Source of the DNA: a virus
Lineage: Duplodnaviria; Heunggongvirae; Uroviricota; Caudoviricetes
IMG/VR virus record: IMGVR_UViG_3300021400_000028
Span: 1-42,249 of that record
Direction: 5' to 3' (one strand)
Length of the DNA: 42,249 bases
Part shown: in pieces, positions 1-42,249 of the stretch
Layout of the letters: each line of letters starts with the position of its first letter
Position numbering within the stretch: position 1 is the stretch's first letter
Made by a program: the position numbers and the translations under genes
The notes under the pieces: generated by a model
Told to the model about the DNA's origin: nothing
Seen by the model: only the letters and a program-made list of their open reading frames with translations
Database searches by the model: none

Positions 1-98
1 TGTGAATTAACTTTAGTAGTCCACAAACCAGACTTGTGTCCGTAGGGACAGTCTGTTTTTGCAAATACTCCGTCTGATATGTATTTTATCTTTGCCAT
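1..98 (-). CDS. Hypothetical early protein, partial (runs off the window start)
   Basis: ATG at 98 lies one base after the TGA stop of the upstream gene; frame MAKIKYISDGVFAKTDCPYGHKSGLW... is open to the edge. Confidence 0.55.
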   Translation of the reverse strand, partial: MAKIKYISDGVFAKTDCPYGHKSGLWTTKVNS

Positions 99-99
99 A

Positions 100-393
100 T
101 CAATCCTCCCTTATTACGGTTTTATCAAGTTCGTAAAAGTGGCGAGCAAAATTCCTAATAGCAAGACATTGCTCTCCATTCATTGAGCCAAACGCATCCA
201 ATAATTTGGTCCTCTCGTTTTTTAATTCCTTTTCGAAATCCACCTCCGACTGCTCCTGCTGGAGAGAGGTGATAATGTCATTTTTTAACTCTTGAAGAAC
301 ACTTCTTCCAACCCAAACAGAGCTACTCAATCCCAAATCTTCAAGTTTGGCATCTATAAGTGCTATCAGTTTTTCCGCGTCAATATATTTCAT
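100..393 (-). CDS. Small hypothetical phage protein (MKYIDAEKL.. type), standard code with TGA stop
   Basis: ORF track 100..471; likely start is ATG 393 because the upstream part overlaps the 444..605 gene. Confidence 0.7.
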   Translation of the reverse strand: MKYIDAEKLIALIDAKLEDLGLSSSVWVGRSVLQELKNDIITSLQQEQSEVDFEKELKNERTKLLDAFGSMNGEQCLAIRNFARHFYELDKTVIRED

Positions 394-443
394 AATACTA
401 AATATGGTTTTCAAGTATTTCAAGCGCCTTTTTAAGACCGGCC

Positions 444-605
444 TTAAAGCCTTCTGTATAGGCACTTCCACTCATCACCGTGTACATTTTCGACTTTGAC
501 AATCTCATTAATTTGATATGAATCTGTCTTCTCGTTTAAAAATGGACTTAAAAGTCCAATAATAATTAATAAAATAAATAAAGCTATTATTATTGTATTT
601 CTCAT
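444..605 (-). CDS. Small membrane protein (53 aa)
   Basis: Manual translation MRNTIIIALFILLIIIGLLSPFLNEK...YRRL*, with an N-terminal hydrophobic helix; below the ORF-track cut-off. Confidence 0.6.
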   Translation of the reverse strand: MRNTIIIALFILLIIIGLLSPFLNEKTDSYQINEIVKVENVHGDEWKCLYRRL

Positions 606-708
606 AACATTTCAAAATTAAAAACCCACAATGCTAGAAAATTTGGTTGGCTTAATTGTATATCTGGTTTAACATATATACTTAAACATTATGGGTTTTA
701 AATAAAAA

Positions 709-734
709 CTACTTGTATCTCACGACAGAAGTAG
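709..734 (-). terminator. GUGA-tetraloop hairpin plus U-tract (copy 1)
   Basis: Minus strand CTACTT-CTGTC-GTGA-GATAC-AAGTAG followed by TTTTTATTT; 13-nt core identical to 7861-7873. Confidence 0.55.
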
Positions 735-789
735 TAAATAATTATGAAACGATTACCACATCTCTATCTTTCGATAGAGTGAGGCAATT

Positions 790-1256
790 TTTTACCACTA
801 TAGCTTTCGCTACCAACAATAAAATTTCATTACTCCACTCATACTTACATGTTTTTGGCTACTATTTTTGTAACTGCGGGTTTTTATATTTCAGACCAAT
901 CCCGTCTTAGATTTATGGACTTTAATAGTATGTTTTGATATTGTTGTTTGTAGTCTGGGACTGTATCTTGACCGTATTGAAATCTAGCTAGATTATCCAA
1001 CTCTTTCACAAGGAACTCAATCCTTGCCACCATCTTGAAGGATAAATTTCAACTTAGGCCCCTCCTGTATCTCGTCTCTACACACTGTCTAAGGTGTTAG
1101 TCGGGCCTGGATAACATTTAAACTCAGCTATTCCCCTTGTGAGTCCTATAACATTGGTTCGGTATAAGCATATAATATCAGAGGTATTCACCCCACACTC
1201 TTACGAGCAGCGACTTTGGACATAATATTACTTAGCTTCCACCGAATTAGGGAGGT
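790..1256 (-). ncRNA. Group I intron-like ribozyme core, intergenic and apparently degenerate or repurposed
   Basis: Minus strand elements in canonical order: P AATTCGGTGGAAGC (1235-1248), Q GCTTATACCGAACCA (1155-1169), R GTGTAGAGACGAG (1071-1083), S AAGATACAGTCC (958-969). Helices: P3 CCTCC/GGAGG, P4 TTCGGT/ACCGAA, P8 TTGAAAT/ATTTCAA, P9.0 ACTAC/GTGGT, plus a TAGC-GAAA-GCTA hairpin (801-812). Confidence 0.75.
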
Positions 1257-1260
1257 TATT

Positions 1261-1617
1261 TTATAGATTATTAAGCTCGTTATATCTACGAACTATTAAT
1301 TCACGTTGTGAACGTGATAATTTTGATTTCTTTTCCTGAATTAAATTATATTGGGTTTCAAGAATTACCCAAAAGAGACAACCCATTTCATCTAAACGAC
1401 GTGTATCTGTTTTAATTTTTGGATTGAGGGTTGTAAGAATAACATCATTTAAAGATAAAATTGGAAATACTGAATAATTTTCGCATATATCTTTAAATGT
1501 TAAATCCTTTTCAACTTCCAAATTCATGTTCTCAAGAATCTCATCGTTTCTTTCTTCTTTATCAAAGAAAATGATTCTATCGCTTGGGTTGTCTTTAAAG
1601 TGACATAAAACAAACAT
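1261..1617 (-). CDS. Hypothetical early protein
   Basis: 118-aa ORF in the minus-strand early gene run. Confidence 0.7.
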   Translation of the reverse strand: MFVLCHFKDNPSDRIIFFDKEERNDEILENMNLEVEKDLTFKDICENYSVFPILSLNDVILTTLNPKIKTDTRRLDEMGCLFWVILETQYNLIQEKKSKLSRSQRELIVRRYNELNNL

Positions 1618-1691
1618 AACAAATATTTAAAAAATACTCTAACCACTGACTACCAATCCCAAGCTGGGAACATGTTATAAGATACGTGTAG

Positions 1692-1952
1692 TCACATAGA
1701 TTTCAGAGCTGGAAGATTTTCGATTTCATTTATAAGTTCAATTAAATCTGTTTTTGATAAATAACCAACAGAATCATCCATAATTTCTTCTTTTAAAGGA
1801 GACATAGACAATTCATATGGAGCACCATATACATGTGCAGCAAGTTCACCTTTTAAGACATGAACTGTATATCCATTCTTTAAAAGGAGTGAGGCTTCTT
1901 GCGTTGTCTCACTCCCTTTATATGGATGAAATTCCAAATCTTTAAATTTCAT
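1692..1952 (-). CDS. Hypothetical early protein (MKFKDLEF...GYLS type)
   Basis: 86-aa ORF; TAATG overlap with the upstream gene; TGA stop. Confidence 0.75.
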   Translation of the reverse strand: MKFKDLEFHPYKGSETTQEASLLLKNGYTVHVLKGELAAHVYGAPYELSMSPLKEEIMDDSVGYLSKTDLIELINEIENLPALKSM

Positions 1953-2101
1953 TACTTACACATTCTATGGTTAAATGGTACTGCTGCATTTACTTTGCAG
2001 GGAAACCATTGTACTTGTTTCTGACGTTTTGTAGCACCACTTTTTTCTACAATTTCTACTTCTACAGTGCGCTTAATGCTGATTGTACGAGTCTTTTTCA
2101 T
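1952..2101 (-). CDS. Small basic protein (49 aa)
   Basis: MKKTRTISIKRTVEVE...RMCK*; ATGA overlap with the upstream gene and TAATG overlap with the downstream gene. Confidence 0.65.
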   Translation of the reverse strand: MKKTRTISIKRTVEVEIVEKSGATKRQKQVQWFPCKVNAAVPFNHRMCK

Positions 2102-2520
2102 TTGATTCTTGCGATTAATTCGATTGTGTGTCCATTTTGTTTAAAAGTTGTAATAACAAATTCTATTGCTGAAGAATTATTTTCTTTACTAACAACTTTT
2201 TCCTTTTTAGAAACTTTCTTCTGTTTATTGACATAAGACATTGCTTCAATGATTTTATCAACTAAAGTAATGTCTTTTGGATTATTCGGTGCAGAACAAC
2301 GAGTCCATTTGTTAGGATTGTCTTTATCTACACTGAAAATTTTCTGAAGATCAAATCCATCTACATCCTTTTTAAAGGTATGTGTGATTGCTTTTCTAAA
2401 AGTTTGAGCTGTATTTGCAGACAACCCAAGTTTAGAAGTTGCAACTGGATCCTCTCTTTCTACGAGTCTTGCTACTTGTGTGAATGCGGCTGCGATTTGG
2501 TTTTTGTTAAAGGTTCTCAT
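2098..2520 (-). CDS. Hypothetical early protein
   Basis: 140-aa ORF ending in a TGA that overlaps the next ATG. Confidence 0.7.
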   Translation of the reverse strand: MRTFNKNQIAAAFTQVARLVEREDPVATSKLGLSANTAQTFRKAITHTFKKDVDGFDLQKIFSVDKDNPNKWTRCSAPNNPKDITLVDKIIEAMSYVNKQKKVSKKEKVVSKENNSSAIEFVITTFKQNGHTIELIARIK

Positions 2521-2695
2521 AAAACGTGTTGTTGTACAATTCGTAAAAGTTCAAGAAAACTTCTTCTTTTGTAACACCAAGAGCAATAACCATATTATTA
2601 TTGTACTCGTAAGACATAACGTATTGCTCTTGGTGTATATAGTATGAAATCTTTAAAGAGTTAACTAATTGAATAGCTAATTCTAAATTATTCAT
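2507..2695 (-). CDS. Hypothetical protein
   Basis: 62-aa ORF overlapping both neighbours in operon fashion. Confidence 0.6.
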   Translation of the reverse strand: MNNLELAIQLVNSLKISYYIHQEQYVMSYEYNNNMVIALGVTKEEVFLNFYELYNNTFYENL

Positions 2696-3167
2696 AAAGA
2701 GGATTTAGTTTTTCAAGTAAATCCTTGAAATTATCCAAGAATTGTACAGCAAGTTGTTTTGTTTTGAAACTAAACACTCGATATGAAGCCAAAACCGTAT
2801 ACAACTCCCAATGTCCTTTATTAGATCTATTAAGGACATAAGTTTTTGAATCTCTAGAAGATTGTTTTGGACTCCATCCGTCATTATAATAATCACGAAG
2901 CATCATTAACTGACAAAGAGCAAGAATTGCTTCTGCCTTTTCTTTAGATGGGAGTGTGTTTTTATCAACATCTGTAAGACAATCGCTTTCATTTAGTGAA
3001 TTAATTTTACAAGTACTAGCAACGTAGCATTCATTACCAGTTATTTTATATATCTTACAAAACTCTTCCCAAGTTTTTGGCAATACTTTTTCTTTTGGAA
3101 CAATTTTATATTCAGACTCAGATACCTTTACAAGCTGATAACCTTCCGGAATTGTAATAGTTTCCAT
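2688..3167 (-). CDS. Hypothetical Bacteroidota-phage protein (LPKTWEEF ... QLMMLRDYYNDGW.P ... FLDNFKDLLE)
   Basis: 159-aa ORF; motif pattern familiar from Bacteroidota phage early genes. Confidence 0.75.
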   Translation of the reverse strand: METITIPEGYQLVKVSESEYKIVPKEKVLPKTWEEFCKIYKITGNECYVASTCKINSLNESDCLTDVDKNTLPSKEKAEAILALCQLMMLRDYYNDGWSPKQSSRDSKTYVLNRSNKGHWELYTVLASYRVFSFKTKQLAVQFLDNFKDLLEKLNPLYE

Positions 3168-3529
3168 ATTTTGTAAACTTTTTCGTTCTCAAAAATTATA
3201 AGTTTATTTGATACAATATCATCGTTACAACCTTTAAAGTAAGATGTTTTGGCCGGAATTATTGCAATATGTGTTCCATAATTAAAATTAGTATAACTGT
3301 GTATACCCTCATTAATCATAGGAACTATACGAATTTCATAGGTTGGTTTTAAATAATATTTATATTCTAACTTAGCAATTCCAAATATATTAAATTTTAC
3401 AGGAAACTGCATATATGGAGTAATATATCTATCGTTCAATTTAAATAAAGCTTTACCAACAAGAATATGTGATTTACTTGTTTTTGGAACTAAATCTAAA
3501 TGAATATTTCTATCAATTACAAGACACAT
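3128..3529 (-). CDS. MCLV-family hypothetical protein, paralog 1
   Basis: Likely start MCLV at 3529; shares GxHSY, AIIP...Y..G and IVSN.LIIFE with 3812..4231. Confidence 0.75.
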   Translation of the reverse strand: MCLVIDRNIHLDLVPKTSKSHILVGKALFKLNDRYITPYMQFPVKFNIFGIAKLEYKYYLKPTYEIRIVPMINEGIHSYTNFNYGTHIAIIPAKTSYFKGCNDDIVSNKLIIFENEKVYKIWKLLQFRKVISL

Positions 3530-3533
3530 TTTA

Positions 3534-3815
3534 CTATATTTTACCAGAACAAATTCTTTCACCTAAATGATTGAAAATTGTAATAAAATTACCTATTATA
3601 ATATATCTATAACGAATATTGTTAAATTGATCTCTTAATACATATATTGCAGATCCTTCACTCCAATCTTCATATTCAAATTTATTAAAGATCTTTTTAA
3701 AACTACGAAATAGTCTATTATTTAAAGAATTACGTTCTTTTAAAAGACAATAAACATACGTTATTGTGAATGCTGTAATAAAATTAATCAATAATATGAT
3801 TAAAAAAGTTTTCAT
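3534..3815 (-). CDS. Small membrane protein
   Basis: 93 aa with an N-terminal hydrophobic helix. Confidence 0.65.
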   Translation of the reverse strand: MKTFLIILLINFITAFTITYVYCLLKERNSLNNRLFRSFKKIFNKFEYEDWSEGSAIYVLRDQFNNIRYRYIIIGNFITIFNHLGERICSGKI

Positions 3816-4231
3816 AACTCAATAAATGTGTTTTGTTTACTGTATTTCTCAAAATCATCGTATGTTTCAAAAATAATGAGATTATTAGAAACAATTTGGT
3901 TATCTAATCCAATAAAGTATTCACTACCTTTTGGAATAATTGCCAAATGTTTTATAGTTCCTCTATCTGCATAATAATTACAAAGATGTATACATTCTTC
4001 TTCTTTATAATATGAATGTAATCCATAGCTAACTATAACACTGGTATTTTTTTCTAAAAAATTACCAATGTTACATATTCCATTAACAAAAGTAATTCGA
4101 AAACCATAAAATGGTGTATAACAAACTAGATCGCTATGACATAGTGCCTTATATACAAGAATATTATCTTCCGCAATACGTGGTTTATCTAATTCATGTG
4201 AATGATAAATAAGAGATTTTACTAGACACAT
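3812..4231 (-). CDS. MCLV-family hypothetical protein, paralog 2
   Basis: 139 aa; GLHSY, HLAIIPKGSEYFIG, IVSNNLIIFE; TGA stop overlaps the next ATG. Confidence 0.8.
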   Translation of the reverse strand: MCLVKSLIYHSHELDKPRIAEDNILVYKALCHSDLVCYTPFYGFRITFVNGICNIGNFLEKNTSVIVSYGLHSYYKEEECIHLCNYYADRGTIKHLAIIPKGSEYFIGLDNQIVSNNLIIFETYDDFEKYSKQNTFIEL

Positions 4232-4323
4232 AATTTAATATACTTCGCATTAAATTTAAAAGAGAAACCTCCGGCAAAATGTATAAAATCCGGAGGTTGT
4301 GCCCAACAAAAGAACCATACATT

Positions 4324-4662
4324 TTAAAAGAAATTGATAAGATCTAGAGAAGTAATCTTCATTCCTTTATTAGTTTGAATACGAAATAAACCTGAAGGAA
4401 GCAGTTTCATTTCGTAGATTTCATATAGATGCTTGAATAGTTTAGCACGAAGCTTTCCTTGACCTACATAGCCTTTGAAATCTTCTATAAATTCCTCATG
4501 ATTAAGTTCACGAAGATCACGAATGTTTTCAATTGGCCAAATAGTTAGGTTAGGGTGATCTTTCTTTAAATCTGAAATGACTGATGTAACTTCAGATGTC
4601 TTCACGTTAATTGAAGTAATGGAAAGACGATTAAACGGAGTGGATTGAATTAAGAGGTACAT
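4324..4662 (-). CDS. Hypothetical early protein
   Basis: 112-aa ORF followed by a hairpin at 4267-4298. Confidence 0.7.
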   Translation of the reverse strand: MYLLIQSTPFNRLSITSINVKTSEVTSVISDLKKDHPNLTIWPIENIRDLRELNHEEFIEDFKGYVGQGKLRAKLFKHLYEIYEMKLLPSGLFRIQTNKGMKITSLDLINFF

Positions 4663-4912
4663 AACTTTATGGTTTTAATTGTTAATAGTTGCCGTTAAAG
4701 GGAGGATGGTTCGATTTTTGATTGGATTGGATTTGAAGAAAAGGAAGGACGAGGAAATGGAACACTTCGCCCTTCCACACCATTAACACTAAAACCAAAT
4801 CATAACCAATCACACAAAATCGCTCAGAACTTTTCTATTCGGTCAGGAATGGAAAAATTAAAATATATTTACATGTACAGAGTATGATTTTATATCATTT
4901 TTTGTACAAAAA

Positions 4913-4944
4913 TTTGCAAAAATAAAAATTTATATTTATATTTG
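4913..4944 (+). promoter_or_regulatory. Bacteroidota primary-sigma promoter (-33 TTTG / -7 TAnnTTTG)
   Basis: TTTG 4913-4916, 20-nt spacer, TATATTTG 4937-4944; upstream of the iterons and Rep-like gene. Confidence 0.7.
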
Positions 4945-5016
4945 TATAGAAAACATTGATTATGATATTTAGCTCGCCTCGCGCGTATTAATTTACGAAG
5001 TAGTAAGTATAGTTAA

Positions 5017-5143
5017 TAAGTCTATAAGTCTATAAGTATATAAGTATAGTTTGGCACCTGAAAATGGCTTCTGCGCACCTGAAAATGGCTTCTGCGCACC
5101 TGGATTTTCATCCTGCGCACCTGAAAATTAAGTGTGCGCACCT
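5017..5143 (+). repeat. Iteron-like array plus AT-rich 8-mer repeats (putative replication origin)
   Basis: Four TAAGT(C/A)TA 8-mers (5017-5048), then GCACCT at 5054, 5075, 5096, 5117 and 5138 (exact 21-bp period); the first two 21-mers are identical (GCACCTGAAAATGGCTTCTGC). Confidence 0.8.
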
Positions 5144-5183
5144 ACATAAAAACTAACTTAAAACACTACAAAACTTTTTATTT

Positions 5184-6008
5184 ATGCAACATGCAGAAAT
5201 ACCAAATGTTTTAACGGAGTTAAAGTCAACAAATAACAAAACTCCATCACTTGAACCAGGAGACAAAGTTGTTTATGCTATTATAAGAATGCATATGAAT
5301 GAAACACGCACTTGTTTCCCATCTCAAGATTTAATTAAGAAGTACGCACATTGCGGACAGAAAAAAGTTGAAGATGCCATAAAACGTTTAGAAAAAGCCA
5401 AATTACTTAAAATTGGCAAAATTAAACTAGAAAATGGCAAATGGTCTAGATTATATACTATTCCCAAAACAGAATTTGATAAATCTTTTGAACGTTTTAC
5501 TCAGGATTTTCTAACAATGGACATTCCACTCCATTTAAAAGAATATATAATGGATCTACAAATATATATGTTCGTTCATCCAAATTCTAATTCTGCTGAT
5601 TTTAGCCAATCCAATCTAACGTTAGCCAAAAATACTGGATGAGATGTATCTCAAATAAATAAATTTGATAAACAATTAATTGAATTAGGAATAGAAAAAC
5701 AAGAACTATCTGGAAAGATTGATCAATCAGGATTACCTATAATGAAAAAGATTGTTAATTTAGACACAATTAATCAAGCCCAACTTTGAGTTCGAGCAGT
5801 AAACAATCAATTAAATGAAACTCAATTACAAGTTGATGAAGTAAACGATGCAGTAGATTCACTTCAAACAAAAGTGGATGATTTAACTCAAAGGGCTGCA
5901 ATACGAGATGAAATGATTGCAAAACAACAAGATGAAATTGAAAATCTTAAAAAATTACTTGTTGCTAATGGAATTGATATATCTCTTCAAAAAGAATATG
6001 AATTTTAA
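5184..6008 (+). CDS. Winged-helix (HTH_36-like) replication-initiator-like protein, 274 aa with TGA=Trp
   Basis: N-terminal VVYAIIRMH...CFPSQDLI...KVEDAIKRLEKAKLL wHTH; two in-frame TGA, after which the frame continues through a second HTH-like segment (LTLAKNTGWDVSQINK) and a coiled coil to TAA 6006-6008. Confidence 0.75.
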
Positions 6009-6080
6009 AAAAAATAACCTCCAGAGGAGCATCACACCCATCTGGAGGTCAAAAAACATAGCAAAGCTTCAGACAGCTTG

Positions 6081-6120
6081 GTGTCTTGGACTGGTTTCAT
6101 CCAATCCAAGACATTTTTTT
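6081..6120 (+). terminator. Intrinsic terminator
   Basis: TGTCTTGGA...TCCAAGACA stem followed by T7. Confidence 0.7.
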
Positions 6121-6121
6121 G

Positions 6122-6890
6122 TTTAGGCTGAGTCTTGACCTATACAATCACCATTTTCATCTCTTTGCGAGACTAGAACACATCCTTTTGGGATAGGTGA
6201 CACAGAGACGGATTCATAGGTTCCGCAACCACTACACTTAACGATATAAACTACTCCTTTCATTAGCTGTCCTTGCGAGTAAATGACATGCCTGCCAACC
6301 AGTTTAACTAATTGTTTCGCTTCACAGATTGCCTTGCGAGCTCACTGCGTCTCCATATTACAGGAGAATAACTCTGTTGTTGCTAAGTGTGCACAACACT
6401 TTTTGCTACTAAAATTCAACTTTTTGTAAAAATTAAAATTTTTGTAACAGATGACCTGATTAACCGTGTGGTTGTGCTTGAATAGAATGCAGCCTTTTGA
6501 GCTGTTTACCTATCAACACGGTTATGTTACTTGTCCGCCAAGACTTTCACTTTACTAATTGTTCGAACCTAAGATTTCTCTAATCTATAGACCGGCATGT
6601 CTATAGCACCAGCCACGGTGTAGGTCCACTAATTTTCATCATAGACGCTATAAGGATGGCTAATCCTGTTTGGCATCTAAGCAAGTATGTTTGTCCCTGT
6701 TACCAGGCAAGGAGAGATGGTCAATCCCTCCGTAACAACCTATCCACTCTGCCCGAGTGTACACCAGTCATTACTATGCATACTGTGGCTTTCTTATGAA
6801 CAGCATTTCTACTGCGCATCACCTCACTGTTAATGGTGACACTTTATCCTCTCACGAGTTTATTCTATCGACAAGAAGCCTGCCGTTACG
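6122..6890 (-). ncRNA. GOLLD-like giant structured RNA (~770 nt)
   Basis: ORF-free and richer in GC than its flanks; many hairpins including GNRA-type loops on the minus strand; two halves joined by an AT-rich linker (~6400-6445). Motif order (GATAAAGTG, ACACTCGGGCAGAGTGG, CTCAAAAGG, AAAAAGTGTT, GGAGTAGTT..AGTGGTT, CCCAAAAGG, terminal CTCAGCCT) matches my recollection of GOLLD-family sequences; not verified with a covariance model. Confidence 0.65.
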
Positions 6891-7328
6891 TGAAGACGTA
6901 AATAGAACCCCAGATTGATTTCACTCTTTCTGGGGTTTGTTGTTTTACAGGGAATAGGTTCATCACCCTGTGATGTAGTCTGAAGCCTGATCACTACTTC
7001 GGAGAGTTAGTTTAAAATGGACTCACAACCATACAACATAAAATAATAATGAAGTTGTTAATCGGTTACTCCAAGCCTAGCCGTTACTCAGAAGAAACCA
7101 CTTAAGGCTCTATTGCTGATTCACGTTACTGCAATATTACTCCAATCATGTTAGCCCGCATCATGCTTAGCGGGAGCCTTGGTTACCAAGCCCAGGATAA
7201 TGTAACTGTTGTATAGGATTCGCTACTCCTATTGGTCAGTCTCTCGTTTCCTCTTGAAACTACAAAGTCACCACAATATCTGTATTATAAGCCCAGGGTG
7301 TCAGCTAGTTAGTGTATGGCTAGCAAGC

Positions 7329-7439
7329 TTATTCCACTACATTCCCATATGTAAGCAACTGTGCTGCTTCATTAGAAGTAATAAGCCCAGAGGTGACTTC
7401 TGCACCTAAATCATCAATAAGATTTAATATCTCTTCCAT
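7329..7439 (-). CDS. Possible 36-aa peptide
   Basis: MEEILNLIDDLGAEVTSGLITSNEAAQLLTYGNVVE*; preceded by an AT-rich leader; overlaps a hairpin. Confidence 0.45.
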   Translation of the reverse strand: MEEILNLIDDLGAEVTSGLITSNEAAQLLTYGNVVE

Positions 7440-7483
7440 AGGGAATAATTTTAAATTAGAACTTTAGAAGAATATCACTTCTT

Positions 7484-7813
7484 CTAAAATTTGTTCGCTT
7501 CACGCTGGCAAATAAAGATTATTGCCTGTACCACATCAAAAGGAAGAATCTCTTTGTATGGTATAGCAATATCAATATCTACCCACTCTTCCTTCTCATT
7601 AGCTAAACAAAATGCCAACTTAGCACCTTGTTTATCTTTATAAGAAATTAGAGTCCATGAACCAACAACTAAATTATCCCTTTTGGATAGGATAATTCCA
7701 CATCTACCAAATGGATGCGATTCAACTACTACGAGTTGAGCATTACCATTTGCATAAATGCGATTGCAATTCATGATTTCACGAGCGGAACGGATGTTGA
7801 TGTTTTTGTTCAT
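7484..7813 (-). CDS. Hypothetical early protein
   Basis: 109-aa ORF with an AT-rich leader. Confidence 0.7.
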   Translation of the reverse strand: MNKNINIRSAREIMNCNRIYANGNAQLVVVESHPFGRCGIILSKRDNLVVGSWTLISYKDKQGAKLAFCLANEKEEWVDIDIAIPYKEILPFDVVQAIIFICQREANKF

Positions 7814-7853
7814 AATTTTCTTGGTTTTGGTTTAATAAAATAATAAATAAAAA

Positions 7854-7881
7854 CTCAGTCGTATCTCACGACAAGACTGAG
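7854..7881 (-). terminator. GUGA-tetraloop hairpin plus U-tract (copy 2)
   Basis: CTCAGTC-TTGTC-GTGA-GATAC-GACTGAG followed by TTTTTATTT. Confidence 0.55.
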
Positions 7882-8104
7882 AAACCGAACATGAAAAACA
7901 ACATCTGGAACCCTGAATTGATATCACTCTCATCAGGGTTAAAACTATTTCATTACATAGATTGTTCAGTACAATCTACAAAACTTTTGACTTCATATCT
8001 TGGTTTGTCGTCTATATTTCCTCAATATCACAATCCTCAATAACCATAAACATTCTCAAGGATTGGATCAGTAAGATAAAAACGACCTAAACTACTATCA
8101 ATTC

Positions 8105-8126
8105 AAAGGTCTCCGGAGAGACCTTT
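8105..8126 (-). terminator. Hairpin or terminator after 8140..8604
   Basis: AAAGGTCTC..GAGACCTTT inverted repeat. Confidence 0.55.
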
Positions 8127-8139
8127 GATTGTAATGAGT

Positions 8140-8604
8140 CTAGGATTCAAACTCAAGAACAGGATAAGTTACCATCCGCTCGACACCACCAAAGTTGCTC
8201 TTGCAGCGTTCGGTATTAACAACTTTAAGTGTCTTACCCAGAAGAGCAACACCAAGGTCATACGGATTATCAAACTTGTTGACAAAATCCGCAATCTTCG
8301 GGCTAATCAGATGTCCATCACCATTGAAGTCGGTGCGAGTGAAAGTACCCACGGCAATAGTACGATCCTTGCCGTTCACCTTAGCACCAAGATAGTACGT
8401 AACACGTACATCTTCACCTTCCTGCTGAGCCTGAGGCTGTTTGTACAACTCAACACTATCCCAAGGGAAAGTAATGGTTGCACCCATAGGCAACTGACTT
8501 ACACCAGTCAGATTAGCCTGCTTGCCTTCTTCTGCAGATACTTTTGAAACAGGACGCGCTTCCGATTCGCCGCGCATCCTAGGACGAATAAATTCGTTTG
8601 CCAT
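8140..8604 (-). CDS. GC-rich early protein, paralog of 9363..9848
   Basis: 154 aa; shares NGK, F.R..FNG, DL..L..GK and G..ER.V.Y.V patterns with 9363..9848. Confidence 0.8.
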   Translation of the reverse strand: MANEFIRPRMRGESEARPVSKVSAEEGKQANLTGVSQLPMGATITFPWDSVELYKQPQAQQEGEDVRVTYYLGAKVNGKDRTIAVGTFTRTDFNGDGHLISPKIADFVNKFDNPYDLGVALLGKTLKVVNTERCKSNFGGVERMVTYPVLEFES

Positions 8605-8793
8605 AATCTAAAAAATATTAAAAATTACACAAAATTGTGCTTCCTACAAAAAATATAAGGACTCGTTTACACCTTACTGTAGAGACTTTAAACTCACTCT
8701 ATCTTCATTACTGCATGATAGATGCCATCTCCTTTGTGCAGTAAACTAAACTGCCAAGATTGTTTTCTTTATACTCGATTCACACTTCGAGTC

Positions 8794-8848
8794 GCTGTTT
8801 CGTCTTAATTTGCAAAGACTCATCAGAGGACATCTACATCCTAACAGC
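8794..8848 (-). ncRNA. Type III hammerhead ribozyme
   Basis: Minus strand GCUGU-U^AGGAU-GUAGAU-GUCCU-CUGAUGA-GUCUU-UGCAAAUU-AAGAC-GAA-ACAGC: complete CUGANGA/GAAA core with three intact stems; GUU triplet, predicted cut between 8843 and 8842. Confidence 0.9.
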
Positions 8849-9338
8849 CTGGTTCTAAATATAAACCAGAAAGTTACCACGTCTTACACCATCGCACATA
8901 CAGTAAGTGGGACTGTATTGGTGGGCATCCTGGATTGTGCCAGGTCACTAAAATTTTAGCGTGCGAAGCCGAGACATTTCAATCGCCTATGAAATGCTAC
9001 TCTCCCAGAACCCTACTCCGACACAGTTATGCTGGTAGTTCACTGTGAAGCTGCTCCTGATTTTTTGAAATCATACACCAAGGAATAGAGCATACTCTCA
9101 GACTAGGAACAGAATCATCCTACCCTCTGCTCTATTGCGCATCCTTGGATAAAGCAAAATTATGTATACTCTTATGTGTTGGGCCAGGATAGGAGCCAAC
9201 TTTATACAGTATACCGTAGATACCGCTACGACGGAATTAAACATAAAATTTTAGCAGTATTTACTACTACTACATATTAGCATTGTCTTAGTCTCTATAT
9301 TGGAATTGTCTTAGTCTCCCTGTGTGAGAAGTAAAATA

Positions 9339-9366
9339 AAAAGTGGGGTAAACCCCCACTTTTTAT
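9339..9366 (-). terminator. Intrinsic terminator at the end of 9363..9848
   Basis: AAAAGTGGGG-TAAAC-CCCCACTTTT. Confidence 0.7.
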
Positions 9367-9848
9367 TTAACATCGAACACAGAGTATGCCACGGAGCGTT
9401 CTGCAGTTTGACCATACGGAACCTCCTTGTTGTAGATAATGTCCACGCAGACAATTTTCTTGCCTGCGTAGGCACCGCTCTTGTCAAGGACCGCATCGAG
9501 GTCACCAGCATCCCCACAGCCATTCAGCAACTGCTGGAACGGAGTGAGTTGCTTCATCTGCTCTTCGGTGAACCCGTTAAAGGGTCTCCGAAGGAAGATG
9601 CTGGCACTCACGCCACCTTCCACGGCCTTACCGTTGCGCGTGCCTTCGAAATAGGCATACTTACGGTCTTCATCGTGCTTCTTGCCGTTCCTGTCAGTCC
9701 AACCGCTCTCAATGGCGTACTTGCCAGTAAGCACAAATTCTGTGTCTTTTGCAACCTGTCCGGCGTTGCGACCGTTCACTCCCACGAGACTCCCCTCGCG
9801 AGCGAAAACACGCTCCATTGCCATATGTGTAATGAAATAGTTACGCAT
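9363..9848 (-). CDS. GC-rich early protein, paralog of 8140..8604
   Basis: 161 aa; visibly more GC-rich than the rest of the window; terminator at the stop codon. Confidence 0.8.
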   Translation of the reverse strand: MRNYFITHMAMERVFAREGSLVGVNGRNAGQVAKDTEFVLTGKYAIESGWTDRNGKKHDEDRKYAYFEGTRNGKAVEGGVSASIFLRRPFNGFTEEQMKQLTPFQQLLNGCGDAGDLDAVLDKSGAYAGKKIVCVDIIYNKEVPYGQTAERSVAYSVFDVK

Positions 9849-10098
9849 TGGTATAGTCTTAGTCTCGAAAATTTGAAAAATCAGACCCTCCCCCGGTCAA
9901 TGGATTTTCTGAATCGATTTCCCCATTCGCTAGGGCGGGGGTCTATATACATTAACACTTCTTACGTATGCATAACACACATATGTTTATAATCTATTTT
10001 GCCAACAACATGACAAATTTAACAAATGCTAACATATCTCTAATATTTTTAATTTCGCTAATTTTTATTAATTTTTTATACATCACCCGTCCTAAAAA

Positions 10099-10130
10099 TT
10101 TGGGAAATTAAATTATTTTTCGTATATTTG
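10099..10130 (+). promoter_or_regulatory. Bacteroidota primary-sigma promoter
   Basis: TTTG 10099-10102, 20-nt spacer, TATATTTG 10123-10130. Confidence 0.7.
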
Positions 10131-10167
10131 TAATGTAGGTTGAAGTTTAACTTAAAATAATAAATAT

Positions 10168-10582
10168 ATGAAAATAAACACAGAATTAATTTTTAGAGCC
10201 ATTTGCTCATCAACACACAATTTGTAAGAAATGTTATAACACATTAGATAGAAATCGAAGGTCTTATGCTGAAAGATTATATAAAAATTCTAAACATAAT
10301 TCAAAAAACTATAATGCACCATATGATTTAACAATGGAGTATATACAAGAATTATTAGAAAAACAAAACTACAAATGTGCATATTCAAGAATACCTTTTT
10401 CAAATGATAAAAAAGACAAATATACTTATCCAACAATAGATAGAATTGATTCTACAAAAGGTTATGTTAAGGGGAATGTTTGTATATGTACGCTTTTTGT
10501 TAATATAATGAAAAACAATGCAACAGTAGACCAATTCAAAGATATCATAACTAAAATATATAACAACAAAGACAACTTTTAA
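10168..10582 (+). pseudogene. HNH-type (endonuclease VII-like) homing endonuclease with a frameshifted 5' end
   Basis: Frame open from 10190 contains CKKC..., KCAYS, PTIDRIDSTKGYVKGNV and VNIMKN; the ATG behind the promoter (10168) is in another frame; first in-frame ATG is 10334. Confidence 0.65.
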
Positions 10583-10640
10583 TGAAGTTGTCTTTTTTGT
10601 ATATAACAAAAAAATCCTCAGCTATTGCTAAGGATTAAAA
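10568..10640. terminator. Pair of hairpins between convergent genes
   Basis: AAAGACAACTT..AAGTTGTCTTTTT and AATCCT..AGGATT. Confidence 0.6.
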
Positions 10641-12032
10641 TTATTTTCTAATATTAACAAAACCGTCTGGAACAATAGTGCCAACAAATGTATTACCTCA
10701 TGGAGCAGTTTTTCCAGAAATATTTGTATATGGAAAAGTAGTTTCCATTGTTCATGGTTTTCCTCCAATTAACGGTCCGACTTCAAAATTGGCAATTTTA
10801 CTATCAATTGCTTTTGTAATAGAATTTTTAGTAAGTTTATCTATAATATTATCAGCATATCTTGGAATTTCTACAAAATCAACATATGGCTCTCCATTGA
10901 TAACTGTAGATACATCTTTCACACCTGTACGATATATGTTTAATGGTCTATCTAATCACTTTGTTGTTTTACCAAGTATTGTCTTAGACTTATTACCCAT
11001 ATTACTTCAATATCCTTTATCATACATATAAGTACGTAATTTTTGTATTCTATCTCGTCATGTATCTGTACCAATATGTCTTTTTAATCGTTGATTAAGT
11101 CTATCAGAAATTACTCTATCACCAGAACGTTCAAATGGGTTCAAATCTCAAACATCCTTCATGTAGATATCTCCGTATTTATATAAATCTGTACCGGTAT
11201 TAATTTGATCAATAGGAAAATGAGCAACGTCATGTAAACCACCATGTGCGTGTGCTAAATAATCGCGTTTATTATCTATAAATACATGTGGATCATTAAT
11301 CTTCATCCCTAAAAATTTATCAATATTATAAGAATAAGTTCCATCTGCATTTTTAACATAAATCCCGTTTTTTGGAGTTTGTCCTGTGTATATAGCAAAA
11401 GCGTCTTCTCTTGCCAGTTTCATCATTTTTTGTTGATTTGGACGTGATTGTAATACACTTTTTATAGTTTCATCTTCTTTACGTGTCCCATTTCATACAG
11501 GTTTGTTATATTTTTTTTCTAGAAACATACTTTTTACAAACTCCTTACCACGACCAATTGGATCATCATAGCCATATGGAAATATTGTATTATAAGCGTG
11601 ATATCCACGATACGCTTTATTACCAATTTTTGCGGCTATTCTAACTGCGTCTCCAGCACCAATTAAATCCATACTATCTCCTAATCCAGATAATATTGCT
11701 TTACCATAATCGCCATTTTTTGTTAAACGAATTGTTTTAGATATACCATTATCTGTAGTAAGATTTCGTATTCCATCTGCAGTACCAACTATGTCTAATA
11801 TTCTCATTGCGGCAGGATTAGTAAAAACATACGGTGATAACGATACCGCTGTTGTAGCGAGTGTTGCAATTCCACGATCTTTATATATTTCATCTCTTTT
11901 TTCTTGTGTATCGGCAGCATTTGCTTGTTCTATGGTAGAATTTAAAATTCTTTCTCCAGCAGACTCTTCGCTTTGTGGTACATACTTACTAGATCAAGAA
12001 TTTAAACGTTGTAATCATTTTGGTATACCCAT
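10641..12032 (-). CDS. Modular polymorphic or cargo-like protein, 463 aa (TGA=Trp)
   Basis: One frame joins ORFs 11493..11807 and 11148..11426 through TGA only; Gly/Ala-rich helical N-half; C-terminal domain with HGG...YMKDVWDLNPF...EVGPLIGGKPW. Confidence 0.75.
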
Positions 12033-12058
12033 AATTAAAAATACTTTTTATTTTCCAC

Positions 12059-14158
12059 TTAATTTTGTTTAATTGCCTGTTGCGCGGCATTTGTGCTTAC
12101 AAATCCAGTAGTACCTGCTAAAACTGCGTCTCTATTTATAGGCACACGTTGCTTATTATACAACATTTGCAAATTATTTCAATGATTATAAGCATCATCT
12201 GCATTTTTTGTTGCAGCTTGAAATAAGGATTTTGCAGCATCTTCTTTCTTAGACATTTTCATTACAGTAGAAACTGGAGATTCTAAATCATTCATCAAAG
12301 ATACTGCGTTTGTTGCTTGACGAGCCTTATTATAAGTATGTGATGCTTTACTTGCTATTTTACTAGTTTCTTCTACAGCTTGTATTGCTGGTTTCATTGC
12401 TTTAAGTGTTTTACCAGCTTTTATTGCGCCAACTCCTGCTTTTGCTAATTCTCCAACACCAAAAATCGAAGCTACATCACCAATGGCAGATAATCCAGCT
12501 AATCCAATATTCTTTCAAGACGGATCTTTAATAGCATCTTTAATAGAATAATATGTTCCAACAACAGGAATTAAATATTTACCAGAATTTCAAATAGTGG
12601 AACCACTTTGAGCTTTTAAAATACCACCCTGTTTTATGTATCAAGGTTCTCCATTAGTCTTTGTATGTGTACTAAAGAATTTTTCAATCGCTTGTCACTT
12701 AGTTTGTGCAGGCAATTTATCAAATTGCTTTCTAGAAAGACCAATACTACCACTTGCGCCATTAAGTACTTGTTCTGGTTGTCTATTTACTTTTCAATTA
12801 TAATAATCTGTGTCTTTTATCAATGGTTCTATCTTATACATTATCGGTTCTTCCATAAGTATAGACTTATAAGAAGTCTTAGGTGCACTATAGGGTAAGG
12901 GCATTTCTCCAACAAATCTGTTGTCGATTTTAATTTCAGGATAACTATCAACAATACTATTATACCACGCTCTTAATTGTTCTGGATTTTCTCTAAAACC
13001 TCTTGCTTGATTTCTAGCTACGAATGTTTCAAAATTTGGAATGAAAGGCTTTCCAGTCAAAGGGTTATTTCCACGCAAAAGGCCTTTAGCAGAACCAAAT
13101 AAAGTTTTACCAGCGTTCTCAGTGTTCTGTGCCCAGTCTCTAATAAAGTTATTGAAAGCTTGCTGATATTCAGGACTATCTGTAATTTTAGGATCCTTTC
13201 AATCTAATCCTAACTGATTCGCAATATCTTTTCTTAATTGTTTATAACCAGGAACAACATCCAAATCAACTAATCCAGAGTCTGGATTAGCTTTGATAAA
13301 TGTTGATTTACCAGTAGTAGGACCTGCATATCTTACTTGACCAACACCGCCTAAATATTGAGGATTAGTTCCTTCAGTAACCATTACAACATCTGTTTGA
13401 GGAACAGCGTTATCTCTGATTCCTCTAAACTCAAATGCATCAGCTCCACGTTTTCTTCCGTATTTTACAATAGCATTTCGTGTATTATTCTTTTTACCAA
13501 GTAAACCTTTAACCTCTCCAGTCTGAATTAAAGGTTTTTGAGAAGTAACACTTCATCTACTTGCATATGGTCTACTTGCCATTGTACCAGTGGTATTAGG
13601 ACTATCTGCAAGAGTAAGTCAAAATCCATTAGGATCTGCTCCATGTGTAGTAACATCTCAGCGCTGAAAAGGGAATTGTACTTTTGTAAGTGGTGTTTTA
13701 GATTGGTGAATGCCAGTATATGTTGTAGGTTCTCCGAATTTTAATTTTCCAGTTCTAAGCGCATTTTGAATTGTGACATAATTATCAGCATTTTTCAAAG
13801 CTCTTCCTGCAGCTTCAACTACCTTTTCGCTAGCTTTTAGAGCAGCACCAGTTCCTTTTCCAACACTCCCTATCATTATAGGCATCATTATATGTTGAAA
13901 TTTTTCTTCTGGTGTTTTAACTTCACTTGCAGCATAAGCTGCCATAGGAATACTTGTTTGTGGAATTAATTCTCCAACAGTAGTAACAACTGGCAATACA
14001 TTATCGGTAACTCATTGATCTCCAACTCTTGCTGCATCCGCCTTTTGTTCTTGAGTCATTGAGTTATATCTTTCTTTACTTGTTTTTCATATATCTCGAA
14101 TGTTATTTATTCCATTATTTATAAGTTGTCCTCATAATGGTATTGTAGGTATCGGCAT
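12059..14158 (-). CDS. Polyvalent protein, 699 aa (TGA=Trp): ART-like domain, P-loop kinase-like domain and pre-toxin-TG-like helical domain
   Basis: Four ORF-track fragments fall in one frame; motifs GIHQS..GFWLT..RGADAFEF..DVVMV, AGPTTGKST..VDLD, KQGGILKAQSG and LIPVVGTYYSIKDAI. Confidence 0.75.
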
Positions 14159-14159
14159 A

Positions 14160-15455
14160 TTATTTAATAATTAAATTTCCAGGATTATTTGTACTATAAT
14201 TAATTCCTAATCCACTAAAGATAGAAGAGGGTGTTCCAGAAATAGTACCAGAAACATATTTCGATACACGTGGTGTATAATCTCCAGGTAATACTTGAAG
14301 AGATTCTTTAGTAAGTGCTTGTTCTTCAATTGTATTACCAATTGGTGCCTCTCCAGTAATAGAATATACACCAGTACCGGGTTGATATTTACCAAGTCTT
14401 CAACCAGATTGCATATCTTGAGTCCAATTATTAAAAGATTGTTGTTCATAAATATGTTTTGCATCTGGTCTAATAACAGATACGTTACGTTCTTTATTAT
14501 TTCATCAGATTGGAATAAATCCTGGCTTAAAAGGTAACGGATTACTTATAGGATTGCTAATTCCACCAGGAATTCACGCAGAATTTTTAAAATTTCAATT
14601 AGCTGAATTTCCAGAAGCTTCATTGGAAAATACACCTTTAACGGAGGTATTTGGTGTATAGCCGTTAGGTCTTCCAGCACGAACTGTCCCAGTCTTTCCA
14701 GAAGTTTTACTGCCTTCTTTAAATACACTACCAAATCCAGAAACTCTTCCACTTTCTCTTGGCGCAGGTATTGTTTGTCTTGTAAGTCCAGTAGTATTAA
14801 TCGCATTTTGAGCGGCTTGTCTGGTATTTGAAAATATAGTGGGAGCATTTCTTAATGCTGTTCCGCCTATAGCTCCGGCCACAACATCTGTGAGTAATGA
14901 ACGATATGGATGTTCATCTGTATATTCAGTTCCCATTATCGGGGTGTAATCGAATATATCTTTTATATCATATTCGTTTCTTCCAGACAATTCGTCATTT
15001 GCATAAGCAAGTCCTTTTTGCGCAGTAACTCCGGCTACATAGCCAACAGGATCAGTTAAAAATAATCCTAAATTAATTCCAGTTTTAGCAATCATGTTTG
15101 CTGCTTGATCGGTTGTTAATGTAATAGACTTTTGGTAAGCTGGAGTACGATATACTTCCGGAATTTCATTTAAGGTAATCTTGCCCTGCTTAAGAGCTAA
15201 TGCATAATTAGTAATGATCTGTTGACCTTGTTCTCCAAAATCAATATAATTTTTTGGAGCATTTTTATTTATTCGAGCAGGTTGTAGTGTATATGGATCT
15301 GAAACATATACGTCTTGATTTGGATTTATTGTAGGCAGTGCTTCTCTTGATAGTGGATCAACGCCGTTTCAATAAAGTAAATCGTTTAAATTCAAATTAT
15401 ATTTTCTAGCAATTCCAATCCACGAATCACCAGGTTGTACTTTATATGTAGGCAT
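14160..15455 (-). CDS. LysM-domain protein, 431 aa (TGA=Trp)
   Basis: N-terminus YKVQPGDSWIGIARKYNLNLNDLLYWN is a LysM signature with the W encoded by TGA; frame open to TAA 14160-14162. Confidence 0.8.
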
Positions 15456-15499
15456 ACTAATCTAATTTTAAATTAAAAATTCATCTTCTAAACTTTTCA

Positions 15500-15568
15500 C
15501 AAAGTTAAAATAATTTTTTAATTTTTCCAAATTTTATTTGCATTTTTCAATTTTTATTTTTAACTTTG
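15500..15568. promoter_or_regulatory. Divergent Bacteroidota promoters
   Basis: Minus: TTTG(15531-15528)-N20-TAACTTTG(15507-15500); plus: TTTG(15537-15540)-N20-TAACTTTG(15561-15568). Confidence 0.8.
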
Positions 15569-15639
15569 CAGTGCCATAATTTTAGAGATTAAACGTATTG
15601 ATCAACAAACTTATGTTTAACTTTTAAAATACTAATATT

Positions 15640-16062
15640 ATGGAAAATAATTCATTTACTTCAGAAAAATCTGTTAATCCTGCATTTTTAGCTAATAACT
15701 TTGGCTGAGGTTTTGGAGCAGGATCTCCGTTTAGTGGAAGTGTATTAGGATTTCTACTTGGCGCTTTATTTGCACCACTTAGTAGTTCTGTATCGATATA
15801 TCCAAGTCTTCCAGATGTTCCAGAAGGTACATGAGCTAAGTTTTATGAAGAAACTAAAGATATGTCATCAGAAGAACAAAAAGAAGTTATGAAGAAATAC
15901 TTTGATCCAGACGGAGTTATCGATAAATACTTCGAAAAACTAAAAGATCCAATCCAAGCAGCTAAACTAAACGCAAAATTAATTAAGGTTGATGCTAAAA
16001 TAGCAGTATTAAATAAGAAGAAACAAAGCATTGTAGATGAATGAGTTAATAGTCCTGTTTAA
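15640..16062 (+). CDS. Hypothetical protein with a Gly-rich hydrophobic segment, 140 aa (TGA=Trp)
   Basis: FGWGFGAGSPFSGSVLGFLLGALF; three TGA; ends in TAA within a terminator-like hairpin at 16048-16072. Confidence 0.7.
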
Positions 16063-16100
16063 AAGGACTATTTAATTGTTAATGTTTAAATTTATGTAAT

Positions 16101-17684
16101 ATGAAGAAATTGAAATTTATTTTAATTGCCGCTGTAGCAATGTTTACAGCATGTTCCAAAACTACAACTATTTACAATCCCGTAACAATCATAAGTAGAG
16201 GTTACGAACTTGGTAAACAGAATGAAAATGGGGAATATGGTATTTTCTTTGGAAATTATCGACCTTATACTAAGGCAACTTCTAATAATGGAATTTTTGT
16301 AGGTCCCAATGAGTGCGGATATGATTGGTTTAATATGTTTGCTTTTAAGGATGGTTCTGCCATTATGAATCCTTACAGAGTGGAATGGGATGGTTCATCG
16401 TGGACTTATTTGCTCAATGGACAGGAAGCTCAATTCTTTGATAAAAATTCTCGTGAACATAGCTTCATTGGCGTAATTTCTGAAACAACTCCCGTAAATA
16501 ATAATGGAACAGTAACTGTTGCTGCAGATGCTTTCTTAGATAATTCGGGTGAACTCAATACTCCGAAGGAAGTTTTATACAGCGTAACGAATGTTCCTAA
16601 TTCTGCATATAATGTTCCGGTCACTCTTAATTTCCAGCATATTAACGCTAAAATGTACATTGGTTTTGCATCTGACAGAAATGATACTGAAATCATTGAT
16701 TATACCCCTTATAATCCAGGTAGTCCTGCCAAAGATGCTTGGGATGAAACAGTTGAAGTTACAACTTATCAAACTGTAGCAAAACCAACTCCAATGCTTG
16801 GTCCTGTTATTGGAACTATTACAGATGAAGATATTAATTATATTAATAGTAAATATACATCTTCTCTGGGATGACTTAGTTATTATAGTTCTAATTCTAC
16901 TTTTACTGGACCTCTTGATGAAAATATGTGGGAATATTTAGTATCTAAACATCCTGAACTTACAAGTGAAGATTTAGAGAGTTGGGGAACATATGCCAAT
17001 AATCCTAATATGAGACTTGTCCACGTAGATAAGAGTGGTAAAAAATCAACAGATGGTGATAGTTATCGTGGTTGGTTTGTAAATGTACAGAATGTAAACT
17101 GGCAGGGTACAACCGTTACTACAACAGTTCATCACGATGCTGTTCCTGCGATTCCTGCAAGTGGTATTGAAAGCATTCGTGTATTTTCAGTAAATACAGA
17201 AAATGAAAAGTTTGTAATTGGACCGCACACAACTAATGCGAACGTAAATATTAATTCTACAGCAAATATTGTAAACGTTGGTTCTAGTTTAGATGTTATC
17301 ACGTTCCAGAAGCCAACCGGTCCTGTCGCATATTTCGCAACTAAAGAGGCTGTAATTCCATCTTCTTCTACTTTGTCTCCTTCTGTTTGGTATGCACTTC
17401 CAGTAAGCAATCCAACTTCTGGTTATGTTGTTAAGTTTTCATATACATATAACGGAGTTGACCATTACGATGCTCGTGTAAATATTCCTTTTGAAGATTC
17501 TGATTTTAAACCTGGCTATTATTATAAGTTCATTATTTACATTACAGATCATACAAATGGCGGTACTGATCCAGATAAAGCAAATAACGAAAAAGATGAT
17601 GTTGACATGACAGAATATCCAGTGAATATTAACGTGCACGTCACGAAATATGAAAGTGGTAAAGAAGTTGTTTATCAGCTTTAA
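16101..17684 (+). CDS. Fimbrillin (Mfa/type V pilin)-like lipoprotein, 527 aa (one TGA=Trp)
   Basis: Lipobox MKKLKFILIAAVAMFTAC; PVTLNFQH and FKPGYYYKFII motifs; two ORFs in frame joined across TGA 16872-16874. Confidence 0.75.
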
Positions 17685-17688
17685 TTTT

Positions 17689-17718
17689 AATAGCCAGCCT
17701 TTATAGGTTGGCTATTTT
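17689..17718 (+). terminator. Intrinsic terminator
   Basis: AATAGCCAGCCT..AGGTTGGCTATTTT. Confidence 0.7.
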
Positions 17719-17735
17719 ATTTTAATTTTATAAAT

Positions 17736-17891
17736 ATGGAAACAGAAGAATTGAGATTATTGCGAGAAAATAATTATATGTTAAAACAAATTCTTTCTTG
17801 CCTACAGAATACTAATTATGGAAAAGATTTTGTTGTTAACGTACTTGCAAATTTAACGGCAGATGGAATGCAATATGGAAAGAATTGATAA
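17736..17891 (+). CDS. Small hypothetical protein (51 aa)
   Basis: METEELRLLRENNYMLKQIL...DFVVNVLANL; ends TGA TAA. Confidence 0.6.
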
Positions 17892-19482
17892 ATTAACAGA
17901 ACATCTATTGTTTTTGAAGAAAGGCGGAGGAATACATATAAAAAAGAAAAATCGTGGTAAATTCACAGACTATTGTGGAGGTACTGTTACAGAAGAATGT
18001 ATTAGAAGAGGAAAGAATTCATCTAATCCAACTACACGTAAGAGAGCTACCTTTGCAGCTAATGCCAGACGCTGAAAGCATCAACAGGGTGGTATTATTT
18101 ATACTTCACTAACTCCTACAGAAGAACAATCGTTCCAGAATTGATACAAAACATATTCAATGACACATGGTTTAAATTCAGATCCAGATAATCCAGAACA
18201 TTACTACGATTATCGTGGATATTGAAAAAATGATCTGGAACCACAATCATTGATATTTAATGAACATCTTCCTGATAAATGAAAATTACCAGGCCATCCT
18301 ACATACTCTAATGAATCCATTTATAAGGAAAATTTTGTTCCAACAATAGACAATCTGGCAGATTTTACAGGAGGATTCGAAACATATCGCGAACAACCAT
18401 ATGTATTAAAAACTTCTGATGGAAAAGATCAAGTTCTTGCTGGATATGGTAGTGCGAATCCAGAAATAATTCAACTTGCTCGTGAAGGAAAGTTAACAAA
18501 AGATATTGCAAGAAAAGAAATGATTAGACGTTTGCAAGCAGATTATGACGAGTGAGGAAAACAACTTCCTGAATTTAATAATCTTCCAGAAGAAGTTAAA
18601 TTAGCATTAGTTGATACATCTTATAATGGAAAAGGTGTTACAGGTACCATTAAGTCAAGTCCAAAATTAATACAAATGATTAAGTCTGGCGTAACTAATG
18701 GAAAACAATTAGCATCTCAAATGGACCATTCAAAAACTTCTGGTGGCTGACTGGGGGTTCGTTCTTCTGCACGTAGAGCTATGGCACAAGGAAAATACAA
18801 TTGAAATTGGGATACTTTAGATAAATACGGAAGACAGGTTGATTATGATCAATATAAAGGACCCCAAGATTATAAATCTTCACCTTATTATCAGAAATAT
18901 CAGTGGGGTGGGTTGGTTTATTCTCCATTTAATGTAAAATCTATTACAAAACAAGATAATCCACAAGATGAAGATATTTCCGAATATATTCGTAGAAGTG
19001 AAGACATTTTTCCAGTAGAACCTGTTCGTGTTTGAGGTGTTCCTGAATTAACCTTTAACAATAATGTTGAAAAACCAGAAATAACTCGTGGAATAACTGA
19101 ATATAAAACAGATAATATAGATGTTGGAAATATGCGTGAATTCCTAGATAAACTTGAAGAAAATGGAATCTCTGTTAGAGTTACGTCTGGAACAGAAAAC
19201 AGAAAAACGAAACAAGGCAAAAGATCTAGACATTCTACTGGAGATGCAATTGATATAACACCTATTAAAGGCCAAACATTTGCTGATTTAGTAAATCAAA
19301 TCAAATCAAAACCGGATTTATTAGATTGAATGCGAGAAAATAGAATTGGAATTATAGATGAAACCGATCCTTATATAAAAACACTTACTGGTGCTACAGG
19401 AGACCATTTTCATGTATCTAAAGACATAAATGGTAGAGGAGAAGTTTTAGCAATAAATGGATTTAAAAAATTATTTGGATAA
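17863..19482 (+). CDS. Multidomain peptidoglycan hydrolase: GH24-like lysozyme plus peptidase M15, ~539 aa (TGA=Trp)
   Basis: One frame with 9 TGA; lysozyme-like FETYREQPY..AGYGS..LALVDTSYN; M15 zinc motif SRHSTGDAIDI...HFHVS; start may be 17875. Confidence 0.8.
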
Positions 19483-19488
19483 AAAAAT

Positions 19489-19522
19489 AAATCCCAGCCT
19501 CAATTAAGAGGTTGGGATTTTT
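19489..19522. terminator. Bidirectional terminator
   Basis: AAATCCCAGCCTC..GAGGTTGGGATTT with A- and T-tracts between convergent genes. Confidence 0.8.
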
Positions 19523-19535
19523 AGTTTATTGTAGA

Positions 19536-20036
19536 TTAAAACGATCCTTGTTCTAAAATATAATATGTTTTTTCGTTAAGTATAACACTTTTAAAATTTA
19601 CATGATTGTTATCATTATAATTAAAATTTCCTGATTCGTCAATACCCATAAACATTTCATGATTAGACGTATTTGGAAATTGCGGAATATTAGTATACAA
19701 CGCAATTAAATTCTTTCCATCAAATCCTTCATTAAAGGCTTCCATTAATTCAGAATACGAATATATTTCTGGAGAGTCTCCAATTTTTCAAAAATCAGGC
19801 ATAACTTCAATTTGAAGTTGTTCTATTTCTTGTAGAAATTCTGCAAATTTTGAATAATCTTTAATAGACCCAGACATCTCAATTTCTTCTCAATCTGCAT
19901 CATGGACATATAATTTACCATCTGGTTTTGCTCAGATATAATTCTTAGGTGGTTCTGTATTGGATTCGAATATAACTGTTTCCTTTATCCCATCAGGTAT
20001 CTGTTCACCTGACATAAATTTCTTTAAATTACTCAT
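19536..20036 (-). CDS. Hypothetical protein, 166 aa (TGA=Trp)
   Basis: ATG 20036 is in frame with ORF 19536..19745 through TGA; EPPKNYIWAKPDGKLYV motif. Confidence 0.65.
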
Positions 20037-20039
20037 TTA

Positions 20040-20351
20040 TTATTCTCCATTTGTTTGTTCCGGCATATTAACGGATTCATAATCAAGAATCATATCGTTA
20101 ATAGCATCTAATATGTTATCTAATTTTGTGGCTAACGTATCTAACTTTGTTGCAACAGTATCTAATTTTGTAGATAAAGCATCTACAGAATTCTTAACAT
20201 TCTCTGTTTTAGTATTATTCGTTTGTACAAGTTTACGAACTTCCTCTTCTTTTGCAACACTTGCTGAAATAGATGCTTCCATTGCATCTTTTATATTTGT
20301 TCCTTCTGTAAGATTATAAATTAATCTTGCAATATTTTCTTCTACAGTCAT
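20040..20351 (-). CDS. Coiled-coil protein
   Basis: TKLD heptad repeats; ATG 20351 follows the stop of the upstream gene. Confidence 0.7.
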   Translation of the reverse strand: MTVEENIARLIYNLTEGTNIKDAMEASISASVAKEEEVRKLVQTNNTKTENVKNSVDALSTKLDTVATKLDTLATKLDNILDAINDMILDYESVNMPEQTNGE

Positions 20352-20352
20352 T

Positions 20353-20646
20353 TTATATTCCAATTATATTGTAAAGTATCTGATAGTATCAAGGCATAGG
20401 ATAATTTAAATCAGTATCTTGAGTTCTTTCTCTTTTAAAACCAATCTTATACAATCTATTGTGTGTACGTCATTCAGAAATCAAATTATTTCATTTACGC
20501 TTAAACACATTACATTCTGGATGATTGTGCTTAATAGCATATAATAATTCAGACATTTCTGAACGGGTTTCTATTTTATAGCTGTTTTCAATATTAATAT
20601 TATTATCTGTAATTGTACAAACTAAGTCTTTATGAATTTCTTTCAT
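20353..20646 (-). CDS. Conserved hypothetical protein, 97 aa (TGA=Trp)
   Basis: EWRTHNRLYKIGFKRERTQDTDL motif with W encoded by TGA; TAATG overlap upstream. Confidence 0.7.
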
Positions 20647-21110
20647 TATATAATCTCTATAGTTATCTTTTCTCCACGGTTATGAGCATTTTTAAGCTCT
20701 TTATATAGGTTTGTGAATGTATCTCTAGACTGTGTTAGACGCCCTTTGATCGTATTCTTTCCAACGAGCAAACATCCGGCACTGTCGAGTGCTGATGAGC
20801 CACTATGAATCAATATACCGTCAAATCCAGGTACGTTCTTAAGTCTGGGCATAAAACCTCCACACAATGCGTTAATTCAGGATACTTTTGAATACTTTTG
20901 TGATTTGACTGTCATTAATACTTCATATTTTCCGGTAGGTATTGCTGTTTCCGAAGGTACTTTTGCGGATTTAATGTAAGATAATGGTTGGGTTGATTTT
21001 AATCCACGATCTTTATCTTCTAATGTATTACAAAAGAACTTTCCGTTAATATAAAGATTACCAATTGTATAAGTATCTTTCTTTCATTTTCTATCTACTT
21101 TAATTTCCAT
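20646..21110 (-). CDS. DUF5675-family protein (putative endolysin, transpeptidase-like fold), 154 aa (TGA=Trp)
   Basis: MEIKVDRKWKKDTYTIGNLYINGKFFCNTLED...TAIPTGKY...GILIHSG...SAGCLLVG. Confidence 0.85.
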
Positions 21111-21112
21111 AT

Positions 21113-21481
21113 CTAAGGTCTTTTAAAAATATATTTAAAGGATGAGAATCTTTTACGTGTGTATAAATATGACGAATCATTTTGAAAAGCATATGCTTCT
21201 CTTTCTCATGATAATTCTCTATATGGATTTTGTCCTCAGAAATATAAAGGAAGTTTAAATATTCATTCCAACCCATATAAAAGATAGAAAAACACGTAAC
21301 CGAAGTTCTTTAATCCAAAATCTAATGCTTGCTGATGATGTATGTTCTCATGTGTTCATGTAGATGATGAAATGGGCTGACCCCTGTATTCACTTCTAAC
21401 AAACATTGTTCCAAAAAAGGTCATAGCCTTAAAACCCTTAAATGGAATTATACTGCTGTATTTTACTTTTAAATTTTCCAT
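21113..21481 (-). CDS. HExxH zincin-like membrane-associated protein, 122 aa (TGA=Trp)
   Basis: IPFKGFKAM..HENIHHQQ..FYLLYGLEW..EREAY. Confidence 0.75.
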
Positions 21482-21503
21482 AACATTTAATTTTTAATTT
21501 TTG

Positions 21504-21552
21504 CAAATTTAAAGAAAAAATTTGGAATTTACAAATTTTTTTTGTAATTTAG
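21504..21552. promoter_or_regulatory. Overlapping divergent Bacteroidota promoters
   Basis: Minus: TTTG(21535-21532)-N20-TAAATTTG(21511-21504); plus: TTTG(21521-21524)-N20-TAATTTAG (one mismatch). Confidence 0.65.
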
Positions 21553-21616
21553 CGGCGAAAATGGAAGAATGTCGATAAGTAATGATATAAAAATTTTTTA
21601 AATTATTTGACTCAAA

Positions 21617-22009
21617 ATGGAATGAACAACTATAATAGTAGCAATTGTTGGAGCTTTAGCTGGAGGCGGATTGGTCTCATTACTTACAATTCGCGAAACT
21701 AAAAAGGGAAAACAATTAGAAAATAAAGAAAAAGAAGATAATCGTTGATCAAAATTATGTGATGAACTTCAAGATCAAATAGAAAGTTTAAATGAACGCT
21801 TAGTTAAAAAGGATGAAAGAATTACTGATTTGGAAGATACGAATGCAGCTTTACATATTAAATTAGATGAAAGTAATACTGCTTTAGCAAAGGCAACACT
21901 GCTTAAATGCAGTAAATTGGCCTGTAAAGACCGAATTCCTCCGTTAGGTTATTCAGAACTAACACCAGAAGAAGTAATTCGTTTTAATAAGCAAATGGAA
22001 CAAGAGTAA
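21617..22009 (+). CDS. Membrane-anchored coiled-coil protein (holin- or spanin-like), 130 aa (TGA=Trp)
   Basis: MEWTTIIVAIVGALAGGGLVSLL transmembrane segment, coiled coil, C-terminal CSKLACKDRIPP; TGA is codon 3. Confidence 0.7.
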
Positions 22010-22042
22010 AAGATGATTTTATAATGTTTATGTTAATGATTT

Positions 22043-22993
22043 ATGCCTAAATTACAAAACAACACACAACAAAGAGAACTATTTGGATATAGTGTAGACA
22101 AAGAAAATAACGAAGTGTTTTTCAATGATGAAAAGCACGTTTATTTAGATAAACTTACAGGAGAACCATACATATCGGTTACTACCTTAATTAGTAAATA
22201 TGAAAATGAGTTTAACGAAGCTTTCATGTCTAAATATAAAGCATTAGAAGCTTTAGCAGATCCAGATCATTTCAGTTTAGTAAAACCTGGACTTTTAGCA
22301 ACACAAATTTGAAGACCTGAATTACTTGATAAACTTAAAATAGACGCTTCAGAATTCGAAAGTAAAGTAAAAGAAATTCTAGATTCGTGACATACTACTA
22401 GAGATGAGGCGTGCAGTCATGGAACTTGAGTTCATTCACTCATGGAGACTTCATTTTACGGAAAAAGTAATTTTGATTTATCTGATTTTGATTGTCCAGA
22501 CATCTGTGGTAGTTATAAGTGTATTGAAGGTTATTATCCTCGTAAACTTGAGGAGGGAATTTATCCAGAATACCTTGTGTCTTGAGTATCTCCAGAGGGA
22601 TTACACATTAGTGGTCAAATAGACTTATTAATACGTAAAGGAAACGATTTATATGTGTTAGATTATAAAACGAACAAAGAAATAAAGAAAAAGAGCTTTT
22701 ATAATGCATCTAAAAAGCGTAACACAATGATGAAGTATCCTTTAAACAACATAATGGATTGTAACTATTGACATTACACACTTCAGCTTAGTTTATATGC
22801 TTATATGATAGAAAAGATTAATTCTGACATAAACGTAAAAGAACTTAAGCTTGTGCATATCGATAGAAACGGAAAACAAACAATTTATCCTTTGGAGTAT
22901 CGTAAAGATGATGTTGAACGCATGATAAAACACTATGCTAAAGAATTAAAGACTAAAGAAGCGTTAAATAGAGACATACCTTATATTATATAA
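22043..22993 (+). CDS. PD-(D/E)XK exonuclease, 316 aa (TGA=Trp)
   Basis: YISVTT, HGTWVH, SGQIDLL..VLDYKTNK and YTLQLSLY motifs in one frame. Confidence 0.85.
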
Positions 22994-22999
22994 TATATT

Positions 23000-23230
23000 A
23001 TGGAACCTTTTGTAGAAGAGAGACTTAAAATATGTAATGAATGCTTATTGGCTAGAAAGAATAGATTTAATGAAATAAGATGTGATTCTACTAAGTACAT
23101 GAGTCCTGATGGATCTAAAGTTTCTTATCTTCCAAAAGCAGGTTGAATAAATGGTTGTGGTTGTTTGATTAACATTGCTGCAACTAATAAAAATAAAAAA
23201 TGTGTTGCGGGGAAATGACCAGAATCATAG
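23000..23230 (+). CDS. Cys-rich DUF6171-like protein, 76 aa (TGA=Trp)
   Basis: RLKICNEC...GCGC...CVAGKW. Confidence 0.7.
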
Positions 23231-23421
23231 GATGAATTATTAGAGTTATTCATGGTTGGTACAATTGATTATTTACCAAGCCAAACGAAGAAACAATTAG
23301 ACGTAGAAAGATATGTGGAGAATGCGAATATAATAAAAAAGGCATATGTCAAATCTGTGGATGTGTGATTAAAGCTAAAACGGCTTCTCCTAATGAAAAA
23401 TGTTTAAAAGGTAAATGATAA
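23215..23421 (+). CDS. Cys-rich DUF6171-like protein, 68 aa (TGA=Trp)
   Basis: RRKICGEC..CQICGC..AKT..CLKGKW*; terminal W encoded by TGA, followed by TAA. Confidence 0.7.
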
Positions 23422-23828
23422 TGGATAAAATGGAAGAACTGTTGCAAGATAATGCAACAACAATTATAGAAAACAATTTAGATGGAATTTACGAAGGTGA
23501 ATGTGAATTGATTCCTTGTAATGCAACAGTAGTTATAAAACCTTATGATGTTAATCCTTATAGAAAGATAGATACTACTGCATCGGGACTTATAATTGGA
23601 ATTGAAAGCGACAAAACATACAAATCAAATGAAACTGGAGAGATTGAACAGAATAACGAAGTCATTCGCTGTGGTAAAGTTATAGCAGTTGGTCCAGCTT
23701 GTAAAAATGTTGAAGTTGGAGATGATGTTTATTTTACTACTTTTTCAATGACTGTAATTCCGTTTAGAAAGCAGGGCTTAGTCGCAGTTACTGAAAATCT
23801 CCTTATATGTAGAATAATTAGAAAATAA
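23421..23828 (+). CDS. groES: GroES/Cpn10-like co-chaperonin
   Basis: IPCNATVVIKP, TASGLII, GKVIAVGP, VEVGDDVYF; start 23421 or 23415. Confidence 0.8.
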   Translation: MDKMEELLQDNATTIIENNLDGIYEGECELIPCNATVVIKPYDVNPYRKIDTTASGLIIGIESDKTYKSNETGEIEQNNEVIRCGKVIAVGPACKNVEVGDDVYFTTFSMTVIPFRKQGLVAVTENLLICRIIRK

Positions 23829-24064
23829 TGAATATGGAAATAGACAAATGTTTTTATAGTGCTGGAGACCTTGTTCAGGTTAAGCACGATATAGAATTTA
23901 AACCTGTTATGTGGATTGTTGAAAAATGTCAACGGCACATAAAGAACAGTGATACAGGAGATTATGAAAGTTGCTTTATAGGAATGAAATGTCGTTGGTT
24001 TAATGCTAATGGAGATCTTCAGGAAGCAATTTTCAATACAAAGGATCTTGAATTAGTAAAATAA
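23828..24064 (+). CDS. DUF2158/YodC-like small protein
   Basis: GDLVQVK..PVM..CRWF..LQEAIF..DLELV. Confidence 0.7.
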   Translation: MNMEIDKCFYSAGDLVQVKHDIEFKPVMWIVEKCQRHIKNSDTGDYESCFIGMKCRWFNANGDLQEAIFNTKDLELVK

Positions 24065-24066
24065 TC

Positions 24067-25713
24067 ATGTTTAAAAATCCTATAAAGAAATATCAAAATG
24101 GCGGGTCTGTAAATCAGAATCAAGCAATGCAACAAGTGGTAGAGTTTATTTCACAAGTTGCTAAGGTTTCGCCAGAAGAAGTAATGGCTACTTTAGATAA
24201 AATAAAGGGAGATGAAGACGCAATAAACGCTCTATCTCAGGCTTTGGAACTTGCAAAGAATAATGATGAACGCGGATTTCAAGCTATTCAATTAATGTTT
24301 AATCCTAAAACAAACACACAGTTCGCAAAAGATGGAGGTAAACTTCATGATTTTATTTGCAAACATGCTAAAGGTGGTTATGTAGCAGGTTGTGGATGTA
24401 AAGAAGATGGAGGAAAAGTTGATAACAAAGGTTATACAGCACAAGTAAATGCTCCTGGAGATACTACAAGAACCAAACAATATAATTATAGACAAGAGAT
24501 TATGCAAACTTATCCTGATGGTTCTGTAAGATATACTACTAGAACTACAGGTGGAGAACCAACTGAAATTCATACATGAGGTCCTGAAGGCATTCCTAAT
24601 ATTTGAAGAAGACTGTGATTTGGTAATAGACAAGCAAATCCAGAAACGGTTGATAATTGGCGTAATATTATTGCTAATCATCCAGAAGATCCAAGAAACG
24701 TATTAAATCAGGAAAATGGTGGAGTTGTTAAAGCGGAAGAAGGTACAGGCTTGTCAAGAAAAGAAGCTTTAGAACAATCAAAAGCAACACACGGTTACAA
24801 TAATGCACAAGCTCAAACGGCATATATAAATGCAAAAAATGCTTTAAGACGACAAGGACTTCGTGGTAGTGCTCTAAAACAGGCTGCTAGAGAAATGATT
24901 GCTAAATCTCAAAGTCAGAATAATCCAATTCAATCTGTTGGTGCACCATCGATTCTTCAGAGTACTTTATCTACTCCACAGATAAAACCTAATGTTCCAG
25001 AAGCAAAACCTATTAATTATGATAATATGTCGTTTGGTGAAGCCTTCAAGATTGCAGCAGCTAAAGCTGATAATGGTGAACCAAAAACATTTATATGAAG
25101 AGGTAAATCTTATGGAACAAGAAAAGCTTCTGGTCCGAAGCTTCCAGTAATATCTGATGATATTGAAATAGAATATCCAGAAATTGATCTCACTATACCT
25201 GAAATAAAAGTTGAACAATTACACGTTCCGATAATGGGCACTACTCCTGCGGCAAGAAGTATTCGCACCATAAACACAACTCCTTTTGTTGATAGTATTT
25301 CTGGTGCTGGATGAGTTGTATCAAGAGTTCCGATTAGAACAACTTCAACTAATAATTCTAATCGAACGCAACCTCGTCCAACTACAGGTCCTATGAAAAG
25401 TGTTCAAACAACTGTTGGCACTGGATATTATCCTGTCAATACACGTGGCGATCTTGATACATTTGTTGGAAGATCTGAATATGAAATGAAACAACAGCTA
25501 AATCAAGATAACAAAGAAAGAATGCCTTCTTTGAGATGAGGAAGATGAGATTATCATCCAATGCAAGCTGTTGAGTCTAATATTCCTCGCGGACAAGTAG
25601 TAAGTCAAGCTCCAAATTTAATATATCGTAAGAAAGGTGGTATTGTTAAAGGTCAAGATGGTAGTGTTATTAATTATTATAAAAATAAACTTAATAACGA
25701 TTTTTTCGTTTAA
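24067..25713 (+). CDS. Modular protein with six KxGG motifs, 548 aa (TGA=Trp); probable virion cargo
   Basis: One frame to TAA 25711-25713; contains FGEAF...FIWRGKSYGT. Confidence 0.7.
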
Positions 25714-26057
25714 GGAACAGCTGGCATAAATTTACAGAATCGCCTGTAGGTAAAGTTACTAGTTTACTTGTGCCTCCAACAAATGCAACACAAGCCTTTG
25801 CTGTTCCTATTAGAATTCTACCAGATGGCACAAAAATAATTCCAGAAGGTGTTAAAGGTGCTTCTGCAAATGCACGTAAGGCCTTTAAACGAATTGATAG
25901 ATATTTAGATAGAAGCTCGGATCAAACAATTGAAACAAATAGAATTGTTAGAAATATGATTAGTGATGGACAACATGTAGATCCGTCTAAAGAACAATCT
26001 ATTTTTAAAGAAATTGCTCAGGGTAAAAAATTTTTATACGATAATTATTTAAAATAA
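25701..26057 (+). CDS. -1 frame extension of 24067..25713, or a separate GTG-start ORF from 25770
   Basis: Frame opens at 25698, just before T-TTT-TTC (25701-25707); stop overlaps the next ATG (TAATG). Confidence 0.55.
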   Translation, partial: FFRLRNSWHKFTESPVGKVTSLLVPPTNATQAFAVPIRILPDGTKIIPEGVKGASANARKAFKRIDRYLDRSSDQTIETNRIVRNMISDGQHVDPSKEQSIFKEIAQGKKFLYDNYLK

Positions 26058-26632
26058 TGCAAATCTTTATATTCGATAATACAACTAACTCTCTTCGAAT
26101 AGACGATTATAGCATATTATTAATAAAGGAATTCGCAAAATTATGAGAACCTGAAAGAAATAAATGTAAGGAAGATAAAAAAGGCGAGCAGCGAATTCGC
26201 GCTTTTAAAGAATTTACTTACATTTATTTGGTTCTTGATTTCAAATCACCTTATTTTAAATACTTGGAGAAAGATAAGCATGAAGCAGCATTATCTGATT
26301 CTGGATTAGAAGAATCCGACTTACAAGATGAAGATTTTCTTGCTGCTTTTAGAAAATATAGAGAGCTTCAAGAAGCGGATCCAATCCTATCTCTTATAAA
26401 AACTGCGTATCATACAATCTATAAAATGCGTGTTCATTTAGATAGTATTGATTTTAGTGAAGTTGATGCAGATGGTAAACCTATTTATAAGCCTAAAGAT
26501 GTAATTGGGGATCTAACGAGTATTAGTAAGATAAGAAGTGAATTACAAGCATTAGAAGAAATGCATAAAACTGGATTGGCTGCACAAGAAAAAACACGTG
26601 GAGATCAAACACCAGGTGCATTTGATTATTAA
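26057..26632 (+). CDS. Conserved protein upstream of terminase (candidate small terminase), 191 aa (TGA=Trp)
   Basis: ATG 26057 is in frame with 26228..26632 across one TGA; function inferred from position only. Confidence 0.65.
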
Positions 26633-26646
26633 TACGATGAAATAAT

Positions 26647-28875
26647 ATGGCTATTGATAATGTTACAGGTAAGAGAAAGAAGATACTTAAATCAGAAAAA
26701 GAACAAAAAGAAGAACGTTCTAGACGAGCTAAGTATGAAGAAGATTATGAAACTGCTTTAAAAAAACAATTATTTGAAGATTCTGTGCAAGTAACAGAAG
26801 AAAACGATGATTTTTTTGAAGATCACAGGGAAATGCATCATCAGAAAAGAAATGGAGATTGAGATGTTCCTATTACTGAAGAAATACATTACTTTGATCC
26901 AGAATTATCGTATGAGTTAACTGGATTCCGTCCAATTACAATGACGCAGGGGTTAGATTTTGATCCAGAACCTTTTACAGAAGCCGCTAGAACTTATGAA
27001 AGAACCGGCAAATATACAGAATTTCCAGAGGGAACGAAACCTTATAGAGATTATTGGAAGGAACAGTTTAAACGTTGTGTAGAAGGATACACAATTGGTA
27101 AATATAGAATAACTGGAGATCATTATTTCTTTTTAAACTTCTATAGAATGCAAACAGCTGTTCAGCAAAGCGCTAAAGCTGTTACAGGACGTAATGAATC
27201 ATTTCCAAGTTTTTTAGCAAAACAATATGAATTTTTTCATTATGTAGAAATGTGCGAATATCTTGGAATGGATGTATGTATGCTAAAAGCCCGTGGCTTA
27301 GGATTCTCAGAAATTTTAGCATGTCTTGGCGTGCGTCCTTTTACAACAACACGAGAATTTCGTACAGTTTATACGGCAGACTCTGATGCTCACCTAAATC
27401 CAACTCTTACCAAAGTATGAAAGCAGCTTAACTGACTAAATACAAACACTCAGGGCGGTATGAAACACCTTCGTCAGAAAATTGATAATATGTTTCGTAA
27501 AAGAGCATCTATGCTTAATGCACAGGGTGATGAATATGGACCAATGGCAGAAATCGAAGGAATTGTTGCCGATAATCCAACTAAAGTTAGAGGTGATAGA
27601 ACAGAAAGATTGATATTTGAAGAAGGTGGATCTAATAAAAATTTAATTACCTCTTGAGTTCAGGGAGATGCTCTTGTAAACCTCGGTGGTGTTAAAGTAG
27701 GTGTAAAAATCGTAGGTGGTACCGGAGGAGACTCAGGTCCCGCTCTTGCTGGACTATCTAAGATATTTAACGATCCAATGTCTTATAACGTACTACCATA
27801 TAAGCATTTTTATACAAGAGATGGCAGAGTACAATACTCTGGATTTTTTATTCCTGCCCACGAATTCTCTTTAAGACCAGAATACCTTGATTCTAGAGGT
27901 GTTACAAATAATGTAGAGTTTAAAAAATTCTACGAAAAAAAGCGGTCTGGAATGAAAGGTGAGGATGCAATAACATACGCTGCGGAAAACTGTTTTACTC
28001 CAGATGAAGCTTTGTTAAAACAGGGGGATAATTTATTCGATTCCGAATTAATATCTAATCAGTTAACATACATGGCTACAATTAAAGATTGTCCTAAACC
28101 AAAACCAATGGGCTTGTTATGAAAAGACGATACTCATAAAAAAGTTGAAGGTTTTAATGTTAGAGATAGTAAATTGCTTGTTTTAGAACCACCTCTTACT
28201 GACGGAAACGGTAATGTTTACAAAAATCTTTATGTAGCTGGCATAGACGGAATTGATCAAGCACAAAACGATTCGGCGTCAACAACAGATGTGTCTGATT
28301 TCTGTATTGTTATAAAAAAACGAGTGTTTGGAATGAACAACGGGCAATATGTAGCGGTTTATAAAGATAGACCTAAAAACATAGAGACCGCGTATGGTAT
28401 TGCTTGAAAATTACTTGTTTGATATAATGCCCAAGCAATTATAGAATATACAAAATTTGGTTTTGCTAAATTTTTAGAAAGAGAAAAACAATCTCATTTA
28501 CTAATGAGTCGTCCAGAATTTGCTGTTGCTGGAAAACAAACAAGACGAGGGCAAACAAAAAGATTAATTGGAATTCCATCATCGGTTCCTGTTATTGGAC
28601 ATGGCTTAGAATTAATTTCAACATATTTAAGTGATGGATGACAAGATATCTATTTTGAAGAAATGCTTTATCAATTGTTAAATTATTCTTTTGAAGATAA
28701 ACGCAAATTTGATATTATTGCAGCAATGGTTTGTGCAGAGATAGCAGACGAGGAATTAATGACAATTGTTCCTAGTAAAGCAACATCTACATCTTCACAA
28801 TGAAAAGATTTTGGATGGTACGTTAATGATAAAGGATATAGACAATTCGGGGTAATCCCAGATAAAAAATATTAA
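26647..28875 (+). CDS. terL: Terminase large subunit, 742 aa (TGA=Trp)
   Basis: ITGDHYFFLNF, Walker A LKARGLGFS, Walker B LIFEEGG, GGTGG, nuclease AGIDGID and KFDIIAAM; 9 in-frame TGA. Confidence 0.95.
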
Positions 28876-28880
28876 TAAAT

Positions 28881-29210
28881 ATGACAGAATTAGAACAAGA
28901 GGTTTTAGATATAATTGAACAAACAACTTGTTGTAAATATATCGGTAAATTAAAAGTTGATATATTCAATGATAATTATGAATGTGGAGATACGTGTAAG
29001 CAACTTAATGATACGATATATCAATTAAAATTATATTTGGACCGAGAATTTATACCAATGATATTTACATATGAAGGAAATGAAGAAGATTTTAAAGATT
29101 TTCTTCGTTGTGAATTTAAACGTAGAAAGATAGAGAAGACAAAATTTTTTAAAGTTGTTCGTGAACCAATTGTTCTTGATGAAGAATTAACTGAATGGGA
29201 CGATGAATAA
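28881..29210 (+). CDS. Hypothetical protein between terminase and portal
   Basis: 109-aa ORF overlapping the portal start. Confidence 0.75.
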   Translation: MTELEQEVLDIIEQTTCCKYIGKLKVDIFNDNYECGDTCKQLNDTIYQLKLYLDREFIPMIFTYEGNEEDFKDFLRCEFKRRKIEKTKFFKVVREPIVLDEELTEWDDE

Positions 29211-31422
29211 AGAAAAAGAAATTAAAAAAATAGACCAATGTATTGCAGAACTTGTTTATGATAAAGTTGCTTTAAGAAAGGCTTATAATTATTATCATGG
29301 GGTTCGTGATGCAGAACAATTTCGACATCTTGAAGAAAATTATGGTGTTGGGGTTCCTACTTCAGTTACCTTCACACCATTAATGAAAAAACATATTGAT
29401 GTTTTGGTTGGAGAATATCTTGAACTCGAACCGGACATGAAAGTAACGTGTAAAGATGAAGAAACTTGTTCAAAGATTCAAAGAGATAAACAATTAAAGA
29501 TTGATTCTGAAGTTTATAATTATATTCAAAAATATTTACAAAACGCTATTATAAATATTCTTTTAAATAGTCAAGAACCATTAAATGACCCATTTCTTGA
29601 AAAAGAACTTGAGAGAATTAAAAATGATGTTGAAAATTCATTTGAATCAGACTACGAAATAGCTGCACAGAATATAATTGAATATATTAAAAATAATCGT
29701 GAACTTGATATAAAAAACAAGTTACGTGAACTTTTGGTAGATTTATTTGTAGGTGGATCCATTTATTGAAGGTCGCGTCCTTCTGGCAATAAAAAGGCAC
29801 TTTGTTTAGATGTTCTTAATCCATTAGATACCTTCGTTGAAAGAAATCCTAATTCATTTTTCCTTAATAAATCACGTAGAGCTGTTATCCGAAGATGATT
29901 ATCTAAGGATGAGATTTTAGAGGAATTTGGAGAAGATTTATCAGATGAAGCTATTAAGAAAATTACAGGATATTTTACAGATGAATCGCGACATGATATA
30001 TCAGATCATTATATTATGATTCCTGTAAATGATTCTATTTTAGATGATGGAGAAAGACATCCTGGTCCAGGCCTCCTTGCTGGATTAGAAGCTCATCCTT
30101 TATATCCATTTGATAATCAATATAACAATTTTAACAATTATCGTAGACGTGTAATTCCTGTTTATGAGTGTCAATGACTACAATTTGATAAAAAACAAAA
30201 TCGTTCAGTATTACACGAAGGTATAAAAATTGGAGATGATGTCTATATAACAAATGGTGAGCCAGATTACTACATTAAGTCTCAATCTGATGGTCGCTCG
30301 TGTAAACTTAATATAAATGGATTGTTTTTCAATGATAAGAATGGACAACCATTCTCTTTAATTGCTAGTACAATAAATTTGCAGGATCGATATGACCTCT
30401 TGCTTTTCTATCGTGATTCTTTAATTGCTAGTTCTGGTACAGTTGGGGATTGGATTGATTTAGCTGCAGTACCAGCTGCTCTTGGTGTAGAAATGCCAGA
30501 AAGAATTATGAAATGGTTATCTTATAAGAAATCTGGTGTTGGACTTTACGATTCTTCTCAAGATGGTGCACAATTGATGAACACAACCTTTAGTGGATTT
30601 GATGATACTATAAAAGCACAGGCGATTCAGGCAATTCAAATTGCGATTGATTCAATTGAAAGTCAAGCGTCTGCAATATCAGGTGTTTATCCTCAAAAAC
30701 TCGGCCAAATTCAAGAAAGAGAAGCCGCTTCAAATGTTAAGGTTGGAATTCGTCAATCTAGTCTTGTTACAAAACAATATTTTTATATGATGGATTTAGT
30801 TCAACGTGAAGTTTTCTATGATTTATTAAATCTGTCAAAATATGTTTATAAAAACGGACTCACTGGAACAATTATTCTTGGAGATAGATATATAAAGACT
30901 TTTACCGCTTTACCTGAACATTATACAATGACTGATTTTGATATTCATTTATCTGATAGTTCTGAATCCTATCAAATGATGCAAGAAGCAAAACAGTTAA
31001 ATTTTGAACTCATTAAAGCTAATCAAGTTGATGCTGAAATGGCATTAGGTATTCTAACTGCTAAAAATGCAACCCAACTTAAGCATAGACTTGATACAGC
31101 TATTAAGAATAAAAAGGCTGAAAATAATATGATTGGTCAGTTACAACAACAGGTTCAACAGTACGACAATCAGATTAAACAAGACCAAAAGACAATTTCT
31201 GATCTTCAAAATGAAATTAAGAGACTTCAATCACAAGTCGAAGCCAATAATCAAGCTAAGATTCAACTTGACGCTCGTAGAGTTGCTACAGAAGAAAAAG
31301 AAGCTCGTGATAAGAAGGATTATAATGATAAACTTATCGAAGTTAAAGAAAAGCAGTTAGAAGCAGAAATAATGCAGATGTGGGATGGAAATCCTTATAA
31401 TAATCAAGTAAGAGACGTATAA
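29203..31422 (+). CDS. Portal protein, 739 aa (TGA=Trp)
   Basis: KAYNYYHG..., KHIDVLVGEYL, ISGVYPQKLGQIQERE and a C-terminal coiled coil; three TGA; follows terL. Confidence 0.9.
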
Positions 31423-32141
31423 TGGACCAAAGATTATTTATTGAAATTGGACTTAATAATCAAGGCAATATTCTTCCAGTCGATAACACTCCATATGAAC
31501 GCTGAGGTGAAGATATTCATAATCATGCTGTTATTGAGAGAGTATTTGATTCCGAAGAAAATGTTTTGGAAACAAGAATTAAAGAAATGGATCATTTTAG
31601 GGATTATGAGTATTTGAGACATACAGAACCTTTTGAAATAACTAATGATGGCCTGTATACATATCAGAAACTGATTATTCCTTTAAAAGAACATGTTGGA
31701 AATGCAAAGTTTTATTATTATGATGGAAGTTTATATGATGCATCTACAAATGAGACTTTATCTTTTGAAGAAGTTTGGGATAAAAAAGCAACTTCTACCA
31801 ATATGTTCTGATTCGATGAAGAAATATTTTCTATTTATAATTTGTTAGAATGTTTTATATTAACTGAACTTGCTCGTATAAATGACATGCTCAACAATGG
31901 TTGTGATGTAGAATGTTCTAGCTTTAATAGTGACACTAACGCTGATTTCTTAGGTGTTGTGATATTTGTTCTTTTGCATCTAATTAAAACAAGAGATTTT
32001 TATAATGCACAAAGAATATTAGATAGATTGAATACTTGTAACGGTTTGTGCAAGCATGTAAACGATAAACTTAAAGGATGTGGCTGCAATGGAAATGATA
32101 GTAAACAAATTGATCAGCGCTTTAGAAAATGAGGTTGATAG
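31422..32141 (+). CDS. Putative virion structural protein (Cys-rich C-terminus, CGC), ~239 aa (TGA=Trp)
   Basis: Joins ORFs 31566..31811 and 31842..32132; TAATG overlap with portal. Confidence 0.7.
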
Positions 32142-32280
32142 TATTAGTTATGGTCATCCGTTAAATAAGGATAACGTTGCATTTATGAAGAAACTTGTTA
32201 CACTTTGTATTTATGCGCATTTTATTGTTTTGGACGATAAAGAAGTATTTAAAATAATGAATTTATATGAACACTCATAA
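32080..32280 (+). CDS. Small hypothetical protein
   Basis: 66-aa ORF overlapping both neighbours. Confidence 0.6.
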   Translation: MAAMEMIVNKLISALENEVDSISYGHPLNKDNVAFMKKLVTLCIYAHFIVLDDKEVFKIMNLYEHS

Positions 32281-33169
32281 TCCACTTCCGTTTTCTAATC
32301 AGTTTGAACGTGGACATTCGTTTAATTGAGCAGGAGAATGAAAAGAGAATACTCATTATTTTAATAATCAATATGTAACGGACTTCATCTCTTTAGATGG
32401 AATGCTTCTTGCTTGCCGTAAGGATCATTTGTCTGAAAAACCGTTAAAACCAGAACCAATCTTACAAAATGGGGAAATCGTTGGAACTAGTTCTCCTTAT
32501 TGGATTTTTATTGCTGCCATTAATAGTCGTTTATATGTTCCTGAGTATGATGCTGAAACGAACTCTATTATTTTTACTTTAAAACAAAATAAAAATCTTC
32601 CTAATAAGATTATAACTCCTATTAGAGTTCGTATTTCTGAAGAACAAATCGAATTAATTAGACAATTGTGTAATCAGGATGCAGAAATATTAATAGACAG
32701 TAGAATTGAAGATAATCTTGGTGATAAAACGGATGTTGCTCCATCTCAAAGAATTGTAACGGATTCTTTAGAAGAATTAGACAATAAAATTGATGAAGTT
32801 AGTTCTAAGGCTATAGAACATGTCCAATTAGATGGAACTGAATTAGAAATTAATGATAAAACAGTTAATCTTCCAGCATATCCAACAACGCTTCCTGCAA
32901 GTGATGTTCATACTTGAGCTAAAAGTGAAATCAAACCATCTTATACATTAAAAGAAATACAAAATGCAGAAGATGTAAATGCTATTGAGGATATTCAAGA
33001 CAATAATGGATTACTTAAGAAAACAAGTAATGACACATGAGAACTTGATAAAAATACTTATATTACAGCAACCGATTACAGCGAAGTTGATTACGATGGA
33101 AGAAACTTCTATACAAAGAATGAAATAGATGCAAAGTTAGAGGCTTTAAGACAATTAATACATAACTAG
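32267..33169 (+). CDS. Tail-associated protein, 300 aa (TGA=Trp)
   Basis: N-terminal RGHSFNWAGEW..DFI..LLAC...H..YW module paralogous to the next gene; fibre-type modules (PTTLPASDV.TWAK). Confidence 0.75.
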
Positions 33170-33170
33170 A

Positions 33171-35273
33171 ATGGAGAAAAGCAATTTAGATTATAATAAA
33201 TCATATCATACATTCCATACAAGAGATTATTTTAGAGGACGATCTTTTAGATATGCTAGTGTATGAACAATGGGTGCACATTATGACAGCGATGACTATA
33301 ACGTTGATTTTGTTGTTCATGGACCAGTTCTTTTAGCCTGCAAACAAAGTCATAAAGCATCTATTGATAACGAACCTACAGAATATACATATGATACTTA
33401 CGGCAATCCCACAGATGTAATTTCTTCTTATTGGGATTTTGTATTATGCGGTATTCGTGGTAAAGATCCTGGAATTAGAATTAATCCAGATACTTTACAT
33501 TGAGAAGTATCTGATGATAGATTGGATCCAAATGCAGAATGAAGAGATACTGGTGTTAAGGCTAGATTTGAATACGAAGACTTAACGGATGATGATAAAC
33601 GAGATTTAATAAGTAACTTCATAACACAAGAACTTGGTCAAAATACAGATCTTGTAATTTCACAAAAAACTGTTACTGATAATCTTAATAGAATTGATTC
33701 TGCAATTGAAACTGAAATTGCAAATAGAGCTGCTGGAGATACACTTATAACAAACAATCTTAATGATGAAATTGAACGTGCACAGGCAGCAGAACAATCA
33801 TTAACTTCCAGTTCTTCTGATAAAACAATTGTTGTAAACAAAACAAATAGCGGAACTGATTTAAAAGTTAATATTGATGGAACAACAATAACTAAAAATT
33901 CTAATGGCGTTTTAGGTACTAATTTAGTGATCCAGAAACTTACAAACGTTACAGACAACACTGTTAGAGACGAATATGCTTTAATAGATGGGGCTGGAAA
34001 CTATAAAGGTGTAACGATAAAGGTTTATAAAGATTCTACTCTTAAAAGTGCTTCTTTAGTTACGATAAATAATAAAGAGTACCTTCGACTCATTTATATA
34101 ATGGAGGATGGGACTGAAAAAACAGTTGATACAGATTTTTCTAATTTCTTATCTAAAACTGAATTTAAAGACGGTCTTACTGTAAATGGAGAAAATGTTT
34201 CTGTTCTTCGTGACCCAACATCTGAATCATATTTATCTATCAGTTCTGCTGGTATTAAGATATCTGGTGTACAGAATGCGATTAACGCCTCAGTTAACAT
34301 AGAAACTGCAAGAGCTACTGGTGCCGAATCTGGATTAAATACCAAAATCGAAAATGAAATAACTCGTGCTACCGGAATAGAAAATGGGCTTAGAAGTGAT
34401 ATAACAACAATTAATAACACACTTCCTTTAAAAGCTGATCTTGTTAATGGTTTAGTTCCTGCAAACGAACTTCCTTCTTATGTAGACGATGTTCTTGAAT
34501 TTACATCATCTTCTGAATTTCCTCAAACTGGAGAAAAAGGTAAAATATACGTAGCTACTTCTACAAATCAAACATATCGCTGATCTGGATCTGTTTATGT
34601 TCCACTTTCCTCCCCTGTTGATGATGCTTTAAGTTCTACATCTTCAAATCCCGTTGAAAATCGTGTAATTAAGGCAAAATTTGATGCGCTTGATATAGCG
34701 ATTGCTGAAGCTGGATATAAACCAGATGAAGACGACATTACTGCTGATGCTAATAAGAAGTTGATGTTTAAGGATAAAGTTTATAACACTTCTTCTCCAA
34801 ACGGTTTGGGCTTTAAGTATCTTCGTTCTAATATTGTAAGCGGAAAGAATGTTCTCACTCAATCAATGATTAATCTTACAAATACAATATATCATCTTGA
34901 TGAAGATTATGATTTGAATAATGGTTCTATAACATTTGCTTCTGGCACGGTTCTTGATGTACACGGTGGCTCTATTAAGAACGGAACTGTAAATTTGAAT
35001 GGTGTAAAGTTCTTACATCCTGTTAATTGGGATACTTTCTTTGTTAATTGTACAATTACGGGTGTTCCTTCACCAGATACTCTTATTTATGAAAACGGAA
35101 GATGGAAATTCTATGATACTACTGGTGTTAAACGTAGATTTATGACAGAACCTGATTCTTGACCTGAATTAGAAACACTTAGTGTTGATCCTATGTCTGT
35201 AATATTTGACGCAGATGGTGGTACAGATTCTGTAGCTGTTACTACAAACGGAAGTGATTGGAGTATTGTTTAA
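33171..35273 (+). CDS. Tail-fibre-like protein ending in the N-half of a BACON domain, 700 aa (TGA=Trp)
   Basis: EI.RA repeats, LPSYVDDVLEF..TGEKGKIYV..YRWSGS, C-terminal LSVDPMSVIFDADGGTDSVAVTTNGSDWSIV*. Confidence 0.8.
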
Positions 35274-35276
35274 TAT

Positions 35277-35301
35277 AAGGGAGACTCCAATGTCTCCCTT
35301 T
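35277..35301 (+). terminator. Hairpin (terminator or attenuator)
   Basis: AAGGGAGAC..GTCTCCCTTT. Confidence 0.6.
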
Positions 35302-35315
35302 AATTTTATATAATT

Positions 35316-36533
35316 ATGTCAAATTGAATAAATACAACTAAAACTGCAGCTGGATGTACAGTTACTGCTAATGCACAAAATGATTTGAAACCTCGTTCTA
35401 CATCATTTAACGTTTCTAATGGAATGTCCTTTTCACGTCCAATTATTGTTTTTCAATCTGGAAAAGATTCTTATACAGTTCAGGATTTAATAAATTGAGG
35501 ATATGCTACTTATACTGTAAAAAATGGCTATGGTGTCATTGAATTAGACGTAAACGCTCCGTTTTACTTTTCAAGAATTACTAATTTTGACGATGTTGCT
35601 AAAGACATTGAAAGAATTAACGACGATTATCAAAACGTAGTTGTTTGAAAGAATGGTGTTCCTTTATGTATGACAATGGAGCAAATAGCAAACTGGTATT
35701 CTAATAATTCTATTCCAATTGTGGATTTATCAAGTACTGGAATTTCTTCTGGTCTGTTTGGAAAAATTGATTTTAGTTCACTTGAAGGTACATTTATACT
35801 TAAAATATCAACAGAAAGCCAGAATTTACGCTTTTATACTGGTCCTTTTATAACAAATTCAACATCTCCGAAAAAGTTTGCAATAAATGCAGAAAACGGA
35901 AGATTCGATACCCTCAGCGGAACATGTATAAACATGGAAGAATTAGAAGAATTTACAATACGAGCACATTCTCTTTTAGAAGACGAATCATATGTAGATT
36001 ATAATTATGTAACAAATTCAATGTCAAGTGCATTTCAAAATTGTAAGTCTTTAAAAGAAATTACTGGAGTTGTTTGCGCAGAAACACTAAGTGATCAGTC
36101 AATGGATTGACACTACACATTTTACCATTGTGATTCTTTAACTATAATCAAATCCGATATTGCAAAAACCGGAACATTGCGTATAAAAAACGGAAGTGGT
36201 TGTTTCAATTCTTGTAGTTCTCTTGTAACCATAGAACCAATTCTCGATTTTGTAAGCATACGTAATTCTACTTCTGTTATGTTTGCTGGCTGTATAAATT
36301 TAGAGAATGTAAAAATAAAGAATATTGACGGATATGATTATGATTTTACAAGTAATGATTTTCAAATTCCAAAAATGTCTTTAGAAAGTATGCAGTATCT
36401 TATTACTAATGCAAAAGAACAATCTGAAGAACGTAATTTAGTATTTAGTACATTACACGAAAGTGAATTAAGTAGCGATTATATTACAGCTGCTCAAAAT
36501 AAAAATTGAAAAATAACATTTAAAGAAGTTTAA
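35316..36533 (+). CDS. BspA/LRR-like putative receptor-binding protein with an N-terminal half-BACON, 405 aa (TGA=Trp)
   Basis: AFQNCKSL, TFYHCDSL, CFNSCSSL and MFAGCINL repeats; C-terminal ITAAQNKNWKI cap. Confidence 0.8.
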
Positions 36534-36535
36534 TT

Positions 36536-37774
36536 ATGTCTGAATGATATACACTTACTAAAAATAATAACAAGATTGATATATCTTGTTCTAGAAATAC
36601 ATCTAGTATGCCAAGAGCAGTTGTAGCTATGGTTCGTGGGCAAAAAAGTTATCGTCCTTTATTAATTAATCAGCTTGGTGTTTCTACGCACGAAGATAGT
36701 TCTGGAGGATCTATAATTGTTGATTGAGATACTAATGCAGTCACATTAGAGGTTCCATATGCAACAGCGGTTGCTTACGATAATTCTCTTTATACTTTTG
36801 GTGTTGTTTATGGTGGGAGTATAACATCATATTCAAATCCGTATCCTAATATGGTCGTTGATTTATATAGTTCCGTTGAAAGGATTGGATATAAAAACGG
36901 AGCTCAAAAAAATGCGATTAGATACACAAACGGAAATAATACAGCAGAATATTATTATATTTACTGATGTAGATCTTACGAAATTAAAGATAATCAGATG
37001 GTACCTAAAAACATCACGGCAATTTTAAGCGAAACTGCCGGATTTTATCGTGAAAGTAGATTTATTAAAGGTACTTTACCAGATGGAAAACATACTGCAA
37101 CAGAACTTGATGGAATTTATACATATGATCAACTATTAAACAGATTTGATAATTCTGAAGTGTTAGCAAATATTAAAACTGCAATTGACACTCGTGACAG
37201 AAATAACAATAATACGACTTATGATTATAAATGCGTTGTTGTAAGAACGTATCCTGTTCAATGGTGTACACTTTCTGGTATTTATTCTGGTTATAGTTAT
37301 ATAACAAATTTATTAATTGCACAAGAAAATGGATGAATCTTTGATACATCCATTGTATTTCCTTGGATGGACGATGGTATATCTTTTGGTGGAACTGGTT
37401 GAGTTAGTGATAGTCCAGATGGAGCCGGAAATGAATCTTCGTTAATTGACACTGGAACAGGTGGTATAAAAGGTTCTCGTTATGGTGGACAGGCCAGTTG
37501 TACTAGAACTATTACCGATGCTCAAGGAAATACTACATATACACCTACTGTAAGTTATAGTGCTTCTGGACCAATTGGTTTAAATAATAATTATACAGGT
37601 ACTTATGACGAAAACAATAGAAAAGTTACATTTGTTTGAGGAGAAGTTGGTTCCAGTCAACAAGATTCTAATATTACTGCAACTTTACAATATACAAACG
37701 TTTTGCGTGCAGATGGAACATCTACAAATATATCAGATTCTGTTAGTTTACGAATTGATAATGGTACATATTAA
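36536..37774 (+). CDS. Putative adhesin with an N-terminal half-BACON, 412 aa (TGA=Trp)
   Basis: MSEWYTLTK..ISCSRNTSSMPRAVV..LINQLG; one frame to TAA 37772-37774. Confidence 0.7.
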
Positions 37775-37780
37775 TAGTTT

Positions 37781-40700
37781 ATGGCTAAAATAAAACAACT
37801 AAGAGAAAATAACATTCCATTTTATCCTGTTACAATTCCAGATGCAATTGTTTTTGAGAATGGTGATAATTTGAACGAAAAGGTATCCAACTTAGAAAAT
37901 GAGTTGGATACCATTGAACAACTAATACCAGAACAAGCCAATCCTCAAAATCAATTAGCAGACAAAGAATTTGTAAACTCTTCAATTGCAACAAATACTG
38001 CACAGTTTAGAGGTACTTTTAACACACTTAATGAATTGAACGCAGTTGAAGCAGATACAAACGACTATGGATTTGTAGTAGATACAGATGCTTCTGGAAA
38101 TACTTTATATAACAGGTATAAATATAATGGAGACAGTTGAGTATTTGAATATACATTAAATAATAGTTCTTTTACTGCAGAACAATGGGAAGCTATTAAT
38201 TCTGGAATAACTACTAGTTTAGTTGATAAACTTACAGAGCTTCCAACTAATAGTCAATTAACAGAAACTTTTAATAGTAAAGCAGATAAAGCAACTACTG
38301 TTACTAATGTAGCATACTCAAATAATAAGATTACAAAAACTATCAATGGAGTTACTTCAGATGTTGTTTCTATTGATACTATTAAACATGATTTAAATTT
38401 AACTAAATCTGATGTTGGTTTATCAAATGTAGATAATACTTCTGATGCGGATAAACCAATTTCTATCGCTACTCAAAATGCTTTAGATGGCAAGATAGAT
38501 AAAGTTAACGGAAAAGGTCTTTCTACTAACGATTATACTACTGATGATAAGAACAAATTACATAGTATTGCAGACGGTGCTCAAGTAAACGTATTAGAAG
38601 GTGTTAAAGTAAATGGAACTGAATTAACTATTGATAATGAAAAGAAAGTTAATGTTATTGTTCCTACAAAAACCTCTGATTTAACAAATGACGATAATAC
38701 TGTAAAAGATCCGAATTATGTTCATACAGATAACAATTTTACTGATGTTTATAAGAATAAGGTTGATAATTCTCAGGAAAATGTAATTGAGCATATAAAA
38801 GTTAATGGTACTGAACAGCAAATAGTTGAAAAAACTGTTGATATAACAGTTCCAACTGATCTATCTGATTTAAATGATGATGCAAATCACCGTCTTGTTA
38901 CTGATGCTGAAAAGACTGCTTGAAATGCTAAATATGATAAACCTTCTGGAGGAATTCCAAAAGCTGATTTAAGTAATAGTGTACAACGTTCGTTGGATAA
39001 GGCTGACACAGCTTTACAAGAACATCAGGATATTTCTGGAAAAGCAGATAAATCGTCGTTAGCTACTGTTGCCACAACTGGTAAATATGAGGATTTGATT
39101 GGCGGACCAGATTTAACTGGATACGCTACTGAACAGTGAGTTACTAATCAAAATTATATAACAGACGTATCTGGTAAAGCAGATAAGTCTGAAATGTCTG
39201 TTTCTACTAATGGTGATAAGACAACAATCCAATTAAAAGCAGGAACATCTGCGACTGTAATAAATGCACATCAGGATATTAGTGGTAAACAAGATGTAAT
39301 TACTGATTTAAATACAATTCGTTCTGGTGCAGCTGCTGGAGCAACAGCATATCAAAAACCATCAACAGGAATACCTAAATCAGATTTAGCTACAGATGTT
39401 CAAACGTCTTTAAATAAAGCTGATACTGCTTTACAGTCACATCAGGATTTATCTCATATTACCAATTTAATTCCAACTCAAGCATCTTCTTCTAATCAGT
39501 TAGCAGATAAGGATTTTGTTAATTCTTCTGTTTCTACAGCAACTGCTACTTTTAGAGGAACAAGTGCTGCTGGATTAAACCAAACGCAGTTATTTAATTG
39601 AGCAAATGGTTTAACAAAAGATTTAAATGATTATGTATTCTGAAATACTACGGATAGTAATGGAAATACTGTTTATAAGCGTTATAAATACGATGGTACT
39701 AACTGAGTATTTGAATATGATTTAAATAACTCCTCGTTTACATCTGAGCAATGGTCTGCAATAAATTCCGGAATTACAAATACACATGTTACTAAGTTAA
39801 ATGGTATTGCTGATGGAGCGGAAGTAAATGTTCAATCTGATTGGAATGAAACAAACACTTCCTCTGATGCTTATATTAAGAATAAGCCAGCTAATCTTGT
39901 TCAGGACGCTAATTATGTTCATACAGACAACAACTATACTACTACAGAGAAGAATAAATTATCAGGAATTGCTTCTAATGCCCAGGTAAACGTTTTGGAA
40001 GGAGTTCAAGTAAATGGCACGGATTTGACTATTACAAACAAGAAAGTCAATGTTTCTGTTCCGACCAAAACATCGCAGTTAACAAATGATGATAATGTTG
40101 TTAAAGATGCTTCTTATGTACATACTGATAATAATTATACAACTACAGAAAAGAATAAACTGTCTGGTATTGCATCTGGAGCACAAGTTAATGTTATTGA
40201 AGGTGTACAAGTTAATGGAACAGATTTACCTATTACCACCAATAAGAAAGTAAACGTTGATTTATCTGGAAAAGTTGATAAAGTTTCTGGTAAGGGATTA
40301 TCTACATATGATGTTGTTGATTACGCTGTATTAATTGATTCAGTCAATGATAAAAGTGAAAGTCAAATAACATTACGTAGAACTGGTTCATCTGTAAACA
40401 ATAATGTTACTGTTGGTACTACCATTGCTGAAAAAACAAAAATTGAGAATAGTGTTACGAATGTTCAGATAAATGGCGTTACTCAAGCAAAGTCAGGAAG
40501 TGTTGTAAATCTTGATTTAAGTAATAAGGTCAATGTTGCAGAATCTGTATCTCGTACTGATGATGAATTTGTTTATCGTCAGACTGGTGATGGATTAGAT
40601 ATTGATGCTAATAATGCTAGAATTGATAAGATTAAGGGAAAGACGTTGGTGTGGAATCAGTTGGTAGAAAACGGTAATTTTGCAGACACATCTCATTGGA

Positions 40701-42249
40701 ATTTGGGCGATGGCGTACAATTATCTGTTTTTTCTAATGTCGCAACAATTTCTAAAAATGTAAGTGCTTATAATGGTGTTTTTATCGGAGAGGATATAAA
40801 AATTATACAGGGGCATAAATATATTTACTGTTCTTCTGTCAAGTGTAATAATACAGGAAATAGATTTCGTTTACTCCTCTATGGTGGTAGTTCCGCTCAG
40901 AATATTATTCCTTGGACGAACTACTCGGAGTGGACAAATGTCTCTTTAGTGTTTACAAGCGCAGCAACAAATAATGAATTTAGGCTTTATGCTGATAATG
41001 GTGGTGATAACACTCAAACAGTAAACATTTCTATTAAAAATGTTATTATTGTCGACCTAACTTTAATGTTCGGAGAAGGTAATGAGCCTACTACTGTTGA
41101 AGAATTTGAATCTATGTTTCCTGGTTATCATGAATATAATGATGGTAAACTTATTTCTAATGATGCTGAAAGTATTGAAACAGTTGGATTTAATCAGTGG
41201 GATGAAGAATGGGAACATGGAGATATAGAGGACAAAGGGATACCTTCAGATATTAATAACAATGTTCGTTGTAAGAATATGATTGAAGTGAAGGAAGGTA
41301 AAACTTACTTTGCTCATTCTAATTCTGGCGACTTTTATATTTGGGGAATGGATGCAAACAAGCAGCCTGCTATTCTTCTTGTTCATGACGGAAGAGATAT
41401 TGAGTTTACAATCCCAAAAGGAGTTAGGTATCTATATTTTTGCATGTGGACTAATTATGGCACCACTTACAACCACGACATATGTATTAATATTTCCGAC
41501 CCTGCCAAAAATGGTACTTATGAACCTTACAAGAAATCTAAAATAAATCTTAATCTTAATTCTTTTAAAGTTAAAGATAGTCAAGGAAATATTATTACTA
41601 TAAATGGTGGATTAAAGAGTGCTGGAAGTGTCTATGACGAGATTGTAGGGAACAAGTATATCAAGAGGATTGGTGAAGTAGATTTAGGAACACTAAATTG
41701 GGATATAAATACCTTACCTACATCACCAAATGGATTTAATGCATATTTTCATACACATGGATTGACTGTTGTTTGTTCAAAATATATATGTGTTCAATCT
41801 ATAACAAGTTCCGGTTGGGTGCAGCCATCTACTTTATACTACGGTCACTCAAATGACAATTATGGTATTGTAATTACTGAAAGTAATACAAAATATCCTG
41901 ATAGTAATACTTTTAAAACTGCTATGTCCGGTGTAATGCTCTACTACGAACTTGCAACTCCTATTGAATATGAAATTATAGCTCCAACTAATTTTGATTA
42001 TCCAGTAGATAAATTAGGAACAGAAAGAGTTATTTCCGATACAGTTCCTACCCCTCCTTTCCGTGCTGATATTACTTATCATGAATCCAATATCAAAGAT
42101 ATTGAAATAGAAGGAATAACTGAATATCTAAAACGTAGTGAACTTAGTGATTGAATAACTTCTAATAAACCAACTTATTCGTTGTCTGAGATTACTAATG
42201 CTGATGATGTTAAAGCGATAGAGAATTTAACTGGAACAGGATTGTTAAA
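37781..42249 (+). CDS. Long repetitive tail fibre with a carbohydrate-binding-like module, partial (>1480 aa, TGA=Trp)
   Basis: Three ORF-track fragments share one frame that continues to the window end; repeats NQLADK.FVNSS..FRGT..RYKY (x2), YVHTDNN.T (x3) and KPS.GIPK.DL (x2). Confidence 0.85.

What the first reader, a model, noticed from the sequence alone, without database searches (positions are those of the whole stretch)
750..9320. RNA-rich early region: group I-like core, GOLLD-like RNA, hammerhead and repeated hairpins on one strand
Seen: well over 2 kb of the standard-code early region is ORF-free but heavily base-paired, and the three recognisable RNA classes all lie on the minus (coding) strand among small genes. 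Known: hammerheads self-cleave; GOLLD RNAs are large phage-associated RNAs of unknown function, often near tRNAs. Inference: a long early transcript may be cut by the hammerhead and hairpin signals to release stable structured RNAs acting as scaffolds, decoys or sponges during host takeover. This is my best candidate for an undescribed system; co-function of the parts is unproven.
Basis: partly seen in the sequence, partly recalled or inferred. Interest (0 to 1): 0.85.

Follow-up and report, generated by a model that had tools for sequence, protein, structure and literature searches.

The report
Phage island of swappable RNA genes
A large rumen phage carries a cluster of at least six folded non-coding RNAs: a GOLLD-type giant RNA, a self-cutting hammerhead, a splicing-intron descendant that has lost its splicing parts, and three uncatalogued RNAs. 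Its relatives gain and lose them as separate modules, so this is a mix-and-match RNA island rather than one machine.

Summary
All three named RNAs are real and lie on the minus strand.
- GOLLD-like RNA, 6124-6888: below Rfam's cut-off, but 32 of 66 model pairs covary.
- Intact type III hammerhead, 8792-8850.
- Group I core, 750-1257.

Three uncatalogued conserved RNAs lie among them: A (8851-9235), B (8647-8792) and a pseudoknotted C (7042-7246; 17 of 32 pairs covary). Rumen metatranscriptome contigs cover all of them.

The one-transcript, one-system reading fails. An opposite-strand Rep/iteron unit and three terminator-like hairpins split the region. Relatives keep a fixed scaffold but fill two slots with different RNA sets.

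The processing idea gains support: relatives lacking the hammerhead carry an HDV-like pseudoknot at the same place, just 3' of RNA A.

The group I RNA is not simple decay. A distant phage shares its loss of P1/P2, loss of the canonical terminal G, altered P7 and compensated extra 3' hairpin, which points to a domesticated, non-splicing RNA class. The scan noted exon-less group I RNAs and phage RNA islands before, on other DNA. Function (decoy or scaffold) is inferred only.

The parts
703..735 (-). Terminator-like hairpin (GUGAGA loop, U-run) closing the left unit
   Evidence: the same hairpin occurs at about 7850 and in L003, L031
750..1257 (-). Free-standing group I-derived RNA: P3-P9 core, no P1/P2, A-run where the terminal G should be, altered P7, extra 3' GAAA hairpin (762-779), palindromic loop in the P8 extension
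   Evidence: RNA contigs 838-1292 and 1062-1484
1261..4662 (-). Run of small standard-code ORFs upstream of the group I-derived RNA (two match phrog_13450)
4913..4944 (+). Bacteroidetes-type host promoter for the Rep gene
   Evidence: consensus from own knowledge
5054..5143 (+). Five iteron-like sites at exact 21-bp spacing
5184..6008 (+). Replication-initiator-like HTH_36 gene (274 aa under code 4) that splits the region
6005..6051 (-). Intrinsic terminator (11-bp stem, U8 tail) downstream of the GOLLD-like RNA
6124..6888 (-). GOLLD-like giant RNA of about 765 nt: covarying 5' domain, AT-rich linker, Rfam-matching 3' region (6125-6521)
   Evidence: RNA contigs 6281-6883
6904..6937 (-). Repeated hairpin with a GAGUGA(A/U)AUC-type loop (further copies near 7480 and 7929; frequent in relatives)
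7042..7246 (-). RNA C: uncatalogued pseudoknotted RNA of about 205 nt, 10 homologues
   Evidence: RNA contig 6975-7347
7329..7439 (-). Conserved 36-codon ORF
   Evidence: called in L022-L026; about 90% DNA identity in L002 and L030
7484..7813 (-). 109-aa ORF, no family
7846..7881 (-). Terminator-like hairpin (GUGAGA loop, U-run)
8140..8604 (-). P154, conserved scaffold gene; paralogue of P161; weak single-strand-binding-protein-like fold
8647..8792 (-). RNA B: uncatalogued conserved element of about 145 nt (also in L002 and L005, where it lies before A)
   Evidence: only three distinct lineages, structure not settled
8792..8850 (-). Type III hammerhead; predicted cut after GUU, between 8843 and 8842
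8851..9235 (-). RNA A: uncatalogued multi-branched RNA of about 385-520 nt whose ends pair with each other
   Evidence: RNA contigs of two studies stop at 9254/9255
9285..9318 (-). Two copies of an 11-nt box (third copy at 9856-9866); putative phage early promoter or protein-binding site
   Evidence: the exact box occurs only three times in the 170-kb genome; same layout in all relatives
9320..9382 (.). Long hairpin, probable terminator after P161
9363..9848 (-). P161, conserved scaffold gene upstream of the finding

Best explanation
This is a modular non-coding-RNA island beside the replication origin of a 170-kb, TGA-recoded rumen phage (probably a Zeta-like crAss phage). SHOWN: a fixed scaffold (box, P161, hairpin, box-box, slot 1, P154, slot 2) is filled by different sets of folded RNAs in different relatives; each RNA keeps its own helices; RNA libraries hold them. 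INFERRED: there are about four transcription units, not one. The unit starting near 9255 yields A-hammerhead-B-P154. The hammerhead cuts between 8843 and 8842, giving RNA A a defined 3' end and freeing the B-P154 message; other lineages use an HDV-like motif for the same job. C and the GOLLD-like RNA come from a further unit ending at the 6005-6051 terminator; by analogy the GOLLD-like RNA assembles into an RNA-only cage. The group I-derived RNA is a former tRNA intron kept as a stable, non-splicing folded RNA at the 3' end of a separate operon, possibly dimerising through its palindromic loop. The most likely shared role (about 35% on its own) is as abundant, nuclease-resistant decoys or scaffolds that bind host RNA-binding, decay or defence proteins early in infection. 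Each is an accessory 'RNA moron', and none needs the others.
For: Scaffold and mosaic slots across about 15 loci. Covariation: GOLLD model helices 99% paired, 32/66 pairs changed on both sides, against 34-42% paired when slid; 5' part 63/127; C 95.6% paired, 17/32, pseudoknot 100%; A 26/66. Hammerhead core complete and stem I compensated in relatives. HDV-like motif starts 3-5 nt after A in L005, L008, L013, L016, and 12-14 nt after GOLLD in L005, L013. The group I class is shared by the window and L077 (78% core identity, 33% in variable parts, same R/S signature, no P1/P2) and by G002. Contigs with no differences from the window cover the RNAs in metatranscriptomes of up to three studies. 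Terminators and the convergent Rep unit.
Against: No stranded reads or end maps: the runs are contigs, which cannot show strand, ends or level. Cleavage was not observed; the RNA contigs stop at 8823 and 8826, 16-19 nt short of the predicted cut, and one has a loose end. The HDV-like motif has no Rfam hit and lacks the usual G1. GOLLD and the free group I RNA occur together, in the same order, in both this phage and G005, which is compatible with some linkage. Some loci are short, so a few absences are unknown (L016, L033). Homologue numbers are small (3-10) and related sequences inflate the shuffle test. No evidence bears on targets or binding partners.
Confidence: 0.62

Rival explanations
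1. One reading: one long early transcript is processed into a set of co-functioning RNAs, an undescribed multi-RNA system.
For: All RNAs are on one strand in one region. A ribozyme-like element always follows RNA A. GOLLD and the free group I RNA co-occur in order in two distant phages. Two paralogous, weakly SSB-like proteins are embedded and could be partners.
Against: The opposite-strand Rep unit with its host promoter and three terminator-like hairpins break the region. RNA content is mosaic and does not follow protein identity. Complete genomes G001 and G002 have C but no GOLLD match.
Confidence: 0.12
2. The island is a landing zone for selfish or neutral RNA elements (intron relics, mobile ribozymes, GOLLD) that recombine into a tolerant region and give the phage no benefit.
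For: Patchy distribution and order swaps (B before A in L005). Zeta-type phages are described as heavily invaded by mobile elements under weak selection (PMC7886860). The group I RNA descends from tRNA introns.
Against: None of the RNAs encodes or neighbours a mobility enzyme. Helices are kept by compensatory change over long distances. The group I class lacks the parts needed to splice or home, yet is conserved.
Confidence: 0.16
3. The RNAs act in cis: A, B and the hammerhead form a regulatory leader for P154 (for example autoregulation by an SSB-like protein), and C, GOLLD and the hairpins help control the neighbouring replication origin.
For: A-hammerhead-B lie 5' of P154, and RNA contigs join B to P154 (7985-8826). 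The island adjoins the Rep/iteron unit in most relatives. Phage gp32 autoregulates through a leader pseudoknot (cited in PMC10690425).
Against: P154 has no such leader in L003, L006, L030, L031, L033, and other ORFs lie between A and P154 in L013, L016, L027. C has no constant downstream gene. The SSB-like fold is weak (Z 4.2 and 2.9).
Confidence: 0.1

Closest known systems
GOLLD RNA (Rfam RF02032; Kretsch et al. 2025, PMC12286853)
   Same: About 770 nt against 'many exceeding 800'; phage-encoded; conserved 3' region, divergent 5' region, variable linker; model helices pair and covary; the G005 homologue lies upstream of four tRNAs.
   Different: 74-87 bits against a gathering score of 150; rumen phage with Bacteroidetes-type promoters; no tRNA within this window; 3' end set by a terminator here and by an HDV-like motif in relatives; cage formation untested.
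Type III hammerhead ribozyme (RF00008)
   Same: Three stems, complete core, NUH triplet, compensated stem I in relatives.
   Different: GUU triplet; 37 bits against 48.5; always fused 3' of an uncatalogued large RNA.
Group I introns in tRNA anticodon loops (cyanobacterial tRNA-Leu(UAA) type; paralogues in tRNA-Leu of this genome, tRNA-Gln of L006 and a tRNA of G001)
   Same: P3, P4, P8, P9.0 and the G-binding G-C pair are kept; 80-84% core identity to the Leu-type copies.
   Different: No exons, no P1/P2, A-run instead of the terminal G, a G-A mismatch and shifted pair in P7, an extra conserved 3' hairpin.
Theta ribozymes (minimal HDV-like ribozymes at phage tRNA 3' ends; Kienbeck et al. 2024, PMC10879173)
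   Same: A small self-cleaving RNA placed within about 5 nt of the 3' end of a stable RNA in a recoded gut phage; the relatives' motif has the nested double-pseudoknot layout.
   Different: The client is a large non-tRNA RNA (A or GOLLD); in this window the slot is held by a hammerhead; the relatives' motif starts P1 with C, has a 7-nt J1/4, and has no Rfam hit.
Zeta-group crAss-like phages (Yutin et al. 2021, PMC7886860)
   Same: 145-192 kb genome size, TGA read as Trp in part of the genome, group I introns, Bacteroidetes-type promoters.
   Different: Rumen rather than human gut; the passages I read describe no such RNA island; marker genes were not confirmed here.

Membership tests
GOLLD RNA | Match to RF02032 at the gathering score (150 bits) | tested here: not met
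   74 bits, E 4e-18, model 1-416; homologue 87 bits
GOLLD RNA | Model helices present and covarying | tested here: met
   99% paired, 32/66 pairs with double changes
GOLLD RNA | About 800 nt, two domains with a variable linker | tested here: met
   Conserved span 6124-6888 with AT-rich linker
GOLLD RNA | Often near a tRNA island | tested here: inconclusive
   No tRNA in the window; tRNAs follow it in G005 and L005
GOLLD RNA | Forms an RNA-only multimer cage | not testable with these tools
   Needs cryo-EM or mass photometry
Type III hammerhead | Conserved core, three stems, NUH triplet | tested here: met
Type III hammerhead | Rfam gathering score (48.5 bits) | tested here: not met
   37 bits, E 3e-6 to 4e-5
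Type III hammerhead | Self-cleavage | not testable with these tools
   Contig ends at 8823 and 8826 are only suggestive
Group I intron | P3-P9 core with G-binding G-C pair in P7 | tested here: met
   one P7 pair is G-A, shared with L077
Group I intron | P1 with U-G pair, P2, and a 5' exon | tested here: not met
   The core starts right after a stop codon; P2 is absent in the window and L077. A hairpin with a U-G pair inside the ORF end (1274-1294) has no counterpart in L077
Group I intron | Terminal G two bases after P9.0, then a 3' exon | tested here: not met
   A-run in the window, L077 and G002 against G in the tRNA introns; a G follows a second P9.0-like strand at 750
Group I intron | Splices out of a host RNA | tested here: inconclusive
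   No splice joint for the window's own sequence; RNA contigs bridge the ORF and the core; contigs drop rare forms
HDV-like/theta ribozyme (motif in relatives, not in the window) | Nested double pseudoknot P1-P2-P3-P4 | tested here: met
   Seven copies; P1 6-7 bp, P2 5-8 bp and P3 all pair, with changes on both sides
HDV-like/theta ribozyme (motif in relatives, not in the window) | G1 at the cleavage site; catalytic C first in J4/2; Rfam match | tested here: not met
   P1 starts with C; a C lies in J4/2 but not clearly first; no Rfam hit
Zeta crAss-like phage | Marker-gene phylogeny (terminase, capsid, portal) | tested here: inconclusive
   Size, code and introns fit; PHROG gave no marker; a structural-block protein hits only unannotated human-faecal phages at about 41%

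The most novel reading that the evidence does not exclude
The 750-1257 RNA belongs to a new class of domesticated group I RNAs that lost the splice-site helices and the canonical terminal G, retuned the guanosine-binding helix P7, gained a 3' hairpin, and works as a stable (possibly dimeric or circular) ligand-binding RNA. Together with RNAs A and C it is part of a ribozyme-trimmed, swappable RNA toolkit that the phage expresses first, from its own promoter box, to neutralise host defences.
Probability: 0.25. Interest if true: 0.88.

Novelty: new variant of a known kind. Interest (0 to 1): 0.68.

Why it matters
GOLLD function is a long-standing open question. Here it can be compared among close relatives that have or lack it, and in samples where phage RNA is present. 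The locus adds three uncatalogued RNAs (C is compact, pseudoknotted and rich in invariant bases, like a ribozyme or aptamer) and a candidate HDV-like variant. Two unrelated ribozyme folds in the same slot would extend the theta-ribozyme idea from tRNAs to large non-coding RNAs. An exon-less group I class with a conserved change at the G-binding helix would be a natural case of a ribozyme turned into something else, testable in vitro in a few weeks.

Tried and rejected
Rfam at gathering scores: nothing. Rfam at E<=10 on A, B, C and on the HDV-like motif: nothing relevant. RF00028 misses both the window RNA and the tRNA-Leu intron, so its silence is uninformative. Alternative genetic codes do not explain the gaps. 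Folding z-scores do not separate the RNAs from ORFs. Curated phages hold only a short hammerhead-like match. Protein-seeded and exact-motif scans of viral contigs failed; two motif scans worked. Bacterial-genome hits to the C motif were chance. Twister, pistol, hatchet, fluoride-riboswitch and permuted group II readings of A, B and C were considered from memory and dropped: topology differs and there is no Rfam support. 'Decayed pseudogene' for the group I RNA was my first reading and was rejected after L077. Structure searches for P154 and P161 gave no confident fold (best Z 4.2 and 2.9). Contig depths in RNA runs are higher over the RNAs than over neighbouring ORFs, but the tool warns that this is a poor measure, so it is not used as evidence of level; uncovered stretches prove nothing. 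The supplement of the 10,000-candidate viral RNA survey (PMC10690425) is not held, so overlap with its short candidates is not excluded. Literature searches for these combinations found nothing.
Full report
Context. The window is the first 42 kb of a complete 170,249-bp phage record with terminal repeats. Code 4 raises coding cover from 48% to 84%, so TGA is read as Trp in many genes, while the minus-strand genes of 1261-9848 use the standard code. Size, recoding and group I introns fit the Zeta group of crAss-like phages (PMC7886860), but I did not confirm marker genes. The sequence occurs in sheep, goat and bovine gut runs.

Check of the observation. About 3.5 kb of 750-9320 is non-coding under both codes. 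No Rfam family reaches its cut-off. Below it, GOLLD matches 6125-6521(-) over the whole model (74 bits, E 4e-18) and Hammerhead_3 matches 8792-8850(-) (37 bits, E 4e-5). Folding energy alone does not mark the region: GOLLD scores z -3.6, but A, B, C and the group I RNA score -0.3 to -1.5, and one ORF scores -3.5. Comparative evidence was therefore needed.

Relatives. Homologues of the 154-aa protein at 8140-8604 and the 161-aa protein at 9363-9848 gave about 15 loci at 45-100% identity. Two motif scans added IMG/VR records G001-G005. The two proteins are paralogues (profile probability 88%) with confident models but only weak SSB-like matches.

GOLLD-like RNA. Conservation runs from 6888 to 6124, about 765 nt, in L005, L012, L013, L024 and G005. 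Helices taken from the Rfam model are 99% paired, and 32 of 66 pairs change on both sides, against 34-42% paired when slid. A consensus fold of the 5' part shows 63 of 127. This matches the published picture of a conserved 3' region, a divergent 5' region and a variable linker (PMC12286853). It works like GOLLD and is very probably a divergent member, but it fails the score test. An 11-bp stem with eight U follows it. In G005 it precedes four tRNAs.

Hammerhead and its substitute. The core is complete, the triplet is GUU, and the predicted cut lies between 8843 and 8842; stem I is compensated in L002, L026 and L027. It directly follows RNA A in every locus that covers both. Where A occurs without it (L005, L008, L013, L016), a different motif starts 3-5 nt after A. 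It has a 7-bp P1, a covarying pseudoknot, a 3-bp P3 with a 7-nt loop, a variable P4 and a C-containing joiner, which is the HDV layout. The same motif sits 12-14 nt after GOLLD in L005 and L013 and just before GOLLD in G005. It lacks G1 and an Rfam hit, so I do not file it as HDV-like. The parallel with theta ribozymes, which cut at tRNA 3' ends in recoded gut phages (PMC10879173), is close.

A (8851-9235) occurs in six lineages, has paired ends and shows 26 of 66 pairs covarying. B (8647-8792) occurs in three lineages and changes place in L005. C (7042-7246) has ten homologues, including complete genomes G001 (two copies) and G002; 95.6% of cells pair, 17 of 32 pairs covary, and a 5-bp pseudoknot holds in all ten with three sequence versions. 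None matches Rfam.

Group I-derived RNA. It is a paralogue of the intron in this genome's tRNA-Leu(UAA); the same family interrupts tRNA-Gln in L006 and a tRNA in G001. The window copy begins four bases after a stop codon, lacks P1/P2, has an A-run where the terminal G belongs, and has a G-A mismatch in P7, while P3, P4, P8 and P9.0 are kept with structure-preserving changes. I first read this as decay. However, L075/L077 (G004/G005) hold a copy that is 78% identical in the core and 33% in the variable parts, yet shares the missing P1/P2, the same P7 strands, the A-run and an extra 3' GAAA hairpin with two compensated pairs. G002 has an intermediate form with P1/P2 and a paired P7 but the same 3' end, just upstream of an intron-less tRNA-Leu. 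L030 has a separate exon-less copy. Across the family, one loop region is a perfect 8-base palindrome in four different versions, the pattern that marks intermolecular kissing in OLE and GOLLD (PMC12286853). The scan has noted exon-less group I RNAs in other jumbo phages (e1-5381529, e1-5321936, e1-5321945); I did not test those.

Expression. Three rumen metatranscriptomes and the probable source DNA run were laid on 1-12000. Contigs with no differences from the window cover 838-1484, 6281-6883, 6975-7347, 7985-8826 and 8894-9255. Contigs of two studies stop at 9254 and 9255, where DNA runs on, a weak hint of a start just downstream of the 11-nt boxes. Contigs cannot show strand, ends or level, and DNA can be present in RNA libraries. 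Back-joints seen only in RNA runs (793 to 1257) carry other P2 sequences and look like full-length circles of related introns; one joint from 755 to 1257 has depth 2.3 and may be an error.

One system? No. A plus-strand Rep gene with its own Bacteroidetes-type promoter and five 21-bp-spaced sites separates the group I RNA from the rest, and terminator-like hairpins lie at about 700, 6010, 7850 and 9350. Across relatives the scaffold is fixed, but slot 1 holds A-hammerhead-B, B-A, A, A-hammerhead, ORFs or nothing, and slot 2 holds C plus GOLLD, C, GOLLD or neither, without following protein identity. No host-type promoter was found for the minus-strand units in 600-10000; the box, present only three times in the genome, is the candidate phage promoter.

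Mechanism and verdict. Shown: six conserved RNA elements, five with pair-level support (B's fold is unsettled), their modular exchange, and their presence in RNA libraries. Inferred: about four transcription units; ribozyme-defined 3' ends for A (and for GOLLD in relatives); cage formation by the GOLLD-like RNA; a non-splicing, perhaps dimeric group I RNA; and decoy or scaffold roles early in infection (about 35%). The island as a whole is a new variant of known phage RNA clusters. Its new parts are RNAs A, B and C, the substitute pseudoknot, and the exon-less group I class. Interest 0.68.

Noticed in passing
L005 3118, L008 1350, L013 3319 and 5543, L016 4960, L005 5164, L080 1433: Uncatalogued HDV-like double-pseudoknot motif that replaces the hammerhead 3' of RNA A and flanks GOLLD; absent from this genome.
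   Followed up: partly
window about 985-996(-); G000 about 168115; L061, L075, L006, L060: Palindromic 8-mer in the P8 extension of this intron family, in four different palindromic versions; possible dimer-forming kissing loop in tRNA introns as well.
   Followed up: partly
G000 167935-168660(-); L006 17564-18156; L060 10913-11424: One group I intron family inserted in the anticodon loops of different phage tRNAs (Leu UAA, Gln UUG, and a third); the G000 copy has a large insertion before P2.
   Followed up: partly
table 5c, joints 1257 to 793, 788 and 755: RNA-only back-joints consistent with full-length circles of related introns; one has an A-run and no G at the junction.
   Followed up: no
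L030 17750-18260: Independent exon-less group I copy closed by complementary non-tRNA flanks; terminal G kept, guide G lost.
   Followed up: partly
L002 6770-6880, L031 2950-3050, L060 5789-5999: Shorter or divergent versions of RNA C sharing its 3' half.
   Followed up: no
window 9285-9318 and 9856-9866: An 11-nt box found only in front of P161 and slot 1, conserved in all relatives; candidate promoter for a phage RNA polymerase.
   Followed up: partly
window 7900-8140(-): Conserved structured 3' region behind P154 (long hairpins, z about -5; similar in most relatives).
   Followed up: no
G000 about 142050-142270(-): A second, compact group I-like sequence in a tRNA-rich region, not called by ARAGORN.
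   Followed up: no
G000 whole genome: ARAGORN reports no tRNA with a UCA anticodon although TGA is read as Trp.
   Followed up: no
L006 15849-17516: TROVE-domain (Ro60-like) gene directly before the intron-bearing tRNA-Gln in a relative.
   Followed up: no
L027 3474-3530: Hammerhead variant with C in place of U at core position 4.
   Followed up: no

Follow-up and report, generated by a model that had tools for sequence, protein, structure and literature searches.

At positions 1257-753 of a 42,249-nucleotide stretch of gut phage DNA (the window, to whose minus strand all coordinates of the element refer), we found what is probably a conserved, non-splicing and rearranged derivative of a family of group I introns from phage tRNA genes, rather than an intron in random decay. 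The element has the complete P3-P9 fold of a group I ribozyme and lacks the 5' P1, the terminal omega-G and the host gene of a splicing intron. A paralogous intron interrupts a tRNA-Leu(UAA) gene of the same genome, and copies of the element with the same derived 3' hairpin recur in diverged phages.

Core helices and guanosine site of the element

Read from the sequence and from its homologs, the landmarks of a full P3-P9 core follow one another in canonical order on the minus strand, in register with the tRNA-Leu intron of the same genome (copy B, described below) and with the other homologs, which bears out the preliminary description of this DNA. The core starts at 1257, four bases past the TAA stop codon of the open reading frame at 1261-1617, so that the start just beyond a stop codon reported there is also correct. 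Its first conserved base belongs to the 5' strand of P3, AACCUCCC (1257-1250), of which C1255-C1251 pair with G1061-G1065 of the 3' strand AGGAGG (1066-1061) and form the P3/P7 pseudoknot; in the family P3 covaries between CG, UA and UG, each pair being formed in 33-36 of 35-36 sequences. J3/4 (UAAUU), P4 and P5 with an extension hairpin occupy 1249-1158, according to a helix map taken from the Rfam alignment of one family member, L013. Here the J3/4-P4 strand UAAUUCGGUG (1249-1240) contributes U1246-U1241, which pair with A1163-A1158 within the P5'/P4' strand UAUGCUUAUACCGAACC (1172-1156), P4 and P5 covary in the family, and the subdomain was folded, as was that of P6 with its extension (1157-1093), which is near-identical in the relative L088.

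The J6/7-P7 5' strand (1092-1067) runs from GUGUAGAGAC to GUAGAGACGAGAUAC and then into the variant segment GAGAUAC. Its P7 part reads G1078, a bulged A1077 and G1076-A1075-C1074, and predicts a guanosine-binding pair, G1076:C959, beside the bulged A1077, continued by A1075:U960 and C1074:G961. The P8 domain (1060-970) is built from the strands GGCCUAAGUUGAAAU (1060-1046) and AGAUUUCAAUACGGUC (985-970) with a branched extension between them, GGCC (1060-1057) pairing with GGUC (973-970) at its base and UUGAAAU (1052-1046) with AUUUCAA (983-977) in the distal stem. J8/7 and the 3' strand of P7, AAGAUACAGUCCC (AAGAUACAGUCC; 969-957), comprise J8/7 AAGAUA, the P7 strand CAGUCC and one extra C after it that is private to the window copy, which also shows a G·A apposition within its P7 extension. 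The P9 domain (956-794), closed by ACUAC (954-950) with GUGGU (798-794), contains a variable insert and a conserved L9-type GAAA hairpin, GGUAGCGAAAGCUAUA (814-799); both hairpin and closing stem covary in the family.

The deleted U that had been suspected as a lesion of P7 did not survive comparison with the homologs. The P7 combination GACGAGAUAC/GAUACAGUCC is a common variant, found also in the tRNA-embedded members L015, L016, L041, L045 and L048, all of which have omega-G, and it differs from the P7 of copy B (GACUACUAC with GAUAGAGUCC) in the replacement of a C:G by a G:C pair and in an additional A; the two agree in G[A]GAC/GUCC, the portion of the helix that includes the G-binding pair.

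Rfam 15 returned no family match on the window at gathering scores, and the window copy does not reach the gathering score of RF00028 (Intron_gpI). At E<=10, a search of 500-1800 returned no group I-like family, the sub-threshold hits being SNORD36, SraG and mir-1264. The preliminary description had named the lack of a covariance-model hit as the outcome that would speak against its reading and, taken literally, this is the outcome obtained. Rfam also misses copy B, and the absent match reflects the weakness of the model on an insertion-rich family and not a missing fold. That the resemblance is more than chance is seen from the register shared with a bona fide tRNA intron of the same genome and from the alignment with about 45 homologs (nhmmer E 1e-27 to 3e-7, with one extra fragment at 3e-4). 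Minimum free energy folding of the whole region gave z scores of -1.65 for the minus strand and -0.68 for the plus strand, for an RNA that is pseudoknotted and so lies outside such folding, and blastn of the region against 50,697 GenBank phage records found no match.

A family of group I introns in phage tRNA genes

Using an exact 16-mer from J6/7-P7, we collected 48 viral loci, of which nhmmer confirmed about 45 as homologs; under this search pattern P7 is invariant. Most members interrupt the anticodon loop of a tRNA gene in a gut or rumen phage, always after a U and ending in GUGGUA-N-G, and their hosts include tRNA-Leu-UAA, Leu-UAG, Arg-UCU, Lys-UUU, Gln-UUG, Ser-UGA, tRNAs with a CAU anticodon (Ile/Met) and others; several contigs carry two or three copies. 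The introns measure about 420-980 nt, with 370-720 nt from P3 to the 3' end, and have large inserts in L1, P5, P6, P7, P8 and P9. Intron_gpI aligns L013, from which the helix map of the family was taken, over the full length of the model with 31.1 bits (gathering 50; E 5e-6 in a 701-nt search). Nearly all members come from phage contigs; a search of one genome for each of 185,579 prokaryote species gave 38 hits, three of them real.

The helices of this map are upheld by covariation among 42 unique sequences. In P3, P4, P5, P8 and P9 pairing reaches 94-100% and is accompanied by double changes, with the exception of one P5 pair (29/36); P8 is paired in every cell but one and includes AU to GC double changes, and in the P9 closing stem and L9 hairpin pairing is all but complete, with compensatory changes. 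[quoted passage not shown] In one tRNA-embedded member, L037, the omega-G has become an A, which shows that plain decay does occur in the family.

The virus record that begins with the window is 170,249 bp long and has terminal repeats of 107 bp; copy B lies on the same strand at 167,935-168,660 of that record, about 2.3 kb downstream of the element across the record ends. ARAGORN, with introns allowed, calls here a tRNA with a 637-nt intervening sequence, and by eye the host is a tRNA-Leu(UAA) with a Leu-type D arm and a long variable arm. The gene is split as CUU^intron...GUGGUACG^AAAAUCCCU (carets mark sites of splicing or cleavage throughout), that is after a U, with a G at the intron end and at the classical position between U34 and A35, so that copy B has all the marks of an anticodon-loop tRNA intron. 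It can be aligned with the window copy from just past P2 to GUGGUA, the core blocks being 90-100% identical and the inserts unrelated; on this sequence evidence the window element is a paralog of the copy B intron.

Bacterial tRNA group I introns have been classified into 21 types (doi 10.1101/2020.01.27.920355), and crAss-like and Jug phages of the gut have been described as intron-rich with respect to their protein genes (PMC7886860, PMC12880540). In our search of the literature we did not come across this family of phage tRNA introns.

Missing splice features and genomic context

Upstream of P3 the window copy has no 5' exon, IGS, P1 or P2, family homology beginning at AACCUCCC. The lack of P1 and of its U-G pair in the preliminary description is therefore accurate for the 5' end; it does not extend to the 3' tail, in which a P1-like helix with a U·G wobble is present. 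At the other end of the core, an A-rich linker (793-788) holds A791 at the place occupied by omega-G in every tRNA-embedded member except L037, so that the element reads GUGGU-A-A-A where the family has GUGGU-A-N-G; the A in place of omega-G had been recognised from the start.

The earlier failure to see an interrupted gene was likewise upheld by our analysis. ARAGORN, allowing introns of up to 1500 nt, found no split tRNA at the element, and its flanks contain no tRNA halves and no tRNA 3' exon; neither an insertion after U33, U34 or U36 of an anticodon loop nor the GUGGUA-N-G end of such introns is found in the window copy. A tRNA-like stretch at about 1625-1665 was considered and set aside, as it lacks a matching 3' half and is not called by ARAGORN. 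All local genes are on the minus strand. The open reading frame upstream of the element (1617-1261, 118 aa) aligns end to end with homologs of 123-139 aa at 40-47% identity; it is thus complete, and we rejected it as a candidate exon. Pfam and PHROGs assigned no function to six neighbouring ORFs, and neither these searches nor the local ORFs revealed a surrounding intron or an endonuclease gene.

Beyond the 3' end of the element, a terminator-like hairpin (ACUACUU...AAGUAGU) followed by the U run UUUUUAUUU can be read from the sequence at 735-700. A consensus terminator scan, which demands three G-C pairs and a short loop, misses this hairpin, and sigma-70 and terminator consensus scans of three loci gave nothing above shuffled sequences that would fit RNA ends. 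Similar hairpins with U runs follow the 3' tail in the relatives L019 and L060.

A subclass with a derived tail hairpin

Behind the linker, which measures 5-6 nt after P9, lies a second GAAA hairpin of 35 nt, UUGCCUCACUCUAUC-GAAA-GAUAGAGAUGUGGUAA (787-753), which ends in GUGGUAA; this is the additional GNRA hairpin with repeated GUGGUAA to which the preliminary description had drawn attention. We defined as A-types those sequences that share the core of the family, lack omega-G at the standard distance and carry a tail of the form UUGCC - 10 nt - GAAA - pairing strand - GGUAA, as the window element has. Scans for GUGGUAAAA followed by UGCCU recovered two complete phage genomes, G001 (176,795 bp) and G002 (103,909 bp), one fragment and four metagenome contigs. 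A-types comprise six distinct sequences, namely the window copy, L027/L061, L019/L057, L059, L060 and L088, the last of which is more divergent and was reached via the ortholog of the upstream ORF; two extra scans of IMG/VR for A-type tails gave chance matches, leaving six variants in all. The homologs with the same lesions and with covariation elsewhere that had been called for as a check thus exist: the six share the form of omega (an A or a displaced G) and of the tail, and both tail and core helices show compensation.

The tail layout is UUG-CCU-CA-C-[stem]-GAAA-[stem]-GAUGUGGU-AA. In five aligned tails its base (U786:A754, G785·U755, C784:G756 and C783:G757) does not vary, whereas six of the seven loop-proximal pairs vary by compensatory double changes, C779:G762 being kept or mispaired; the hairpin also contains a U782·U758 mismatch and a bulged A761. 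Over the 14 pairs, eight of which show changes on both sides, 95.7% of cells are paired, a value that none of 500 shuffles attained and that compares with 31-44% in slid controls. The tail of L088 retains the base and the 15-nt strand length, with the middle rewired. Compensatory changes within the A-types are also seen in P7 (C:G to G:C in L088), in P8 and in the P9/L9 hairpin.

The tail resembles the P1-P2 region of the family in several respects. The wobble G and the GAAA loop lie 12 nt apart (UUG-N12-GAAA) in 34 family P1-P2 segments and in all tails, and the 3' strand of the tail, GAUGUGGU^AA, resembles the family J2/3, GAUGUAG-AA. Laid over UUGCC, the 3' strand ...GGU^AA forms a U·G wobble and then an A:U pair, with a second A:U pair in four of the six tails, and this context matches the many 5' splice sites of the family that read CUU^AA. 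The linker between GGUA and UUG is 4-6 nt long in the A-types, compared with 6-7 nt in junction contigs of family members from RNA libraries. A covariance model of the family IGS-P2-J2/3 scored the true P2 of copy B at 51 bits and that of L019 at 44 bits; on the tails it gave local matches to the GAAA hairpin and its loop, at 8-12.8 bits (E 0.36-7), so that the likeness to P1-P2 rests on spacing and pairing pattern. It is also possible that the tail originated from the variable arm of a tRNA-Leu.

The 5' ends differ among the A-types: the window copy, L027 and L088 begin at P3, without IGS, and L019 has kept an IGS, P2 and a P1-like AUAUCUU^AAG. L088 and L019 have a G near the GGUA motif (GGUAG), and the positions of downstream Gs are not conserved among the tails. 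In a tree of the 134-nt core, an alignment too short to resolve them, the A-types do not group together, and their cores may be mosaics produced by recombination or may have independent recent origins.

The A-types persist across phages that have otherwise diverged widely. In G001 and G002, both with a completeness rating of 100%, the A-type is the only copy of the family, and its conservation in these genomes therefore cannot be put down to gene conversion by a splicing copy. A 719-aa protein of the window phage is 42-49% identical in G001 and barely alignable in G002, and the ORF ortholog adjoining L088 is 47% identical; despite this protein divergence, A-type core blocks of 20-45 nt are identical. 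Overall, the core blocks remain 90-100% identical, compared with 40-49% identity or no recognisable similarity for peripheral inserts and flanking proteins. All these copies are in tRNA regions: G001 and L088 have an intact tRNA-Leu(UAA) about 20-80 nt downstream, G002 has a tRNA cluster upstream, and in the window phage the intron-bearing tRNA-Leu is 2.3 kb downstream.

Presence in RNA libraries

Metatranscriptome assemblies from gut and rumen, from several studies, contain the stretch of the element. Contigs that match the window at 100% identity span 799-1484 at a depth of 10.3 (X3), and 838-1091 at 56.7 and 1062-1484 at 31.8 (X4), compared with depths of 2-7 for neighbouring stretches; these data are assembled contigs, which attest presence and a raised level and whose ends are no evidence of RNA ends, strand or cleavage. 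The identical contigs run from inside the upstream ORF into the ribozyme, stop at 1484 in two studies and leave the tail (798-700) uncovered. No contig of these libraries joins across the element.

Contigs of other family members have GGUA-NG joined to IGS-P2-P3, and one 726-nt record has the P3 block repeated about 703 nt apart. These joins and this repeat fit intron circles or tandem copies, circularisation being well documented for tRNA group I introns (PMC13168695). In a single low-depth contig of another variant, position 755 is joined to P3 via 16 other letters, as in a tandem copy or a circle.

Proposed mechanism and alternative explanations

We consider it fairly probable that the element is a selected, functional, non-splicing RNA. 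What it does is a more speculative matter, and the reading that we put forward tentatively is that of a natural, DNA-encoded, circularly permuted group I ribozyme, with the IGS-P2 module behind P9 and a built-in P1 substrate, that would cleave itself or form a 3' end in a GTP-dependent manner. The proposal stems from the tail, which combines the IGS-P2 spacing of the family with a U^AA wobble site and so suggests a built-in mimic of P1 open to GTP-dependent self-cleavage. The tail would mimic the stacked P1 and P2 helices, sealed and attached behind P9, and the order of parts would match an intron circle that has been cut open in J2/3, between P2 and P3, with L019 as a 1.1-unit version of such an opened circle. 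The tail might dock in the core via its GAAA loop and its wobble pair and, as there is no omega-G, the G site would be free for GTP. In the simplest reaction, free GTP would attack after U755 and cleave U755^A754, which would separate the ribozyme from the downstream sequence, in two relatives a tRNA-Leu(UAA). Judged from sequence, self-cleavage at this place is conceivable but doubtful.

The main alternative is a decaying remnant, a functionless pseudogene of a duplicated or rearranged intron-bearing tRNA-Leu, the conservation of which would be due to youth, to hitch-hiking or to recombination with live introns. Every splice element is absent, omega has gone from G to A even in the tRNA-embedded L037, A-types are rare and neighbour tRNA genes, in two cases with an intact tRNA-Leu(UAA) directly downstream, the core tree does not group them and the window copy has a private extra C after P7, all of which would suit a pseudogene. 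Decay would nevertheless not be expected to leave a derived tail common to six lineages, with eight compensated pairs and an invariant wobble base, nor core blocks that stay 90-100% identical while inserts and flanking proteins diverge; the A-type is moreover the sole family copy in two complete genomes, P7 shows a compensatory flip in L088 and depth in the RNA libraries is raised. We regard a remnant as rather unlikely. The preliminary description, which left the choice between remnant and repurposed scaffold open with a slight preference for the latter, is in this respect strengthened by splice-specific differences common to six diverged lineages with compensatory changes, although the P7 lesion that it counted among its reasons has to be withdrawn.

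Selection could also act on a structured RNA that is not catalytic, for example a nuclease-resistant 3' end of the upstream mRNA, or a decoy or platform that binds a factor of the host or of the phage, such as a protein of tRNA processing or defence. RNA-library contigs (799-1484) in which the element is assembled together with the 3' portion of the upstream ORF, the conserved length of a tail whose GAAA loop is like that of a docking element, and the absence of omega-G and 5' P1 are in keeping with such a role; J8/7, the G site with its bulged A and G:C pair and the splice-site-like U·G wobble would be superfluous in a scaffold, yet they are invariant or compensated in the A-types, and no partner is known. 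This makes a purely structural role improbable in our view. An ordinary intron spliced in cis or in trans, whose exons were overlooked because the 5' exon and P1-P2 lie elsewhere or because the 3' splice site uses a downstream G, could draw on L019, with its upstream IGS, P2 and P1-like AUAUCUU^AAG, and on the GGUAG of L088 and L019. It is very hard to reconcile with a complete upstream ORF, with flanks free of tRNA halves in which ARAGORN finds no split tRNA with introns of up to 1500 nt, with the lack of any IGS in the window copy, L027 and L088, with the variable position of downstream Gs among the tails and with RNA contigs none of which joins across the element, and we give it hardly any weight.

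Relation to known ribozymes and significance

We classify the element as a new, non-splicing and apparently permuted variant among group I-derived RNAs, carried by phages. Its closest known counterparts are the bacterial tRNA-Leu(UAA) and tRNA-Ile(CAU) introns, such as the trnL intron of cyanobacteria and plastids and the intron of Azoarcus, with which it shares the core helices and the J8/7-P7 and J6/7-P7 sequences. The subgroup of the family is presumably IC3-like. The insertion site of copy B and of most homologs is precisely that of the classical trnL intron (CUU^...G^AAAA in tRNA-Leu(UAA)). GAAA loops on P2 and P9 occur in bacterial tRNA introns (doi 10.1101/2020.01.27.920355, PMC13168695) and likewise in the family. 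The family differs from these introns in its large inserts and in being found almost only on phage contigs; the element itself differs in that it is in no tRNA, is without 5' exon, 5' P1/P2 and omega-G, and has a tail hairpin that is not described for them.

Another point of comparison is the lariat-capping ribozyme (GIR1), in which a group I-like core, here too lacking a conventional P1 and splice sites, has been retained for a non-splicing reaction. The model for GIR1, RF01807, is presumably included in Rfam release 15, and with that release the element has no sequence or model match to it. The DP2-DP2.1 junction and the location within a twin-ribozyme intron are also absent; the element is neither inside another intron nor upstream of a homing endonuclease gene, its core is that of an unmodified splicing-type ribozyme, and GIR1 catalyses 2'-5' branching whereas the reaction predicted here would be an attack by G at a U·G wobble.

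With regard to permutation, the 5'-truncated circular RNAs of group I introns of Tetrahymena and Azoarcus (PMC13168695), if opened between P2 and P3, give the order of the element, P3...P9 - omega region - IGS - P2; by contrast with these circles, the arrangement of the element is encoded in DNA, conserved and without omega-G. In engineered permuted intron-exon constructs the core is interrupted within a loop and both splice sites are retained; the element has neither of them. A natural, genome-encoded permutation that changes the products of a self-splicing ribozyme has a precedent in the circularly permuted group II introns of bacteria (PMC8637638); these belong to a different ribozyme class with a different chemistry and go on splicing exons, by back-splicing, and no exons are evident at the element.

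The analysis shows that tRNA genes of gut and rumen phages harbour long group I introns belonging to one large family, which is missed by Rfam and by default tRNA finders, so that the tRNA genes concerned are absent from the standard annotation of such phages. Group I introns are selfish ribozymes, and we know of no natural non-splicing use of their scaffold besides the lariat-capping ribozyme. A conserved, free-standing form in phages that is dead for splicing and intact in its core would show that the group I fold can be domesticated and, if the element is indeed a permuted ribozyme, it would be, next to the lariat-capping ribozyme, a second case in nature of a group I scaffold put to a new use, located in the tRNA regions of phages. 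The A-types would also offer a small set of natural sequences in which a group I core with an empty G site is combined with a tethered P1-like helix.

An intron-bearing tRNA gene in the same genome

A tRNA-Leu(UAA) gene interrupted by a 637-nt group I intron, which was missed by Rfam and by default ARAGORN, was found outside the window at G000:C1:167935-168660 of the whole record (locus L002, minus strand, about 2085-1360). The intron is a paralog of the window element, and its P1 loop carries an insert of about 190 nt, the end of which, adjacent to the internal guide sequence (IGS), reads ACUU/AAA. This insert end is a better predicted P1 partner than the real exon end GACUU/UAA, with which a U·U falls beside the wobble.

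The ORF and other RNAs

Directly upstream of the window element, on the minus strand, lies a 118-aa ORF (1261-1617) that matches no Pfam or PHROG family; its homologs are 40-47% identical to it and have an invariant C-terminal motif, KKSKLSRSQRE, in common. Using Rfam 15 at gathering scores, we obtained no family match across the whole window, positions 6122-6890 and 8794-8848 included. Elsewhere in the genome, ARAGORN reported a tRNA to which it assigned no type and whose anticodon, taag, has four bases (G000:C1:142354-142431); it sits among seven ordinary phage tRNA genes. Related phage contigs (L022:2215-2488; L041:5509-5910; L013:5687-6059) bear, adjoining their tRNA clusters, complete tmRNA genes that score 107 bits each and a GOLLD RNA match of 72.6 bits, which is partial since the locus ends within it.

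Distribution of the phage tRNA intron family

More than 40 long group I introns were observed in phage tRNA genes of many kinds, where they interrupt the anticodon loop, and no description of this family was found in the literature searched. Its members, collected from IMG/VR contigs of 4.9-412 kb (L005-L052) with up to three copies per contig, extend over 370-720 nt when counted from P3 to their 3' ends and have inserts in L1, P5, P6, P7, P8 and P9. The only members found in prokaryote genome bins are those of a 286-kb Bacteroidales MAG contig (L109:1965-2938) and of a 35-kb contig binned as Wujia sp. (L107); one of the pair is a tRNA-Leu(UAA) interrupted by an intron of 887 nt, and on the other contig two tRNA genes carry introns. 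Possible sources are prophages, phage contigs placed in the wrong bin, or copies belonging to the host.

In the RNA-library run X3, record 11, a 726-nt contig aligned to window positions 1046-1257, bears the P3 block at each of its ends, the repeat period being about 703 nt, and in several RNA-library contigs GGUA-NG is joined to IGS-P2-P3. These contigs probably come from circularised introns belonging to other members of the family, or else from tandem copies.

A tRNA-Leu-embedded member, L037:6109-6759, has an A in place of omega-G (GUGGUACA/AAAAUCCCC) and a 3' exon of intact appearance, and its closest neighbour in the tree of the short core is the L027/L008 pair of A-type sequences, the apparently non-splicing form to which the window element belongs. 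This member may be splicing-defective, or may be an intermediate on the way to the A-type.

Follow-up and report, generated by a model that had tools for sequence, protein, structure and literature searches.

A large RNA gene in a recoded crAss-like phage

What occupies the minus strand at 6122–6890, a stretch that a preliminary description had read as a GOLLD-like giant RNA with two structured halves and an A+T-rich linker, converging on the Rep island of a recoded crAss-like phage and lacking a neighbouring tRNA? The window analysed here covers the initial 42,249 nt of an IMG/VR virus record that is 170,249 nt long and has direct terminal repeats, window 1–107 being an exact copy of genome 170143–170249. 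When TGA was read as sense, gene fragments merged into long genes, including those for the terminase large subunit and the portal, and ORFs of 100 codons or more added up to 18,344 codons, almost twice the 9,534 obtained otherwise. Terminase large subunit and portal belong to crAss-type PHROG families, and the terminase was 27–46% identical by tblastn to those of crAss-like phages of Bacteroides, Flavobacterium and human faeces. The gain in ORF length and the crAss-like terminase and portal show that the carrier was correctly described as a recoded crAss-like phage. The locus thus has the phage location of GOLLD, in a 170-kb virus genome with terminal repeats.

Positions 6009–10640 contain no long ORF under any code and have a G+C content of 0.36–0.45, compared with about 0.31 for the genome. 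The RNA gene at the left of this region, on the minus strand, converges as described on a plus-strand Rep-like gene at 5184–6008 with matches to HTH_36 and replication-initiator PHROGs, and terminator hairpins lie between the two. Blastn similarity to relatives begins at 6886 and ends at 6126 or 6118, with no similarity in the flanks, in agreement with the limits first drawn. The layout of the RNA is as follows.

6126–6886, minus strand: entire GOLLD-like RNA, with a conserved core of 761 nt (blastn and nhmmer homology limits, fold z score)
6522–6886, minus strand: 5′ domain, a branch-specific fold of about a dozen helices (RNAalifold)
6464–6521, minus strand: hairpin with a UCAAAAG loop, the last before the linker, Rfam GOLLD model positions 1–62 (cmscan alignment)
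6390–6462, minus strand: variable A+T-rich linker without a tRNA, 72 nt, 75% A+T
6126–6389, minus strand: conserved GOLLD 3′ domain (RF02032 alignment)

The gene at 6126–6886 is that of a non-coding RNA. The longest stop-free run is 72 codons in code 11 and 128 codons with TGA read through; in comparison with the 14 nearest relatives, 141 of 151 indels have a length not divisible by three, and the mismatches against the same relatives are spread evenly over codon positions (495/563/518) with no period of three. The earlier statement that no credible ORF is present therefore stands. The 761 nt fold with z = −3.78 and none of 20 shuffles folded as well. The linker, approximately 6390–6462 and 75% A+T, is not significantly structured (z = −1.25), so that the picture of two structured halves and an A+T-rich linker also held. 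Homologous RNAs span approximately 737–887 nt, with linkers of 53–137 nt that are about 70% A+T. Two domains, a variable linker and a total of about 0.8 kb are the layout of GOLLD.

Match to the Rfam GOLLD family

At gathering thresholds no Rfam family was matched in the whole window, and GOLLD surfaced only with E-value reporting. The covariance-model comparison that had been proposed as a check then gave a full-length match, in which all model positions 1–416 of RF02032 were aligned to 6125–6521 of the minus strand with 74 bits and E 1.3e-18, a score that is half the gathering cut-off of 150 bits. A search of 14 control genomes for the same family gave no match in any of them. Neither ROOL nor another large-RNA family was matched at E values up to 10, and readings of the locus as ROOL, OLE or an intron were set aside for want of Rfam support.

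A motif taken from the window's RNA, CUCGCAAGG...CUCGCAAGG...GAGUA (two loops and GAGUA at set spacings), retrieved 103 IMG/VR loci. When 49 of the records were searched with Rfam, GOLLD was found in 48, in 41 of them above the cut-off, which indicates that the window's RNA carries the signature motifs of the GOLLD 3′ domain. Canonical IMG/VR examples score 124–224 bits. The lowest-scoring record retrieved by the motif (L018, 90 bits) was the sole one with blastn similarity to the window.

Structure of the 3′ domain

The Rfam consensus structure was transferred onto the alignments of homologs through the row of the window's RNA alone. In that row 79 of the 92 model pairs are occupied, and 70 of the 79 are canonical. 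On a MAFFT alignment of 95 sequences, 78% of the transferred pairs were canonical compared with 38–46% when the partners were slid, and 61 of 79 pairs were compensatory. On a diverse subset of 28 sequences from the branch alignment, termed A2, 78.5% were paired compared with 60.2% in shuffled alignments (none of 500 as high) and 36–43% when slid; 60 of 79 pairs were compensatory, 12 of 14 helices were supported and the covariation score was 0.553, against 0.19 for shuffled and approximately 0.10 for slid partners. Covariation among the homologs therefore follows the Rfam GOLLD helices, and the conserved 3′ structure of the family is present. The hairpin with the UCAAAAG loop (helices 1–2) was 77–84% paired with 15 of 21 pairs compensatory, and the domain at 6126–6389 has hairpins with CGCAAG loops. 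Three further elements are placed as follows.

6381–6389 with 6235–6243, minus strand: long-range helix of the 3′ domain
6372–6377 with 6202–6207 (6202–6377 overall), minus strand: pseudoknot crossing the long-range helix
6126–6140, minus strand: terminal hairpin of the 3′ domain

Two of the 14 Rfam helices had no support as aligned in A2. De novo folding with RNAalifold replaced them by a shifted helix, 6300–6308 with 6262–6270, which is partly supported, being 87% canonical in 95 sequences and 63% paired in A2. The three-way topology is retained, as the shifted helix surrounds the same pair of hairpins. The de novo fold also revealed the pseudoknot, which was 100% paired in 28 sequences with five of its six pairs compensatory. 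The Rfam consensus at the corresponding model positions of the cmscan alignment, GgugaC and GucacU, is complementary, which indicates that canonical GOLLD has the same tertiary pairing with a different sequence. The pseudoknotted, ‘ornate’ 3′ domain of GOLLD is thus found in the window's RNA. Co-varying self-complementary loops, a sign of symmetric kissing contacts, were also sought; all that was found was GUAC and AGCU inside stems, which are uninformative and were rejected as such a sign.

Structure of the 5′ domain

The following hairpins belong to this domain.

6869–6885, minus strand: P1 hairpin
6745–6759, minus strand: hairpin with a CGGGCAGA loop, inside helix 6732–6774
6691–6710, minus strand: CUUG-N4-GUAA-N4-GACA hairpin
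6573–6580, minus strand: hairpin with an invariant GAAA tetraloop

RNAalifold on 95 sequences gave 83 pairs of which 91% were canonical. On A2, 84.5% were paired compared with 64.1% in shuffled alignments (0 of 500 as high) and 38–48% when slid, and 63 of 83 pairs were compensatory, the fold having been derived from the same sequences on which its pairing was scored. The CGGGCAGA and CUUG-N4-GUAA-N4-GACA motifs were present in 95 of 95 branch members and in none of 102 canonical GOLLD loci, and comparison of the domain with these 102 loci gave no nhmmer match and no common motif. The 5′ region of GOLLD has been described as variable and poorly conserved in the family, and env-38 has a conserved GAAA loop, L11a, in its 5′ cap (bioRxiv 10.1101/2024.12.08.627333). 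The GAAA tetraloop at 6573–6580 recalls L11a and may serve as a lead. With a separate 5′ domain of this kind, the influence of cap domains on cage geometry could readily be tested.

A divergent branch of GOLLD

With motifs common to the window and L018, 17 related viral contigs were found; of 29 loci retrieved with the pattern TCGGGCAGA...CTCAAAAGG, 12 were chance matches. The 5′-domain motif TCGGGCAGA-N33-41-CUUG-N4-GURA-N4-GACA was then found in 29 viral loci, 6 genome contigs and at least 119 metagenome contigs. Five genome contigs with the 5′-domain motif are genuine, all from rumen or gut MAGs and three of them Prevotellaceae RUGs. Matches of this motif in L140, L156 (Shewanella) and L195 were discarded as due to chance. 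After removal of duplicates there were at least 94 distinct full-length homologs, all of which align end to end with the family profile; among the matches listed, the 94 distinct homologs were 49–77% identical to the window's RNA.

All branch members scored with Rfam GOLLD gave 50–103 bits and none reached 150, so that routine annotation misses the branch. A profile of the branch reached none of the 102 canonical GOLLD loci with nhmmer, its sole match being L018, a branch member. Blastn against 50,697 GenBank phage records gave no match for window 6000–10700 or for three other branch members. A literature search of limited scope found no paper that treats GOLLD and crAss-like phages together, which is not proof of novelty.

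The window's RNA is therefore a member of a large divergent branch, which comprises at least 95 distinct sequences and has a 5′ domain of its own. The family call made in the preliminary description is supported by the full-length Rfam match and by covariation among homologs along the Rfam structure. With a score under the gathering cut-off, the RNA belongs to a divergent branch rather than being a routine member, and its 5′ fold and motifs are the branch's own and absent from the 102 canonical loci. The fallback of a new large RNA is not needed. Through the branch the family gains at least 95 diverse sequences that escape standard annotation.

tRNA genes near the RNA and its homologs

No tRNA was found by ARAGORN anywhere in the window's 42 kb, or by Rfam in 5500–11000 at E values up to 10. 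The seven tRNAs of the genome lie at 142354–153695 of the 170 kb, the nearest approximately 23 kb from the RNA across the genome ends. The adjacent or internal tRNA that is frequent, although not obligatory, in GOLLD is thus missing here, as had been noted at the outset. This absence is real but ordinary for the branch: of the 27 homologs whose loci extend at least 2 kb to either side, 12 have a tRNA closer than 2 kb, usually one on the same strand, some members sit within arrays of 10–13 tRNAs and others have no tRNA within 6–7 kb on both sides. A tRNA-Ile lies inside the linker in two of 94 homologs, the close relatives L159 (63 bits) and L213, as seen in A2; a tRNA in the linker is a trait reported for GOLLD (bioRxiv 10.1101/2024.12.08.627333).

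The absence of a tRNA from the window argues that the RNA has no need of a linked tRNA, and the existence of relatives with a linker tRNA, with nearby arrays or with neither argues against an obligatory covalent tRNA cargo. This variation among close relatives amounts to a natural experiment.

Carriers of the branch and recombination within the gene

A relative of the window phage's crAss-like terminase was encoded in 21 of the 34 homolog records tested, among them all eight that are at least 90% complete. The terminase matches of highest identity (38–44%) and several weaker ones (27–29%) contain 4–25 in-frame TAG codons, which identifies their phages as TAG-recoded. Other carriers use the standard code and the window's phage is the TGA-recoded case; the branch links the GOLLD family to crAss-like phages that between them use three genetic codes.

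The GOLLD RNAs most similar to that of the window among viral records (L117 and L105, 70–74%) are carried by phages with terminases only 24–25% identical, and the phages with the closest terminases among viral records carry more distant GOLLD RNAs. L181, a metagenome contig from a near-identical strain, matches window 6890–9941 with 95.4% identity. Where it continues into the RNA gene (8–662 aligned with window 6283–6889) it is identical over 6635–6889 and approximately 62% identical over 6283–6634, many of the changes in the latter part being paired. This drop in identity near 6634 indicates a recombination breakpoint inside the RNA gene.

Expression signals and flanking elements

Three hairpins lie close to the ends of the RNA.

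6004–6051, minus strand: intrinsic terminator, hairpin 6015–6051 followed by a U run (UUAUUUUUUUU), approximately 75 nt past the conserved 3′ end
6082–6120, plus strand: terminator of the convergent Rep-like gene, hairpin 6082–6113 followed by T7 (sequence and fold)
6906–6937, minus strand: hairpin with a trailing U-rich tract, 20 nt upstream of GOLLD (−18.3 kcal/mol, z = −3.1)

The minus strand of 6000–6125 folds with −47.7 kcal/mol and z = −6.6, and the hairpin at 6082–6113 can also form in the minus-strand RNA just past GOLLD. The hairpin at 6906–6937 may be a terminator of upstream transcription, an attenuator or a processing site; it occupies the place of the conserved ribozyme-like leader of the nearest relatives, and no promoter was found between it and the RNA. 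A Bacteroidota-type promoter (TTTG-N17-23-TAnnTTTG) is absent just upstream of GOLLD, the nearest on the minus strand being at 10570–10537, and TAnnTTTG showed no clustering at a fixed distance upstream of GOLLD among 91 homologs. A shared ACAACAAACC at −52 was considered as a phage promoter and rejected since the genome has only three copies.

In the nearest relatives a conserved leader of approximately 75 nt abuts the GOLLD 5′ end (L226:2747–2815, with the same placement in L117, L251, L197, L183, L170, L198 and L163). This leader can adopt an HDV-like double-pseudoknot fold, with a putative P1 of CUCCCA/UGGGAG, P2 of ACAACAA/UUGUUGU co-varying to GUAACA/UGUUAC, P3 of ACC/GGU around UCUACGU and a P4 hairpin with UUCG. 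Its score against the Rfam F. prausnitzii HDV ribozyme was no higher than 12.6 bits (E 5.7). In the window this leader has been lost except for ACAACAAAC at −52.

A type III hammerhead candidate with an intact CUGAUGA and GAAA core was found at 8792–8850 on the same strand, approximately 1.9 kb upstream of GOLLD, with 37 bits and E 1e-5 against a cut-off of 48.5. Several relatives have a similar copy that is likewise upstream of GOLLD and shares its strand (L226:837–895, L181:2554–2612, L183:3258–3337 and L170:42–121), and in L163 a twister-P1-like match (39.9 bits) lies approximately 300 nt upstream of its GOLLD.

The island of approximately 3.7 kb that adjoins GOLLD, 6900–10640, has a raised G+C content, and its eight ORFs gave no Pfam match; much of it may be non-coding RNA or orphan small genes. 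An element of approximately 190 nt at about 7045–7235 on the minus strand shows compensatory changes and GGCUUGGUAACC-type hairpins. It is common to L183 (88%), L182, L275, L159 and L240, always near GOLLD but on a varying side, and matches no Rfam family; it looks like a second conserved small RNA travelling with GOLLD. Positions 7806–8485 are 81% identical to the metagenome contig L174.

Discussion

The GOLLD reading of 6126–6886 on the minus strand is supported, and taken as a whole, with the cage role set out below, it is probably right. GOLLD is among the very few natural RNAs shown to build a protein-free cage. By cryo-EM, GOLLD env-38 is a 14-mer cage with D7 symmetry in which the caps are built from the 5′ domains, which also determine the size of the ring (bioRxiv 10.1101/2024.12.08.627333). 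The window's RNA resembles RF02032 and env-38 in its length class of approximately 0.75–0.9 kb, in having a variable linker between a 5′ domain and a conserved 3′ domain, and in the 3′ helices, the pseudoknot, the CGCAAG-type loops and the phage location; linker tRNAs or nearby tRNA arrays in some members are a further likeness to RF02032. It differs from RF02032 in the scores of its branch (50–103 bits compared with 124–224 for canonical members), in the 5′ motifs and fold, and in that branch carriers are crAss-like and most well-flanked members have no tRNA within 2 kb. ROOL, another large phage RNA, is frequently located close to tRNAs, builds a cage from RNA alone and is represented by many rumen sequences (bioRxiv 10.1101/2024.12.08.627333). 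Both ROOL and the window's RNA are large phage RNAs with rumen sequences; however, the two halves of ROOL are intertwined, whereas the window's RNA has two separate domains and no Rfam match to ROOL.

The alternatives differ in how much of the GOLLD likeness they accept. The RNA might be a chimeric relative, with a GOLLD-type 3′ domain joined to an unrelated 5′ domain, that assembles or works differently, that is with another copy number or without a closed cage. This would fit 5′ motifs that all 95 branch members and none of the 102 canonical loci possess, the lack of nhmmer similarity to those loci, the exchange of parts seen at the breakpoint inside the gene in L181 and, given that the env-38 5′ domains form caps and set ring size (bioRxiv 10.1101/2024.12.08.627333), a consequence for assembly. 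However, GOLLD has already been described as variable in its 5′ region (bioRxiv 10.1101/2024.12.08.627333), and total length, linker position and an invariant 5′ GAAA tetraloop comparable to L11a of env-38 are retained, which leaves the chimera unlikely. That the locus belongs to an unrelated new family of large RNAs, alike to GOLLD by chance or convergence, is highly improbable: such a family would explain a score under the gathering cut-off and the missing primary-sequence link by nhmmer, but not a match of E 1e-18 with full model coverage, nor the finding of GOLLD in 48 of 49 records retrieved with the RNA's own motif, nor independent covariation along the Rfam helices together with a shared pseudoknot.

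There is next to no chance that the region is protein-coding under a TGA-reading code. The frame in question, open for 128 codons at 6123–6509 of the minus strand, lies on the RNA's own strand in a genome that reads TGA as sense. It is nevertheless broken by nearly all of the indels against near relatives (141 of 151), its mismatches have no period of three, it is not kept open among homologs in phages of other codes and its substitutions are compensatory for base pairing.

Returning to the GOLLD reading, transcription would proceed on the minus strand and end at the intrinsic terminator 6051–6004. By homology with env-38, the RNA would then self-assemble without protein into a multimeric hollow cage, in which the 3′ domains may provide the ring and equatorial contacts and the 5′ domains the caps, with the linker facing the lumen. 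As most branch members, including that of the window, have neither a linker tRNA nor a nearby one, we infer that the cage itself, rather than a covalently attached tRNA, would be the working unit. It might act during infection on translation or on the RNA machinery.

A more far-reaching proposal, which we regard as possible but doubtful, is that crAss-like phages have their own GOLLD lineage, in which the 5′ cap domain gives a different cage geometry or copy number and the gene is a mobile, ribozyme-processed module independent of tRNAs, located within RNA-rich islands that self-cleaving ribozymes process. On this proposal, recombination within the gene would swap it between phages, its 5′ end would be joined to an HDV-like ribozyme in the nearest relatives, and the hammerhead or twister candidates are those located upstream on the same strand. 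If true, it would separate the cage role from tRNA delivery and would place a large RNA assembly in relatives of the most abundant gut phages.

Other features of the genome and of homolog records

None of the genome's seven tRNAs has a TCA anticodon although late genes read TGA through, and one of the tRNAs was called with an unusual anticodon of four bases (taag). A tRNA with a CTA anticodon, named ‘Pyl’ by ARAGORN, recurs in at least eight homolog loci (L201, L244, L171, L216, L153, L208, L147 and L148), where it lies 3–7 kb upstream of GOLLD on the opposite strand; in the four of these records that could be checked the terminase contains in-frame TAG codons. Window 944–1092, approximately 150 nt inside a region earlier called ‘group I-like’, has a 77% identical copy at genome 168075–168223, and similar stretches occur in L238, L135 and L237.

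Follow-up and report, generated by a model that had tools for sequence, protein, structure and literature searches.

Introduction

Since 2011, prophages have been known to carry hammerhead ribozymes next to genes, and these ribozymes cut long transcripts in vitro (PMC3088659); what purpose they serve in phages and bacteria is still open (PMC6765202). The cleavage reaction leaves 2',3'-cyclic phosphate and 5'-OH ends (PMC6765202). The hammerhead of HF1/HF2, the haloarchaeal HHphage, precedes the first gene of a polycistronic early RNA, within the leader, and a 5' end has been mapped at most 3 nt from its cleavage site (PMC3088659). It has an atypical core insertion and stands 13 nt from the start codon.

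Here we analyse a hammerhead in a stretch of 42,249 nt (hereafter, the window), with which a virus record in IMG/VR begins. The record has 170,249 bp and terminal repeats and is rated complete. The ribozyme has the same catalytic core, three-stem architecture and open stem III as the type III hammerheads of phages and prophages (RF00008, PMC3088659). These likewise lie in intergenic or leader positions on the coding strand, and the same role, the cutting of long transcripts, has been proposed for them (PMC3088659). It differs from them in scoring below the Rfam gathering threshold, in having the cleavage triplet GUU instead of GUC, and in being flanked by structured RNAs instead of protein genes. 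In contrast to HHphage, its core is canonical, and it lies 190 nt upstream of the start codon with another structured RNA in between. The window ribozyme adds one more instance to a kind that is already well known and frequent in phages, and it does not represent a new kind of element.

Results

A complete type III hammerhead on the minus strand

The ribozyme spans 55 nt of the minus strand (8794..8848) and has a complete core, as indicated by sequence reading, the Rfam model RF00008, the minimum free energy (MFE) fold and covariation. Sequence reading and alignment give the same order along the RNA. The 5' strand of stem III (GCUGU, 8848-8844, with U16.1 at 8844) is followed by H17, a U at 8843, and by hairpin I, the core segment CUGAUGA (8826-8820), hairpin II and the core segment GAAA (8801-8798). 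The 3' strand of stem III (ACAGC, 8798-8794, including A15.1) ends the motif and pairs with the 5' strand. Stem I (AGGAUG/UGUCCU, 8842-8837 with 8832-8827) includes two G-U pairs and carries the loop UAGA, and stem II (GUCUU/AAGAC, 8819-8815 with 8806-8802) carries the 8-nt loop UGCAAAUU. Loops close stems I and II while stem III opens to the flanks, which is the type III topology, and the three stems count 6, 5 and 5 pairs. All required core nucleotides are present (C3 U4 G5 A6 N7 G8 A9, G12 A13 A14, A15.1-U16.1, and an H17 other than G), and the core-adjacent pairs A1.1-U2.1, G10.1-C11.1 and A15.1-U16.1 are all Watson-Crick, with no mispair. By its sequence, the motif agrees with the acceptance rules of Perreault et al. 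2011, which concern the core positions and the core-adjacent pairs (PMC3088659). The scissile bond is predicted to lie between U17 (8843) and A1.1 (8842) on the minus strand, a placement given by the hammerhead consensus, the RF00008 alignment and the numbering of PMC3088659. Cleavage there would give a 5' product with GCUGUU and a 2',3'-cyclic phosphate at its end, and a 3' product whose first nucleotides, AGGAUG, carry a 5'-OH.

An earlier sequence-only reading of the window had claimed an intact type III hammerhead with a GUU triplet, about 190 nt upstream of the start at 8604. All three statements are borne out: core, stems and type III order are complete from 8848 to 8794 on the minus strand, H17 is the U at 8843, and the ATG at 8604 is 190 nt downstream of the end of the motif. 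The Rfam search that the same reading had proposed gives a two-sided result. RF00008 matches the motif over the full model with 37 bits, below the gathering score of 48.5 bits, which is an operational criterion and not a defining trait, and a scan at gathering thresholds reports nothing. The E-value is 1.7e-6 when 451 nt are searched and 1.6e-4 when both strands of the 42-kb window are, and the match is the only one to this model in the whole 170,249-bp genome. Three relatives (L127, L132 and L053) pass the gathering score with 48.5-49.8 bits. A core scan that we ran over the genome gave no further hammerhead candidate with a G10.1-C11.1 stem II. The hammerhead is the MFE structure of a 63-nt piece and also part of the MFE structure of 296 nt of context; its folding-energy z of -1.25 is not exceptional. 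As a prediction from sequence, the motif is confirmed as a genuine hammerhead of the self-cleaving type.

GUU appears to be an accepted variant of the cleavage triplet

In minimal hammerheads, U at H17 is usually less favoured than C. Among 14 type III sequences, the triplet is GUC in 11, GUA in one and GUU in two, the window and L133. The one with GUA, in the contig L130, is the closest hammerhead to that of the window, with 53 of 55 nt identical (96%). Of the distinct type II phage hammerheads that we parsed, 12 out of 94 carry GUU (~13%, among the matches listed), and one homologous group of type II ribozymes carries either GUU or GUC. Because the triplet is kept in L133, alternates with GUC in L148 (both of them variants of the same locus, see below) and makes up about 13% of the parsed type II sequences, we read it as accepted, and it looks like an ordinary minority variant instead of a defect. 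GUU is also among the active NUH sites in the ribozyme-design literature (PMC3138052), in agreement with the sequence-only reading, which counted it as a cleavable NUH triplet. The further suggestion, that cleavage might be slow or partial, had rested on GUU alone and is not upheld by these comparisons.

Covariation and variation at the same locus

When IMG/VR was searched with an exact pattern of the core and stem II (CTGATGAGTCTT, a gap of 4-14 nt, AAGACGAAAC), at least 119 phage contigs matched; among the matches listed, most are type II and lie just after stop codons. When the loop I word UGUAGA was also required, a second scan returned 18 contigs, nearly all of them with type III hammerheads. 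We aligned 13 distinct type III sequences, the window and 12 relatives from other phage contigs. In this alignment 96.4% of the cells are paired, and compensatory double changes occur in 8 of 17 pairs, spread over all three stems. The alignment has a covariation score of 0.505, compared with 0.169 for shuffles, 0 of 500 of which reach 0.505, and sliding the partner columns by 1-3 lowers the pairing to 28-61%. Compensatory changes are found in 4 of 5 pairs of stem I among the relatives, the fourth pair of stem II changes from U-A to G-C in five of them, and the outermost pair of stem III covaries, being G-C, A-U or U-A. Because the core, loop I and most of stem II were part of the search patterns, core conservation among the relatives is by construction, and the independent covariation signal is that of stems I and III and of one stem II pair. 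The loop I region UGUAGAU and loop II (UGCAAAUU) are conserved across the type III family, with two loop II positions that change jointly.

Variants of the same locus allow a closer view. In L133, where the downstream protein is 86% identical and the DNA flanks are ~81% identical, the hammerhead is kept at the same place, with GUU and an Rfam score of 36.8 bits. Its pair A1.1-U2.1 is replaced by G-C, and its two-base change in loop II recurs in other members of the family. In L148 the downstream protein is identical and only 3 of 151 nt around the ribozyme differ from the window; the changes are U17 to C and, again, A1.1-U2.1 to G-C. Variation at the locus is thereby limited to the one core position where change is tolerated (U or C at H17) and to a compensatory 1.1/2.1 pair, and this is, at the level of sequence, the pattern that selection for an active ribozyme predicts. 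The hammerhead of a third contig, L143, lies within a 99.8% identical block of a mosaic, near-identical variant and is therefore not independent evidence.

The genome and the genes around the ribozyme

Reading TGA as sense raises the coverage of the genome by long ORFs from 60% to 91%, and the large terminase is 29-46% identical to those of Crassvirales phages. DNA of the phage is present in sheep, goat and bovine gut metagenomes. We assign the genome to a TGA-recoded crAss-like rumen phage. ARAGORN found seven tRNAs in the genome, all at 142-154 kb and none in the window, and none of the seven has the anticodon UCA; decoding of TGA may be native to the host, or a suppressor tRNA may have been missed. 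At 142354-142431 there is a tRNA-like gene with an irregular anticodon loop, reported as 'taag'.

The region 6000-10000 has few ORFs and a GC content above the 32% background. The first gene in the local order, on the minus strand, is GC-rich (~9824-9363). It is followed by a terminator, a hairpin with a U-run (9355-9325), which we read from the sequence and which an automated terminator scan did not list. Next comes a promoter-like motif of 22 nt (repeat family D1), GAGACTAAGACAAT plus 8 nt, in two tandem copies (9274..9318, minus strand), with a third copy at 9866-9845 (minus strand). Elsewhere in the 170-kb genome, with up to 2 mismatches, it has only two weaker matches, at 10991 (minus) and 1799 (plus). 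The motif resembles neither the sigma-70 nor the Bacteroidota consensus. It is kept upstream of a variable slot in four relatives (L134, L136, L137 and L140), and RNA contig ends at 9255 and 9823 fall 19-22 nt downstream of where a motif copy stops. We infer that it is probably a dedicated promoter.

Downstream of the ribozyme lies P0001, a gene of 154 aa (8140..8604, minus strand) that has no in-frame TGA and is followed by a gene of 109 aa. Its product has 26 homologues with 44-89% identity and no Pfam or PHROG family. The AF2 model is confident (pLDDT 86.8), and its best fold matches are weak (Foldseek E = 0.15). The resemblance to small phage single-stranded-DNA-binding proteins, best for that of phage Pf3 (VIA-align Z = 3.9, rmsd 3.3 Å over 70 aligned residues), is too weak for a fold to be named. 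The genes at 9363-9824 and 8140-8604, both on the minus strand, have 47-56% GC in a genome of 32% GC; their products are weakly alike (BLASTP E = 0.013), the former, like P0001, being outside the Pfam and PHROG families. A blastn search of 6000-10700 against INPHARED phages gave no match, and pattern searches in IMG/VR found no relatives of the two flanking proteins.

A probable GOLLD RNA, of a kind known from phages and prophages (PMC5737381), lies on the same strand about 1.9 kb downstream of the ribozyme (6113..6891, minus). Rfam RF02032 matches it at 6521-6125, over the full 416-position model of the 3' domain, with 74 bits (gathering score 150) and E = 1.8e-17, and we took its extent from homology to L139 and L136; the homologue in L136 scores 86.9 bits. 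Blocks of this neighbourhood are rearranged among relatives, namely GOLLD and the conserved non-coding blocks at 7125-7241 and 7332-7495 (minus strand), the last two being shuffled among L133, L137, L139 and L141.

The hammerhead joins two structured RNAs in a variable slot

Upstream of the ribozyme, the region from the putative transcription start to the motif is a conserved structured non-coding RNA of ~400 nt, which we call module A (8849..9255, minus strand) and which is supported by conservation in L133, L136 and L143 and by RNAalifold. Its fold, computed from the window and these three relatives (n=4), has 75 pairs, 18 of them with a compensatory change, and includes a long-range closing helix. 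The last hairpin, CUGGUUU..AACCAG, ends one base before the hammerhead. The module has no credible ORF, and its folding z of -1.85 is unpersuasive alone. A pattern for module A gave no match in IMG/VR and one contig in metagenomes, L143. In that otherwise near-identical contig, the middle part of the module (8924-9090) is divergent, which points to recombination inside the module A RNA.

On the other side, module B (8640..8793, minus strand, ~150 nt) is another structured RNA, conserved in L133 and L136. It opens right after the hammerhead with the hairpin ACUCGA..UCGAGU and ends in a terminator-like hairpin with a U run; RNAalifold on three sequences gives 46 pairs, 10 of them compensatory. 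Modules A and B are both without a match in Rfam, in searches that admitted E up to 10 for 8600-9050 and up to 1 for the entire window and that gave no group I intron either. The hammerhead sits exactly at the joint of A and B. In L133 an insertion of ~200 nt, relative to the window, directly follows the hammerhead, and a second one, with an ORF of 87 aa, lies between module B and the gene (L133:3248-3451 and 3592-3962 cover both insertions).

The slot between the promoter-like motif and the 154-aa gene has variable content among relatives. It holds A, hammerhead and B in the window and in L133, B then A with no hammerhead in L136, small ORFs in L137, L139 and L140, and neither modules nor hammerhead in L134 and L135. 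The only element that this locus has in common with more than 100 other hammerhead-bearing contigs is the ribozyme, without its flanks. We read the hammerhead, from these sequence comparisons, as an independent module that marks the A/B joint here.

Related hammerheads have other neighbours. The type II hammerheads of the pattern GUCUU-UGAAAAUU-AAGAC, found in the 119 or more IMG/VR contigs, are, like the window ribozyme, intergenic in large phage genomes and are nearly identical to it in stem II, loop II and core; the window is identical over 30-34 nt to those of L008, L087 and L120. They differ by circular permutation, being open at stem I, whereas the window ribozyme is open at stem III. 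Sister hammerheads of type III lie 55 nt upstream of a tRNA in L130, between small same-strand ORFs in L053, and between RAGATH-14 and RAGATH-6 RNAs, on one strand, in an RNA array of the crAss-like L026. The last one has the same loop I word UGUAGA and the same stem II. On the minus strand of that contig (L026:8252-9087 and 4619-7028) we observed RAGATH-14, the type III hammerhead, RAGATH-6, RAGATH-7, three hatchet ribozymes, RAGATH-9, a tRNA and a permuted tmRNA, all of which pass their gathering scores. In contrast to this array, modules A and B belong to none of the RAGATH or other families in Rfam, the window has no hatchet, twister or pistol at E up to 1, and the neighbour of its ribozyme is a GOLLD RNA.

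RNA-library contigs cover the leader

The RNA data consist of assembled Logan contigs from four ruminant metatranscriptome runs of 3 studies, compared with 5800-10800, and RNA ends are not readable from them. Contigs cover 7985-8826 and 8894-9255, with upstream ends at 9248-9255 in all 3 studies, which fit a transcription start ~20 nt after the repeat motif. These contigs agree with the claim, made from sequence alone, that the ribozyme lies in the untranslated leader of the gene starting at 8604, on the transcribed strand. The companion idea that it processes a polycistronic RNA stands as to the location in a leader and has to be revised as to the RNA, which would be a ~650-nt leader of modules A and B starting at ~9255 and not a train of protein genes. 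Summed contig depth, a poor measure of expression, is higher for module A than for the gene and far higher for the GOLLD region. The bin 7136-7302 has the highest depth in run X9 (~1500).

Gene-side contigs stop at 8819-8826, upstream-side contigs start at 8878-8894, and none of those listed bridges 8843/8842. We rejected this gap as a sign of cleavage, since the stops fit branching of an assembly graph with k = 31. The segment 8794-8830 is common to many other hammerheads, one contig continues into foreign sequence at 8826, and the start at 8894 is 30 nt inside a block (8878-8923) common to a module A variant. One Logan contig, L147, from a library whose type is not known, crosses the ribozyme.

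Discussion

We consider it likely that the motif is a functional type III hammerhead, which would cleave co-transcriptionally and free module A from module B and the mRNA. The points that we count in favour are the complete core, the E-value of 1.6e-4, the covariation, the same-locus variants, the position at the A/B joint, the RNA neighbours of the hammerheads in L026 and L130, and the presence of the region in RNA libraries. Those that we count against are the score below the gathering threshold, the search patterns that fixed the core of the relatives, a stem III of only 5 pairs, the U at H17, and relatives that thrive without the ribozyme (L134 and L135, which have neither A, B nor hammerhead, and L136, with B then A), so that any benefit would be dispensable. 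We infer cleavage in vivo, as well as the promoter and the effect of cleavage.

The proposed course of events is as follows. Transcription would start near 9255 on the minus strand, ~20 nt downstream of the promoter-like tandem repeat, and would yield module A (~400 nt), the hammerhead, module B (~150 nt) and the 154-aa gene at 8604, in this order. The ribozyme would fold once the 3' strand of stem III (8798-8794) is made, the conserved loops of stems I and II would dock, and the 2'-OH of U17 (8843) would attack the next phosphate. The products would be held by only 5 base pairs of stem III, so that module A would leave as a free RNA, carrying at its end six ribozyme nucleotides, GCUGUU, with a 2',3'-cyclic phosphate. 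Module B and the mRNA would keep the body of the ribozyme as a structured cap with a 5'-OH. From then on the two RNAs could have separate fates in stability, folding and translation.

An alternative that we find unlikely, though the least so of those considered, is that the ribozyme is active without function, a passenger: a mobile 55-nt module that moves from one phage genome to another and cuts at any site it reaches, with no benefit to the transcription unit. Near-identical hammerheads do occur in unrelated contexts, such as the one in L130 (96% identity) upstream of tRNAs, the ribozyme is common to more than 100 other contigs without its flanks, and close relatives of the locus lack it. 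However, the same-locus variants differ by changes that preserve activity, at H17 and in the 1.1/2.1 pair, and the ribozyme is placed exactly at module boundaries, both here and in L026. Selection for activity, alone, does not establish a benefit to the phage.

It is improbable that the ribozyme is a slow or partial cleaver serving as a tuning device, with full-length and cut RNAs coexisting in a ratio that sets expression, as the sequence-only reading had suggested. The GUU triplet, where 11 of 14 family members have GUC, and the 5 pairs of stem III would suit such a device, but L133 keeps GUU, the triplet is common in the parsed type II phage hammerheads (12/94, among the matches listed), and the loops used for fast folding are conserved.

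We give very little credence to a motif that arose by chance or has decayed, and that would have no catalytic activity. The Rfam score under the gathering threshold and the folding z of only -1.25 would agree with decay, and are set against the E-value of 1.6e-4, the full core, the covariation in the family and the activity-preserving variation at the locus.

Cyclic phosphate and 5'-OH ends, as left by hammerheads, are substrates of RtcB-type ligases. That the ribozyme makes one end of a circular or spliced RNA, through two cleavages and a ligation for which its product ends are suited, is nevertheless hardly credible, since there is no RtcB in the phage genome, the hammerhead is single, with no other self-cleaving ribozyme family in the window or the genome at the thresholds applied (Rfam searches admitting E up to 10 for 8600-9050 and up to 1 for the entire window gave no twister, pistol or hatchet), and the prophage cases showed no circular or spliced products (PMC3088659).

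If the hammerhead frees module A, as we think likely, it may have a place in a larger scheme, which we put forward tentatively and with less than even confidence. The hammerhead could serve as punctuation between phage non-coding RNAs in a cassette system that is modular and recombines; in this group of crAss-like rumen phages, the slot from promoter to gene would be a cargo slot for interchangeable structured RNAs or small ORFs. Its cleavage would release the ~400-nt module A as a stable, free-standing RNA with a function of its own, near the highly expressed GOLLD RNA.

What is new here is modest, namely the position of a hammerhead between two structured RNAs outside Rfam in a variable slot, close to GOLLD in a crAss-like phage with a recoded genome. 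Since the phage is uncultured and the ribozyme itself is unsurprising, the locus has its value as a well-defined test case and not as a discovery. It connects a hammerhead with large structured RNAs of phages, here GOLLD and modules A and B, all of them found in rumen metatranscriptome assemblies. It also provides a natural comparison set, in which, among closely related phages, the same promoter and the same downstream gene enclose A, hammerhead and B, or B and A without a ribozyme, or small ORFs, or nothing.
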